NCBI GenBank assembly: GCA_030603385.1
Contig: JAUVXW010000031.1
Coordinates: forward strand, 1-57,595
DNA from: Promethearchaeota archaeon
GTDB taxonomy: Archaea; Asgardarchaeota; Lokiarchaeia; Sigyniarchaeales; SOKP01
Direction: 5' to 3'
DNA: 57,595 bases
Shown: positions 1-57,595 of the stretch, in pieces
Position numbering within the stretch: the stretch's first letter is position 1
Layout of the letters: every line of letters begins with the position of its first letter
Program-made: the position numbers and the translations under genes
The notes under the pieces: generated by a model
What the model saw: the letters and a program-made list of their open reading frames with translations, nothing else
Told to the model about the DNA's origin: nothing
Databases searched by the model: none

Positions 1-177
1 GCGTCATTCGGCTGTTATGGATGGAGTGGAGAATCAATAAAGCTCATAAAGGAACATTTAGAAAAGAGCGGTTTTTCTGTAATTAACGACGGTATACGCG
101 CTTTGTGGAACCCTGATGATGAAAGTATTGAAAAATGCGTAGAATTCGGCAGAGAAATTGCCAAAACAGCGAATTAA
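1..177 (+). CDS. 3' end of a flavodiiron protein (FprA-type flavodoxin domain), partial
   Basis: Frame 1 reads ASFGCYGWSGESIKLIKEHLEKSGF...WNPDDESIEKCVEFGREIAKTAN*. FGxYGWSGE is typical of FprA flavodoxin domains. Confidence 0.8.
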   Translation, partial: ASFGCYGWSGESIKLIKEHLEKSGFSVINDGIRALWNPDDESIEKCVEFGREIAKTAN

Positions 178-314
178 AGAATTTCCCTATATCTAATTTT
201 TTAATCTTTCAGTTTTTTTCTTTTATTAAAAGAGGGATGATTAGAGAATTTAGAAATCTAATGTTAGGTTGATATATATCTAAAGAACCAACATAAATAG
301 TCAATTAAATTATA

Positions 315-890
315 TTAAGGAAATTTATCATAATCTAAATTATGAGATTGCATTATTTTTTTGGTCATTTCTTTAAAACAATAGATGATATTCCTATTTT
401 CCTTTGAGGAGGTTTTTACGAAATCTTTTTCATTGTGTTTCTGTAGGAATTGTTCAATAATAAACTTATCAACTTTAAATTTTTTATCAACTCCTTGCAC
501 TAAATCATGTTTTGTTCCAATCAAAGTTTTAGGTCGATCGTGGACGTTAAAATTTGTTAAATTATCATACCACCAATCTAGTTTAATAAGAGTTTCCATA
601 TTTAATAAATCAAAAACTAGAAATATTCCATTCGCTCCGTTGACATAATAACTAAATAATGTTTTAAATTGTTCTTGCCCCCCAAAATCCCAGATTGAAA
701 GTCGAGCAAAAACTTCATCTCCTTTAACTACAACAGGGATGTCATACGTATAAAAATCTATTCCAACAGTCAATTGGGTCTTTGCATTAAAAGTATTAAA
801 ACATAGTCTTCGAGCGATACAAGTCTTTCCAACACCACCGCTACCAATTAAACAAATTTTAAAGATATAACGAGGTTGTATATGTTCCAT
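315..890 (-). CDS. Rab-like small GTPase
   Basis: G1 GSGGVGKT, G2 TVG, G3 WDFGGQ, G4 TKHD, G5 SSK. ATG at 890 preferred over GTG at 905. No C-terminal prenylation cysteines. Confidence 0.9.
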   Translation of the reverse strand: MEHIQPRYIFKICLIGSGGVGKTCIARRLCFNTFNAKTQLTVGIDFYTYDIPVVVKGDEVFARLSIWDFGGQEQFKTLFSYYVNGANGIFLVFDLLNMETLIKLDWWYDNLTNFNVHDRPKTLIGTKHDLVQGVDKKFKVDKFIIEQFLQKHNEKDFVKTSSKENRNIIYCFKEMTKKIMQSHNLDYDKFP

Positions 891-1108
891 TATTCTTCTC
901 AACACACACTATGTACTGGCAAATATTAAGTTTGTAAAATCGATTTGCACTCTTATTTAAACAATTATTTTTACTTATATAACTCAATAGAAATAAAACC
1001 ATTATTTATATGTTTTAGAATTAGAAACATAATTCAGAAATTTATATTATTTAACTAACTCTACATATAAAATTATTTGTAAGATTTAATTAGAGTAATA
1101 TTATATTT

Positions 1109-1642
1109 TTACATTTGCTCTCTATTTTTAAATAGGTTAATTGAATAATCCACAATTTCTTTTGCAGCTTTCTCGTTTTTCCATTCTTTAAATTTAACCC
1201 ATTTATGTGGTTCCAATCTTTTATATGTTTCATAGAATTCTTGAATTTCCTTTAATCTATGTTTATGGACATCTTGAATATCCGTATACCCACTAAATCT
1301 TGCATCGTTAACTAAAACAGAGAGAATTTTCGGGTCATCTCCATGTTCATCCTCAATAATCAAGGCTCCAATCACCCGAACTTTCACAATACATCCAACT
1401 TCTAATGGTTCATAACTTAATACCATAATATCAAGAGGATCATTGTCATCTGACCATGTTTGAGGTACAAATCCATACTCCACAGGAAATATAACAGAAG
1501 AAGGAATAATTCGATCTAAAACAAAAGCCTCCCACTCATGTTTATACTCATACTTGTCTCTTGAACCGCTAATAACTTCAATTACTGCATTTAAAATAAC
1601 TGGTGGGTCATCTCCAGGAGGTATATCTTTCCATAAATCCAT
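1109..1642 (-). CDS. ppa: Family I inorganic pyrophosphatase
   Basis: KYEY, LDR, YGFVPQT, DNDPLD, DPKI motifs. Confidence 0.95.
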   Translation of the reverse strand: MDLWKDIPPGDDPPVILNAVIEVISGSRDKYEYKHEWEAFVLDRIIPSSVIFPVEYGFVPQTWSDDNDPLDIMVLSYEPLEVGCIVKVRVIGALIIEDEHGDDPKILSVLVNDARFSGYTDIQDVHKHRLKEIQEFYETYKRLEPHKWVKFKEWKNEKAAKEIVDYSINLFKNREQM

Positions 1643-1682
1643 AATTATATTAATTCAAATAAATTTTTTAAAAATTGTGATA

Positions 1683-2273
1683 TTATAACTTTTTAACTAA
1701 TAATTCTCCTTTCCCTATTGGCACTATAAGGGCATCTACACGCTGATCAGTTAATGCTTTATCCAACATAGGTTTTAAAGTTTCATAATGATTAATTGCA
1801 TTGTCGGCAATCAATATACCTCCTTTAACCATATTTGGAATTACTAGGTCATAACATTCTTCATATACTTCTTTTTCGGCATCTAAAAAACAAAAAGCAA
1901 TATTTTTATAATCTTTTAAACAATTTCTCGCATCACCTTCAATTAATTCAATATAATCTTCCATATCTGTTTCTCTAAAGGTTTCTTTTGCTAAATTAAT
2001 CTTTTCTTTTAATATTTCAAAGGTAGTTATTTTAGTTCCGATTAATTTGCAAGCAAGGGCAATCCACAGAGTTGAATAACCTGCACTAGTACCTATTTCA
2101 ATAAATTTTCCTTTTGGAGCAGAAGCCGCTAATATTGAAAGAAATTTACCAGTTTCAGGGGGTATTTGACGTAATCTTTTTAATCGTGGAGTTCCATCAT
2201 TTCTATCCTTTGAATCAATTTCTTCTAGATATTCCATCCTCTTTCTTATATTATCAGGTAAATTATGAAACAT
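1683..2273 (-). CDS. SAM-dependent O-methyltransferase
   Basis: [23 protein letters not shown]. Confidence 0.9.
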
Positions 2274-2299
2274 TTTGCTCTTTTTTTAAATTTTCCTCC

Positions 2300-3202
2300 T
2301 TACCGTAAATCAGGGATTACATCTTTAGCTATTAATTTGATATTTTCGATTTGTTTTAAATCGAAGAAAGGGAAATATATAATAAATTCATTAATCCCAA
2401 TTTCTTTGTATCGATTTATTACATTCCGAAAATTTTCTTCGGAATCAAGGATTGTCCTTCCATGTCGGCTATAGAATAATAAAGAACGTCGCAACGTTTC
2501 TGGATTTCTTCCAATTTCATCACAATATTTTTCCATAAGTTCTACTCGCTTTTTAGTGTTTTCAAGAATCTTTTCTGCGGGAGTACGCCAGTCTTCGGAT
2601 CCAAAAGAATTCCAGGTATCAGCATACTTCGCTGCAATTTTCAGCATAGATTTCCGCATTGCTGCAATTACTAAAGGTGGTCGGGGTTTCTGAATTGTCT
2701 GTGGATTCATTGTTGCTTCATTTAATTTATAAAACTTCCCATTATAACTAGATACATCGTGACGTAAGAGTCTGTCAATTACCTCTATTTGATCTTTGAA
2801 CCGTTCAGCTCTTTCTGATCCAACCCAATCTTCAATTCCTAACATATTATGAACAGGATCTCTACTTCCACCTGTGCCCAACCCTAATTCTAATCTTCCA
2901 TTTGATATATGATCAACTGTAAGTGCTTGTCTTGCTAGCACAGCGGGCCTACGTAATGGCATGGAAGAAACTAAAGTCCCTATCCTAATTCTTTCAGTAA
3001 CTACAGCTAATGAAGCAAGAAGCGTCCATGACTCAAGCCAATGGCCAGTATGATTTACGGGATCAGTGAAATGGTCTGCTAACCAGACGCTATCAAATCC
3101 TAGACTTTCTATAAGTTTCCAACGTTCAACTTCCTTTTCCCAAGGAAGGTTTTGGATAGTTAATACACCAAATCGTATTGTATTTTTCATAATTAATCCC
3201 AT
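2300..3202 (-). CDS. LLM-class (luciferase-like) flavin/F420-dependent oxidoreductase
   Basis: GFDSVWLADH, RIRIGTLV, TVDHISNGRLELGLG, AAKYADTWN. Confidence 0.92.
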   Translation of the reverse strand: MGLIMKNTIRFGVLTIQNLPWEKEVERWKLIESLGFDSVWLADHFTDPVNHTGHWLESWTLLASLAVVTERIRIGTLVSSMPLRRPAVLARQALTVDHISNGRLELGLGTGGSRDPVHNMLGIEDWVGSERAERFKDQIEVIDRLLRHDVSSYNGKFYKLNEATMNPQTIQKPRPPLVIAAMRKSMLKIAAKYADTWNSFGSEDWRTPAEKILENTKKRVELMEKYCDEIGRNPETLRRSLLFYSRHGRTILDSEENFRNVINRYKEIGINEFIIYFPFFDLKQIENIKLIAKDVIPDLR

Positions 3203-3447
3203 TTATGATATTTCTATAACTTAATCTAATAAAAGATACAAGTTAGAAATACTTGATCCACTTAAATGCATTATGATGCAAATAATGAGGTAGTAGTTAA
3301 AAATCAAGCAATCGGTAATATATCTTGAAAATGAGCATTAAGAATAATCGATTTTTTTTGGAAATTTTTGTTAAGTAGGAGATTTATATCATCATCTATT
3401 GAATAAATAAGTATAACAAAATAAAAAAGAGAAAAATAGATATTTAA

Positions 3448-3540
3448 TTATAGGTCTTTCAATCCAAATTTATATTTTTTTGGATTTGAAAAATAGTCTG
3501 CTAGAGTTGCTTCCAACCCTTTATCAACTTTTTTTGACAT
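3448..3540 (-). CDS. Candidate 30-aa small protein MSKKVDKGLEATLADYFSNPKKYKFGLKDL
   Basis: ATG..TAA ORF read by hand. AAGGT lies shortly upstream and a T-rich tract follows the stop. Confidence 0.55.
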   Translation of the reverse strand: MSKKVDKGLEATLADYFSNPKKYKFGLKDL

Positions 3541-3749
3541 TTTTTAACCTTAATTTTTAATTTTTTTATCTAATTTAATTTGGATAAAATAACATATATA
3601 GTTTAACATCGGAGACTTTCCGCTAAGTTCGAACTAAAAAGAAAGCTTTAAGATTAATTAGAAAACTTTAATGGTAAAACCTCTTCTTTTTGAAGATTGC
3701 TGATTTAACATGAAAAATTGGAATTAAATACAACCGTAAATTTTGTATT

Positions 3750-4862
3750 CTAAGTTTGAGATAATAATTCTATTAAGGCTCTAGGGATTTCTTTATAATC
3801 ATTCACAGCATAGAATTTTCCTCTACCCGCTTTTGCTATTTCCTGACATGTTTTAATACCTTGAGTCGCATCATTTTCCGCTGGCATTCCTATAACATGT
3901 AGTTTTGGATATTTTTTAGCAATTTCAACTGGATCTCCACCTCTATTAAAATTACCATCAGATATAAGAATTCCAAAACGACTTTTCCTATTTTCTCTAG
4001 TTTTATTCAGTTCTTTTAATCCTTTTTCTAAACCAATTTGGATATTTGTAAAACCTACTGCTTCTGAATCTAATATTTCATCAATAATCTTAATAACTGG
4101 ATTTTTTTGATTAATACTTTTTAGGATCATTGCGGTTGAATTGAATAATATTATGGCATAATCCTCTTTTTCTAGATTGTAAGCTAAAACGGAGCTTGTA
4201 AGGGCAGCATTCAATAATAGACGACCATACATGCTTCCACTTGTATCTAAAATTAACACAACTTTTCGTTTTTGACGCTTTCTTACGACTCCATATATAT
4301 CTTTATAACTCAAACTTTTTTCATAAATTTTCAATGGATTATGTTGGATTGTCTCATCCAGACTGAATTCAGGCATTCCAATCTTGTATAAAGGAACAGC
4401 TTTCTTGAATTGCCCCCTTATTCCTTTACTAGTTATTTTTAATGATAATTTTAAAATACTTTGACGAGCTAAACGTCTAAAAATTGATTTAAATTTTCCT
4501 GAAATAGGACGCCTAATGAAAAAGTAAATCTCTGGCATGAAATCTCCAGCTTCTTTGGCTTTTTCCGAGAAAAACTCAACACCTTCTTCTGTGTCAAGAA
4601 TATCTGTCGCAGCATACACATTTGATTTGAGTAAACCCATTATTGCTTCAAGATTCTTGTGTTGTATTGCTAGGTAGGTCATATTTTTGATGGTTTGATA
4701 ATCAAGAGTGTTGGAGAGGTGTTTATAATAGTCCGGTTTCTTTCTTTTTTTCCGAATTATTTCATACTCTAAAATTTCTTTATCCGGTCGACTTTCAGTA
4801 AGTCTAACATGCAGTCTCTTCTCAATCTCGTCGGAATCCTCCTCAGAGAAATCATCGATTAT
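3750..4862 (-). CDS. vWA (MIDAS) domain protein, partner of the MoxR ATPase; 5' end uncertain
   Basis: MIDAS DTSGS and ISDG. First ATG at 4682, but the frame stays open to 4874 with ATA (4862) and ATC (4859) overlapping the MoxR stop. Confidence 0.8.
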   Translation of the reverse strand: MIDDFSEEDSDEIEKRLHVRLTESRPDKEILEYEIIRKKRKKPDYYKHLSNTLDYQTIKNMTYLAIQHKNLEAIMGLLKSNVYAATDILDTEEGVEFFSEKAKEAGDFMPEIYFFIRRPISGKFKSIFRRLARQSILKLSLKITSKGIRGQFKKAVPLYKIGMPEFSLDETIQHNPLKIYEKSLSYKDIYGVVRKRQKRKVVLILDTSGSMYGRLLLNAALTSSVLAYNLEKEDYAIILFNSTAMILKSINQKNPVIKIIDEILDSEAVGFTNIQIGLEKGLKELNKTRENRKSRFGILISDGNFNRGGDPVEIAKKYPKLHVIGMPAENDATQGIKTCQEIAKAGRGKFYAVNDYKEIPRALIELLSQT

Positions 4863-5731
4863 TGAAAATCTGATTTATTTAAAACAGCTAAAACGATGCT
4901 AGATATTATCTCTTTTTTGGATTGAGTAAGCCCATCCTCTAATTCGATTTTATTGTATAAGGCCATTACAGCCGCTTCAACCCAATTGCTTGAGCTATCA
5001 GAATTATCATATTGATTTATTAATGTAGCCAAATCAATGGCACCTCTAATTGAACTCCCTCTTCGGATTGAAATTGTCTCTCTAGTAGCTTGGATAACAT
5101 TTTGAGATATCTTTGTTATTTTTTCCGAGTTTATTTTCGCTTCCTGTTCGATTATTTGAATTTCATCTTCTGGATTTTGATAATCTAAATTAATCCATAT
5201 GAATCGATCGACTAAAGCCTCACCTAAAACAGTAACTCCAACATGTGCAGCAGGATTTTGGGTTGCAACGACAAAAAAATCTCTGTGAGCTTTAATTGTT
5301 TTTAATTTAGGGATTTCGAGTATACCCTCATCTAGAGCAGTTAATAATGAATTTTGTGTGTTTTCTGGCATTCTATTTATTTCATTTATAAATAGACATC
5401 CTCCATTAAGCATTGCTAAAGCTAAAGGTCCGTTTTTATAAGAATCTTCGTTGTATCCTTTAGCAATCACGAGAGGAGGTTCATAATAACCTACAAGATT
5501 ATGAGGTAGTAATTCTTCGCTACAATCGACTCTATAAAAATTGGAATCGTTAGATCCATAATATTCAGCGATAGATTTAGCCAGTGTAGTTTTTCCGACA
5601 CCCACATTCCCTTCTAATAAAATATTCTTACCTACTGAATGAGCTAATACAATTTGTCTTAGTTCTTCTGTTCTACCTATGATTTTAAAATTTTCTTGTA
5701 TTTCTGACACTATGCTGGTCGTATCAACCAT
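4859..5731 (-). CDS. MoxR-family AAA+ ATPase
   Basis: Walker A GNVGVGKT, Walker B-like FINEINR, ATQNP, EALVDRF. Confidence 0.9.
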   Translation of the reverse strand: MVDTTSIVSEIQENFKIIGRTEELRQIVLAHSVGKNILLEGNVGVGKTTLAKSIAEYYGSNDSNFYRVDCSEELLPHNLVGYYEPPLVIAKGYNEDSYKNGPLALAMLNGGCLFINEINRMPENTQNSLLTALDEGILEIPKLKTIKAHRDFFVVATQNPAAHVGVTVLGEALVDRFIWINLDYQNPEDEIQIIEQEAKINSEKITKISQNVIQATRETISIRRGSSIRGAIDLATLINQYDNSDSSSNWVEAAVMALYNKIELEDGLTQSKKEIISSIVLAVLNKSDFQ

Positions 5732-5843
5732 AAATTTAAGAATTATTCCTTTCTAAAATAATTTTAGTTTATAAGATAATGCATTAAGACATAAAAACAG
5801 GAATATCTTATAAATTAAATAAGGGGGTTCTTTTTATTAATTC

Positions 5844-6860
5844 ATGGAAGAAAAATCTTATAAATTACTCTATATCATTGGATTAATTTCCAGTTCTATA
5901 ATAATGCTTTGGGTTTTTATTTTTGGAATCCTAACTTTAAACATCACTTTCCTTATCTTTTTTTGGGTTATTATGTTTCTCTCTGGTTTTGGGTTGATCT
6001 TAGGCATTGCAAATGGATTTTTGCTTCTCATGGATAAATTTAGCGGTAAACTCAAGAAAAAAAGTACAAAATCTTTAATTGTTGTTGAAATAATAATCCC
6101 TACAATTTTAATTGGCTATGCAATCTACAAAATATTTTCAAGTTACTTCCAAGCCACAGCGGTGACTCAAGAAGGGATATGGTTTTGGATGGATAAGATT
6201 CTCTATATCTATGGAATTGTTTCTTTACTTTTGAATCTTTATATTTTACCTTTAGCTAGTGAGCAATTTCAAAAAGCAGTGGAGTTGGGAAAATTAACTT
6301 TTTGGAAAAAGAAAGCAAAAAAAGTAGCAAGGGAAATTAAGAAGAAATATTTTTCTTTAAGAAAAGAATTTGCAAAAGCTCAAGTACAGGATCAAATGAC
6401 GGTAAAGGAAATATTAGATCTATGGCGTAATAAATTTGCGATAAATGTTTTATTAGTTTTAGCAATTGGGTCTTTGATATTCACTCCTATCGCTTTTATT
6501 TGTGTTATGTATTGGTTACATCTATATGTATTTTATAGAATTCAAACTAGATCTTGGGAGAAAGTGATTCTGTTAGTAGGAATAATATGGATTGGATTAA
6601 TAGCTGTAGTTTCTCCATTTCTACCATTTTTAAATTTACAGATTTACGAAACTATCGATCCCTATTTCTGGACTGTTAATGTATTTTATTTGGTTGGAAT
6701 TTTGGTGGCAACTTATATTTTTATCAAAAAATTGCTTAACTTGCAAGGTATTACTATAACTGCTTTAAGAATGAGAAGTAAGGATAAGAAAATTCAAAAA
6801 CTTAAAGAAGAAAAAGAAGAATTAGAAAGACAATTAAAAGAAAAAGACTCTAATATTTAG
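5844..6860 (+). CDS. Multi-pass membrane protein with basic loop and C-terminal coiled coil
   Basis: Several hydrophobic segments; tail KIQKLKEEKEELERQLKE. Confidence 0.75.
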   Translation: MEEKSYKLLYIIGLISSSIIMLWVFIFGILTLNITFLIFFWVIMFLSGFGLILGIANGFLLLMDKFSGKLKKKSTKSLIVVEIIIPTILIGYAIYKIFSSYFQATAVTQEGIWFWMDKILYIYGIVSLLLNLYILPLASEQFQKAVELGKLTFWKKKAKKVAREIKKKYFSLRKEFAKAQVQDQMTVKEILDLWRNKFAINVLLVLAIGSLIFTPIAFICVMYWLHLYVFYRIQTRSWEKVILLVGIIWIGLIAVVSPFLPFLNLQIYETIDPYFWTVNVFYLVGILVATYIFIKKLLNLQGITITALRMRSKDKKIQKLKEEKEELERQLKEKDSNI

Positions 6861-6862
6861 AT

Positions 6863-6892
6863 AATTCAATGGAAGGCATTGAATTTTTTTTT
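6863..6892 (+). terminator. Hairpin plus U-tract terminator
   Basis: Perfect 9-bp stem AATTCAATG-gaagg-CATTGAATT followed by a T run, directly after the stop at 6860. Confidence 0.65.
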
Positions 6893-7034
6893 CACAAAAT
6901 TTTAAATTTTTGATAGGAATGACCCTAATGATTATCTTATGAAAATTTAGATTATATTTCAATCTTTTTGCCTTCTCTAACTCATCTTCAACCAAAAACG
7001 ACGATCTTATAAAAATAAAGAGAAGTAAAAAAAA

Positions 7035-7952
7035 TTAATCTATAGAAAGTTTGGCTTGTTCTTCTTCTTTTAACTCCATTACTACAATAGAAGTTGTTCG
7101 TTTCCACAATTTCAATGAAATTATACCAACTGAAATTAGTATACTTGGATATATTATTATTTCTAGCAAAGAAGGATTCGCATTATAGCCAAATAATGCT
7201 TTTAACAGCGACCCAACAATTTCAAGCCATTCTGGGGTTAATGGATTACCATCAGGAAATTTTTCAGGTAATATATGTTTAATATTCCATACTTCTTGGA
7301 TGATTGGATTTACTACTCCAGCCTCTATTAATTCATGAATTCCATATGTAATTAAGCCAGCAACAAACAAAATAAGAATAACATTGGTTACTTTAAAGAA
7401 CTTCGTTAAATTTATGCTTTTAACTCTATAGTAAATTAATAATCCTAAACCGACTGAAATACCAAGACCAGTTAAAGAACCTAGTATGACATCAACCTGA
7501 TTCAGAGAGCCAACAGAAGTTGCTCCTGTGAGTAAAAGAATTAATTCGATTCCTTCACGAATGATAATTATGTATGTAAGAATTACTAATGAAAAAACTC
7601 TTCCAGACTCAATTGAAAACTCAACCTTTTCTTCTAAATGTTTCTTCATTTTAGGTCCCTCCTTACTCATCCACAACACTAAAGTCACTACAAAAATTCC
7701 CGAAGTAATGAAAGCAACACCTTCAAAGATTTGTTCCGCTGGACCAGAAAATCCTCCAAATAAAGCTGTAAATACAATCGCAAAAATAATACTTGAGAGG
7801 ATAGCTAAAACACTTCCGATATAGACATACTTATAATAAAATCGCTGATCAGTATTTTTTAAATATAAGAGTATTATAACTATTACTAATACTGCTTCTA
7901 TTCCTTCTCGAAATGCCAGAAAAATTGGAACCATTAGATCTACAAACGACAA
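7035..7952 (-). CDS. FTR1-family iron permease
   Basis: Two REGxE motifs (FREGIEA, IREGIEL), GIHELIEAG, LFGY. Confidence 0.92.
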   Translation of the reverse strand: MSFVDLMVPIFLAFREGIEAVLVIVIILLYLKNTDQRFYYKYVYIGSVLAILSSIIFAIVFTALFGGFSGPAEQIFEGVAFITSGIFVVTLVLWMSKEGPKMKKHLEEKVEFSIESGRVFSLVILTYIIIIREGIELILLLTGATSVGSLNQVDVILGSLTGLGISVGLGLLIYYRVKSINLTKFFKVTNVILILFVAGLITYGIHELIEAGVVNPIIQEVWNIKHILPEKFPDGNPLTPEWLEIVGSLLKALFGYNANPSLLEIIIYPSILISVGIISLKLWKRTTSIVVMELKEEEQAKLSID

Positions 7953-8021
7953 AAAAATTATCTCTTAACTTTATTTTTTATAAATTATCATGATGGACCT
8001 ATTATTTTGCTTATTTAAACG

Positions 8022-8035
8022 TTAGGGTTATCTAA
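8022..8035. promoter_or_regulatory. DtxR/SirR-type operator upstream of FTR1
   Basis: TTAGGGTTATCTAA matches TTAGGTTAACCTAA at 11/14. It lies just upstream of a minus-strand TATA-like TTTAAATA at 8012-8019. Confidence 0.55.
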
Positions 8036-8266
8036 TATTAAGAAAACTTTCTCTTAATATATAAGAGATTTATATTAATTTTCAGTAATCCTTAATTATA
8101 AGACCAAACTTAAATATTATCTTATAAGAATTTTATGAAGAGGCTTGATAATAAAACATAAAGAGAGGAATGATTAACAATTCTTTTTTTTTACTCCTAA
8201 TTTGAATTTATTTTGCTGTGTCGACCAGATTAAAGGTTTTTAAACCTTGAAACAAAAATACTATTT

Positions 8267-9763
8267 ATGGAAAAATCAAATATTATTGAAACGAAAACCG
8301 GAAAAATCCAAGGGTATAAAGAAGAAGGCTTGGAAATATTTAAGGGAATCCCATTTGCAGAACCCCCTATTGGGAAATTACGCTTTTCTCCACCTGTTAG
8401 CAAACAATCATGGGAGGGGGTACTTAATACCACTGAATATGGACCTTGTTCATTTCAAGGACATTCTGAGCTTGAACAATATCTCGGTAAACTTGAACCT
8501 GAGAGTGAAGATTGTTTATCGCTTAATATCTGGACTCCAGCAGCAGACGGTGGAAAACGCCCAGTAATGTTTTGGATTCATGGAGGGGCTTTCATGATGG
8601 GAGGCGGGACGGATCCAATGTACGATGGCTCAGCTTTAGCTCTTAGAGGTGATATTGTAGTTGTCACGATTAATTATAGACTTGGATCCTTTGGTTTCTT
8701 GTTTAGTAAAGGTATACCACCAAACTTAGGGTCTCAAGATCAATTGATGGCTCTAAAATGGGTAAATGAGAATATCGGGTCTTTTGGCGGTGATCCTGCG
8801 AATATTACCATTTTTGGAGAATCTGCGGGAGGATATTCTGTTCTTGCTTTATGTACCATGTCAAACGCAAAGGGATTCTTTCGCAGAGTTATTGCTCAGA
8901 GTGCCCCTTATATTGACACAAATGTTAGCAATAAAATATCTAAGAAAATATTAAGGAAACTCCGCATTAAAGAAGGCGATATTGATTCGTTACGAGAAGT
9001 TCCACCGGAAAAAATCATTGAGGCGCAAAATCAAGTTACAGCTTCAGAACCTACGGATGTCATGGCCTTAAGGCCCTTAATCATTGAAGATACATTCCCA
9101 AAACATCCTTTAAAAGCATTTTTAAACGGAGAGTGTGCTAATATTGATTTCATGATTGGTACTAATCTTGAGGAATTTAAATTATATACAGCTATGGAAC
9201 CTTTTAAATCGATGATTGGAAGTGAAGTTGAAAAATTATTAGTTGGTTTTATGGGCATGATGGGGATAGAAACAAAAAAATGTGAGGAAATAATAAAAAC
9301 ATATAAAGAAGCAAGAGAAGGAAAATATTCCACAGAACCAATTGAAGTGTTCACGGCTGTTGTGACAGATTTTGTATTCCGCATCCCTACGATACGCCTA
9401 CTTGAGGCTCAGAAATCTCATCAGCCTAACACATACAATTATTTGTTTAGCTGGCCTTCACCCGGATTAGATGGAATTTTAGGGGCTTGTCATTCTCTCG
9501 AGATACCATTCGTATATGGTACATTAAATTCCCCAACATTAAAAGAATTTGTAAGTGGAGCACCTAAAGAGTTATCAGAAAAGATGATGGATGCTTGGAT
9601 TAGCTTTGCGAAAACAGGTAATCCAAATCACGGAAATATTCCAAATTGGCCTGCTTATGATATTGAAACGCGTGCAACAATGATTTTTGATGAAGAATGC
9701 AAAGTGGGGAATACGCTTTTTGATAGAGAACGGGTAGCTTGGGATGGTTTGTTGGAAATTTAA
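8267..9763 (+). CDS. Carboxylesterase type B (PnbA-like)
   Basis: SEDCLSLNIW, HGGAF, FGESAGG nucleophile elbow, GACHSLEI. Confidence 0.95.
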   Translation: MEKSNIIETKTGKIQGYKEEGLEIFKGIPFAEPPIGKLRFSPPVSKQSWEGVLNTTEYGPCSFQGHSELEQYLGKLEPESEDCLSLNIWTPAADGGKRPVMFWIHGGAFMMGGGTDPMYDGSALALRGDIVVVTINYRLGSFGFLFSKGIPPNLGSQDQLMALKWVNENIGSFGGDPANITIFGESAGGYSVLALCTMSNAKGFFRRVIAQSAPYIDTNVSNKISKKILRKLRIKEGDIDSLREVPPEKIIEAQNQVTASEPTDVMALRPLIIEDTFPKHPLKAFLNGECANIDFMIGTNLEEFKLYTAMEPFKSMIGSEVEKLLVGFMGMMGIETKKCEEIIKTYKEAREGKYSTEPIEVFTAVVTDFVFRIPTIRLLEAQKSHQPNTYNYLFSWPSPGLDGILGACHSLEIPFVYGTLNSPTLKEFVSGAPKELSEKMMDAWISFAKTGNPNHGNIPNWPAYDIETRATMIFDEECKVGNTLFDRERVAWDGLLEI

Positions 9764-9771
9764 ATTTTTCT

Positions 9772-11019
9772 TTACCTTGGAAAAAGCTTGACGATGACTT
9801 TTTCCCCTTTTTTCAATCCTTCTTGATGTGGGGGGATTTCAACAATACCATCAGATTCCGTTAGTGAACTAATAACTCCAGAACCCTTCAACTTTACTGG
9901 AATAGCTATAAGTTTATCTTCAGATTTTTCAATAATTACCCTTAAATAATGAAGATATCCAAGACCAGAAACAGGAACATCTTTTTTAATCTCTGCTATC
10001 ATTTCGGTTCTTGGATCAAGAACTGAACACCCCATCATACCCCGTATTGCTAACCCAACGATTTTTAAAAAAGAAACATATGCAGCAACCGGTGTACCAG
10101 GCAGGCAAAAAATTAGAGTATCATTTAAAAATCCAATTAAAACTGGAGCTCCAGGTCTTTGAGCAATTCCATGTGTTAAGATTGTACCTGTTTCATTGAT
10201 AATTTCAGGTAAATAATCTTTAGTGCCAACTGAAGTACCACCAGTAAAGATTATAATTTGAGAATCTCCCGCAGCTTCAATTAATTTATTTTTAATAACA
10301 AATTTATCGTCTTTTATAGTTTCACCCCTAATGACCATTCCACCATACATTTTTACTAATGTAGATATCATTAGAGTGTTTGAATTATAGATTTTCCCTG
10401 GTTGAAGTGGAGTACCTGGTTCCAGTAATTCATCCCCAGAAGAAAAAACACTTGTTTTAGGCTTATTTCTCACCTTGATTTTATTAAAACCTAAAGAAGT
10501 TAAAAGAGCAATATGTTCAGCTTTTAATTCTGTACCTTTACTTAAAACATGAGTTCCTTTCTTAGTATCTTCTCCTCTTTTTGAAACATTCTTTCCAGGA
10601 GGGAGTGAAATATAAATATTTATTATGTTATTTTCTATTTCTGTATCTTCAATTTTAACAACTGCGTCAGCGCCTTCTGGTATAGGGGCTCCGGTGGAAA
10701 TTCTAATTCCTTCATCTTTATTTAACTTAAAAGTGGAAGATTCCCCAATTTCAATTGTTCCAACAAGTCTAATCATTTTTGGCTTTCTAGGAGAAGCCTT
10801 AAATGAATCTTCTGCTTTAATCGCATATCCATCCATGGCTGATCGATCGAAAGGAGGAATATCCATTTCACTAACTATATCAATAGCTAAAATACGATTT
10901 AATGATTTGTAAACTTCAATTTCTTCCATTGGGTTTAATTGGATTCTTGAAAACAGTTTTTCTAAAGCATCTTCTAAAGGGGTTAACCTTGAAAATCCAA
11001 TTTTTCGAAGTTTTTCCAA
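9772..11019 (-). CDS. moeA: Molybdopterin molybdotransferase
   Basis: PPFDRSAMDGYA, STGAPIPEGADAVV, SGDEL, GGTSVG, LPGTP. Confidence 0.95.
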   Translation of the reverse strand: MEKLRKIGFSRLTPLEDALEKLFSRIQLNPMEEIEVYKSLNRILAIDIVSEMDIPPFDRSAMDGYAIKAEDSFKASPRKPKMIRLVGTIEIGESSTFKLNKDEGIRISTGAPIPEGADAVVKIEDTEIENNIINIYISLPPGKNVSKRGEDTKKGTHVLSKGTELKAEHIALLTSLGFNKIKVRNKPKTSVFSSGDELLEPGTPLQPGKIYNSNTLMISTLVKMYGGMVIRGETIKDDKFVIKNKLIEAAGDSQIIIFTGGTSVGTKDYLPEIINETGTILTHGIAQRPGAPVLIGFLNDTLIFCLPGTPVAAYVSFLKIVGLAIRGMMGCSVLDPRTEMIAEIKKDVPVSGLGYLHYLRVIIEKSEDKLIAIPVKLKGSGVISSLTESDGIVEIPPHQEGLKKGEKVIVKLFPR

Positions 11020-11026
11020 AAGCCCC

Positions 11027-11587
11027 TCACTCTTCCTTATTGATTAAATATTGAATATGCCCCAATTCTGGGATTATAATATTTTTTAAAGCTAAAATCA
11101 CAGCATTTGGGGAACCAGGTAGTAAAAAAAGAGCTTTATTTTTCTTTCTACTCTTAAGAATGCCTGCGGTTGCTCTTGATAACATAGCTGAAGGCCCAAT
11201 TTCATTGAAAGAGAGATTTCTAAAGAGTTCTCCAAAACCATCGAATTTTTTTCCTAAACGCGGTTCTAAAGTTTCATATGTTATGTCTTTTGGTGATAAT
11301 CCAGTACCGCCACTAAATATCATAGAATCTACCATGTCATCTTTCATGAGTTTTATTAAAATATTATTAATATGTTCTTCTGAATCTGGTATAATTTCTG
11401 TATAAACTAATGAAATTGATGGATCTTTTTTTAACAAAAGCTTCACTTTAGGAATTGTTTTATCTGAACTTTTTTTCTCCGATATTATCTCATCAAACCT
11501 ACTTGTACTTACTACGATAAGAGCTAAATTGGTTCTTTTAGGTGCTTTATGTTTATGTTCTTCATGAACCTTCAATTTATTTTTCAT
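11027..11587 (-). CDS. moaB: Molybdopterin adenylyltransferase (MoaB/MogA family)
   Basis: SGGTGLSPKDIT, GFGELFR, AMLSRA, LPGSP. Confidence 0.9.
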   Translation of the reverse strand: MKNKLKVHEEHKHKAPKRTNLALIVVSTSRFDEIISEKKSSDKTIPKVKLLLKKDPSISLVYTEIIPDSEEHINNILIKLMKDDMVDSMIFSGGTGLSPKDITYETLEPRLGKKFDGFGELFRNLSFNEIGPSAMLSRATAGILKSRKKNKALFLLPGSPNAVILALKNIIIPELGHIQYLINKEE

Positions 11588-11618
11588 TTTATTTAATCAC
11601 TCTTAAATTACATGTTTA

Positions 11619-12845
11619 TTAGAAGAAATAAACTTTTCTTTTCTCTCCTTTTTCGATAATTGATTCTAATTCTTCAATTTCTATATACCCATCAGCAAAA
11701 AACATTGTACTTATTGCTTCTGAACCTGTTTTGATGGGATAAATCTGCTTAACCCCATCAAATTCTTTTATTTTAACTGCTTTGAACTCATGACGACCAA
11801 CTGTACTATAGATTCTTTCGCCAACTGCCATTACTTTTGAAAATTTATCTCTTAAAGGATATCCTGATATTTTTCTTAAAAAATTATCAATAAAAACATA
11901 AAAACAACTTAATGCAGAAGTTGGATAACCTGGTAAAATAAATATTATTTTATTTTTTATTTTCGCAAAAATTATTGGCTTCCCGGGCTTAATCTTTACA
12001 CCGTGTACTAAAATTTCTATATTTTCATACTCCTCTAAAAGTTTTGGACCCAAATCACCTTCCCCTTTAGATGTACCTCCAGATAAAATTACTATATCAC
12101 TCTTTTCCAAAGCAATATCTACTGCAGTTTTCAAATCTTCATAGTTATCCTTTATAATACCAAGAAAATTAACTAGAACTCCTGTGTTTTCAATTGCCTT
12201 TTTCAATACTATTGAATTTACATCATAAATTTTACCAATTTCTAAATTTTGTACTTCTTGGTTAACAAGTTCATTACCTGTACTTAGAAGTGAAACTTTT
12301 GGCTTTTTATATACCCAAGTTTCTTTAATTCCACATGATGCAAGAATTCCTATAGTAGCTAAATCAAGTAGGGCTCCTTTTTTTACGATTATTTCTCCTT
12401 TTTTTATATCATGACCAATCTCAATTATATAAGTTCCAGGAGTTACTGCCTTGGAAATTAAAACAACTTTCTCCTGAACCTCTGTGAATTCAACCATCAC
12501 CACTCCATTTGAGTTATCAGGTAAAGCAGCACCGGTTGCTACATAAGAACACTGTTTTTTATTTAATCTTTTTTGAGGAATATCACCTGCTTGAATAGTT
12601 TCTATTAATTCAAGTTCGATTAAATTATCTTCTTCAGCACCAAATGTGTCTTCCGCTATTACAGCATATCCATCCATTCTGGACTTCCGAAAGTGTGGAA
12701 CATTTATAGTACTTTTTATATCTCTGGAAACTATTCGATTAAAACAAACTTCAATATTTATTAATTCTTCTTCAGTTACTAAGCTTGAAATTGAGGTAAG
12801 TATTTCTTTAAATTCTTCAACTTTAATTGTTTTTAAAAATTTCAT
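11619..12845 (-). CDS. moeA: Molybdopterin molybdotransferase, second paralog
   Basis: SRMDGYAV, STGNEL, SGGTSKG, IKPGKP, LPGYP. Confidence 0.95.
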   Translation of the reverse strand: MKFLKTIKVEEFKEILTSISSLVTEEELINIEVCFNRIVSRDIKSTINVPHFRKSRMDGYAVIAEDTFGAEEDNLIELELIETIQAGDIPQKRLNKKQCSYVATGAALPDNSNGVVMVEFTEVQEKVVLISKAVTPGTYIIEIGHDIKKGEIIVKKGALLDLATIGILASCGIKETWVYKKPKVSLLSTGNELVNQEVQNLEIGKIYDVNSIVLKKAIENTGVLVNFLGIIKDNYEDLKTAVDIALEKSDIVILSGGTSKGEGDLGPKLLEEYENIEILVHGVKIKPGKPIIFAKIKNKIIFILPGYPTSALSCFYVFIDNFLRKISGYPLRDKFSKVMAVGERIYSTVGRHEFKAVKIKEFDGVKQIYPIKTGSEAISTMFFADGYIEIEELESIIEKGEKRKVYFF

Positions 12846-12879
12846 ACGGAAATCAAACTTAAATTAATTTAAACTAAAT

Positions 12880-13332
12880 CTAATGAATCCATTCAGATGA
12901 TCCATTGCTAAAATCCTCTCTTTTCCATACGGCTATTTCTTCTTTATACATTTCAACAGCATCAGAAATAGTTTTAAAACCCTCTTTTCTATGTGCTGAT
13001 GCTACAACAACATACACCAAGCTTTCAGTAAGCTCAAATTCTCCTTTTAAATGAACAATCTTAACGTCAATAATTCCTTCTCTTTGTTTTAATTTTTCGC
13101 AAATCTTCTTAATACTTTCACTTGCTAATTCATCATAAGCATCAATTTTCATACTCACGACAGGTTTTCCATTTTTGGAGGTGCTCCTAACAATACCAGT
13201 AAAGGTGTGAATTGATCCTGCTTCTATAATATTAGAATTTTGTTTTATTGATTTAATTATGCTCTCAAGATCAATCTTTCCCTTAGAATAAATACCTGAC
13301 TCTATTTTTTTAGTGTTTTCAAGATCACTCAT
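12880..13332 (-). CDS. moaE: Molybdopterin synthase large subunit
   Basis: FTGIVR, ASAHRKEGF, VWKRE. Confidence 0.93.
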   Translation of the reverse strand: MSDLENTKKIESGIYSKGKIDLESIIKSIKQNSNIIEAGSIHTFTGIVRSTSKNGKPVVSMKIDAYDELASESIKKICEKLKQREGIIDVKIVHLKGEFELTESLVYVVVASAHRKEGFKTISDAVEMYKEEIAVWKREDFSNGSSEWIH

Positions 13333-13338
13333 TTAGTA

Positions 13339-13623
13339 TTAACCTCCAGAAACAGGCATTAAAAAAGCAATAATGTCACCGTCACTTAAATTAATTATTG
13401 ATGGATCTTTTTCATGAATTGGTTGATTATTTATAATTACTGAAATTATATTATGTATTTTTTGAATTTTTTCATCCCAAATTAAATTTTGAAGATTATC
13501 TCCATATTTTTTAAATAATAGACAAACTAAATCTTTTAAATGATTGTCAGATAATTCAAATTTTTCTTTTTCTTTACCTGTAATATCCTTAAATTCTGCA
13601 AAGTATAGAACTTCAACAATCAT
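13339..13623 (-). CDS. moaD: MoaD/SAMP1-like ubiquitin-fold sulfur carrier
   Basis: N-terminal VLYFA and C-terminal PVSGG. Confidence 0.93.
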   Translation of the reverse strand: MIVEVLYFAEFKDITGKEKEKFELSDNHLKDLVCLLFKKYGDNLQNLIWDEKIQKIHNIISVIINNQPIHEKDPSIINLSDGDIIAFLMPVSGG

Positions 13624-13648
13624 TTATCTTATTCAATTTCAATAATTC

Positions 13649-14566
13649 TCAATAATAAGGTTCCCTCGAATCTACGACCTGTTTAACAATATGTTCATAT
13701 TTTGATAACGAATGATGATTACGGAGAGCTCCTTTAATATTTTTTCCAAGATCAGATCGAAATAAGCACCCAAATAAATTTCCATCACATCCTACACGTA
13801 ATTTAGTGCATCCCATACAAAATTCATGACTAGGAGTGATTGTTTCGATAACAGCGGAATTAGGTAAAGTGAAAACTTTTCGATTTTGCATAGAACCTCT
13901 TACTATTATTTTGTCTGCTCTAGATTCAAGCTCTTCTATAATAGGTTTGACATCCAGATGATACTTTTCATAAAAATCCCCATTTCTCCCTACTGCATCA
14001 GAAACTTTATGTAATTCAATTAATTGCAAAACGAAACCATTTTTTGCGCAAAAATTAATCAAATCTTCTAATTCATTATCATTAATTCCTTTCATTAAAA
14101 CAAAATTTAATTTGATTGGATTAAATCCAACTTCTTTTGCTTTTTGCAAACCTTTCAAGACTGTTTTTAGGCTATCTGATCCATAAATTTTTTTATAAAC
14201 TTCGGGCTGAAGTGAAGCTAACGAGACATTAATCCGATTTAAACCAGCTTTATACAATTCTTCTGCCTTTTCAAGAAGTAATAATCCATTAGTAGTCATT
14301 GAAATATCTTTATAAAGCTGCAAATCAGAAACATTTTGTATTATTTGTGCTATTTCTTCCCGACATAGTGGTTCGCCACCTGTAAATTTAATTCTTGTGA
14401 CATTTAGAACTTCTGCTAATATTTTACATAATTTTGTAATTTCTTCTACAGTAAGCTCATTTGTTCTACTATAACCCTCCCTATCACAGTATAAACACGA
14501 ATATTGGCACTTTGAAGTAATTGAAAACCTTATGTGCTTGATTTTTCTATTATAGTTGTCTATCAT
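13649..14566 (-). CDS. moaA: GTP 3',8-cyclase (radical SAM)
   Basis: CQYSCLYC, TGGEPL, FCMGCTKLR...GCL, archaeal-type EPYY end. Confidence 0.95.
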   Translation of the reverse strand: MIDNYNRKIKHIRFSITSKCQYSCLYCDREGYSRTNELTVEEITKLCKILAEVLNVTRIKFTGGEPLCREEIAQIIQNVSDLQLYKDISMTTNGLLLLEKAEELYKAGLNRINVSLASLQPEVYKKIYGSDSLKTVLKGLQKAKEVGFNPIKLNFVLMKGINDNELEDLINFCAKNGFVLQLIELHKVSDAVGRNGDFYEKYHLDVKPIIEELESRADKIIVRGSMQNRKVFTLPNSAVIETITPSHEFCMGCTKLRVGCDGNLFGCLFRSDLGKNIKGALRNHHSLSKYEHIVKQVVDSREPYY

Positions 14567-14577
14567 CTATGGTAACT

Positions 14578-15006
14578 TTATTTTTTGATTTTTTCTTCAA
14601 CTTTAATATCATAAATTAATGTTGAGGGATACTGGCCTTTTTCATCCTTCTCATACATTTTTACAACATCCCAAATATTTAAGAGAGCAACTCCAACGCC
14701 AGTTAAAGCCTCCATCTCAACACCTGTTCGAGCTATACTTTTAACTTTGCATGAAACCTTTATAATTGTGTCGTTTTCTATTTCAAAATTTAGATCAACA
14801 TTAGTAATAGGGATTGGATGGCATAAAGGAATTAAATCAGGAACTTTTTTAACAGAATTTATAGCCGCAATTTTTGCTATAGTTAAAACGTCACCTTTCT
14901 TAACAGTGCTATTTTTAATTCTTTCAATTGTCTTCTTTTTAAGTTTAATTCTTCCAGATGCCGTTGCGATCCTTGGAATTGTATCTTTTTCAGATATATC
15001 GATCAT
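14578..15006 (-). CDS. moaC: Cyclic pyranopterin monophosphate synthase
   Basis: KKGDV, LIPLCHP, TGVEMEAL, IWDVVK. Confidence 0.96.
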   Translation of the reverse strand: MIDISEKDTIPRIATASGRIKLKKKTIERIKNSTVKKGDVLTIAKIAAINSVKKVPDLIPLCHPIPITNVDLNFEIENDTIIKVSCKVKSIARTGVEMEALTGVGVALLNIWDVVKMYEKDEKGQYPSTLIYDIKVEEKIKK

Positions 15007-15027
15007 TTTGGCTCAAGTCTTAAAAGA

Positions 15028-15055
15028 TTCGTTATAGCTAATAGACCATATCGAT
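15028..15055. promoter_or_regulatory. ModE-type operator upstream of moaC
   Basis: TTCGTTAT-N12-ATATCGAT; half-sites and spacing fit the ModE pattern CGnTAT-N12-ATAnCG. Confidence 0.6.
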
Positions 15056-15099
15056 AAGTTAATTTATCTTATTTTTCTTAAAAACTTCTCCTTTCTTTA

Positions 15100-16191
15100 T
15101 TATAAGATTTTTATATCTGTTGCTTTAAAATTAATAAATACTTCAGATCCTTTTTCTAATTTAAGTTTCTCTCTTGAATATTCAGTTATAGTGATTAAAA
15201 ACTTTTCAGAATTGGTTTTCACAATTAAATGACAAATATTACCGAGATCACGTATATTTTCTATGATCCCTTTGAAGGTGTTTCTGTAACTAGTATTTTT
15301 AGGAGGTTCCTTAACAATCCCGATACTTTCTGGGCGTATACACACTTTTACTTTTCCTTCCAATTGAGTAGACGATGTTATAGTTAAATCATTAACTTGA
15401 ATTAGTGTTAATCCTGAAGATTCATCGATTTTTGCAATCCCTGTTAAAATATTTTCATACCCTACAAAAAGAGCTGTAAATTCATCTTTAGGTGCGGTAA
15501 ATATTTCATTAGGTGTTCCTATTTGTGTAATTTGTCCATTATTGAGCACTGCTATCCGATCAGCATATTTAATTGCTTCTATAGGATCATGTGTGCTCAT
15601 AATAATAGTCTTCTCTTTATCTTGCTTTATTTTCATAATGAATTCTTCTAATAATTTAATGTTCATAGGATCTAAATTGGCTGAAACTTCATCTAATAAA
15701 TAAATCTTAGGTTCAATAACAAAATTCATAGCAATTGCTACTCTCTGCATTTCCCCACCTGACAATGTTCTGGCATTCTTATTCTCCATCTCTCTCAATC
15801 CAACAAGATCTATTATATTATTTACTGTATCATTGTATTCTCTATATTTCATCCCACGCACTTTGAGACCATAGGCGATATTATTGAAAACAGTACTGTT
15901 TCGTACAACGGGTTTCTGTCTAACGAATGATAATTCTCTCCGATATCTTATCTTTTCTTTTCGAGAAGTTTTGGTTAAATCGCTTTCACGATATAATATT
16001 TTGCCTTGAGTGGGTAAATCTAAGAGCCCTAATATCCTTAATAAAGTCGTTTTTCCACTCCCATTTGGACCTATTATAACAAAGCTTTCTCCTTTTTTGA
16101 CTGAAAAATTTATATTAGAAAGCACTTTAATAGATGTTTTATCATCTTTATAATATTCCTTGTGAAGATCTTTAACTTCAAGCAATTTCAT
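15100..16191 (-). CDS. tupC: Tungstate/molybdate ABC transporter ATPase with TOBE domain
   Basis: GPNGSGKT, LSGGE, LLDE, C-terminal TOBE-like region. Confidence 0.85.
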   Translation of the reverse strand: MKLLEVKDLHKEYYKDDKTSIKVLSNINFSVKKGESFVIIGPNGSGKTTLLRILGLLDLPTQGKILYRESDLTKTSRKEKIRYRRELSFVRQKPVVRNSTVFNNIAYGLKVRGMKYREYNDTVNNIIDLVGLREMENKNARTLSGGEMQRVAIAMNFVIEPKIYLLDEVSANLDPMNIKLLEEFIMKIKQDKEKTIIMSTHDPIEAIKYADRIAVLNNGQITQIGTPNEIFTAPKDEFTALFVGYENILTGIAKIDESSGLTLIQVNDLTITSSTQLEGKVKVCIRPESIGIVKEPPKNTSYRNTFKGIIENIRDLGNICHLIVKTNSEKFLITITEYSREKLKLEKGSEVFINFKATDIKIL

Positions 16192-16192
16192 T

Positions 16193-16888
16193 TTAACTAC
16201 CTCGACTTTGTATATGAGTTAAACCATAATTCACAATGAAAGCTATTAAAATAAGAATAATACCCAAAGCGATTGCCATTCCAAATTCACCCATTCGCGT
16301 TTGAAGTACGATAGAAGTTGTAAAGGTTCGAGTTTCCCAACGGATATTTCCACCAACAATCATTACAGCACCTACTTCAGATATAGCTTGACCGAATGCT
16401 ACTAGAAATCCTGCTATTATAGATTTTTTTGAATCTTTAATTAATTCCCACCACAGTTGACGTTCGTTAGCACCTAATGAAAGAATAGTCTCTTTTAATG
16501 TAGGATCTACACTTTCAATCGCTGCTTTTGCAGTACCTGTTATGATTGGAACTGCCAGGAAGAATTGGGCAACAATCATAGCGCTTGTAGAGTAAAGTAA
16601 ACCTAAAGAACCAAAAGGACCACTTCTGGATAACAATAAAAATATAATTAATCCCATTACTACAGGAGGAAATCCCATAAATGTATTAATTAAATTAGTT
16701 AGCGTTTTTTTACCGCGAAACTCATGTAATCCGATAAATGACCCAATTGGTAATGCAAGTAAAGCGGCAAGAAATGTTGATGTTAGTGAAACTCGAAATG
16801 ATACCTCTATAATCCCCCATAATTCGGGATCAAAAGTAACCATCAAACGTAGTGCTTCTAATATTCCCTCAATTATCTCATTTGCCAT
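16193..16888 (-). CDS. tupB: Tungstate ABC transporter permease
   Basis: PPVVMGL, LSRSGPFG, ISEVGAVMIVGGNI. Confidence 0.92.
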   Translation of the reverse strand: MANEIIEGILEALRLMVTFDPELWGIIEVSFRVSLTSTFLAALLALPIGSFIGLHEFRGKKTLTNLINTFMGFPPVVMGLIIFLLLSRSGPFGSLGLLYSTSAMIVAQFFLAVPIITGTAKAAIESVDPTLKETILSLGANERQLWWELIKDSKKSIIAGFLVAFGQAISEVGAVMIVGGNIRWETRTFTTSIVLQTRMGEFGMAIALGIILILIAFIVNYGLTHIQSRGS

Positions 16889-16962
16889 ATTAATTGAAAT
16901 CTAATTCTTCTTATTTATTTTAACAAATTAAAAAATAAATTTAAGGTGTACCTACCAAGAAT

Positions 16963-17979
16963 TTATATTGAAAGATCTGCAAATTCGCTATGATAGGGTG
17001 TCCAAATTGCAATTTCATCATCTGTAGTTGTACAACTATGAGTTTCATTGCATGTTCCAAAGCAAGAATGAAATAAAACCACATTATTCTTTTTATATGA
17101 ATTAATCAGTGCTTGACCATAAGGTGATGTAATAAAGCCCACAAACCGACAAACAGCTATATATTTAACATGAGGATGTAATACAGGATTAATAGGTATG
17201 ACACCGTAAGGATTAAGCAAAAAGTCTTCTACTCCAACAGATTCAGCAAAAATACTCATAGTAGTATAAGTATCATTAAAAGACAGCCAAGTTCCCATAT
17301 CTACTAAAGTATATCCTCTATCATTGGCATCATTATAAGTAATAAGTAAAGTGTCTCCCATACCAGCCCCAACATCTTTGTAATAGTCAGTACCAGCGGA
17401 GGATGGATCCCAACCAATTTGACCCCATAAACTCAATTCCTTCGAATGAGTTCCTGAGTTATCTCCCCTAGAGTAAAATGTGGTATTATGTCCTATTATC
17501 ATCCCTAATTTCAATTTTGTCATTACTGTTGTTATATTATCACCCGGTTGTAAATATGCTGGATTTGATGAATGTCCAACTATAAGAAAGTCATTGTACA
17601 TTACACATGCTCGATGGACTCCATAAGGTACTTGGCCTCCGCTATGATTTACGAATGCATCTTCTCTTGATCTCGAATGAACAAGAATAACATCCACATC
17701 ACCAGTTTGACCATAAGCTATTGCTTGGCCAGTACCAACTGACAAAACTCTAATTTTGATGCCTGTCTCTTGTGTAAACTTTGGTAATAAATAATCTAGT
17801 AAACCCGAATCATATGTAGAGGTTGTAGTTGCTAAGGTTATCTGATTTGGATTTTGGGCATTCATATAATCAATAATAAAATATGTTCCAACTGATCCAC
17901 CAGCAATAAGTATAAGGACTATAAGAATCGCTGTTTTATGCTCACTTAATAATTGTTTAACTGGTCTTTTTGATGACAT
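16963..17979 (-). CDS. tupA: Tungstate ABC transporter substrate-binding protein
   Basis: ATTTSTYDSGLL, VGTGQA, MYNDF, SRGDNSGTH; N-terminal membrane anchor. Confidence 0.92.
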   Translation of the reverse strand: MSSKRPVKQLLSEHKTAILIVLILIAGGSVGTYFIIDYMNAQNPNQITLATTTSTYDSGLLDYLLPKFTQETGIKIRVLSVGTGQAIAYGQTGDVDVILVHSRSREDAFVNHSGGQVPYGVHRACVMYNDFLIVGHSSNPAYLQPGDNITTVMTKLKLGMIIGHNTTFYSRGDNSGTHSKELSLWGQIGWDPSSAGTDYYKDVGAGMGDTLLITYNDANDRGYTLVDMGTWLSFNDTYTTMSIFAESVGVEDFLLNPYGVIPINPVLHPHVKYIAVCRFVGFITSPYGQALINSYKKNNVVLFHSCFGTCNETHSCTTTDDEIAIWTPYHSEFADLSI

Positions 17980-18033
17980 TTTTTATTATTTTTTTTTAAA
18001 TTTGATATTTCTTCAAATGTTTCTTCGCTTTTA

Positions 18034-18061
18034 ATCGTTATTACCACCCAGACACAACGGA
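18034..18061. promoter_or_regulatory. ModE-type operator proximal to tupA
   Basis: ATCGTTAT-N12-ACAACGGA. Confidence 0.5.
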
Positions 18062-18118
18062 TGAAATACGTTTAGGCTATTCAAATAACTAAATTAGTGA
18101 TTTCTCCCCCTAAACATA
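18036..18118 (-). ncRNA. Candidate structured 5' leader of the tup operon
   Basis: 10-bp stem TATGTTTAGG/CCTAAACGTA enclosing small hairpins, plus an overlapping second hairpin. Mismatches become G.U pairs only on the minus strand. Confidence 0.35.
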
Positions 18119-18156
18119 ATGCTTTTTTTTTAATTAAAAATAGCTAAAAACAACTT

Positions 18157-18184
18157 TTCGATATAATATCTTTACTGTATTGAT
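18157..18184. promoter_or_regulatory. ModE-type operator distal to tupA
   Basis: TTCGATAT-N12-GTATTGAT. Confidence 0.45.
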
Positions 18185-18246
18185 TATTCAAATGTAATTA
18201 CCCATAATCCTAAATATTTTTATAAATGATTAAATTAGAGAGAGAT

Positions 18247-19002
18247 ATGGCAACATGGGGATCTCACTTTCGCATTGCTGAGAATATTTCAATAAAGTAT
18301 GCGAATTTAAACCGGAAATTTTTTGCAATCGGAAATATCGCCCCTGATTGTGGTCTCCCGAATAAAGATTGGTCAGCCTTTACCCCTCCAAAAGACATAT
18401 CTCATTTTACCATTGGTGGGGTGAGTGATTTCCTTGGGATGCAAACAGATAAATTCATTCTGACTGATGTTAAATTTTATTCTAAATATTTAAAGGATTC
18501 CGAGATAATATCCTCTCAAGGTGATCGATCTTTCCTTCTTGGATATTTTATCCATCTCATAACGGATAATCTATGGAATTATTACATCATGAAACCGTTA
18601 AAAGAAAAGCATATAAGAGAGCTTCAAAAGAATCCGAATTTTATTTGGAATGTAAAAAGAGATTGGTATGATTTAGATAAAATATTTATAACAGAAAAAA
18701 AAGATTCATTATTTTGGACAGACTTTCTTGAAGCGGAATATGATGAAGATATCCTTGATTTTCTCCCCAGAGAAGGAGTTCAACGCCAACTGGAATTTAT
18801 TAAAAAATTCTATCAAATATCTAAGGAAGATTACATGAGACTTTCAAACAAAGAATTCGTTTATCTTAAAAAAAAAGAAATGGATGATTTTATTCAGAAT
18901 TCTACTAATGTAATCCTAAAGGTTCTTAAACAGATCCTTGATAAAAAATTTGAATTTAATGGAAAAACATCAGTTTTGGATGATATTATCATCTGGAATT
19001 GA
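18247..19002 (+). CDS. Zinc-dependent phospholipase C-like protein
   Basis: N-terminal WGSH, GNIAPD, GYFIHLITD; ATG at 18247 preferred. Confidence 0.8.
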   Translation: MATWGSHFRIAENISIKYANLNRKFFAIGNIAPDCGLPNKDWSAFTPPKDISHFTIGGVSDFLGMQTDKFILTDVKFYSKYLKDSEIISSQGDRSFLLGYFIHLITDNLWNYYIMKPLKEKHIRELQKNPNFIWNVKRDWYDLDKIFITEKKDSLFWTDFLEAEYDEDILDFLPREGVQRQLEFIKKFYQISKEDYMRLSNKEFVYLKKKEMDDFIQNSTNVILKVLKQILDKKFEFNGKTSVLDDIIIWN

Positions 19003-19066
19003 ATAAGTGACTATCGGTCAAATAATAAAAATTCATTAGTATGCCTTAAATCAAAAAGTAATGAAA

Positions 19067-19663
19067 TTAAGCTAAGGGAGTCAAAGAAGGTTTTAAAAGT
19101 AAATTCCAATCTTTAATACATTCGTCAGACTCTACACTAAAAAATTCCTCTATTCTTTCCCAATTATTAATACGATTGAGAAATCCACCTTCATATGCAT
19201 TATTTATAGCATTAGCTATATTATATTTATGCTCTTCTTCTGAAGAATAGATTTTTAACTGAAACCCATGCCTTTTCAAATTTAATCTCGCTGGTTCTTT
19301 CACTTTATTATTGAGTTCAATGTATAATTTTTCAATAGGAATAAGAAAATAATACTTATGTACTCTCTTCTTTCTGCCATATGCATAGAAATAACAAGGT
19401 TCTTCACAAGGAATATTGATTTTCTTCAACTTTTTACATATAAGTTGGTATTGTTGTTCTAACATTTGAAATATAATACTCGCAGTATCAGTGATAATTC
19501 CTGAAGAGTGACCATATAATTCGAAAAAATTAAGAACCTTATCAAAATCAGATTTTCTGGTTTTGATTGATTTAGGTTGCCCATATAGAATTGTTAAGGG
19601 AAAGCTAGTAAAACCAAGTTTTTCAGCGGCATTCTCAACCTTTAAATGTTTGTCAGGACCCAT
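19067..19663 (-). CDS. Hypothetical protein
   Basis: 198-aa ORF with GGGAG upstream; no recognised motif. Confidence 0.7.
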   Translation of the reverse strand: MGPDKHLKVENAAEKLGFTSFPLTILYGQPKSIKTRKSDFDKVLNFFELYGHSSGIITDTASIIFQMLEQQYQLICKKLKKINIPCEEPCYFYAYGRKKRVHKYYFLIPIEKLYIELNNKVKEPARLNLKRHGFQLKIYSSEEEHKYNIANAINNAYEGGFLNRINNWERIEEFFSVESDECIKDWNLLLKPSLTPLA

Positions 19664-19828
19664 TAATTCTCCCTCTATTAATTTATTTTACAAATAAAAC
19701 GATTATAACACTATTAAAGAAATTGAAAATATATACCTTTTTGTCTAGGCAATTTATGAATAAAAATAGAAAAAAATAATAAAAAAACAATTTAAGTTAA
19801 AGATACCGTATTAGTATTCTCATCTAAA

Positions 19829-20932
19829 TTAAGAATTTCTCGGTTTTCTTGCGATTTTTGTTGTTATTTTACCGATTTGAACTTTTAAAGAAAAATTTCC
19901 CTCAAGTTTTTTATATATAAATCTTAAAAAAATACCATACAATACAACTGTCGCTATGATAAAATACCAAATATTATATCTATCTAATAACTCAAAAAAT
20001 AGTAAATAATTTAGATTTTGTAAAAGAAAAAGGGTTAGAGAATAATATGAAAAGTAAAACAAGAATTTGTAGCTCCTTTTTGTGTTAAAAATATTGTATT
20101 CTTCAAGGATTAATAAAATCAAAATAATAATTAAGTCTAACCCTAAAGAATAAATTAACCACCATGTATTTGTGTTTATAGTTAGAATTTTATCAGTAAA
20201 TAAATTTGGCAATAAAAACCAAAAACTAGTAGAAATTAACACCACTCCACTTATCAAAAGCGGGGTAATTATTTTTCGTTTAAAGAATCGTTTTTTTTCA
20301 ATATCATCATTCAAGGCTGAAAAATCAAAAATTAGATCCCCAATAACTGTACCAATTAAAAAGAAAGTAAAGAATGATAAAATCGGATTTTGGTCTAAAG
20401 AATTATATAAGATATAGAAAAGCACCCCAAAAAAATTAACTTCACCCTTGAAGTGTAATAAATATGTTAGTAGAATTTGATTTACAATCCAGATTAAAGC
20501 TGCAACAAAAATTCTGAACAATTTTGAGGTTTTCAGTAATGGCCAAGCTAAAAGAAGGGACACGGCTACAGTTAATATGATAAACCATTTCCATATTACA
20601 GAAGGGTCGAAAAACTGAATTGCTACAATACCATTATATAATAAACCTAGTCCAAAAATTAAAAAACCTCGAATTAGATATTCCTTTCTCATCGTTTTAG
20701 TGCTATAATTCGCAGTAATTTTAACTTTTTCAACTCTGTTTCTATATGAAATCATTGTGCTTACACCCGATATAAATACAAATCCTGCCGCACCTATAGC
20801 CGAAAATAGGGATACATAAACATTAAACAGCTGATCCTCAGATGGGATAATCCACCAGTCAATCATATGCCCTACCATAATGTAGACCATCCCCACCCCG
20901 CGAAATATGTCGATGCTCTTTAATCTCTTCAT
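19829..20932 (-). CDS. DUF1624/HGSNAT-like membrane acyltransferase
   Basis: RLKSIDIFRG...MVGH, FVFISGVS, many TM segments. Confidence 0.8.
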   Translation of the reverse strand: MKRLKSIDIFRGVGMVYIMVGHMIDWWIIPSEDQLFNVYVSLFSAIGAAGFVFISGVSTMISYRNRVEKVKITANYSTKTMRKEYLIRGFLIFGLGLLYNGIVAIQFFDPSVIWKWFIILTVAVSLLLAWPLLKTSKLFRIFVAALIWIVNQILLTYLLHFKGEVNFFGVLFYILYNSLDQNPILSFFTFFLIGTVIGDLIFDFSALNDDIEKKRFFKRKIITPLLISGVVLISTSFWFLLPNLFTDKILTINTNTWWLIYSLGLDLIIILILLILEEYNIFNTKRSYKFLFYFSYYSLTLFLLQNLNYLLFFELLDRYNIWYFIIATVVLYGIFLRFIYKKLEGNFSLKVQIGKITTKIARKPRNS

Positions 20933-21115
20933 AACAATATCAAATTAATGCTTTATTTATATGAAAATTTGGACAAAATAATGTTATAGAATTTAAAATT
21001 TATATTTGATGTTAAACTTTAAGGTTATCCTTTCTTCTTGACAAATTCATAAATCAAATAAAACTTTTGAAAAGGAAATTTTATTATTAAAAAAAAAAAA
21101 TAAATAAATAAGAAG

Positions 21116-21193
21116 TTAGTTATATGTGCTCATAATAAGACATGAGAATTCATTAGGGAAGCGTAAATACAAGTGACCCAGGCGTTGTGACAA
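21116..21193 (-). other. Small transcription unit: candidate 25-aa ORF or ncRNA
   Basis: TTTATATAAA at 21211-21220, TTG..TAA ORF MSQRLGHLYLRFPNEFSCLIMSTYN, then a long T tract. Confidence 0.35.
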
Positions 21194-21244
21194 AATATAT
21201 TTAGAGTACTTTTATATAAAGCTTTAAGGTTAAAAATAGAAAAA

Positions 21245-21278
21245 TAAAAATAAAAAAAACCTTTAAGGTAAAGTTACT
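21245..21278. repeat. 34-bp direct repeat, copy 1
   Basis: TAAAAATAAAAAAAACCTTTAAGGTAAAGTTACT, identical to 21925-21958. Confidence 0.9.
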
Positions 21279-21303
21279 CATTCACTATAATAAAACCAAT
21301 GAG

Positions 21304-21747
21304 TTAAACTGGATTTTGTTGGTGTCGAAAACTCCCGATATTTTTCTTATACGTTTCTATAAAACTGATAATGCCCCCAATCAAAAACAGTAAAAAGGGA
21401 ATTCCGAAGAACCCGAATCCTGTAATTGTTAAAAACATATAAATGAGACCATAATATAGACGCATAAAAAACTGAATGTACTCAGGAGACACAATAAATA
21501 TTATTATTAAAGAATTTAGAATTCCACTGACTAAAGAGGTTAAACCTCCAAACTTTTTACCTTTTAATCCTATAATCGCGCTAATTATTGAAATTATAAA
21601 ACTTGCAAAAAAAACTAATATGTATAAGTTAGGCTTTAAGTACAGAAACGTTCTTATTAACCACATCCCTCCAACCAAAGTTAAAACTATACCAGTTTTT
21701 TTTGGCTTTACTATGTTTTCTTTATCCTTTTCAGAAATCGTTTTCAC
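21304..21747 (-). CDS. Small membrane protein (about 4 TM)
   Basis: Hydrophobic 147-aa ORF lying between the direct repeats. Confidence 0.7.
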   Translation of the reverse strand: MKTISEKDKENIVKPKKTGIVLTLVGGMWLIRTFLYLKPNLYILVFFASFIISIISAIIGLKGKKFGGLTSLVSGILNSLIIIFIVSPEYIQFFMRLYYGLIYMFLTITGFGFFGIPFLLFLIGGIISFIETYKKNIGSFRHQQNPV

Positions 21748-21924
21748 CTCTAATTATACGATACTTAAAAAATACTTAAAATTTTGTAGAAAGGTATGGA
21801 AAAATGAAAATGCTATCGTCGAGAGTTGCATGAGCAAAAAGTAGAGATGTATCATATAAATTTAAGATATAAAAATGATTTCTATAATGAAATAGGAATT
21901 GTATATAACAAAAATAGAAAAAAG

Positions 21925-21958
21925 TAAAAATAAAAAAAACCTTTAAGGTAAAGTTACT
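21925..21958. repeat. 34-bp direct repeat, copy 2 (3' end and terminator tract of the coiled-coil gene)
   Basis: Identical to 21245-21278; contains the V-T-L-P codons and stop. Confidence 0.9.
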
Positions 21959-22671
21959 ATATTTGTATTTTCGTCAAGTTTTAGAATCCCTTTAAGAGCG
22001 AGCTGTCGGATAGTTCGTACCGCCATGATCGGCGGAACATCGAGCAGCTTTTTTAAGTCATCTAGCTTAGCAGAACCCTTTTCCATGATAGTTGCGATAA
22101 TATAAACTTCATGAATCTCCTCTTCTGAATGATCTATAAGGAACGATGTAAAGAAATTTTCTTGCCTCATTTGATTAATTTTAGATTCTAAGTCATCCAT
22201 CTTTTTCTGGTATGTATCTTTTAATTCGACTTCACGGTTTTCATTTTCAACAGTTTTTTGATCTAATGAAGTCTTTTCTGAATCTTTGGAGGTTATTTTC
22301 TCATTTACCCCTTCTAATTTACTCAACAAATTATCTAATTCAAATTGAGGTGCTTTAAGGTCATTAATAGTAGTTTCCAAGGTAGTTGTTAATTCAGAAA
22401 TTTTGGTATTTAATTCCTCCTTTTTTGCTTTTAACCCTTCAATTGTCTTATCCAATTCTTCTGATTTTGTTCTAAGTTCTGTTAGTTCTGAGTTTTGGGC
22501 AGCCAATTTTTCTTTTATGCTTTCACTTTCTTTTTGTTCAGCTTGCATATAACGCCAAGTCTCTCTTAATTGAGAAAGTACTTCTTCATTATGTTTCTGT
22601 AAAACCTGCCAATAGCTATCAAAAGCAGTTTCGAACTGTTCTATTAATGATAGTATTTCTTGGGAACTCAT
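21943..22671 (-). CDS. Coiled-coil protein with C-terminal winged-helix-like domain
   Basis: Long heptad region; tail GSAKLDDLKKLLDVPPIMAVRTIRQLALKGILKLD. Confidence 0.8.
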   Translation of the reverse strand: MSSQEILSLIEQFETAFDSYWQVLQKHNEEVLSQLRETWRYMQAEQKESESIKEKLAAQNSELTELRTKSEELDKTIEGLKAKKEELNTKISELTTTLETTINDLKAPQFELDNLLSKLEGVNEKITSKDSEKTSLDQKTVENENREVELKDTYQKKMDDLESKINQMRQENFFTSFLIDHSEEEIHEVYIIATIMEKGSAKLDDLKKLLDVPPIMAVRTIRQLALKGILKLDENTNIVTLP

Positions 22672-23417
22672 TAAAAATCAACCTCCTGTTTTAAAGTAAC
22701 TGTTCCACCTGCATCATCATATTCTAAAGGTCCATTGTTTTGAACCATCTTTGCAAGTATATTTCTAAATACATCTTCTCTTAAGCCACTTGCTAAAACT
22801 AATCCTTTTAATTCTAAAGTTGTATTAGGCAATAACGCTTTAATTACTTTCAACTGTGGTGATTGAACATAGCCTGCTTTTATCAAAGATTTCATTGCGG
22901 CTACGTGAATTCCATAAGAATTCATATATTTTTCTTTTTTGCCCTGTTCTGCTTGAAGATTAGTCTCAAGGTCGTTCATTTGATTATCAAATTTCTCCTG
23001 AACATCTTTTAGTTCAGCGATTCTTTTTTCTAACTCCTCTAAACGAGTTGTTCGCGTTGTTAATTCCTCTTTTTTTGTCGTTATTTTTGTTTGAGTTTCA
23101 TTTAATTCATTTTGAGTAGTTTGAATTTTATCGAGAAGAGATTGACGTTCATTCGTTAGCTCAACATTGCTCTCTTCCAGTGTTGCTATATCTCGCTGAT
23201 TTTGAGAAAGCTTATTTTTTAATGAGTTAATCTCATCATCGTTAGTCTCAATATTGCTTAGATCCTTTGCTTTATCATTTTCAAGTTTTTCAATATGCTC
23301 AAGGATATTAGTAGGTTGAGTTTGTAATTTAGGAACCGAATCTGTATTTAATCCATTAAGTTCTTCTATAATTGAAAATATTTTCTTTAAAGATGATTTT
23401 GTATCGGTAAGACTCAT
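22671..23417 (-). CDS. Coiled-coil protein with C-terminal winged-helix-like domain (paralog)
   Basis: Heptad region; tail LELKGLVLASGLREDVFRNILAKMVQNNGPLEYD; TAATG overlap with the next gene. Confidence 0.8.
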   Translation of the reverse strand: MSLTDTKSSLKKIFSIIEELNGLNTDSVPKLQTQPTNILEHIEKLENDKAKDLSNIETNDDEINSLKNKLSQNQRDIATLEESNVELTNERQSLLDKIQTTQNELNETQTKITTKKEELTTRTTRLEELEKRIAELKDVQEKFDNQMNDLETNLQAEQGKKEKYMNSYGIHVAAMKSLIKAGYVQSPQLKVIKALLPNTTLELKGLVLASGLREDVFRNILAKMVQNNGPLEYDDAGGTVTLKQEVDF

Positions 23418-23591
23418 ACTAATTTCTCCTAAAAAAATAGTTTTATCAAATTTTTATAAAATAATAGTGTACGGATTTAAAAAATTTGATTTTTAGAAAC
23501 TTTGGAATGGATTAAAATTAAAAACAAAGTCTTAATTGAATCAGAATTTAAGTTATATCATAGGATTTACTTTAGAAAAGTATGGGGATTT

Positions 23592-24824
23592 ATGCATTCA
23601 ACATCAAATACTCAAAATCAAAAGTTAAATAAAAATCTCCCCATTATCCTTCTGATAATGTTTACTGAAACATTAGGTTTCAGTATTGTTCTACCTGTAT
23701 TACCATTTTTAGGTTTATCTTTAGGCTTAAATGTGTTTCAAGTTGGATTAATAGCAAGTATATTTAGTTTTTGTCAACTATTTGCAAGCCCAATAACTGG
23801 TAAACTCAGTGATCGATTTGGAAGAAAACCTATTTTAATATTTAGTCAGTCAAGTACTTTTTTAGGTTTCTTTTTACTTGGTATAGCTGATACAGTTTGG
23901 ATATTAATTTTAGCACGTCTTGTTGATGGTTTACTAGGGAGTAATATGACAGTAAGCCAGGCATATCTTAGTGATGTATCAGATCCAAAAGACCGTACTA
24001 AAATATTTGGATATTCGAGTGCAATTTTTGGTGCTGCCCTTATATTCGGACCTGTGATTGGTGGGACACTATCAGCATTGAATTATTACATTCCAATGTT
24101 TCTTGCCGCAGGAATAAGCCTAATTTCCATAGTATTAGTTTTGATATTTCTACAAGAGTCCTTAATGATCAAACAAGATAAATTTAGCTTGAAATTTAAC
24201 GATATTGTACCTATTAGTGAAGCAAAACGCTTTTTTAGATCTAATGCGGTAAGAGGGCTTCTATTGATCTTTTTTATTTATAGTTTTGCTTTCATGATTT
24301 TTATCTCTAGTTTCGCTCTATTCGCTCAAATACAATTGAATGTAACTTCTCAAGAAATTGGTTATTATCTAGCTTGGGTTGGAATCCTTCGTGTCGTTTT
24401 TCAAAGCTTTCTCATCACACCATTATTAAAAAAAATTAGTGAGGATAATACATTGAGAATGGGAGTTGTAGCATTGATTATCACTATGATTATCTTAATT
24501 TTAACCACTAACTATTTGATTGTATTCATACCACTAATATTTTTAGCATTCGGCACAGGTGTTGCACGCCCTATTCTTATGAGTAAATTAACTAAATCTG
24601 TTGAAAAAGAGGAGACTGGAAGTCTCCTAGGTGTGAATAACTCGCTATCTAGTATCGCTCAAATTATAACTCCAATACTTGGTGGATTAATACTTGAATA
24701 TTCACCTTCTCAAATACTTCCGGCATTTTCAGCACTCTCTTTCTTTTTGATTTTTCTCATCTGGCGATCAGGAATTGCTAAACATGTACAAGGTGAAATA
24801 TTAGAAACAACAAAATTACCATAA
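23592..24824 (+). CDS. MFS transporter (TetA/DHA1-like)
   Basis: GKLSDRFGRKP, ARLVDG, GPVIGG; ATG at 23592 preferred over TTG at 23502. Confidence 0.92.
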   Translation: MHSTSNTQNQKLNKNLPIILLIMFTETLGFSIVLPVLPFLGLSLGLNVFQVGLIASIFSFCQLFASPITGKLSDRFGRKPILIFSQSSTFLGFFLLGIADTVWILILARLVDGLLGSNMTVSQAYLSDVSDPKDRTKIFGYSSAIFGAALIFGPVIGGTLSALNYYIPMFLAAGISLISIVLVLIFLQESLMIKQDKFSLKFNDIVPISEAKRFFRSNAVRGLLLIFFIYSFAFMIFISSFALFAQIQLNVTSQEIGYYLAWVGILRVVFQSFLITPLLKKISEDNTLRMGVVALIITMIILILTTNYLIVFIPLIFLAFGTGVARPILMSKLTKSVEKEETGSLLGVNNSLSSIAQIITPILGGLILEYSPSQILPAFSALSFFLIFLIWRSGIAKHVQGEILETTKLP

Positions 24825-24857
24825 GAAGTGTAATTTTCATCTTGATTTACATAAGAA

Positions 24858-25697
24858 TTAAATCTCTTTAGAAATATCTTCAAAAAAAGTTGATTTGCTA
24901 ATCGGACCATATGGAAGATTTCTTCTCTGTATGACTATATTTAGATGCTCAATTATTTTTTCTGCTAAATAAGTAAAATCAAATTGAAAAGATGAGGTTT
25001 CTTGATAATATTTCTTCAAAAATTTATTTATCAGCTCAATCTTATGTTTTGGTTCGTCCATATCAAAAAGCCCAGGATTAGTATCTAAAAGCGAACAACA
25101 AATCCATGCTAAATCGTCCATATGATTTCCCTCATAGGCATCTTCAAAATCTACCCCGTATAAAATATCTTTTGAAAAATCTATAATAAAATCTCTTAAC
25201 CTTGTATCTCCTTTATTTAGTACGAATAGTTCCTCTGATTTATATTTCCTAACAATGTTCTTTTCGTGTAATTGAGCGAGCCATTCAGCCAGTTTTTCAA
25301 TACTTTTAATTATTTGATTTTTAATATCTGAAGTTATATCATTTAATTCTTCAGTATCTCTTAAACTATCATTAATGAAATCACATAGATTAATTCCTTG
25401 CACTTTTTCTAAGATTAAGTAAGGTTTCTTTAAACTTAATATCTCTGGGACGCGAAAATTTTGATTCTTTAATCTAATTAATATATTATTCTCACTTACG
25501 ATGTTTTTTGTCCTAAAAATTTTGATAATAAATTCCTTTGGAAAACTTCGTGGTTGTTTATCAAAAACTAGATTTATTACTGAATTCTTTCTGCTTTCTA
25601 ATTCAGTTATATTAAAATTATACTCTTTATTGCGAAATTCCGGGATGATCCCTTTCAAATCCTTTGCAATTTTTGATTTAATTTTTTGAAGGCTCAT
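24858..25697 (-). CDS. Protein kinase-like (APH/Bud32-like) phosphotransferase
   Basis: FIIK, E helix, KGDTRLRDF catalytic-loop equivalent, VDFED. Confidence 0.75.
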   Translation of the reverse strand: MSLQKIKSKIAKDLKGIIPEFRNKEYNFNITELESRKNSVINLVFDKQPRSFPKEFIIKIFRTKNIVSENNILIRLKNQNFRVPEILSLKKPYLILEKVQGINLCDFINDSLRDTEELNDITSDIKNQIIKSIEKLAEWLAQLHEKNIVRKYKSEELFVLNKGDTRLRDFIIDFSKDILYGVDFEDAYEGNHMDDLAWICCSLLDTNPGLFDMDEPKHKIELINKFLKKYYQETSSFQFDFTYLAEKIIEHLNIVIQRRNLPYGPISKSTFFEDISKEI

Positions 25698-25812
25698 CTC
25701 AAAGATACTAATTTAGTAATTTTATGAACTAAATAATAATATACATCTAAATAATTATGTGTTATAGTATACTCAATAAGTCAGTTATATGCGGAAATTT
25801 AAAGGAATATTC

Positions 25813-26367
25813 TTATTGTTTTTCTTTAATTTTACTTACTATAATCTCTTTAATATCCGAGAAATTTGGAACAACAACAATCCCTTCCATTTTTTTTAAT
25901 TTTTCAATGTTTTCCAATTCAATATCTCTAATTTTTAGCACAAGAGGAGATCCATCAGGTCTTGATGTAGTTATTGGCTCTAAATCTTGATCTGAGGGAA
26001 AAATATGCACAATCATATCTCCTTTAATTGCCTGAGCAATACAGTTAGTAATTAATGTATCAGCTATACCATGTACAATTTTTGCCACTGAATTTGCTGA
26101 AACAGGACAGACTAAGAATATATCATATTTGCCTAACTGTAAAGGTCCCGCATAAAAGGGGATGTTTGGTGTTTTTTCCACTTTAACCCTTTTTACCGCT
26201 TCTGTTAAAGCTAACCATTTTTTATACCATTTTACAACAGACGCACCTTCTTTTGTTAGAATTACTGTTAAGTCTACACTATGTTCATCTTGTAGTTCTT
26301 TCATTAAGTCAATACACTCGTCCAAAAGATAACCCGTTCCAGTTATACCCCACATCAATTTAAACAA
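25813..26367 (-). CDS. afpA: Archaeoflavoprotein AfpA-like
   Basis: WGITGTG, PFYAGPLQLGKYD, ANSVAKIVHGIADTLITN. Confidence 0.8.
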   Translation of the reverse strand: MFKLMWGITGTGYLLDECIDLMKELQDEHSVDLTVILTKEGASVVKWYKKWLALTEAVKRVKVEKTPNIPFYAGPLQLGKYDIFLVCPVSANSVAKIVHGIADTLITNCIAQAIKGDMIVHIFPSDQDLEPITTSRPDGSPLVLKIRDIELENIEKLKKMEGIVVVPNFSDIKEIIVSKIKEKQ

Positions 26368-26516
26368 TTAAAACATCCCTCTTTTAATTTTTATTTTATA
26401 ATTCCTTAATCTTTAGTTAATTAAATTTTCTTATAAAACTTAAAGAAAAATATTATTAACTCAATCATTATAATTAGTTAACTGGGAAGTTCTAAAATTT
26501 TTCATGATGATTAAAT

Positions 26517-27749
26517 ATGAATGACTCAAAATATATTTACCTCGATAATGCTGCGACTACTCCAATGGATCCAAGGGTTATTGAAGAGGTTACTAAACAT
26601 TTTAAAGAGACTTATGGAAATTCTTCAAGTTTGCATTCAGTTGGACAAAAAGCAGGTCAAATTTTGTTAAAATCACGTGAAACTATTGCTTCATTAATCA
26701 ATGCAAATAGAGATGACATATTTTTCACTTCTTCAGGAACAGAAGCTGATAATATCGCTATTTTTGGTGTTACCTCAAAAAACAAAGAAAGAGGTAATCA
26801 TATTATTACATCTTCAATTGAACATCATGCTATAGAAAATCCATATAAACAACTAGAAAAAAGAGAATTTGAAGTTACTTTTTTACCAGTCGACCAATTT
26901 GGTCTAATTGCTACAAAAGATTTAGAGAATGCTATAACAGATAAAACTATCCTAATAAGTATAATGTTTGCAAACAATGAAATTGGTACAATCCAACCAA
27001 TGAAAAAAATAGGTTCGATAGCAAAAAAACATGATGTTCTATTTCATACTGATGCTGTACAAGCATTTGGTAAAGTTCCTATTGACGTAAATGAGATGAA
27101 AATTGATTTGTTGTCAGCTTCAGCCCATAAATTGTATGGCCCGAAAGGAGTAGGTATGCTATACATCAGGAATAAAGGCATTAGGGAAGGTTGGGGTAAA
27201 TTTATTGAACCAATTATGTATGGCGGAGGTCATGAAAGAGATATGAGACCAAGCACCGTCAATGTACCTGGAATTGCAGGATTCGCTAAAGCTGCAGAAC
27301 TCGCAAAAGAAGAAATGGACGAGGAATCTTTAAGGCAGATAAAATTAAGGGAAAAAATCATAAAATGGGTTACAGAAAATATTGAAGACTCTTATCTTAA
27401 TGGACACCCTACTCAAAGACTCCCAAATAACGTAAATATAGGATTTAGATATATTGAAGGTGAATCAATAGTCTTAGATTTGGATATGGAAGGTATAGCA
27501 GCATCTACAGGTTCTGCATGTTCTTCGAAATCACTTGAACCTTCACATGTATTAACAGCAATTGGATTAAAGCCTGAAGAAGCTCATGGTTCCCTGAGAG
27601 TTAGTTTAGGAAGATTTACTACAGAAGAGGATATTGATCATTTCTTAGAAAAACTACCTGGAGTAATTGAAAGGTTAAGAAAGATGTCACCTCTTAAGAA
27701 AGGAGTTAAGTACATGTTTTCAGATTCAAATCATGAAAATTATCACTAA
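26517..27749 (+). CDS. iscS: Cysteine desulfurase
   Basis: YLDNAATT, HTDAVQ, SAHKLYGPKG, STGSACSS. Confidence 0.96.
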   Translation: MNDSKYIYLDNAATTPMDPRVIEEVTKHFKETYGNSSSLHSVGQKAGQILLKSRETIASLINANRDDIFFTSSGTEADNIAIFGVTSKNKERGNHIITSSIEHHAIENPYKQLEKREFEVTFLPVDQFGLIATKDLENAITDKTILISIMFANNEIGTIQPMKKIGSIAKKHDVLFHTDAVQAFGKVPIDVNEMKIDLLSASAHKLYGPKGVGMLYIRNKGIREGWGKFIEPIMYGGGHERDMRPSTVNVPGIAGFAKAAELAKEEMDEESLRQIKLREKIIKWVTENIEDSYLNGHPTQRLPNNVNIGFRYIEGESIVLDLDMEGIAASTGSACSSKSLEPSHVLTAIGLKPEEAHGSLRVSLGRFTTEEDIDHFLEKLPGVIERLRKMSPLKKGVKYMFSDSNHENYH

Positions 27750-27770
27750 AAATAAATAAATGGATTAAAA

Positions 27771-28430
27771 ATGGAAAGTCAAAAAGCACTAGTAATTTTA
27801 ATATTAATTGGAGGAAAAAGTACAAGGTTTGGCACTGAAAAAGCAGCTATAGAGATATTTGGAAAACCATTAATTCTACATCAGATAGATACATTATATA
27901 AATTTGATCAAGATATTTTTTTGGTTGCTCATTCTGAAGAACAAATATTCAATTATCGTAAAGAAATAGAATTTCCAAAAGAAATTAATTTCTTTTTAGA
28001 TGATCGTGAGGTTTTTAATCATCATAAAATATTCAAACCTATGTTAGGGATATATTCAGGATTTAAGGAACTACTTAAACTAAATTTTGAAAAAGCATTT
28101 TTATTATCGTGTGATATTCCATTGATCAAATCTGCAGTTGTAGAATTGATGATAAATGAATCAAAAGGTTATGATTGTTGTATTCCAAGATGGAATAATG
28201 GTTTTTTAGAACCGTTTTTTGCAATTTATCCTGTGGAAAAAGGATTTTATAGAGCTAAAGAAATTTTGACTAATGAAAATTATGGACTCTATAACTTCAT
28301 TGATAAAAGTTGGAAAATTAATTATGTTTCTGTAGAAAAGTCTATTCAACCTTTAGATCATAATTTAGTTAGTTTAATTAATATAAATGGACCAATTGAT
28401 ATTGCTAAATTAGTAACTCAATTTGAATAA
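27771..28430 (+). CDS. mobA: Molybdenum cofactor guanylyltransferase
   Basis: GGKSTRFGTEKA, SCDIP, EPFFAIY, NINGP. Confidence 0.88.
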   Translation: MESQKALVILILIGGKSTRFGTEKAAIEIFGKPLILHQIDTLYKFDQDIFLVAHSEEQIFNYRKEIEFPKEINFFLDDREVFNHHKIFKPMLGIYSGFKELLKLNFEKAFLLSCDIPLIKSAVVELMINESKGYDCCIPRWNNGFLEPFFAIYPVEKGFYRAKEILTNENYGLYNFIDKSWKINYVSVEKSIQPLDHNLVSLININGPIDIAKLVTQFE

Positions 28431-28682
28431 ATTCAACTGTTAGATCTTATTAAATTGAAATCAAATAACAATAATAAATTTGATATAAGCAATTAGAAAA
28501 TATTTTCTGTCTAAATTTGAAATGAATTATGTTATTGTCTAAATTAACTTCTTTTGTTATTTTCTTTGACCTATTAATGAAAAGAAATAAATAATTACAA
28601 TATTTCATTTATTAATAAATTCCATCCAGAATCGAGAAAAAAATAGTAATTGTTATTTTACTTAACATATATCATTAAATAA

Positions 28683-30977
28683 ATGATAATTGAGGAATTT
28701 AATTTTTCAGATAAAAAAATTCCAATTGAAGGAAGAGAAGATATTAGCTCTTCTTTTAAAATTAATACTTACAAAACCAAATTAAAATTAATGGAAGATA
28801 AAAAAATTCCTCAAAAAAACATTAAAGAAGTTATTAATCATTTCTTTAACAAAAATAGAAATATCTCAAATAAAACAAAGAATGCAATTTCCAAAATTAT
28901 ATATTGCCAAAAAGTTAGAATCCTAATTTTAATTACACAATATGGTAAAGAGATTATAGTAAAGCGAGACAGATTAATAAGAGATTATGGATGGTTCTTT
29001 TTCATAGAAAAATCAACAAATGAATCTAAAAAGAAAAAACCTAAAAAAAAGGAGGAAAGAAACAAAGAACAAACAATAAGTACAGAAGAATTTCATTATG
29101 ATGATACCCAAATTCCTCTAAAACAAAAGGAACATATGAGGGCATTATATCGCACAAAAGAGTATAACCAATATTTGAAACTGATTAAATCTAAAGAAGT
29201 TCCTCAAATGGCTATAAGAGATGTTCTTGAAGATTTATTTTTCAAGGATGAGCTTGTTCCATCAGAAGAAAAAAAAGGAATTCGAAAAATAATCTATTAC
29301 CAAAAAGAGAAAGTAATAGTCATTAAATCTCTTATCGGCGATAAAATGTATGAAAATTTAGAAAACTTGGTGAGAAAGTATGGATGGTACTTCTACATTA
29401 CAGGGGTTCCTGTAGGAAAAAGTGAACTGTGTGTCGCAATAGATAAAATTGAAAAAAGTTTTTCTCAAGATTACTTTTCGAATATCTCGCTTGTCGAAGA
29501 ATCAAGCAATTCTAAGGATATTAGGGTGACTATCTATCCCATAGTCTTAAAACCTAATCATAATTGTCATATTTTAGGCTTAGGAAAATTAAATATTTTA
29601 TTGGATTGTGGCCTTTCAGAGAAAGATGAAGAAAATGATATCGAGGGAGATTTCAGACATGTTGAAGATTATCTCCAAAATTTACCCGATTTTATCTTAG
29701 AACAAGAGAAATTAAGGCAAGATACTGCAACAGAAGAACCAAAGATATCTGGTATAGGATATATTCCACGCAATCCCAAAATTGATGCAATCTTTATATC
29801 ACATAGCCATTATGATCATATTTCTGGTCTTAAGGAACTAATTAAATTATATCCTGATATTCCTATTTTAAGTTCAAGAATAACTTTGGACTTATATCTC
29901 CTTCGAGATTCTAATTTCCTTAAACAAGAAAACCATGATGACATCGAACAAGAAGAATACTTGAATATAGTTAAAAACATCATCTATGTTGAAAACGGTG
30001 ATAAGATTGAGTTTAAAGAAAATAATTGTTTCCTTTCATTTTTCCATGCAGGTCACATGCCTGGGGCTCTGATGATGTTAGCAAAAGTAAATGATTTCAG
30101 ATTACTTTATACTGGAGATTACACATACCATGATATTACACCTTTTGCAGGAACACGACGGTTCTTAGAACAAATATCTCGCCCTATTGACTACTTGTTG
30201 ATTGATGGTACCAGCGCTCAAGAAGACTTTGGCAATATATCTGATCAATTTCATAGCTTAATATTGTTCCTAGAACAAAAAGCCGAATATGGAGATAATT
30301 CTTTAATTGGAGCAGATCCCTCAAGTTTAGCAATATCATTTATGCTAACATTTTGGAGATATTTTAGAAAACTCCAAATAAGGCGTGATTACAAGAAACG
30401 TCCCAATATCTATGTTGATATGATGGTCAGAAAAAATATTCAGGTTATCAATCATCGATACGAATATATTTATGGTCCAATTTCTCGTTTGATTAAAGAC
30501 AAAGCAAATCCTTTTAATAGTATAAAGTTTAGATGGTTTGATCATAGTAATCTAGATTTTTTACATAAGAAAAATAATATTATCATCTCTCATCCCCCTG
30601 ATCTTTCTTATGGTTTAATTAGGAATATTATAAATAGTGTAGGACGCAGTCCACATAACTTTATTTTTCTTGCAGGATCGATTCATGAATCTCCCGGTGT
30701 AGAACTCATTGAAGGGGCAAATGAAATAGTGTTTTCAGAGACATGGAAAATGCCATTTCGAGCATTTCTCCTCAATACATTTGCTCCTCACATTAAAATA
30801 AAGCTTCATGCGGATAAAAATCAATTGAGAGAAATGATTAAAATTCTTGAACCAAAGGAAGTCTGCTTCTTCCATCAATCTGCCAAAAAGTTAACAGAAG
30901 CTGTAGTATACGTTAAAGAACTAGGTGTTGAGAAAGTTTCATTACCAAAAAAGAGATTACTTTCGATTTTAAATTAA
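28683..30977 (+). CDS. Beta-CASP metallo-beta-lactamase nuclease with duplicated N-terminal domain
   Basis: LLDCG, SHSHYDH, HAGHMPGA, YTGD, LHAD, FFHQ. Confidence 0.85.
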   Translation: MIIEEFNFSDKKIPIEGREDISSSFKINTYKTKLKLMEDKKIPQKNIKEVINHFFNKNRNISNKTKNAISKIIYCQKVRILILITQYGKEIIVKRDRLIRDYGWFFFIEKSTNESKKKKPKKKEERNKEQTISTEEFHYDDTQIPLKQKEHMRALYRTKEYNQYLKLIKSKEVPQMAIRDVLEDLFFKDELVPSEEKKGIRKIIYYQKEKVIVIKSLIGDKMYENLENLVRKYGWYFYITGVPVGKSELCVAIDKIEKSFSQDYFSNISLVEESSNSKDIRVTIYPIVLKPNHNCHILGLGKLNILLDCGLSEKDEENDIEGDFRHVEDYLQNLPDFILEQEKLRQDTATEEPKISGIGYIPRNPKIDAIFISHSHYDHISGLKELIKLYPDIPILSSRITLDLYLLRDSNFLKQENHDDIEQEEYLNIVKNIIYVENGDKIEFKENNCFLSFFHAGHMPGALMMLAKVNDFRLLYTGDYTYHDITPFAGTRRFLEQISRPIDYLLIDGTSAQEDFGNISDQFHSLILFLEQKAEYGDNSLIGADPSSLAISFMLTFWRYFRKLQIRRDYKKRPNIYVDMMVRKNIQVINHRYEYIYGPISRLIKDKANPFNSIKFRWFDHSNLDFLHKKNNIIISHPPDLSYGLIRNIINSVGRSPHNFIFLAGSIHESPGVELIEGANEIVFSETWKMPFRAFLLNTFAPHIKIKLHADKNQLREMIKILEPKEVCFFHQSAKKLTEAVVYVKELGVEKVSLPKKRLLSILN

Positions 30978-31054
30978 TATAAGAAATAATGCATAAAACT
31001 TTAAGTCAATAATTTCTTATTCATCATAGAATACATAGTAATAAGGTGAGTTAA

Positions 31055-31435
31055 ATTTATTCAGAAAAGGTTATGGAACACTTTAGGAATCCCCGAAACA
31101 TGGGGGAAATGAAAGATGCTGACGCAATCGGAGAGTTTGGTAATCCGACATGCGGGGACCTTATGTCAATTTATATCAAAGTCAAAGAAGAAAATGGACA
31201 AGAGCTTATAGATGATATATCTTTTCAGACATTCGGTTGTGCAGCTGCTATTGCAACTTCCTCAATGATTACAGAATTGGCAAAGGGAAAAACATTAGAA
31301 GAAGCCTCTAACATTTCTCGAGATGATATAGCTGAATCTTTGGATGGACTTCCCCCCATAAAATTGCATTGTAGCAATTTAGCTGCTGATGCTTTGAAAG
31401 ATGCTATTAAAAAGTATCGAGAAAATAAAAAGTAA
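31055..31435 (+). CDS. iscU: Fe-S cluster scaffold IscU/NifU with ATT start
   Basis: GNPTCGD, FQTFGCAAAIA, KLHCSNL. Conserved YSEKV lies upstream of the first ATG (31073). Confidence 0.93.
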   Translation: MYSEKVMEHFRNPRNMGEMKDADAIGEFGNPTCGDLMSIYIKVKEENGQELIDDISFQTFGCAAAIATSSMITELAKGKTLEEASNISRDDIAESLDGLPPIKLHCSNLAADALKDAIKKYRENKK

Positions 31436-31473
31436 CGAAGTTCCTTTAGAGATCTTTATTTCTTATTGGCATT

Positions 31474-32235
31474 TTAAATCTCAACTGAATTACTGCCATC
31501 AATAACTTTTATATTTGAAATGTAAGCAATTTTTTGGACATCTGACAATAACTCAACTTTCGAGTCCAATTCTCTTGAAAACTCTCTGCTCTTTTTGAAT
31601 GACAATAATTTTGACTTTTGCTTAAAGGTGACAATGAAACTAATGCGATTTGTATTCTCATCTATCGAATCGATTCCTAACATCGTATAATATTTCAAAT
31701 GGCGCACGAAGATAGGACTCAGTACTTGGGCGTAATCTTTGGAAACGGGAAAATCAAGTTCTAAAATATCTTGTGCTAAGCCTTTCTGTCCGAATCCTGT
31801 ATAAGTCATGAAATACATTAAGAAACAACCAACACAAGTAAGCATTATACCTACTATAAAAAACCGAGTTCCACAAGCCATTCCTACAGCCATTACAAAG
31901 AATATAAAACCGACATCTCTTGTTTCTTTTAGAGCATTTCTGAATCGAACAATGGAAAGTGCACCTACCAATGTAAAAGCTCGAGCTATATCTGACCCAA
32001 TAATTATCATAATAATCCCTACAATCACTCCTAATAATACTAAAGTCTGAGTGAAATTTTGTGAATATGAGATGCTTCGATGAGTTCCTCTATATGTAAT
32101 TCCAATAAGGATTGATAATATGATACTCCAAAAGAATACAATTATAACGTCAGTCACTTCTATTATGTCAATATTGGAACCTAATGAAAAAAAAGAATCT
32201 TCAATAAATTTCTTAAAAAAATCATCCAACCACAT
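31474..32235 (-). CDS. DUF4956 membrane protein
   Basis: AFTLVGALSIVRFR, FFVMAVGMACG. Confidence 0.9.
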   Translation of the reverse strand: MWLDDFFKKFIEDSFFSLGSNIDIIEVTDVIIVFFWSIILSILIGITYRGTHRSISYSQNFTQTLVLLGVIVGIIMIIIGSDIARAFTLVGALSIVRFRNALKETRDVGFIFFVMAVGMACGTRFFIVGIMLTCVGCFLMYFMTYTGFGQKGLAQDILELDFPVSKDYAQVLSPIFVRHLKYYTMLGIDSIDENTNRISFIVTFKQKSKLLSFKKSREFSRELDSKVELLSDVQKIAYISNIKVIDGSNSVEI

Positions 32236-32338
32236 AAATCTTTAATTATTTTTAATATAAAAAAAGTTTATGTATAGGATAATATCTGATTACGAAACTT
32301 AGTCACTTTGAATAATTGATGAAAATGAATAAATCTAA

Positions 32339-33085
32339 TTATACTAATGCAAATGTCCTTGTTTTTTCTAATCCATTGGCAAACTTAGAAATTTTATATT
32401 GTAAACAATTGTTTTTTTGAATAATCTTTATAGCCCAATTTGGAACAATATTGTTAAATTTCACTTCCATTATACATATTACTCGCGGGACTATAAATTT
32501 TGATCCACCCCCGAAATGAAGATCAAGATTATAATTTCGTACCATTACATTAGTGTCAAAGGTTAATCTAAATGTTTTTTCAATTTTTGAAAGAAACGGT
32601 TGCCTCTTATAAGTTACAATGCATGCAGGTTTTAGATTATATCTTTTATTAAGAAACCAAATTTCCTTCAATGTATTCTTATCTTGAGCAGAAGCTTTAC
32701 TATAGAAAAGTTTAGCTTCATTATGATTTCCATCTAAAATGTTTATTGAGCTTTCTAGAGGAACATAAACTCTACTCTTTGCCACGTTTTCATTAATTTT
32801 CTTTTTAATTTCGATAAAAACAAATTTCTCGTCACTTTTCATAAAATTAGGATAATACCTAATCCTTAATTTTCGTCTTATTGCAATTCCATCCTTTTTT
32901 TCTAGAAATGAGTGGTGGAAATTTGAATCAAAATATAAACTCCTTACTTCGTAGTCATAATTATTTTTAACATGAGGATCCAATTTCATAAAAGGTTGAA
33001 TGAAATTAAGTAATCTGTCTCGTTCTCGCAAGGAAATCTGATACTTTATCTCAAACCGGTTAAAATATTTTTGAAATTTCTGTAT
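32339..33085 (-). CDS. VTC-domain (polyphosphate polymerase-like) protein with ATA start
   Basis: RFEIKY, VRSLYFD, RKLRIRYY, FIEIK, RLTFD, MEVKF, ISKF. Confidence 0.9.
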   Translation of the reverse strand: MQKFQKYFNRFEIKYQISLRERDRLLNFIQPFMKLDPHVKNNYDYEVRSLYFDSNFHHSFLEKKDGIAIRRKLRIRYYPNFMKSDEKFVFIEIKKKINENVAKSRVYVPLESSINILDGNHNEAKLFYSKASAQDKNTLKEIWFLNKRYNLKPACIVTYKRQPFLSKIEKTFRLTFDTNVMVRNYNLDLHFGGGSKFIVPRVICIMEVKFNNIVPNWAIKIIQKNNCLQYKISKFANGLEKTRTFALV

Positions 33086-33114
33086 AGTTTAACACCAATT
33101 CATTATAATTTTTT

Positions 33115-36060
33115 TTATAGTAGTGGAATCGACATATTTACATATGCTGTTCGTCCATTTAAAAAGTTCAATACACGAGGGATAGATACATAGCGGTACC
33201 AATTTAAAGGAATCTCGTTTGGATACCAAGCAGCACCGGGATTTGGAACGGGATCAGTAAATGTATATGGTTGAATGACATCATATTCGATTAAATAAAA
33301 CCCATTGTTTACTTTATCTATAATTAATGTCATATTATCTACAATCTTCTGATGTGAATTTAAATATGGATCGGTAAAATCTGATTCAGTTATTAAATTA
33401 TCCCAAAGGGGTCTATTATTTGGATCAATCCCAAAATTTTCACTTATCCAATCAAAATATCCATTATAGCCTGCAAGTAATGGAGCAAACCTAAAATCCG
33501 GAGAATAAGGAAACTCATACCCGATTATAGAAAACTGAGTTCCGATATTAAAGTTCTGTTCAATGTCCCACGGGATGAACACAAATCCAAATTTTGGGTC
33601 AGAATATAAGAAATAATTATGTGGAAGAAAAACATAATCATCCCAATTACCTTGAAAATTACTCGCAGCAAAATATTTCGAAAGAAGGGTTAAGTTAGTA
33701 ACTTCGCGAATATTGCTCCAATTAAAATTAATATATTGAATAAATTTTTGCAAATCAGAGAAATCATCTTGTTCCTCATTAGTCCTCAATTCATATACTT
33801 GACGACCATCCCATGGATTTACATAATTTTTCACATCTGCTACATAATCAAGATCTGCTTGAATATCAGTAGACTTGTATAGATTTCCTTCTGGATTTTT
33901 AAAGTTAAAACGAAGAAATGTTTTATCGATATCTTCTGTGAGTAAATACAAACCTATATATACTTTAGGGTCAATAATAGAGCCGTCATCGTCAGTTTTA
34001 GTTAAGTAAAGCTTTGTCCAGCTAATCCTTGGACAGGGATATCCAAGAATATTATAAAGCTCATAACCCGCAAATTCATTCATAAATGAAAAATCAATCG
34101 GGGCAGCCCGTAAATTTAATCTTTTTACTCCTAGAAACCGTCTATCTTCATTATCTGGAAAATTTTTGTAAACTCCTCCCCCGATATACAAGTCTGGTTC
34201 AGAAAATTTTAATTTGAAAGAATTTTTAGGATAAAGATTATTATAATTACCTCGAATTCGAAATCCTACGTTATCCATTGAATAGTCATTAAATAACATA
34301 TCACAAGGCATGTACAGGCGGTTTGTCCATCGATTACCATCAAATTTACGATTTAATATATCATTGAAATAATTTTTTTGAATTACAATACTAATCTCAT
34401 GAACTTCATTAATTGAAAATAGTTCTGTTGATTTGTAGTATTGTCGTCTTGCGGTTGGGGTGGCGAACCCAAAAATTTCATTATCTTCTCTATAGGGGGG
34501 TTGAAGATTATCAACAAAACTATTAGTATGTTTAGTATTAAAGATATAATCAATTAAGTCTGCTCTAGTGGTTATCCAATTTTCAACAGTATTGAGGATA
34601 ATATCAGCCCATTCTTCATTTTGGGTGGTTTTAATTAGAGCATTTTGGATTGGTAAGTAGATGTCTTGAAAATAGTTAATAATTTCGTCAGGATCCCAAA
34701 TATTGTCATGAATATAATCCCACCGCTTAATTACATCTGAAATAAATTCAATATTTATTGAGGAATTCTCTGGAAAGAGTAATCGATAATATAAATTACT
34801 CCACACAACAGAATGGATTACACTGTTACTGCTGTTTAACCAAAGATCAATGGGAATAGAGCCATACTTACTAAATCCCCAACTCTGAGCAAAATTCCAA
34901 GGAATAAAACTAAATTTTGCTCCTAAATCTTGATTTAGTACTAAGTAATATGAAGAACCCTCAGTTATTTCATGTCCTACGAGTAAACTAAATAACAGAT
35001 TATCAATTATTGAATCCTTTTCAAAAATTGTAAAAATACCGTTTTGTTCATTGAAAAAATCAATTTCTGATGAATTTTGAATGAATTCTGTAATATTTTT
35101 AATAATATTAGAACAATCCACTAGATTTGGGTAGATTTGTTCCCAGCGTGGATTAAGACTATCTGGATATGTATAGAAATCCCCATCCCAATTTGTTGCT
35201 TTAAATATCATATCGTTTTCTTCAGGAGCACCAAGATTTTCTTCGTCTAAATCCATCATTTTTCTATCTATCCTTTCAGATAGAAGATAAAGGCCTTGGT
35301 AACCCCCATTTATAAAAACTTCGACAAGCTTGGTATGTGGTAGCCTAATATTCGAATCGTTATTTTGAATCATATTATAGATGTCAAAACCCATCTTTGT
35401 CCTAAGAGCATCCAAGTTTATTCCAGAGGGTAAAAGAAGCCAATCATCATCATCACGAATTTGAAAAATATTTTCATTCTGATATAATTCAAAGGAATAT
35501 CCTCCATCAGAATTCCTTTTCCTAATATTAGCAGCTAAATAATGATTTGCCCATCGAGAATTCACAAATTCATTTGAAATAGGAGAAAATTTTAAGAAAC
35601 ATTGCTGAGAATCATTTGAAATTCCGTGTGAAACATCAATATTAATAGTCGGGACCTCTGGGGAATATGTTATTGACCCTACACTATCTTGATATGTAAA
35701 GTAGATAAAGGATGATAGAGTAATAGCTGCAATTATGAGTAAAGGAGTTAATTCTCGTTTTAATCTTGAGGGTCTTAATTTTTCCATAGGCCCTGAGGGC
35801 TTGGAGGGTGAAGGTGGTCTAATCACCTTCTCTGTAAACGGGCGGGTAGTGCTTTTTTGTTTTTCTCTAAGTTTTTTTTTGATTTCTTCGGATTTTCTAT
35901 CCCTCTCCCTTTCTTCATCTTTTTTTCTTCTTTGGGTCTCTTCAATTCTATTCATTCTTTCGCTCATTTGATGAGTGAAATTGTTTTCAAGCTCATCTTT
36001 AGAACCTTTGTTCTTATCCGTACCAGATTCATCTTTGTCCTCTCCCGTTTCATCTTTCAT
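33115..36060 (-). CDS. Membrane-anchored protein with two tandem CotH kinase-like domains
   Basis: Charged N-terminus and one TM. Domain 1 has YQGLYLLSERID. Domain 2 has RIRGN, KNSFKLKF, GLYLLTEDID, NWD, HNYFLY, PWD. Confidence 0.88.
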   Translation of the reverse strand: MKDETGEDKDESGTDKNKGSKDELENNFTHQMSERMNRIEETQRRKKDEERERDRKSEEIKKKLREKQKSTTRPFTEKVIRPPSPSKPSGPMEKLRPSRLKRELTPLLIIAAITLSSFIYFTYQDSVGSITYSPEVPTINIDVSHGISNDSQQCFLKFSPISNEFVNSRWANHYLAANIRKRNSDGGYSFELYQNENIFQIRDDDDWLLLPSGINLDALRTKMGFDIYNMIQNNDSNIRLPHTKLVEVFINGGYQGLYLLSERIDRKMMDLDEENLGAPEENDMIFKATNWDGDFYTYPDSLNPRWEQIYPNLVDCSNIIKNITEFIQNSSEIDFFNEQNGIFTIFEKDSIIDNLLFSLLVGHEITEGSSYYLVLNQDLGAKFSFIPWNFAQSWGFSKYGSIPIDLWLNSSNSVIHSVVWSNLYYRLLFPENSSINIEFISDVIKRWDYIHDNIWDPDEIINYFQDIYLPIQNALIKTTQNEEWADIILNTVENWITTRADLIDYIFNTKHTNSFVDNLQPPYREDNEIFGFATPTARRQYYKSTELFSINEVHEISIVIQKNYFNDILNRKFDGNRWTNRLYMPCDMLFNDYSMDNVGFRIRGNYNNLYPKNSFKLKFSEPDLYIGGGVYKNFPDNEDRRFLGVKRLNLRAAPIDFSFMNEFAGYELYNILGYPCPRISWTKLYLTKTDDDGSIIDPKVYIGLYLLTEDIDKTFLRFNFKNPEGNLYKSTDIQADLDYVADVKNYVNPWDGRQVYELRTNEEQDDFSDLQKFIQYINFNWSNIREVTNLTLLSKYFAASNFQGNWDDYVFLPHNYFLYSDPKFGFVFIPWDIEQNFNIGTQFSIIGYEFPYSPDFRFAPLLAGYNGYFDWISENFGIDPNNRPLWDNLITESDFTDPYLNSHQKIVDNMTLIIDKVNNGFYLIEYDVIQPYTFTDPVPNPGAAWYPNEIPLNWYRYVSIPRVLNFLNGRTAYVNMSIPLL

Positions 36061-36307
36061 AAATAATTACCTTATCTTAATCATCTTTTATTCAAACATT
36101 TCAACATCCTTACTGCTTTCAAAACCTTTTATGAATAAATAAATTATGCATTTTTTTTTTAAACACTTAAAAATCTTTACATTAATTTACAATTTTGGAT
36201 GATAAATTTCAAATTTTAATGAAATTATTGGAATGATTTACAGAATATAAACAAAATCTTAATTAAATCATTTAATTTATAGAATACTAAAATAAGGAAT
36301 TAAAAAA

Positions 36308-36535
36308 ATGATCTTACATACATATGACTTAGGTCCTTTTCATTGGGTTTTCATGTTAGTGGGAGGGATAGTATATTTCATTGTTAGCTTGTTAATTGCT
36401 CGATATATGCACAAAGATGCTATAAAGAGGGGAATAAAAAATAGCGAAATCTGGTTATTACTTGGATTTTTCCTAAACCTAATCGGATTAGTTCTTTATC
36501 TAGTCGTTAGGAAAAATTACGAGGAGAGAACTTAA
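36308..36535 (+). CDS. Small 2-TM membrane protein
   Basis: HKDAIKRG...WLLLGFFLNLIGLVLYLVVR. Confidence 0.75.
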   Translation: MILHTYDLGPFHWVFMLVGGIVYFIVSLLIARYMHKDAIKRGIKNSEIWLLLGFFLNLIGLVLYLVVRKNYEERT

Positions 36536-36642
36536 GACATAATATCCAAAAAGAAGTAAGGTATAAATTTTAATCACACCCTTTTTTTTTAAATCCTCTA
36601 TTTCTTCTCTCTATCTATAATTAATTTTATCTTTGCTACTTT

Positions 36643-37086
36643 TCATGCGCTATGTAAAGAATTTCTATATGCTTTTGCACAATGTTCACAACAAAAATTC
36701 ATTTCTTCACCATGAATCGGTTCAGTATGAAACTTTCCGTATAATTTAACACCACAACTTTTACAGATTTCGAGTTTTGATTGAATAGCAACCTCGATCA
36801 GATTATCAAACCTAGAAAAAATTCTATCAATGAAATCACTCCCGGAAAGAGTTAGCTTATATCCTTTAGAGCGTTTAGATTCTTCAGTGACGATTTCTTC
36901 AATATATCCTTCTGCTTTAAGTTTTTTAAGAAAATCATAGACATAAGTAGGGCTAGCAGTTTTTCCTAAGTCTTTTTTTAATCTTTCAAGGATATAATAA
37001 CCAGTTACAGCCTCTTTTGATTTTATCATAACTAAAGAATATAGTTTAGTTAAATTTAGAACTTTTAAATCGGTTTCTTCCGTCAT
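36643..37086 (-). CDS. PadR-family regulator with C-terminal Cys-rich metal-binding domain
   Basis: TGYYI...SPTYVYDFLKKLKAEGYI...YKLT; tail CKSCG...FCCEHCA. Confidence 0.85.
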   Translation of the reverse strand: MTEETDLKVLNLTKLYSLVMIKSKEAVTGYYILERLKKDLGKTASPTYVYDFLKKLKAEGYIEEIVTEESKRSKGYKLTLSGSDFIDRIFSRFDNLIEVAIQSKLEICKSCGVKLYGKFHTEPIHGEEMNFCCEHCAKAYRNSLHSA

Positions 37087-37237
37087 CTAATATCCTCGAA
37101 TTTAATTTTTTTATAATAATTATATTATATAAAAAAACCATAATATTTAAATATATATTTTTCCGTATATATACTCAAGAGTAATATTTTTTATAAAATA
37201 AAAGTCGTTTATAATTGAAAAATTTTGGTGATAATTT

Positions 37238-37543
37238 ATGGCTTTAGACGGTTTTCATGCAGGTGATATGTTTGATATGATGGAATGGAGCTCAGAAGTT
37301 TGGTTTTTTATAATTTTTATAGGTATCGTTAGTTTTATCTTGATTATCTTAATTTTGTTTTACATTATGAGAAAAGGGACAAATCACCTTGAAAGCACTA
37401 AGTCTTCTGATCAGGAATTCAAAAAAACAGAATTAAAAAGTAACCCACTACTCGAAGAAGCAAAGTTCTGTCCTGAATGTGGAGCAAAATTTGAAAAAAT
37501 GGATTTAACATATTGTCCAGCATGTGGCCATAAGATTCAATAA
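37238..37543 (+). CDS. Single-TM double zinc-ribbon protein
   Basis: TM segment followed by FCPECG...YCPACG. Confidence 0.8.
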   Translation: MALDGFHAGDMFDMMEWSSEVWFFIIFIGIVSFILIILILFYIMRKGTNHLESTKSSDQEFKKTELKSNPLLEEAKFCPECGAKFEKMDLTYCPACGHKIQ

Positions 37544-37562
37544 AAGTGGTGAACCAATTAAA

Positions 37563-38234
37563 ATGGCATCTAAAAGAGGAAATTTGAGAAATTTTAAAGT
37601 CGAACCAAATCCTACTTTAGATGTTTATAATAATTTGGCTAAATCTTATGATAAAAGAAACCAAATGATGGAGTTTGTGTTATCTAAGGGAAGATCAATT
37701 TTTTCAGTCATTAAGGGGGATGTTTTAGAAGTTGGTGCTGGAACTGGAATTAATCTAAAGTATTATAATGCAGAAGCGAAAATTATTGCTTTAGATTGGA
37801 GCAATGAGATGGTATCACAAGCACAATTTAAAGTAAAAAAATATAACTTAGATAATATTAAAGAAATCATTGTAGGAGATATCCAAAAATTAAGCGATTA
37901 TTTTGATCCTGAATCTTTTGATTATGTAACATCTAGTTGTGTTTTTTGTTCTGTTCCCAATCCTATTTCAGGTCTTAAAGAGGTTTCTAAAGTTTTAAAA
38001 CCTTCCGGTAAATTAATTCAGATTGAACATGGATTATCAACAATTAAACCCATCAATATGTGCCTAAAATTTTTTGATCCATATACTTACAAGAGATTAG
38101 GATTCCATCTTAATAGAAACCATATCAGAAACCTTGAAAATTCTGGATTTGAAGTAACTTATCAACATAATATTGATCCAACAGGAATTTTCCGTTTATT
38201 AATTTCAAAAAAGTCTTTTAAGTATGAAATTTGA
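37563..38234 (+). CDS. Class I SAM-dependent methyltransferase
   Basis: LEVGAGTG, VFCSVPNP, LKPSG, IEH; GGTGA SD before ATG at 37563. Confidence 0.9.
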   Translation: MASKRGNLRNFKVEPNPTLDVYNNLAKSYDKRNQMMEFVLSKGRSIFSVIKGDVLEVGAGTGINLKYYNAEAKIIALDWSNEMVSQAQFKVKKYNLDNIKEIIVGDIQKLSDYFDPESFDYVTSSCVFCSVPNPISGLKEVSKVLKPSGKLIQIEHGLSTIKPINMCLKFFDPYTYKRLGFHLNRNHIRNLENSGFEVTYQHNIDPTGIFRLLISKKSFKYEI

Positions 38235-38416
38235 GGTGGCATAAAGGTAATCGTATATATATTAATTAATGGTTATTTTAAATTTTTAAAAAATAACAAA
38301 TCTATTAAATTTTTTACAAATTTCAAGAAAAATAATATTAAATTATTTCAAAATATAAGCAAAAGGTATAATTATTAAATTTGGTAGTAAGAAATAGGAA
38401 AACAAGGTAATAAAAT

Positions 38417-41400
38417 ATGGCAGAAACTAAAGAAAATATAAATTTGAAATTATCAGGAATGACTTGCGCAAACTGTGCGTTGAAAATTGAGAATAAACTT
38501 AGCAGTCTTGAAGGAGTTAAGAACGCTGTAGTTAATTTTGCAAATGAAGAAGCCACACTGGAGTATGATCCAAACACAACAAATTATGATATTATGCAGG
38601 CTGCGGTGAAGGATCTTGGTTATCGAGCATCTTTAGCCAGGGTTGAATTAAAAGTAATAGATGAGATATCAGAAGAGAATTTTGAAAGTCTAATTAATGA
38701 CGTCCTAAACATTAAAGGAATTCATGATGTTAGAGGTAATTTTAAAGCTTCAAAATTATTCATTGGATTCAATGAATTGGCACTAGACGAAATTGGAGTA
38801 TATTCTAAAGTTAAGAAATTGGGTTACAATATTGAGAAATCAGCCGGAACAATGGATTTAGAAATTGTGAAACATAAGAAAGAAATGAGATATCGACTTC
38901 GAATTATGTTAATTTCTTTAGTATTTTCGTTAATAATTACTCCAATAAGTTGGTTTGTTATGGATTCATTTGAGAGAAATGTACTTCTTTTCTTCCTTGC
39001 GCTAGCAAACTATGGGATTTCCGGGTCATTTTTCTTAATTGGGGCATATAAATCATTAAAAAATAAATCTACAAATATGGATGTATTAGTTGCTTTAGGT
39101 ACAATGACCGCGTTAATTTATTCTATTTTAACAACTTTCTTAATATCAGGGAAAACGTTCTATGAAGCCATGAGCTTGATAATAACTTTTCTTTTAATTG
39201 GAAAGTACCTTGAGCATAAAACTAAAGGACAAGCCTCAGAAGCAGTCAAAAAACTAATTGGCTTGCAACCGAAAATTGCTACTATTATAAAAAATGGAGA
39301 AGAAATAGAGATTCCTATCGAAGAAATTGAAGTCGGGGATGTGCTAGTAGTGAGACCTGGTGAAAAAATTCCGGTCGATGGGAAAGTAGTAGAAGGAAAA
39401 ACAAAGGTAGATGAATCAATGATCACAGGAGAAAGTAACTATGTTAAAAAGGAAATAGACAGTGTGGTAATCGGAGCCACAGTGAACCAAACTGGCCTAT
39501 TTCATATGGTAACTGAGAAAATTGGAAAAGAAACTTTGTTATTTCAAATAATAGATTTTGTTAAACAAGCTCAAAGTAGAAAAGCAGCAAAACAACAGCT
39601 AGCTGATAAAATTAGCAATTATTTCGTTCCCGCAGTTATCGTAATTGCTATCAGTGCCTTTCTTTATTGGTATTTTATTGGAACTCAAATTTATCCCGCA
39701 CTTCAAGCTACACAACTGGAGACGTCATTACAAATATTTACTTCAATCGTAGTTATTGCTTGCCCTTGTGCGTTAGGATTGGCTATTCCTACCGCGGTTA
39801 TGGTTGGTACGGGTAAAGGGGCAGAAAATGGTTTATTAATTAAGGGTGGTGATTCGTTAGAATCTATTAATACGATTAATACGATTGTATTTGACAAGAC
39901 AGGTACTTTGACAGTTGGGAAACCTAAGGTTTCAGCAATCTTTTCAGAGAAAACCTTAACTGGGTCAGGTTATGATGATAATGATGTTTTACTTTATGCC
40001 GGAAGCGCAGAGATGGGTTCAGAACATCCAATTGGAAGAGCCATTATAGAAGAAGCAAACCAAAGGGCTATAGGCCTAGAACCCTTGACTGAGTTCGATG
40101 CTGTTCCAGGGAAAGGAATTAAAACCAATATAAAAGAAAAGAGTGTATTGATCGGAAATGAAAAATTGATGATTGACAACAAAATCTCAACTGAAGATTA
40201 TAAGGCTAAATTTGAGGAATTTCAGCAACAAGGAATAACGGTTGTCTTAATAAGTATTGATAATAAAGTTCGGGGAATTATTGGCATCTCAGACAAGATG
40301 AAAGATCAAGCACCTTATGCCTTAGATATGTTAAGAGAAATGGGAATTGAAATTTACATGATTACAGGGGATAATATGCAGACCGCATTAACTATTGGAC
40401 GACAACTTAAATTCGACGAGTCGCACATTTTAGCAGAGGTTTTACCAAATGATAAGGCTTTAAATATCCAGAAACTCCAACAATCTGGGGAGAATAGGAT
40501 TGTAGGGATGGTCGGCGATGGCATAAATGATGCTCCCGCTTTAGCTCAAGCAGATGTAGGAATTGCTATAGGTTCTGGAACTGATGTCGCAATCGAAACA
40601 GCAGATATTGTTCTCATGAGAGGAGATGTTAGAAATGTCGTCTCAGCAATTAACTTATCTAAAAAAACTTACAGAAAGATGATAACTAATCTATTCTGGG
40701 CATTTATCTATAATATAATTGGAATTCCAATAGCTGCTGGAGTGTTTTACGGGTTAACTGGGTTATTCTTACCGCCATTCTTAGCAGCGGTTTTCATGGC
40801 AACAAGTTCGATTTCTGTAGTAACCAATGCTTTATTCCTAAAGCGATTTGAACCAAAAACTGAACAACAACTTGAAGAAGAAAGGTTATTATTAGAAGAA
40901 AAAGTAACAGACACTATATGTGGAATGGAAATTATTCCAAGTCATTCAATTGAATATAATTATAAAGGTGAAAAATATTATTTCTGCAGCACAACGTGTG
41001 AAAAAGAATTTAAATTTGATCCAGAGAAATATAAAGACTTTGAACATATTGATCCTAGATTAATGCATAAACAAGTATCTGAGGAAAACCTTGTAGAGGA
41101 TCCTGTCTGTGGAATGAAAGGAAAACCTGAAGATTGGATTGAACATGACCATAAAGGGGAAAAATATTACTTTTGCAATCAGTCATGCCTTGTCGAATTT
41201 AAAAGTAGTCCCGAAAAATATATAAAAAGTAATAAAGAAGAGATTAAAGAACAAAAAGAAGAAAAAATTAATGATAAAAAGGAGGAAGAAAAAATGGGGA
41301 AATTGAAATGTTCTGAATGTGGAGCAACTCAAGAACTTCCAATGCATTGCGGAAAACCGATGCATAAGGAGGATAATCAGTTAGTCTGCTGGATGGGTGC

Positions 41401-41461
41401 TAGTTGTGGAGCTCAATCAATTCCAGAGCATCACGGAAAACCTATGGAAATTGTAGAATAA
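38417..41461 (+). CDS. copA: Cu(I)-translocating P1B-ATPase with two YHS/TRASH domains and a Cys/His tail
   Basis: [41 protein letters not shown]; DTICGM/DPVCGM...YYFC. Confidence 0.95.
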
Positions 41462-41481
41462 TGAGGAATAAAGGTGAGAAT

Positions 41482-41664
41482 ATGGGCAGGTTAAAACTAA
41501 AATGCTGTAAATGTGGCAATATAATGGAAACACTTCCCAGCAGCAGTCAAGATATCATTATTGATGAAGAGAGTGGCGAGATGTTATATTGGAATGGAAA
41601 AATATCTGGTTATAGACCTGCCGATTGTCTTGTATGTGAAAAATGTCAAGAAAAAGGTTGTTAA
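41482..41664 (+). CDS. Small Cys-rich metal-binding protein (60 aa)
   Basis: AGGTGAG SD before ATG at 41482; CCKCG...CLVCEKC...C. Confidence 0.75.
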   Translation: MGRLKLKCCKCGNIMETLPSSSQDIIIDEESGEMLYWNGKISGYRPADCLVCEKCQEKGC

Positions 41665-41767
41665 AATAAGATTTTTTTTGATCCTAATTTTATAATTCAT
41701 AAATAATAATCTTTAATGCATACTTAATCTATTAAATTCTAATAACAATAAATAGAAGTTAATAATT

Positions 41768-42766
41768 ATGAGATATTATTCAAATATTTTGAAATTGATT
41801 GGAAGAACACCCTTAGTTCGAATTGATAAGAGTAATCCAAATCCTAAAGTATTATTGTTAGCTAAATTAGAAAAATTTAATCCAGCAGGGTCTGTAAAAG
41901 ATAGAATCGCCATCTCAATGATAGAAGAAGCAGAGAACCAAGGACTATTAAAACCAGGAAAAATTGTTATAGAACCAAGTAGTGGAAACACAGGTATCGG
42001 CTTAGCGTTAGTATGCGCTATAAAGGAATATCCCTTGGAAATTGTAATGCCCGAAACGATGTCTGTTGAACGCCGTAAAATTATGACTGCTTATGGAGCA
42101 AAAATCACATTAACCCCTGGAGATGACGGAATGAATGGGGCCCAAGATTACGTTAAAGAAATAGTTGAAAAAAATCCTGATAAATACTTTTTTCCAAACC
42201 AGTTTGCTAATAAAAATAATCCTTTAGCACACTATAGACATACTGCAGAAGAAATAATTGAGGATACTGATGGTGAAATTGACATTTTTGTTGCGGGTCT
42301 TGGAACTTCGGGAACATTAATGGGAATATCAAAAAGATTGAAGGAATATAATCCAAATATTAAAATAATCGCTGTAGAACCTGAAGCTGAAACACCGATT
42401 CAAGGTTTGAAAAGTTTAAAAACTTCTTATATTCCAGAAATTTATGATGAATCGAGAATAGATGAAAAAGTGTATGTTTCTATAGATGATGCTGCACATG
42501 CTTCTCGAATGTTAGCATTACAAGAAGGAATTTTTACTGGTATCAGTTCAGGAGCTGCTTTGCATGTTGCATTAGAAACAGTAAAAAAGATGGAGTCTGG
42601 TACTTTGGTAGTATTATTACCCGATAGTGGTGAAAAATATATTTCCAATCCCATTTATGCTCCAGAAAAATGTTTAGAATGTACTAAAATATGTAAAATC
42701 AAGACTCTATGGGATGATCAATATATAAAATCTATATCAGAGTGGTGGGAAAATAAACCTGAATAA
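41768..42766 (+). CDS. cysK: Cysteine synthase (CysK/CysM family)
   Basis: NPAGSVKDR, SSGNTG, GTSGT, GISSGA, PDSGEKY. Confidence 0.9.
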   Translation: MRYYSNILKLIGRTPLVRIDKSNPNPKVLLLAKLEKFNPAGSVKDRIAISMIEEAENQGLLKPGKIVIEPSSGNTGIGLALVCAIKEYPLEIVMPETMSVERRKIMTAYGAKITLTPGDDGMNGAQDYVKEIVEKNPDKYFFPNQFANKNNPLAHYRHTAEEIIEDTDGEIDIFVAGLGTSGTLMGISKRLKEYNPNIKIIAVEPEAETPIQGLKSLKTSYIPEIYDESRIDEKVYVSIDDAAHASRMLALQEGIFTGISSGAALHVALETVKKMESGTLVVLLPDSGEKYISNPIYAPEKCLECTKICKIKTLWDDQYIKSISEWWENKPE

Positions 42767-42956
42767 AATTTATTTCTAATTATCTATGTTCAAATTATTT
42801 TTGATTTTCAAAATAATTCTAATCTTTTTAAGAGAATAATACAATTTTCAATCATTTTTTGGATACTTCCATATAATTGTAAAAATTCAATAAGATTTTT
42901 AAAATAATTTATAATTAATAATTGTACAAAATTTTTTACTTTTAAGGCGAATAAGT

Positions 42957-44636
42957 ATGTCGATGGAATTAGAAATAAATAAGACAGTGGAATTTGAGGG
43001 TAAGTTGTATGAAGTAAAAACAAAGAAAGGACTTAAAACGCTTAAATTATATAATTTTGGAATAAAAGATATTGCTGATATTAAAGGTCTCGATAATTTA
43101 ACCGATTTGCAAGTATTAAATCTCGCTGGAAACAAAATTGCCGAGATTAAAGGCCTTGAGAACCTTAGGAACTTAGAAAAATTATTACTCTATAGTAATG
43201 AAATTACCGAGATCAAGGGTCTTGAAAATTTGACTAAATTAGAATATTTGACCCTGTGGAAAAATCCAGTCTTTAATGAGACAAAGGATATGTTTGGTGG
43301 AACTGGAGTCAATGACCAGTACAAAGATCCACAAGCTGTGGTAGAGTATTGTCAAAGTGCCCCAGAAAGAGAAGAAAAAGCACGAAAAGAAAGAGAGCAA
43401 AGGGAAAGAGAGATAAGAGAGACAGAGCAACGAGAACGGGAGCGGAGGGATAGGATAGAAGAGGAGAAAAAAGTGAAAATTGAGGCAATTGAATCTATTA
43501 AGAAGTTATCCATAGTATATAAAGAAATAAAAATTGATAAAATTAGTTCAAGAATAGGTTTAGATCTTGAATATATTCTAAATCTAATTGAAGAGATGAT
43601 AATTAATAAAGAGATTAAGGCTGAAATAAATGAAAACATTTTAATTTTTAAGAAATCTACACCTGAATCAAAAGAAGAGATAAAAATATCTCAACCTCCT
43701 AAGGAATTTAATGAGAAAACAATTAAAATATTAAGAGGAGGAGATTGGAAAATTGAAGGTAATCAAAGTGTATTCTATTATAAAGTGAAGGTAGAGAATA
43801 ATTCTCAATTTCTTATTGGAAATATCTAAATTCTTTTAACCTCGATTCCACAAGGTTTAAAGACTCAATCTCAAGTGTATGCAATTGATTTTCTAAAGCC
43901 TGGCTCGTTCGAAAGTCCTACATTTAAGCTAAACGCTACAGAAAGTTGTGTTGGAGACACAGTCGAGGGTTTAGTATCATATACGGATCCTAAGGGTACT
44001 CAACAAACAGTAAATGTTGAACCGTTTAAAATATCTTATGTCTGTAATCTACTTACTCCAAAATTGATAACCAGAGAGGAATTTGAAGAAAAAATAGGAT
44101 TTATGGAAGAAAAAAAATTAATCATTGACAGCAATTTAAATATTACAGATTTAGCGCAAATACTTGAAAATAAAATTAAACAATGTAATTTTGCGCTGCT
44201 TCAACAAATTGAAAATTCTCAGAGAGAAGGCTTTAGGAAAATTGAAGGTTTTGCTCAGGGATTATACGATAAAGAAGATGTGGGTATATCTGTTGCTGTA
44301 AAAAAGATGGAAGAAGGTTCTAAATTAGTTATTAAGGCTATGAGCGACAGAGGTGATAAAATAACTGATTTATTAAAAGATTTTAGCATTAGATTAGACG
44401 ACATCAAGAATGACACAGAGTTAATAAAGGAATATACTTCTCAAATAGAAGAAATATTCGATAAACAAGTTGATCTTGAAGCTTATTTAAAGTCCCATCT
44501 CGGATCAGGGTGGGAAAAGATTAAAGATTCGTGGCAAGATTATAAAACAGGTAAAATTGACAAAAAAGAATTGATTTACCGTGGAATTAAATCACTGGGA
44601 AGGACTTTCATAAGAAACGTTACTAGATTTATTTAA
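42957..44636 (+). pseudogene. LRR, charged helix, PCI-like and appendage-like domain gene split by one in-frame TAA
   Basis: ORFs 42957-43829 and 43875-44636 are in the same frame. The junction reads ...NSQFLIGNI*ILLTSIPQGLKTQSQVYAID... Confidence 0.75.
43069..43270 (+). repeat. Three 22-aa SDS22-like leucine-rich repeats
   Basis: IADIKGLDNLTDLQVLNLAGNK / IAEIKGLENLRNLEKLLLYSNE / ITEIKGLENLTKLEYLTLWKNP. Confidence 0.9.
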
Positions 44637-44807
44637 AATTAAATTCTTATTTTATATATTTTTATTCTCGTTCTTTTTAAATCTTAACCATACCTCTAAA
44701 AATATAAATATTAAGAGTCCAATAAGACAAATTATTACTGCAATAACGAATCCCATTTTTATATCTTAAATTAAATAAAGAAGTAAAGAGAAATTTAATT
44801 TTTACAT

Positions 44808-47216
44808 TTAGACTTGTTTCTTTTCAAAAACTTTAGCCATTGCCTCTAAAAGTTTTCGTAATTTTGTTCTATCCGGTATTTTTTCTAATTGTTCTGAATA
44901 TATCGGATAAACGTTATATAAAATACTTAATAATTCAATCCAAGATTTCTGAGTTTCTGTTTTATCAGGAATTTGTTTTTTTAATTGGAATAAAATTCTT
45001 TTTTCTTTTTTTACTTTAAGATTTCTGAGGAACGTTTTAGTAACTAAAATTCGAAATTTGGCATATTCATCAGGTCTGAAATTAACTAATGTATAATTTA
45101 AATTATCATCAGCAAAAGGCAGAATTCTGATTCTTTTATCTTCAGGCTCATCTGGGTTATCAACTAAAGAGATTTCAATATTATTTTTATCAAAATCTTC
45201 TAAAATAGGATATAATTCTCCCGGTGTTATTCTTGTAGCTGATTCAATTTCATTCGAAATTTCAGATATAGGGATATAAAATACAGGAATTTTTCCTGGA
45301 TTTTCTAATCTGTAAGTATATTCTTTTTTGATTATTTGTATAATTTGGTTTTTCAAATTCTCTGTAAGCTGCTCAGAAGTAAAAGAAATTTCTGCCTTTT
45401 TTCGTTTTTCCTCATGCATTTCTTTATCTTTTTGTTTTTTGCTAAAATCAGATGTAAGTGATGATATAAAACTATTTGTGGTCTTCCCAGCTTCAGCATT
45501 CGTGGTTAACCTGCTAGTTTTTCTTTCTTTCTCCAAAGCTGTTTCTAAAAGTCTCTCACTTAGATATCTTCTTGCCTTTTGCTTAGCAACTCCTTTTTTC
45601 TCAAAACGTTCAGTGACGGATACGAAATCGATCATTTTAATTGGTTTTCCTAAATCCTGTTTTTCTTCTGTAATTAAAATATCCATATCCTTTCTTGCTA
45701 ATTGTTCAAGAAGGGCATGGACATTTCCCTTTGATAATTGAGTAACTTTAATTAATTCCCGCTCAATTATTTCGATTGGGTAAGCTTTACCCCTCCTTAT
45801 ATATTCACTTCTAATAATTTTGTAAATTCTTTCTATACTTTGTTCTTCTTCACTCACCGTCTCTTTTTGTAATCTCATGAACATAGATGTTTTATGAGGT
45901 TTTAAATAATAAATTAATATTGTACTCCCTAAGAAAAAAATCATTAGAACTGAAATTATGTATTTATCAGCCATTAATACAATGCCAATATTAGTTAGCG
46001 TTTGGTTATTTACTTGACTTGCTAGTGAGAAACGAGTTAAAGTTTGAGCAAATACGCAAGCTAAACACAGCAGAATTAAGCCATCCTTTTTAAAGAAAAG
46101 TATACGCCACCCTATTGTTTGCCCAGTTTTTCTGATAATTCGAAATAAGAAATACATAGAAATTACAAATTCGAATATATATATGTATGATGCTGGTGAA
46201 CCTATTGCCCCAATTGTTGCCTTGAAAGCTGTAACAGTATCTTCTTGAAGAAGCATATATATACTAATTTGTAAAATCTGAAAGAAAAAGATAAACAACA
46301 CAATTAAAGAGAACGTGAAGTTATCAAATGTACCAGCTCTTTTAGTTTCAGCTCGTCTTCTAGTAAGCACAAATTCAAAAATAATAAAGACCAGTGTCAT
46401 TACTAAACTGAAGTAAATTAATGGCATGATTACACGCATTTGGAAATTATAAACTTTAACTGCACTTGTAGGATCAACTTTTCCAAAAAAATCTAAAGAT
46501 AAAAACACTAAAAAACTCCTATAGAATAATGAAATTACAATAAGCACACCTAAAATAATAAATGGAATGATTATAGCGAATATATACCTTGGAATTGAAT
46601 ATTTCTTAATGAATCTTGCTTCTATTTTTGTTGAAAATTTCCTTGAATACATATAAAAGCGGCTACTCAATAGAAGTAGCCAAATCATTGCTAAAGTTAA
46701 TAAATATGTCATAAAATTAAGATCTGTTGAAATATATAAAAATAACAGATACAATACTGCAATTAGACTACAAAATAATATCAATTGCTTAATTGCAGTT
46801 TTCTCTTCAAAAATAAAGATTCTTACTTTATCTACACTAAATAGAAAAGACAACACCAGAAAAAATGCAACAATTGTATTTGAAAAAACGAAAGGGTTTC
46901 CAAGCATTAATAAATTAATCCAAGTACTTCCTGGAATGTTAATAGCAGTAATTAATAGTAGTGAATATACTACAAATATCCCATATAGACCATAAAATTT
47001 TCGCTGGAAAGAATATGACTTTGGTTCTTTACCATCTATATAGACTTCTTGATGAATTATCTTATCAGAATAAAAAGCTGATAATTGACTTTTTACTTTT
47101 GACGTGAAACTTGTCAATTTAATATTCTGTTTTGAGGTGAAGCCCTTAACTTTTTGTTTAACCCCACTTTTATCAGGTTTTGACTTTTTTGAAGAATCTG
47201 ATTGCTTATTAGACAT
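44808..47216 (-). CDS. Large polytopic membrane protein with a long soluble C-terminal region
   Basis: About 10 hydrophobic segments followed by about 360 aa of soluble sequence. Confidence 0.75.
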   Translation of the reverse strand: MSNKQSDSSKKSKPDKSGVKQKVKGFTSKQNIKLTSFTSKVKSQLSAFYSDKIIHQEVYIDGKEPKSYSFQRKFYGLYGIFVVYSLLLITAINIPGSTWINLLMLGNPFVFSNTIVAFFLVLSFLFSVDKVRIFIFEEKTAIKQLILFCSLIAVLYLLFLYISTDLNFMTYLLTLAMIWLLLLSSRFYMYSRKFSTKIEARFIKKYSIPRYIFAIIIPFIILGVLIVISLFYRSFLVFLSLDFFGKVDPTSAVKVYNFQMRVIMPLIYFSLVMTLVFIIFEFVLTRRRAETKRAGTFDNFTFSLIVLFIFFFQILQISIYMLLQEDTVTAFKATIGAIGSPASYIYIFEFVISMYFLFRIIRKTGQTIGWRILFFKKDGLILLCLACVFAQTLTRFSLASQVNNQTLTNIGIVLMADKYIISVLMIFFLGSTILIYYLKPHKTSMFMRLQKETVSEEEQSIERIYKIIRSEYIRRGKAYPIEIIERELIKVTQLSKGNVHALLEQLARKDMDILITEEKQDLGKPIKMIDFVSVTERFEKKGVAKQKARRYLSERLLETALEKERKTSRLTTNAEAGKTTNSFISSLTSDFSKKQKDKEMHEEKRKKAEISFTSEQLTENLKNQIIQIIKKEYTYRLENPGKIPVFYIPISEISNEIESATRITPGELYPILEDFDKNNIEISLVDNPDEPEDKRIRILPFADDNLNYTLVNFRPDEYAKFRILVTKTFLRNLKVKKEKRILFQLKKQIPDKTETQKSWIELLSILYNVYPIYSEQLEKIPDRTKLRKLLEAMAKVFEKKQV

Positions 47217-47461
47217 TATTAAATTGAAAATTTATAAGTATATATTATAAAAATGTTATTTAAGAGAACTTTTAAAATTTCATAAAAAAATATTAATTAT
47301 CGTTTGTTTGTCTTTAAAGCCATTCATAAAAGCTCTAAAGTCCTCATTTTCTTAAGTATTTCTTATAAGATTTCTAAACTTAATTAGATCTGTTAAGAAA
47401 TTGCATTGACAATAATTTTTAATAAGAAGAGTAAGTTAAAATAATTGTTGAAGGTGAAATT

Positions 47462-47662
47462 ATGACAATGACTAAACTCAAGATTATCTGTCCAGTTTGT
47501 AAGGCTGAAAAATTATTAGAATTTCCAAAATCCATTTTTGAAAAAGCTAATGAGCATTCTACCATATTTTTTCCAATGGGTTTAGTATGTGAGCACCGAT
47601 TTCAAGCATTAATTGATAAAGATCGTATGATACGTGGTTATCAAATAATAGAAGAATGTTAA
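47462..47662 (+). CDS. Small zinc-finger protein
   Basis: AGGTGA SD; CPVC...CEHRF...IRGYQ. Confidence 0.75.
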   Translation: MTMTKLKIICPVCKAEKLLEFPKSIFEKANEHSTIFFPMGLVCEHRFQALIDKDRMIRGYQIIEEC

Positions 47663-47856
47663 AAAAAACATCAAGAATGTAATTAGAATTCCAGATATAA
47701 CTTATAATCATTCAAAAAAGCAATAGAATGGAGTTTACAAAAAGCATTTCATTGAGAAGGGAATACATATTTAGTCAATTGATAAATTATATATGAAAGT
47801 TTTAAATTTACTCAAATATAACTATTAATATATCATATTCAATTTTTTTTTTAAGA

Positions 47857-48135
47857 ATGAAAAAGATTCAAGTAGAAAATAGAGAAAGCCTGATAAATCT
47901 CGTAAAAAAGGGAATTGAGCTACTTTGCGAGAAAAATATTTCAAGTGTTGTAATATTATCTTCTTATAAGATCAACTCTGTTCTCCGCGATAACTATGGT
48001 GTAGATATCAAAGTTGATAGAATAGGCCGGATTTTAGGTCGGGTTGCTAAATTAAATCAATTAAAAAGATTAAATACGAATATTCCAAAATATAAATTAC
48101 ATATTTCAAAAGTCTCGAGTTTACAATTCTTCTAA
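47857..48135 (+). CDS. Small basic, probably winged-helix, protein
   Basis: SSYKINSVLRDNYGVDIKVDRIGRILGRVAK. Confidence 0.65.
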   Translation: MKKIQVENRESLINLVKKGIELLCEKNISSVVILSSYKINSVLRDNYGVDIKVDRIGRILGRVAKLNQLKRLNTNIPKYKLHISKVSSLQFF

Positions 48136-48143
48136 TAATAAAT

Positions 48144-49511
48144 TTAAGTTATATTGCGGAAATCCGTTATTGTTTTTTGGAGTTTTTCAAATAAAATTTT
48201 TATTTCTGAATAACTTTCTTTGATTGGTTTTAATTCTAAATCTATTTCTTCAAATTTGGCATCAATTTGTGTTTTAAATAGCGCTGTAACTTTTTCTATG
48301 TGTTCGCTTATATTTTTTGTAAGATTTTTTATTTCAGCACCCTTATCTGAAGCTAGGTTATTTAATTCCATTATCAAACTTGACATTTGAGAGTTTAAAT
48401 TTGAAGTTCTTTCTAATGTATTTAACACATTCTGAATTTTTTCTTCCAATGGAGTAATAACACTTTTAATATGATCATCAATTTTTATTTTTGATTCTTC
48501 GATTGTTCCATTTAGAATCTGTGAAATTTCATTTTTTAATTCTCTTTGACCATCAACACGTCTATCAATATATTCAGCTACATTCTTCTTAAAAAGTCCA
48601 GAAATTTCTTCAAACGTGCTATTAAAGAATTTCTGTACCTCTCTTAGACCATCTGAAACAGAATTTTTTAATTGGTTTAAGGATCTACTAATATGTTCCA
48701 TCCCTTTTAGAGCTCCTTGAGTCACCTCACCAATCCATGTATTAACCTGCGTTTCATAAGTTCCTCCAATTGCTTCACTTAATTTAGCCAATCCATTACT
48801 AAAGCCAGATATTACCTGATCAACCTGTCCTGAATAATCTTTAACACTTTCTTCTATCAAATCTTCAGCTGAAAGAGGTATTTCTTGAAGTTCTCTTAAA
48901 GGTTGTTCCTTTAATTCTTTAATTATAACGGGAGATAATCTTTGTGAGTCTTCTACAAATTTTTGTACCCATTTAAAGAAATTTAGGTTTGCAGGTATCT
49001 CAATTTCATATGAGACTTCAAGGTAATCATTTGATTTTTTATGTTCTTTTAATGTATAAATTTTAAAGCCAAACCCTTTATCTTTACCCATGAGTGTATG
49101 ATCAAAAATTACAACAAATCCTTTAGGATTTTTCTCTGTTTGGAGAAATTTATGGTTTTGAATTGTAATTTCAGTAAAATCCAGACCCCATCCTGGTCGG
49201 GAAATATACCATCCTACTATCTTCATGTCCTTTTCTTGGTATTGCTTATCTAATTCAACAAATAATTCAATGTCTTCTTTATTAAAACCAGTTGATATAT
49301 GAATTCCGTGTTGTATTGGAATAACACTAATTAAATTGATCACTTGATTTATCTCATCTATTTCACCAATACAAACGCCCATTACTTCTACACTTTCATC
49401 TAATGCTTCATTCCCAAATCTTAACACATGAGTTATCATTCGAATCAATGCATCTGCTTTAATTTTAACTTTAAACCCACCAGTTTCGTGTTTCTTATCT
49501 AGCGATGACAA
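48144..49511 (-). CDS. MPN- (JAMM-degenerate) domain with long helical C-terminus
   Basis: EVMGVCIG; VGWYISRPGWG lacks both histidines of HSH. Confidence 0.85.
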   Translation of the reverse strand: MSSLDKKHETGGFKVKIKADALIRMITHVLRFGNEALDESVEVMGVCIGEIDEINQVINLISVIPIQHGIHISTGFNKEDIELFVELDKQYQEKDMKIVGWYISRPGWGLDFTEITIQNHKFLQTEKNPKGFVVIFDHTLMGKDKGFGFKIYTLKEHKKSNDYLEVSYEIEIPANLNFFKWVQKFVEDSQRLSPVIIKELKEQPLRELQEIPLSAEDLIEESVKDYSGQVDQVISGFSNGLAKLSEAIGGTYETQVNTWIGEVTQGALKGMEHISRSLNQLKNSVSDGLREVQKFFNSTFEEISGLFKKNVAEYIDRRVDGQRELKNEISQILNGTIEESKIKIDDHIKSVITPLEEKIQNVLNTLERTSNLNSQMSSLIMELNNLASDKGAEIKNLTKNISEHIEKVTALFKTQIDAKFEEIDLELKPIKESYSEIKILFEKLQKTITDFRNIT

Positions 49512-49517
49512 CTTTCC

Positions 49518-51008
49518 TTACTCGCCCCCTTTTTCTAGTTTTTTTATTTTGTCTAATAACTCTTGATTTTCAGACCTAAGATCCTTTACTCTCTTTTGTA
49601 AATCTTTATTTTCAGTTTGTAATGTTTTTAATTTATTTTTGATTGGATTCTTAGAACTTTCTAATAATATAATCGCTGCCTTTAAATCAGATAAATAACT
49701 TTTTTTCTCTTTATTTAGATTATTAAGATTACCCTTAATCCTACTTACCTTTTTATTAAAAGATGTCAATAAATCTTCTTGTACTGTGTTTAAATTGCTT
49801 TGGATTAGATTATCTATAGATTTATATCTTTCTGTATATTTTTTAATGGCATTGCTTCCTCTTTCTAGATTTTCAACATTATTTGAGAAATTTTTATTAA
49901 ACTCCGTTAGACTATTAGATATCCTTGTATTTTCTTCTAAAAGCTGATTAAGCGCATTATCTTTAAATGATAGATCAATTTGATTTTTATAGTCCTCTTT
50001 CGAATTATTAACTAACTCTTTGATGTTCTCCTTTTCATTATCTAATTCTTCAAGTTTATCATCAACATAGAAATCTATATCTTTTAAATCATTCTGCAAA
50101 TCATAGTTGAAAGATTGTTGTAAATTAATAATTTCATTACTCAATTTATCTCTTATTTCTTTTAAATCGTTCCTCATCCCTGAGTTATTTATATATATCT
50201 TATTGACAATATCTTGTCCCCATGTATTAAGTAAATAAGTCATTGGTTTAATGGTTAATTCTAGAAAATTATCCATCCCTTTTTTTAAAGTTGAAATTAT
50301 TTCCTCAAAATTTATTTCAGGCAATTTCGATTCTATTTGTTCTTCTTCAGGGATAAAAACCTCGCTAAACAAGTCAACTGTTTCATTTAGTTCAAGAATT
50401 TGAGGGCTTCCCGTATGAACAGCATTTATTAATTCCATTATCTTTATATAAAATTCATGACTATTAGGAGGTTCGACAATAGCCTTTACTTCATGGTAAT
50501 CTGATTTTAAAGCTAATGAAGGGTCATCTAGATTTGTTTCATCTAATCTAAAAACTCTAAAACCTAAATCTCCTGGTTTATCAAGATATGTATGGTCAAA
50601 AACAATTCCTATACCGGTAGGGTTCTTCTGCCAAAAAATTTGGTTGAATTTATCAGTTCCACTGAAGAAGATACCGAGTCCTGGATGGCTATGCATCCAT
50701 CCCACCGAAAACCATCCAAGATCGCCATATTGCTCCCATATTTTTGTATCTAATTCCCCAAATGCTCCCAACTGTTCAACTGAGAATTTCACTTCTATTG
50801 TGCCTCCATGAGAAACCGGTACTACATCTTCAACTATAACATTTTTAATTTCATCTTCTCCTTCAAGATGACCAATTAGAACGCCCATAACTTCAGATAA
50901 TTTTGAATGTTCTATATATTTTGATCCAAAACGTAAAACATGTAGTAACATTTTATAATAAGCAAGGGGTTTAATCGTTACTATACTTTGATCACTAATT
51001 TTCCCCAT
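49518..51008 (-). CDS. MPN+/JAMM isopeptidase domain with long coiled-coil C-terminus
   Basis: EVMGVLIG; VGWMHSHPGLGIFFSGTD; ATG at 51008 preferred over TTG at 51077. Confidence 0.88.
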   Translation of the reverse strand: MGKISDQSIVTIKPLAYYKMLLHVLRFGSKYIEHSKLSEVMGVLIGHLEGEDEIKNVIVEDVVPVSHGGTIEVKFSVEQLGAFGELDTKIWEQYGDLGWFSVGWMHSHPGLGIFFSGTDKFNQIFWQKNPTGIGIVFDHTYLDKPGDLGFRVFRLDETNLDDPSLALKSDYHEVKAIVEPPNSHEFYIKIMELINAVHTGSPQILELNETVDLFSEVFIPEEEQIESKLPEINFEEIISTLKKGMDNFLELTIKPMTYLLNTWGQDIVNKIYINNSGMRNDLKEIRDKLSNEIINLQQSFNYDLQNDLKDIDFYVDDKLEELDNEKENIKELVNNSKEDYKNQIDLSFKDNALNQLLEENTRISNSLTEFNKNFSNNVENLERGSNAIKKYTERYKSIDNLIQSNLNTVQEDLLTSFNKKVSRIKGNLNNLNKEKKSYLSDLKAAIILLESSKNPIKNKLKTLQTENKDLQKRVKDLRSENQELLDKIKKLEKGGE

Positions 51009-51149
51009 TTTAAATTCACTTGTTTTTTCAAATTTATGATATATATATGGTTTGTATGGTTTTAAATATTTGAACAAAAAGCATTTAATTTAAAAAGGTC
51101 TATTTTTATAATTTACAATTATAATCCAATTAGGTAAATAAGCTAGGAT

Positions 51150-51740
51150 TTAATCATGGGGTAATGGTTTACCGCAATAAGGACAAAATTTCCAATCTAA
51201 ATCCTTGCCACAGTGTGGACAAAAACTTGAAGCTGTTGTACTTGTTGGTGTTCTTTCTGCCATTCCTTGTTTTGGAATGGATGGCAATTGTCTTGATGTC
51301 TTCAATGTTGTGGCTGCTGAAGTACTAGGTTGTCCTCCAGTACCCTCTGTTTTAACCCATCCTTGAACTTGTGGTCTTTTTAATTCACTTTCTGGTACTT
51401 TCTCTAATTCTACTTCCTTAGTTTCTGATAAAGGGGCTACAATTTTCCTTTCTTCTTTCTTTTTAATTGCCTGTTTCACTAAAGCTTGTGTGGTTTTCAT
51501 GACTTGATGAGGATTAATATTAGGAATTGCTACTGTACGTAGAACCCATCCTACGATCAAGTTCTGGTTTGGAAAGCCTCCCTGAACGTCCTCATCCTTA
51601 TAAACATATGAATCAATTACATTTCTTCCTTTTAACAAACGTGAGGCCCATTTATCATTAATCAATCCTAATTGGATTCGATAGCTTGTTCCAGCTACAC
51701 CAAGTTCGCTTGTAAGTGGAATAAAACCTCTTTCTGTCAA
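51150..51740 (-). CDS. Protein with globular N-domain, Thr/Ser/Pro-rich linker and C-terminal double zinc ribbon
   Basis: FCPHCGKDLDWKFCPYCG; GTGA SD before TTG. Confidence 0.8.
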   Translation of the reverse strand: MTERGFIPLTSELGVAGTSYRIQLGLINDKWASRLLKGRNVIDSYVYKDEDVQGGFPNQNLIVGWVLRTVAIPNINPHQVMKTTQALVKQAIKKKEERKIVAPLSETKEVELEKVPESELKRPQVQGWVKTEGTGGQPSTSAATTLKTSRQLPSIPKQGMAERTPTSTTASSFCPHCGKDLDWKFCPYCGKPLPHD

Positions 51741-52000
51741 GGTAAATCACTTTTTATATTATAATTATTTGAATCAAGTAATATTATAATGGTAAATTTT
51801 GAATTTAAATTATTATTTATTTCATGGTAAAATTTATTTCTAATATTAAAAATTTTATGGAATAGGCTAAGTTAGAGTGCATCAAATCATCCATCTTTCT
51901 TTGTGCAATGAAAAAGACATAAATACAAAAATTTGTATTAATTTGTAAAAAGTTATTAAAAAATTATTTAATTTTAAAGAAAAGAACACTGGTTGAAAAA

Positions 52001-52957
52001 ATGACAGTAATAATCCCTACAAAGGTTTATTTAACTATCGTGGCTGCTGCTGTAAGATTTGCAAATGCACGTATACCAAAAGATGATTGGCTTGAAGTAA
52101 GTGGTATATTTACAGGTCGAAATGAAGGGGATAATGTTATCATATCAGCTGTTTACCCGATTATGCATCAAAAGTTAGATAAGGATGCAGTGATTGATCA
52201 GTACAAATGGTCAGATGAAGACTATGAGTCTCTTTATATAATTGACGATGAAGCCTTTTCAAGGGATCCTCCTGAATTTGTAGTTGGCTGGTGGCACTCA
52301 CATCCTGGATTTAAGGTTATGATGTCACATATCGATATTCGTACAACGTTATCTTATCAACAAAATAATCCATTAGCGATTTCTCTTGTATTTAACCCTC
52401 AGCGATTAATACGCCAAATCGAAGTTGCTGATAAAAGGGGCGATCCAGATAAACAATTGAAAAATGATCCTGGGTTTAAGATCTTCAGATTAGATGACGT
52501 AAACAGTGGGATAGAAGCCTCTTATCATTCTGCCGATTATAGAGTTGAAGGATACGAAAGCATGGAACAATTAATTAGTTTGACACAAAAATTCATTGTA
52601 GACGTAACAAATTTGTTCCCTAAAGAAAGATTACCACAAACTTATGAAAAAATAATTGATGATAAAATAGAACAATTGAATTCATTGCTATTAGGAACTG
52701 AAGAATATTTAGCAACTTTAACTCGACGTGGGGAAACTCAGCGTATTCCTGAGGTTTTAGAAAATCAAAATCAAGAGATAAACAGATTTGTGGAAGAAAC
52801 AAATAAAAGAATAGGTTTTATCAAACATTTCAAAGAATTCTTAGAATTCAAGGAAAGAGAAACAATAATCCCCCAAATAGAAAAATCAATATCCAAGTGG
52901 GATGGAGTTGTGGCTGGTTTGAGTAAAAAATTGAAAGAACTATCTAAAAAGTTTTAG
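52001..52957 (+). CDS. MPN+/JAMM domain with helical C-terminus
   Basis: EVSGIFTG; VGWWHSHPGFKVMMSHID. Confidence 0.88.
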   Translation: MTVIIPTKVYLTIVAAAVRFANARIPKDDWLEVSGIFTGRNEGDNVIISAVYPIMHQKLDKDAVIDQYKWSDEDYESLYIIDDEAFSRDPPEFVVGWWHSHPGFKVMMSHIDIRTTLSYQQNNPLAISLVFNPQRLIRQIEVADKRGDPDKQLKNDPGFKIFRLDDVNSGIEASYHSADYRVEGYESMEQLISLTQKFIVDVTNLFPKERLPQTYEKIIDDKIEQLNSLLLGTEEYLATLTRRGETQRIPEVLENQNQEINRFVEETNKRIGFIKHFKEFLEFKERETIIPQIEKSISKWDGVVAGLSKKLKELSKKF

Positions 52958-53094
52958 TTTTCTAACCCTAAAAAAATATTTTTCATCTTATTTTTAATTT
53001 TGATATATTTTTATTTGATTAAGCGTTATTTTGATTAAGAAAACTACGAGTTAAAACAGTTAGATCCTATAAATTAAATGAAACGTACTTAATT

Positions 53095-55299
53095 ATGAAA
53101 AGAATTAATTTTCCGTTTACAGCAATACTTGGGCAAGATAAAATGAAGATGGCATTGGTGTTGAATGTTATAGATGCTCAAATAGCGGGAGTTCTTCTTA
53201 CAGGCCATCAAGGTACAGGAAAGAGCACTGCTGTTCGAAGTCTCGTAGAATTGATGCCTCAAATCGAAGTTATTAAAGGTTGTGAATTTTCATGTGCCCC
53301 ATATTCAGATGTTGACGATTTATGTGAAAGTTGTAAAGAAAAAATGGAAAAGAAAGAAGCCAAAACTGAATTTAGGGATATGTGGTTAGTAAATCTGCCC
53401 TTGGGCGTTACAGAGGATATGGTATGTGGCTCATTATCCATTGATAAAGTACTTACGGAAGGAATAAGAGCATTACATCCAGGATTATTAGCAAAAGCAA
53501 ACCGAGGTATTTTATATGTAGATGAAATTAATCTACTACAGGATCACATTGTTGATGTTCTTTTAGATTCTGCTGCTTCTGGTGTTAATATAATAGAAAG
53601 AGAGGGTATTTCTGTGTCTCACCCATCTAGATTCGTTCTCGTAGGAAGTATGAATCCTGAAGAAGGTGATTTGAGACCGCAAATAGCAGACAGGCTTGGT
53701 TTAGAGGTTAGGATCAGAGCTCCGAGAGATAACGAATTGCGAGCTGAAATCACCAGAAGAGTTATTAGTTTTGGCGATAACCCAAAAAATTTCATTGAAA
53801 ATTATGAAGATCAACAAGATAAATTAAGGCAAAAAATCCTAAATGCCCGTAAAATATTAAAGGAAGTTCAAATCCCGAATTCTGTTTATGAATTTGTATC
53901 TAAAATAGTAAGCGAATTAGAAATCTTCTCACAAAGAGCAGATATTACCTTTATTAGATGCGCCAGAGCTCATGCCGCTCTAAATGCAAGGAAAGACATT
54001 GTGGAAGAAGATTTAAACGTGGCGATGGACTTGGTATTTGAACATAGAATTCAATCACTTCATTATGAAATGACACCCGAAGAGATAAAATCTAAGATTG
54101 CTGAAGTTTACGGAAAAATAAAGGAAGCTTATGAAAATACTAATGTACTACAACCCAACAGAGAAACAGAAGGACCTTTAAAGCATGATGATTCTTCCCA
54201 AAAGGAGTTCAAACGTCAATCTGTTGATCCAGATAAAGTGGATATACCAGAAACGAGAGAGCAGAAGCTTCCCCCTCCAAAATATCCGGACAATAAAAAG
54301 AGAAGTCCTAAACCTGCTGGAGGTTGGAAGGTAAAAAATATTCCTTTTGATGATGATCTCAGATTTTTTAAAGCTAAAAATACGTCACTGCCATTCATTT
54401 ATCAAATGGAAAAAAAAATGACATCAATTCTAGATAATATTAGAAAAGATCGAAAGATTTCTGATTATGGTGGTAGAGGAATAGGAAGAAGAATTAAAAT
54501 CTCTTCCTCTCAAAAGGGTAGATATGTATCATACAGAACACCCATAAGCGAGAACCCGAAAAGAATTGCTTTAGATGCTACAATTAGAAATTATCTTAAA
54601 AACATAGCATATAACGAGACTGATATAGAATTTCCAATACATTTTAATAAGTATGATTTAATGGATAAAATTTATGAATATCGTGCTCCTTTAGCTCTAT
54701 TTTTTGTACTTGATAGTTCAGCATCAATGTATTATGTAATTAAACAAATGACCGATGTAATATTATCTTTACACCGAGAAGGTTTTAGAAAAAGAGATAA
54801 AATTGCTTTAATTATATTTCGAGGTAAACAAGCCTTAGTTCTTCAAAAACCAACTGTCAATTTTAAGATGGCAGTTAATAAATTGAAAAAAATCGAGGGA
54901 AAATCATACACCCCAATGGCAGCAGCTCTTAAAAAGGTTTCTGAGCTTATAAAAGTAGAAAAATTGAAGGATAGAAACATAATACCAATCGTTTTTATTT
55001 GTAGTGACTGTGGAGCTAACATCTCAGCTAAACATCCTGACTTAATAGCTCAAGTTGAATCTGATTATGTGTTAATTACTCAAGAATTAAAAGAATTAAC
55101 AAAGAAATTATCAAATCTAAAAATACACATGGTGGTTCTAGAGCCAAAAAAGTCTTATGCCACTCAAGCCCTTGGAGTACACACTTATTCTGCTGAAAAG
55201 ATTAAGAAGAACTTCAAAAAATATGCCAATTGCCAACTATACAAATTTAACAAGTATAATCCCAACTCCTTAATACTAGAATTGAAAAAAATACTTTAA
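53095..55299 (+). CDS. ChlD/BchD-like chelatase subunit (AAA+, linker, vWA)
   Basis: FPFTAILGQ, GHQGTGKS, LLAKANRGILYVDEINLL, MNPEEG, MIDAS DSSAS. Confidence 0.9.
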   Translation: MKRINFPFTAILGQDKMKMALVLNVIDAQIAGVLLTGHQGTGKSTAVRSLVELMPQIEVIKGCEFSCAPYSDVDDLCESCKEKMEKKEAKTEFRDMWLVNLPLGVTEDMVCGSLSIDKVLTEGIRALHPGLLAKANRGILYVDEINLLQDHIVDVLLDSAASGVNIIEREGISVSHPSRFVLVGSMNPEEGDLRPQIADRLGLEVRIRAPRDNELRAEITRRVISFGDNPKNFIENYEDQQDKLRQKILNARKILKEVQIPNSVYEFVSKIVSELEIFSQRADITFIRCARAHAALNARKDIVEEDLNVAMDLVFEHRIQSLHYEMTPEEIKSKIAEVYGKIKEAYENTNVLQPNRETEGPLKHDDSSQKEFKRQSVDPDKVDIPETREQKLPPPKYPDNKKRSPKPAGGWKVKNIPFDDDLRFFKAKNTSLPFIYQMEKKMTSILDNIRKDRKISDYGGRGIGRRIKISSSQKGRYVSYRTPISENPKRIALDATIRNYLKNIAYNETDIEFPIHFNKYDLMDKIYEYRAPLALFFVLDSSASMYYVIKQMTDVILSLHREGFRKRDKIALIIFRGKQALVLQKPTVNFKMAVNKLKKIEGKSYTPMAAALKKVSELIKVEKLKDRNIIPIVFICSDCGANISAKHPDLIAQVESDYVLITQELKELTKKLSNLKIHMVVLEPKKSYATQALGVHTYSAEKIKKNFKKYANCQLYKFNKYNPNSLILELKKIL

Positions 55300-55347
55300 T
55301 TTTATTTCTTAAAAACTTCTTAAATTTTATATTCTAATTGTTTATTA

Positions 55348-56604
55348 ATGGAAAATACTACAAAATCTGTCTTAATTGTTGGATTCAACACTCGTCCATT
55401 AGCTTTTTCTTTGAAGAATGCAGGATATGAAGTTTATGCTGTAGATTTTTTCGGTGACTTAGATTTTTATCCAAATGTGAAGGATAGTTTCGTTTTAACA
55501 AAAGAGTTAAGGACTGATTACAATTCAATAAAAGACAAATATAGCCAGTTATTGTCAGATTTTACAATAAAATTATTGAAAAAATATCCTAGAATTAATT
55601 ATTTAATGATTGGGAGCGGATTAGATGATGCTTATATAGAACGAGAAGCCATTTCAAACGAAATAAAGGATAAGAATTACAAGATAAAGGAGTTGAATAA
55701 TGATATTGAAACACTCAAAATGGCTCGTAATATTGATTATGTTTATAAGATTTTAAAGTTGCACAAGTTTAAGGTTCCTTTTACTATTCCTTACGAAAAT
55801 TTAAAGGCTTATAAAAATAATCTTCAATTTCCAATTATTTTTAAAAAATCTAAAAGTGCTGGTGGATTGAATGTTTTCAAAATTCAAAACCATGAAGAAT
55901 TATTATCTAAAAGTAAAATTTTGGAAGGTAAAGAGTTTAATCCCCTAGAATGGGTGATTCAAGAGTATATAGAGGGCATTCCTATAAGCTGTACAACAAT
56001 TTCAAATGGTATAAAATGTGAAGTTATTTCAATCAATCGTCAAATTATTGGAGAACAATTTTTAAATGCTCCTAAAGAATTCATATATTGCGGTAATATC
56101 GTACCTGCGGGTTTGCCAAAAAAGGATGAACAAATTATATCAAGGATTTCAAAAATCCTAACAATCGAATTAGAGTTAAAAGGTATTAATGGATTTGATT
56201 ATGTTTTAAAAGACCATTATCCATATTTAATGGAGGTTAATCCAAGAATCCCTGGTTCGATAAGAGCATCTGAAATGAGTTTTGATTTAAACCTTCTAGA
56301 TTTACATATAAAAAGTTTTGATTTGGATAAATGGTATGTCATTAAAAAATTAATAAGTTCTAAGAAATTAAGTGGGTTTTCAACAAAATTAATAGTGTTT
56401 GCCCCCAAGGAAATAAAAAAAAATGTTATTTCTGAGGTAAACAATCTTGAATATATTCATGATAAAAGTGAGCCAAATAAAAGTATCTTGAAAGGTGAAC
56501 CGTTATGTACTGTTTTATATAAAGGAAGAAATTTATCAAAATCTTATAGTATGGCGATGGAAATTGTGAATAAAATTAACCAGATCATTGAAGGATTGCC
56601 TTGA
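55348..56604 (+). CDS. ATP-grasp ligase (archaeal type)
   Basis: VDFFGDLD, SAGGLNV, QEYIEG, YCGNIVP, GINGFD, EVNPR. Confidence 0.85.
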   Translation: MENTTKSVLIVGFNTRPLAFSLKNAGYEVYAVDFFGDLDFYPNVKDSFVLTKELRTDYNSIKDKYSQLLSDFTIKLLKKYPRINYLMIGSGLDDAYIEREAISNEIKDKNYKIKELNNDIETLKMARNIDYVYKILKLHKFKVPFTIPYENLKAYKNNLQFPIIFKKSKSAGGLNVFKIQNHEELLSKSKILEGKEFNPLEWVIQEYIEGIPISCTTISNGIKCEVISINRQIIGEQFLNAPKEFIYCGNIVPAGLPKKDEQIISRISKILTIELELKGINGFDYVLKDHYPYLMEVNPRIPGSIRASEMSFDLNLLDLHIKSFDLDKWYVIKKLISSKKLSGFSTKLIVFAPKEIKKNVISEVNNLEYIHDKSEPNKSILKGEPLCTVLYKGRNLSKSYSMAMEIVNKINQIIEGLP

Positions 56605-57319
56605 TCTTAGCAATGTAACCTCCCAGTTTTCTTTCGTCTGATTCGGGGACAGCAAGTGCTAGAATTCGATTCTCGTCTAAATCATGAATAATAACAGACC
56701 CATTTTCTCCCCCAATTATAGAATATTCCATACCACCTTCTAATAACACACCTGATAAATTATATAAAGCCGCAATCATAGCTGAAAGAATTGGTTCAGG
56801 CATAGTTGATTGAATTTTTATAGGTAATCCATCTTTGGTTATAATTCCAATCATTAGTGCCGATGGAATTGCTCTTTTAATAGCAACAAAAATTTCTTCT
56901 TTTTTGAGCTCTGATGTTTCAACAAACGCTGAAATTTTTAAGGCAAATTGTTTCATCTTGGAGACATACTGATTTAATCCTTCCAATTCTGCTAATTCAC
57001 GATTTAAATATGAGACCATTGTTATATTTTCGGTCATAACGGCAAGTATGATTTTCTTTTTACCAGTCACTAAATTGTATGAGATTTCTTGCATTAAAGA
57101 ATCATTCAATATTTTTGAAGATATAAATAGTAGACTAGAGGCTGCAGCAGAAATCTCAGGTAAAGATAAAATTGTATTTTGTTTAAAACTATTTGCAATG
57201 AATGTTCCTCCGTGAGTTCCAATATTAATACCTAAAATTGCAGAATTTTCATTTATTTCCTTTTCAATAAGCTTAATGATATCATTTTCTAATGCTTTCA
57301 TTTTATTTGATTTGCTCAT
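56585..57319 (-). CDS. Tandem Roadblock/LC7 domain protein
   Basis: Two units: ILGINIGTHGGTFIAN...EISAAASSL and GIITKDGLPI...ILSAMIAAL...IIGGENGSVII. Confidence 0.8.
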   Translation of the reverse strand: MSKSNKMKALENDIIKLIEKEINENSAILGINIGTHGGTFIANSFKQNTILSLPEISAAASSLLFISSKILNDSLMQEISYNLVTGKKKIILAVMTENITMVSYLNRELAELEGLNQYVSKMKQFALKISAFVETSELKKEEIFVAIKRAIPSALMIGIITKDGLPIKIQSTMPEPILSAMIAALYNLSGVLLEGGMEYSIIGGENGSVIIHDLDENRILALAVPESDERKLGGYIAKIKAILQ

Positions 57320-57436
57320 GTATTTATATTAAAAATATGCAAATAAAAAGCTATTTAAAAAAAGTTTAATATTTCTTAAAACTATTTTAATATATTCTAA
57401 ATAAAAATTCCTAAATTTTATATTCTAAAAATGTAA

Positions 57437-57595
57437 ATCGATGAATTAAAAGAAAGTATCAAAAATCTGAATAATACTATCAATAATCTACAGGAATCTA
57501 TTAATCTTAAAGATGATCAGATTAATACGATAAAAGATTCGCTGAAATTAAAAGAAGATCAAATTAAAACCCTGGAATCTTCCCTAAATCTAAAA
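57437..57595 (+). CDS. 5' part of a coiled-coil protein with 14-residue repeats (runs off the window)
   Basis: IDELKESIKNLNNTINNLQESINLKDDQINTIKDSLKLKEDQIKTLESSLNLK; no canonical start in frame after the TAA at 57434. Confidence 0.65.
   Translation, partial: MDELKESIKNLNNTINNLQESINLKDDQINTIKDSLKLKEDQIKTLESSLNLK

Follow-up and report, generated by a model that had tools for sequence, protein, structure and literature searches.

The proteasome lid, the COP9 signalosome, eIF3 and BRISC all have an active/inactive pair of MPN proteins as their catalytic core. BRCC36-Abraxas and BRCC36-KIAA0157 (ABRO1), around which the eukaryotic BRCA1-A and BRISC complexes are built, each combine an MPN+ enzyme with an MPN- paralogue-like partner, and BRCC36 depends on its dead partner KIAA0157 to fold, position or activate it. 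In BRCC36-Abraxas, the C-terminal helices pair beside the MPN-MPN contact and no PCI scaffold is needed. Rpn11-Rpn8 of the proteasome lid and CSN5-CSN6 of the COP9 signalosome are likewise active/inactive MPN heterodimers. Among archaea, eukaryote-type JAMM enzymes are represented by CsRpn11 from Caldiarchaeum subterraneum and by operon-encoded Asgard Rpn11-like deubiquitinases; CsRpn11 is a small, homodimeric protein that is encoded in a ubiquitin operon and dimerises via H1 and H4. An interface built from helix 1 and the post-core helix has been described for both CsRpn11 and Rpn8-Rpn11 (PMC6043591).

Here, we describe a pair of MPN genes, A and B, from a Promethearchaeota archaeon (Lokiarchaeia, Sigyniarchaeales). 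The stretch of DNA analysed (the window) is the 57,595-nt contig JAUVXW010000031.1 of assembly GCA_030603385.1, and all coordinates are forward-strand positions within it. We assign a probability of roughly 0.6 to the reading that A and B are sister genes which arose by tandem duplication within one Lokiarchaeia order, and that their products form an A/B heterodimer in which A holds the sole zinc isopeptidase site. The pair looks like a prokaryotic counterpart of the eukaryotic enzyme/pseudo-enzyme MPN pairs that arose separately within this archaeal order, and no paper describing it was found in the literature. The recurrence of the pair and of its neighbours across all related genomes examined exceeds what chance would produce. 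The features of the locus are as follows.

44808-47216, minus strand: conserved neighbour encoding an 802-aa protein (synteny, AlphaFold2 topology)
47857-48135, plus strand: conserved 92-aa gene, convergent on B (synteny)
48144-49511, minus strand: gene B, MPN- paralogue of A, 455 aa (PF01398, BLASTP to A)
49164-49205, minus strand: decayed JAMM motif of gene B, ISRPGWGLDFTEIT, residues 103-116 (aligned columns)
49518-51008, minus strand: gene A, MPN+ (JAMM) protein, 496 aa (PF01398 match, JAMM site, orthologue starts)
50652-50693, minus strand: JAMM zinc-site motif of gene A, HSHPGLGIFFSGTD, residues 106-119 (read from the translation)
51150-51740, minus strand: zinc-ribbon gene, upstream of A (Zn_ribbon Pfam matches at or just below the cut-off)
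52001-52957, plus strand: gene C, encoding a third MPN+ protein of 318 aa whose helical tail is short (PF01398, 53.9 bits)
52295-52336, plus strand: JAMM motif of gene C, HSHPGFKVMMSHID
53095-55299, plus strand: AAA+(Mg-chelatase-type)-VWA gene (Pfam)
55348-56604, plus strand: ATP-grasp gene (Pfam)
56585-57319, minus strand: Roadblock-like gene (Pfam)

Set beside BRCC36-Abraxas, the A-B pair likewise sets an MPN+ candidate enzyme beside an MPN- paralogue-like partner, and its C-terminal helices are predicted to pair beside the MPN-MPN contact in the same manner. Its origin appears independent, however, since A and B are sisters that separated recently; moreover, its tails are far longer (250-290 aa), and some lineages retain an intact site in B. 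The heterodimer proposed for A and B also resembles Rpn11-Rpn8 and CSN5-CSN6, and the Rpn8-Rpn11 interface of helix 1 and the post-core helix is the one found in the A-B model (PMC6043591). In contrast to those complexes, the pair is, as far as found, confined to one Lokiarchaeial order; neither a conserved PCI-domain partner, in the window or the compared loci, nor a connection to proteasomal ATPases came to light. Finally, whereas A is a eukaryote-type archaeal JAMM protein like CsRpn11, A and B lie outside the ubiquitin operon and are distinguished by long stalks and a dead partner, and the operon-type gene of this genome is another one, F, on contig 41.

Gene A comprises an MPN domain (residues ~1-205) and a helical tail of ~290 aa that closes with a conserved Leu zipper (441-496). 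Its frame is open up to a TTG at 51077, and 496-aa orthologues start at the ATG at 51008. The full catalytic set (E39, H106, H108, S116 and D119; pattern E ... HxH-x7-S-x2-D) is present, with the Glu39 codon at 50892-50894. The JAMM-motif columns are invariant in the alignment of A sequences, the catalytic E, H, H, S and D are kept in 22/22 A rows of the tree, and HxHx7SxxD occurs in 119/120 of the best A matches, the exception being a 385-aa partial record. The dN/dS of A is 0.13-0.14. Its best PDB matches are CsRpn11 (top for the A profile, 3e-13), Rpn11, BRCC36 and CSN5. Judged from its residues, A is a candidate zinc-dependent isopeptidase (deubiquitinase).

Gene B starts with a TTG 6 nt after the TAA of A. 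The two proteins align over their full length, tails included (BLASTP, 25% identity, E 5e-34), and have in common HVLRFG, EVMGV and (I/V)FDHT. At the catalytic positions of B, His is replaced by Ile, His by Arg, Ser by Thr and Asp by Thr; only the catalytic Glu (EVMG) is retained, and B is thus classed as MPN-. Its helical tail measures ~250 aa. Both tails are amphipathic, with a hydrophobic period of 3.5-3.7 residues that lies well above shuffled controls. The sequence-only reading of this DNA had described an intact JAMM motif in A, a paralogue with a degraded motif six bases downstream, helical tails on both proteins, and a third MPN+ gene, C, diverging across a 260-bp gap with a zinc-ribbon gene between A and C; all four genes are present at the coordinates it gave, and each of these descriptions holds.

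All three MPN proteins score above the 22.5-bit cut-off of Pfam JAB PF01398 (A, 36.1; B, 42.2; C, 53.9 bits). Against Prok-JAB PF14464, A (20.4 bits) and C (19.8 bits) fall below the cut-off of 25, and B is without a match. Their best solved relatives are CSN5, Rpn11, BRCC36 and archaeal CsRpn11, with BRCC36 among the best matches for A, B and C alike. Seven JAB-family genes are found in the genome. In a tree that included four other MPN paralogues of the same genome, with eukaryotic sequences absent, A and B are sisters (UFBoot 98 / SH-aLRT 97).

Every one of the 134 genomes in the GTDB family to which the window belongs carries the A-B pair. The two genes are adjacent at every locus read, with consecutive locus tags in public records, and the 6-nt spacing seen here gives way to overlap in relatives. 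Sister families of the same order carry tandem homologues, both MPN+. In other Asgard classes no A/B orthologue was found, only MPN-domain-level matches at 1e-6 to 1e-14. Thus, the linkage check suggested by the sequence-only reading returned conserved linkage in this family and tandem homologues in its sisters, and the pair seems limited, as far as found, to one Lokiarchaeia order.

The catalytic site of B has decayed to different degrees across the family. In a set of 116 B representatives, the catalytic set of five is complete in 15 and reduced to two or three residues in 13; the other 88 retain nothing of it but the Glu. Other B branches show further single changes at different residues (S to T, E to Q, H to R), which are, by the residue affected, distinct events. 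The JAMM site is intact in the second genes of sister-family pairs, in basal B genes and in several crown-group B genes, indicating that the dead state arose inside this family and is young; gene B was, judging from this distribution, ancestrally active (MPN+). When all strongly decayed B sequences were placed in one clade, a group defined after the tree was seen, lnL was lower by 22.6 with a borderline p-AU of 0.050 (AU test), and the number of independent full-site losses is therefore uncertain. The loss of catalytic residues in many lineages and in different ways might suggest that B is a redundant duplicate on its way to being lost. This is hardly credible, though, given full-length B frames in 134/134 family genomes, a dN/dS of 0.14-0.22, which indicates purifying selection and not a pseudogene, and a replacement motif, SRPGWGLDFT, that is itself strongly conserved within the MPN- clade.

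Structure modelling supports the binding of A to B as a heterodimer. The A-B complex model reached an ipSAE of 0.63 (runs 0.58, 0.64 and 0.63), against 0.00 for the best of three controls. Because the PDB already contains MPN-MPN heterodimers, resemblance to solved structures may underlie this score; the test is also passed by close paralogues of a true partner, and A-A and B-B homodimers are compatible with it. Of 80 solved complexes, 58 attain this mark, as do 2 of 110 mismatched pairs. The runs had 43% or more of their contacts in common, with a partner pLDDT of 63 or higher. In the model, A 14-32 and 178-203 contact B 19-37 and 170-196, which is the same helix-1/post-core-helix interface as in CsRpn11 and Rpn8-Rpn11 (PMC6043591), and the tails meet, collinear and in register, through A 271-374 and B 270-376. 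The MPN-MPN interface that the sequence-only reading put forward for checking is thus predicted, together with the stalks. The enzyme/pseudo-enzyme core that it proposed gains support from an A that is always MPN+, a 6-nt-linked B that is MPN- here and under purifying selection, and the complex model.

The same evidence bears on the suggestion that A and B are each homodimeric coiled-coil proteins, B having a separate non-catalytic job such as Ubl-tag binding or a structural role. CsRpn11 crystallises as a homodimer via the same helices (PMC6043591), the complex test does not filter out close relatives of true partners, and in the 15/116 representatives where B is a complete JAMM enzyme it could act alone. 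Separate homodimers are nevertheless unlikely: the 6-nt spacing, or overlap in relatives, and the invariable adjacency suggest coupled synthesis, the collinear tails are predicted to pair in register, and the best-conserved segments of B are the predicted interface helices (conservation 0.74 at interface residues versus 0.64 in the rest of the MPN region). The A/B heterodimer is therefore retained as the preferred arrangement.

Several neighbours accompany the pair. The 802-aa protein combines a polytopic membrane domain (~75-450) with two winged-helix-like domains, according to an AlphaFold2 model (pLDDT 58) usable for topology alone (helices, wH elements). Its gene is linked to the A-B pair even in a sister family, and its homologues (at least 61% identity) have Lokiarchaeial-type source names wherever named, with an Atlas cluster of Promethearchaeota only. 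The 92-aa gene occupies the same place in ten related loci at 64-79% identity and has no match in Pfam. The zinc-ribbon gene encodes a conserved ~95-aa N-domain, conserved linear motifs, a variable linker and a C-terminal CPxCG...CPxCG ribbon (fold model pLDDT 48); it lies upstream of A in 7/12 compared loci, with another fragment in locus L012. A possible PCI link was rejected: an LRR ORF at 42957-43829, 4 kb away, scores 20.6 bits for PCI against a cut-off of 22, and relatives have an MFS transporter there.

Gene C has a complete catalytic set (E ... HxH-x7-S-x2-D) and forms a separate clade in the tree (100/99). It was detected in 124/134 family genomes and in 13/15 genomes of sister families f2 and f3 (1/1 and 12/14; E ≤ 1e-30 throughout). 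The JAMM motif of C is interrupted by a 30-32-nt bulge-helix-bulge-like insert in 11 or more sister species. The AAA-VWA, ATP-grasp and Roadblock genes flanking C are all syntenic in locus L002, and AAA-VWA also in three further loci. They are probably bystanders; they were rejected as parts of the system, as C sits elsewhere in the complete genome L001 and no functional tie was found.

The nature of the substrate invites another reading. The genome encodes ubiquitin, E1 and E2 in an operon on contig 41 that has its own MPN+ gene, F, so the substrate of A could be other than ubiquitin. A heterodimeric JAMM enzyme might instead cleave another Ubl (SAMP, Urm1, ThiS-like) or a peptide, perhaps with the membrane/winged-helix neighbour, whose persistent linkage in a sister family fits this idea, as do the seven JAB-family genes of the genome. 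Such a non-ubiquitin substrate is nonetheless quite improbable, as every one of the nearest relatives with a solved structure is a ubiquitin or Nedd8 isopeptidase and no Ubl gene adjoins the pair in the window.

The sequence-only reading went further and suggested a prototype of the eukaryotic JAMM heterodimers. Direct descent of Rpn11/Rpn8, CSN5/CSN6 or BRCC36/Abraxas from the A-B pair would account for the same architecture of one active and one dead MPN protein with C-terminal helices, for an Asgard host, and for the placement of A, B and C in the eukaryote-type JAB family below the prokaryotic cut-off. It is very improbable all the same. The two genes are each other's sisters, full-length orthologues occur in one order only, and B is ancestrally MPN+ by the distribution given above, its MPN- state being young. 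Moreover, among the 60 best-scoring PDB chains for the B profile (E ≤ 0.004), the eukaryotic matches are only MPN+ (Rpn11, CSN5, BRCC36), with none from Rpn8, CSN6, eIF3f or Abraxas. When the A MPN domain was compared with 1.84 billion cluster representatives, its best 150 relatives were all at 1e-12 or better and no eukaryotic sequence was identifiable among the relatives listed at that level, whereas its best eukaryotic PDB match, from a far smaller library, was at 1.5e-6. The proposed phylogeny check placed B as sister to A and not with eukaryotic MPN- proteins, in a tree built without eukaryotic sequences; the case for independence is thus made by the distribution, the ancestral state and the ranking of profile matches. 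The prototype claim falls on these points, and the likeness to the eukaryotic pairs looks like parallel evolution.

The sequences, their linkage, phylogeny and selection are established by the analysis, and binding and the interface have the support of the model; for activity, substrate and stalk role, we infer the following scheme. A and B would be translated together across the 6-nt spacer; the end of A contains a G-rich Shine-Dalgarno-like stretch. Their products would form a parallel heterodimer in which helix alpha-1 and the post-MPN-core helix of each pack together and the helical tails lie alongside each other, in register, over their first ~100-150 residues. A would give the only zinc isopeptidase site (E39, H106, H108, S116, D119), and B would serve as a non-catalytic scaffold or activator whose own site, no longer needed, has degenerated here and in other lineages. 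The enzyme would likely act on ubiquitin conjugates produced by the genome's own Ub-E1-E2 operon, and the long stalk, with the extra C-terminal Leu zipper of A, probably tethers or oligomerises it. A tentative extension, which we rate at somewhat below even odds, is that an obligate enzyme/pseudo-enzyme deubiquitinase evolved independently in Lokiarchaeia, with dead B folding, positioning or activating A and with the B site dropped repeatedly in separate lineages.

The finding does not speak directly to the origin of the eukaryotic complexes. Provided that A and B pair, they would be a prokaryotic case of the same design reached via a separate duplication, and the active/dead MPN arrangement would be an easily reached solution and not a one-off eukaryotic invention. 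With intact, partly decayed and fully dead forms in related genomes, B offers ready material for testing the role of a pseudo-MPN subunit and when catalysis becomes dispensable. Should the reading of repeated loss be true, the family would provide a natural time series showing how Rpn8, CSN6 and other MPN- subunits may have come about.

The AT-rich window (about 30% G+C) belongs to a 3.9-Mb genome in 58 contigs, and close relatives of its proteins carry the labels Promethearchaeota or Lokiarchaeia in public records. The coordinates that the sequence-only reading assigned to four genes were confirmed: the adjacent MPN paralogues A (MPN+, with a complete JAMM site) and B (MPN-), a zinc-ribbon gene and a third MPN gene, C. 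The block runs in the order 802-aa gene, 92-aa gene (opposite strand), B, A and zinc-ribbon gene, with C and an AAA-VWA gene lying divergently.

42957-44636, plus strand: LRR ORF with a sub-threshold PCI match, then a second ORF in frame
44808-47216, minus strand: 802-aa protein with about ten membrane helices and two winged-helix-like domains
47857-48135, plus strand: 92-aa protein, adjoining the A-B pair
48144-49511, minus strand: gene B, MPN-; TTG start six bases past the stop codon of A
49518-51008, minus strand: gene A, MPN+; ATG at 51008, E39 plus HSHPGLGIFFSGTD
51150-51740, minus strand: zinc-ribbon gene
52001-52957, plus strand: gene C, MPN+, divergent; carries HSHPGFKVMMSHID

The frame of gene A is open up to a TTG at 51077, and the 496-aa orthologues begin at the ATG at 51008; the TTG start of gene B is preceded by a G-rich stretch. 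Where A has its JAMM motif, B reads ISRPGWGLDFTEIT: neither His is left, nor the Ser or Asp, and the Glu of EVMG survives. The MPN+/MPN- gene pair is real as observed. The products of A, B and C each score above the cut-off of PF01398, the JAB model of eukaryote type, and below that of Prok-JAB. Among solved structures they come closest to CSN5, Rpn11, BRCC36 and the archaeal CsRpn11. The alignment of A with B spans both proteins from end to end, the tails among them (25% identity, E 5e-34), and each tail has the pattern of an amphipathic helix, with a period of 3.5-3.7 residues. A is about 40 residues longer at the C-terminal end, where residues 441-496 (49521-49688, minus strand) form the best-conserved ~55 residues of its tail and carry a heptad Leu zipper (L470, L477, L484), which we infer could join two heterodimers or dock another partner.

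Full-length A and B were modeled as a complex with a separate alignment for each, in three runs and with three controls. The pair reached an ipSAE of 0.63 (runs 0.58, 0.64 and 0.63) against 0.00 for the best control, a score that may reflect likeness because similar complexes have already been solved, and that is compatible with homodimers of A or of B because the test also accepts close paralogues of a true partner. In calibration, 58 of 80 solved complexes attained this ipSAE mark, as did 2 of 110 mismatched pairs. The runs shared at least 43% of contacts, with partner pLDDT of at least 63. Confident contacts link the two proteins through their first helices and the helices that follow the core (A 14-32 and 178-203 with B 19-37 and 170-196), an interface of the type described for CsRpn11 and Rpn8-Rpn11 (PMC6043591), and the modeled tails meet in register (A 271-374 with B 270-376). 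Judged by models and evolution only, an A-B heterodimer is a reasonable reading.

The synteny comparison covered twelve related loci, nine of the window's GTDB family and three of sister families in the same order. All twelve have the A-B pair; the 802-aa gene occurs in 9/9 family loci and 1/3 sister-family loci, the 92-aa gene in 9/9 family loci, the zinc-ribbon gene in seven of the twelve and gene C in six. In public records, A and B bear consecutive locus tags. The 802-aa and 92-aa proteins are more conserved than A and B. Identity of the former is at least 61% across the family, with a Lokiarchaeial label wherever the source is named, and its linkage to A-B persists in a sister family. The zinc-ribbon protein, which looks like an adaptor, combines an N-terminal domain of ~95 aa rich in invariant positions with a pair of conserved linear motifs, AP.SETK..EL..VPESELKRP..QGWV and KTSR.LPSIP, between which lies a variable linker. 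A PCI partner for A-B was considered and rejected, the sub-threshold match lying 4 kb off, where two complete related genomes have an MFS transporter; no conserved PCI partner was found in the block or in the relatives' loci compared.

With gene B as the query against 400 Asgard genomes, full-length matches were obtained in 134/134 genomes of the window's family. Two sister families gave four genomes at E 1e-37 to 1e-43 and otherwise weaker matches; the order's remaining family and the rest of the class gave 1e-15 to 1e-23, and other Asgard classes MPN-domain-level matches only (1e-6 to 1e-14). The range of gene C is similar, if slightly wider. Against 1.84 billion cluster representatives, the MPN domain of A had just 486 matches with E<=0.001, a good many of them 440-750 aa long; long-tailed MPN proteins thus form a small, mostly Asgard group. 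In one sister-family genome (L008:1447-5671, plus strand), four MPN genes stand in tandem: a long-tailed A-like/B-like pair, both members of which are MPN+, is immediately preceded by two short genes of 203 and 246 aa.

An IQ-TREE analysis was performed on 62 MPN regions, including C and the further paralogues D-F of the same genome, with eukaryotic sequences absent. A and B formed one clade (98/97) with C-F outside. Within it, A was recovered at 99/88, B with the second genes of sister-family pairs at 99/97, and B of the window's own family at 100/94. All five catalytic residues are kept in 22/22 A and 7/7 C rows of the tree, and the full motif in 119 of the 120 best A matches, the exception being a partial record. 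Second genes are intact in two sister-family pairs, and B is also intact in several family lineages, including two complete genomes of the same GTDB genus as the window (L001 and L002). Of the five residues, 88 of 116 full-length B representatives retain the Glu alone, 13 retain two or three and 15 the whole set. Variant motifs include xSHPGWGLYFSxx(E/A/S), YSNPEGGL, ISHVDNGL and RTSLQEQ, alongside the window's fully dead xSRPGWGLDFTxIT. The ML tree requires at least four state changes of the site, and on three more B branches one residue has been lost, not the same one in any two of them (Ser to Thr, Glu to Gln, His to Arg). Constraining strongly decayed B to one clade cost 22.6 lnL units, with a borderline p-AU of 0.050 for a group chosen post hoc; it is certain, then, that the site was hit repeatedly, but not how often it was lost completely. 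The decay does not extend to gene B as a whole: dN/dS against three congeners is 0.14-0.22 (A, 0.13-0.14), the replacement motif is itself conserved, and conservation in B is highest in helix 1, in the loop that once held the active site and in the post-core helix.

In the window itself, gene C is intact, with no interruption between 52312 and 52313. At this site, at least 11 congeneric sister species carry an insert of 30-32 nt, placed precisely after the Phe codon and before the Lys codon of HSHPGF/KVMMSHID.

L019:6354-6384: gene C insert in one related genome
L020-L031: gene C orthologues in further related genomes

The flanking halves are 67-89% identical to the window's C. With its stop codons and a length of mostly 31 nt, the insert splits the frame. 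Gene C of these species might alternatively be a split gene, be read by translational bypass, or be a shared pseudogene. The insert sequences vary among species and retain a hairpin with compensatory changes. In 11/11 species, the 3' end of the insert contributes ARCU to a 4-bp helix with exon-1 GGYU, in which two species have U-A in place of C-G, and both junctions follow the second of three unpaired bases (UY/N and AA/A, 3-nt bulges). Paired cells amount to 83.9% (77.4% shuffled) and pairs changed on both sides to seven (2.8 shuffled), values matched by 0/500 shuffles. The predicted layout is that of a canonical bulge-helix-bulge, making the insert a candidate mRNA intron of tRNA type in a protein-coding gene.

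JAB-family (PF01398) genes number seven in the source genome, four of them outside the window.

L003:5948-7549, plus strand: JAB-family gene
L004:5723-6856, plus strand: JAB-family gene
L005:6523-7335, minus strand: JAB-family gene
Contig 30, ~70754-71050: JAB-family gene

One, a 270-aa MPN+ protein, is encoded within a canonical ubiquitin-E1-E2 operon on a different contig; since that operon has its own MPN+ gene, A, B and C are extra paralogues rather than its deubiquitinase. The others are two MPN+ proteins, of 533 aa (helical-repeat tail) and 377 aa (helical tail), and a small weak match.

By analogy of function, A-B would stand closest to BRCC36-Abraxas/KIAA0157, followed by Rpn11-Rpn8 and CSN5-CSN6. 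The sequence-only reading had gone further, proposing a possible prototype of these eukaryotic heterodimers; the heterodimer part stands as reasonable, but the prototype part is not borne out and should be reversed. Membership by descent was rejected because B is the sister of A and ancestrally active, the pair is found in a single Lokiarchaeial order, and among the 60 best PDB matches of the B profile the eukaryotic chains are of MPN+ type only. No description of an archaeal MPN+/MPN- pair turned up in a literature search. The source genome shows an expansion of long-tailed, eukaryote-type MPN proteins, and on sequence evidence the A-B pair appears to be a parallel invention.
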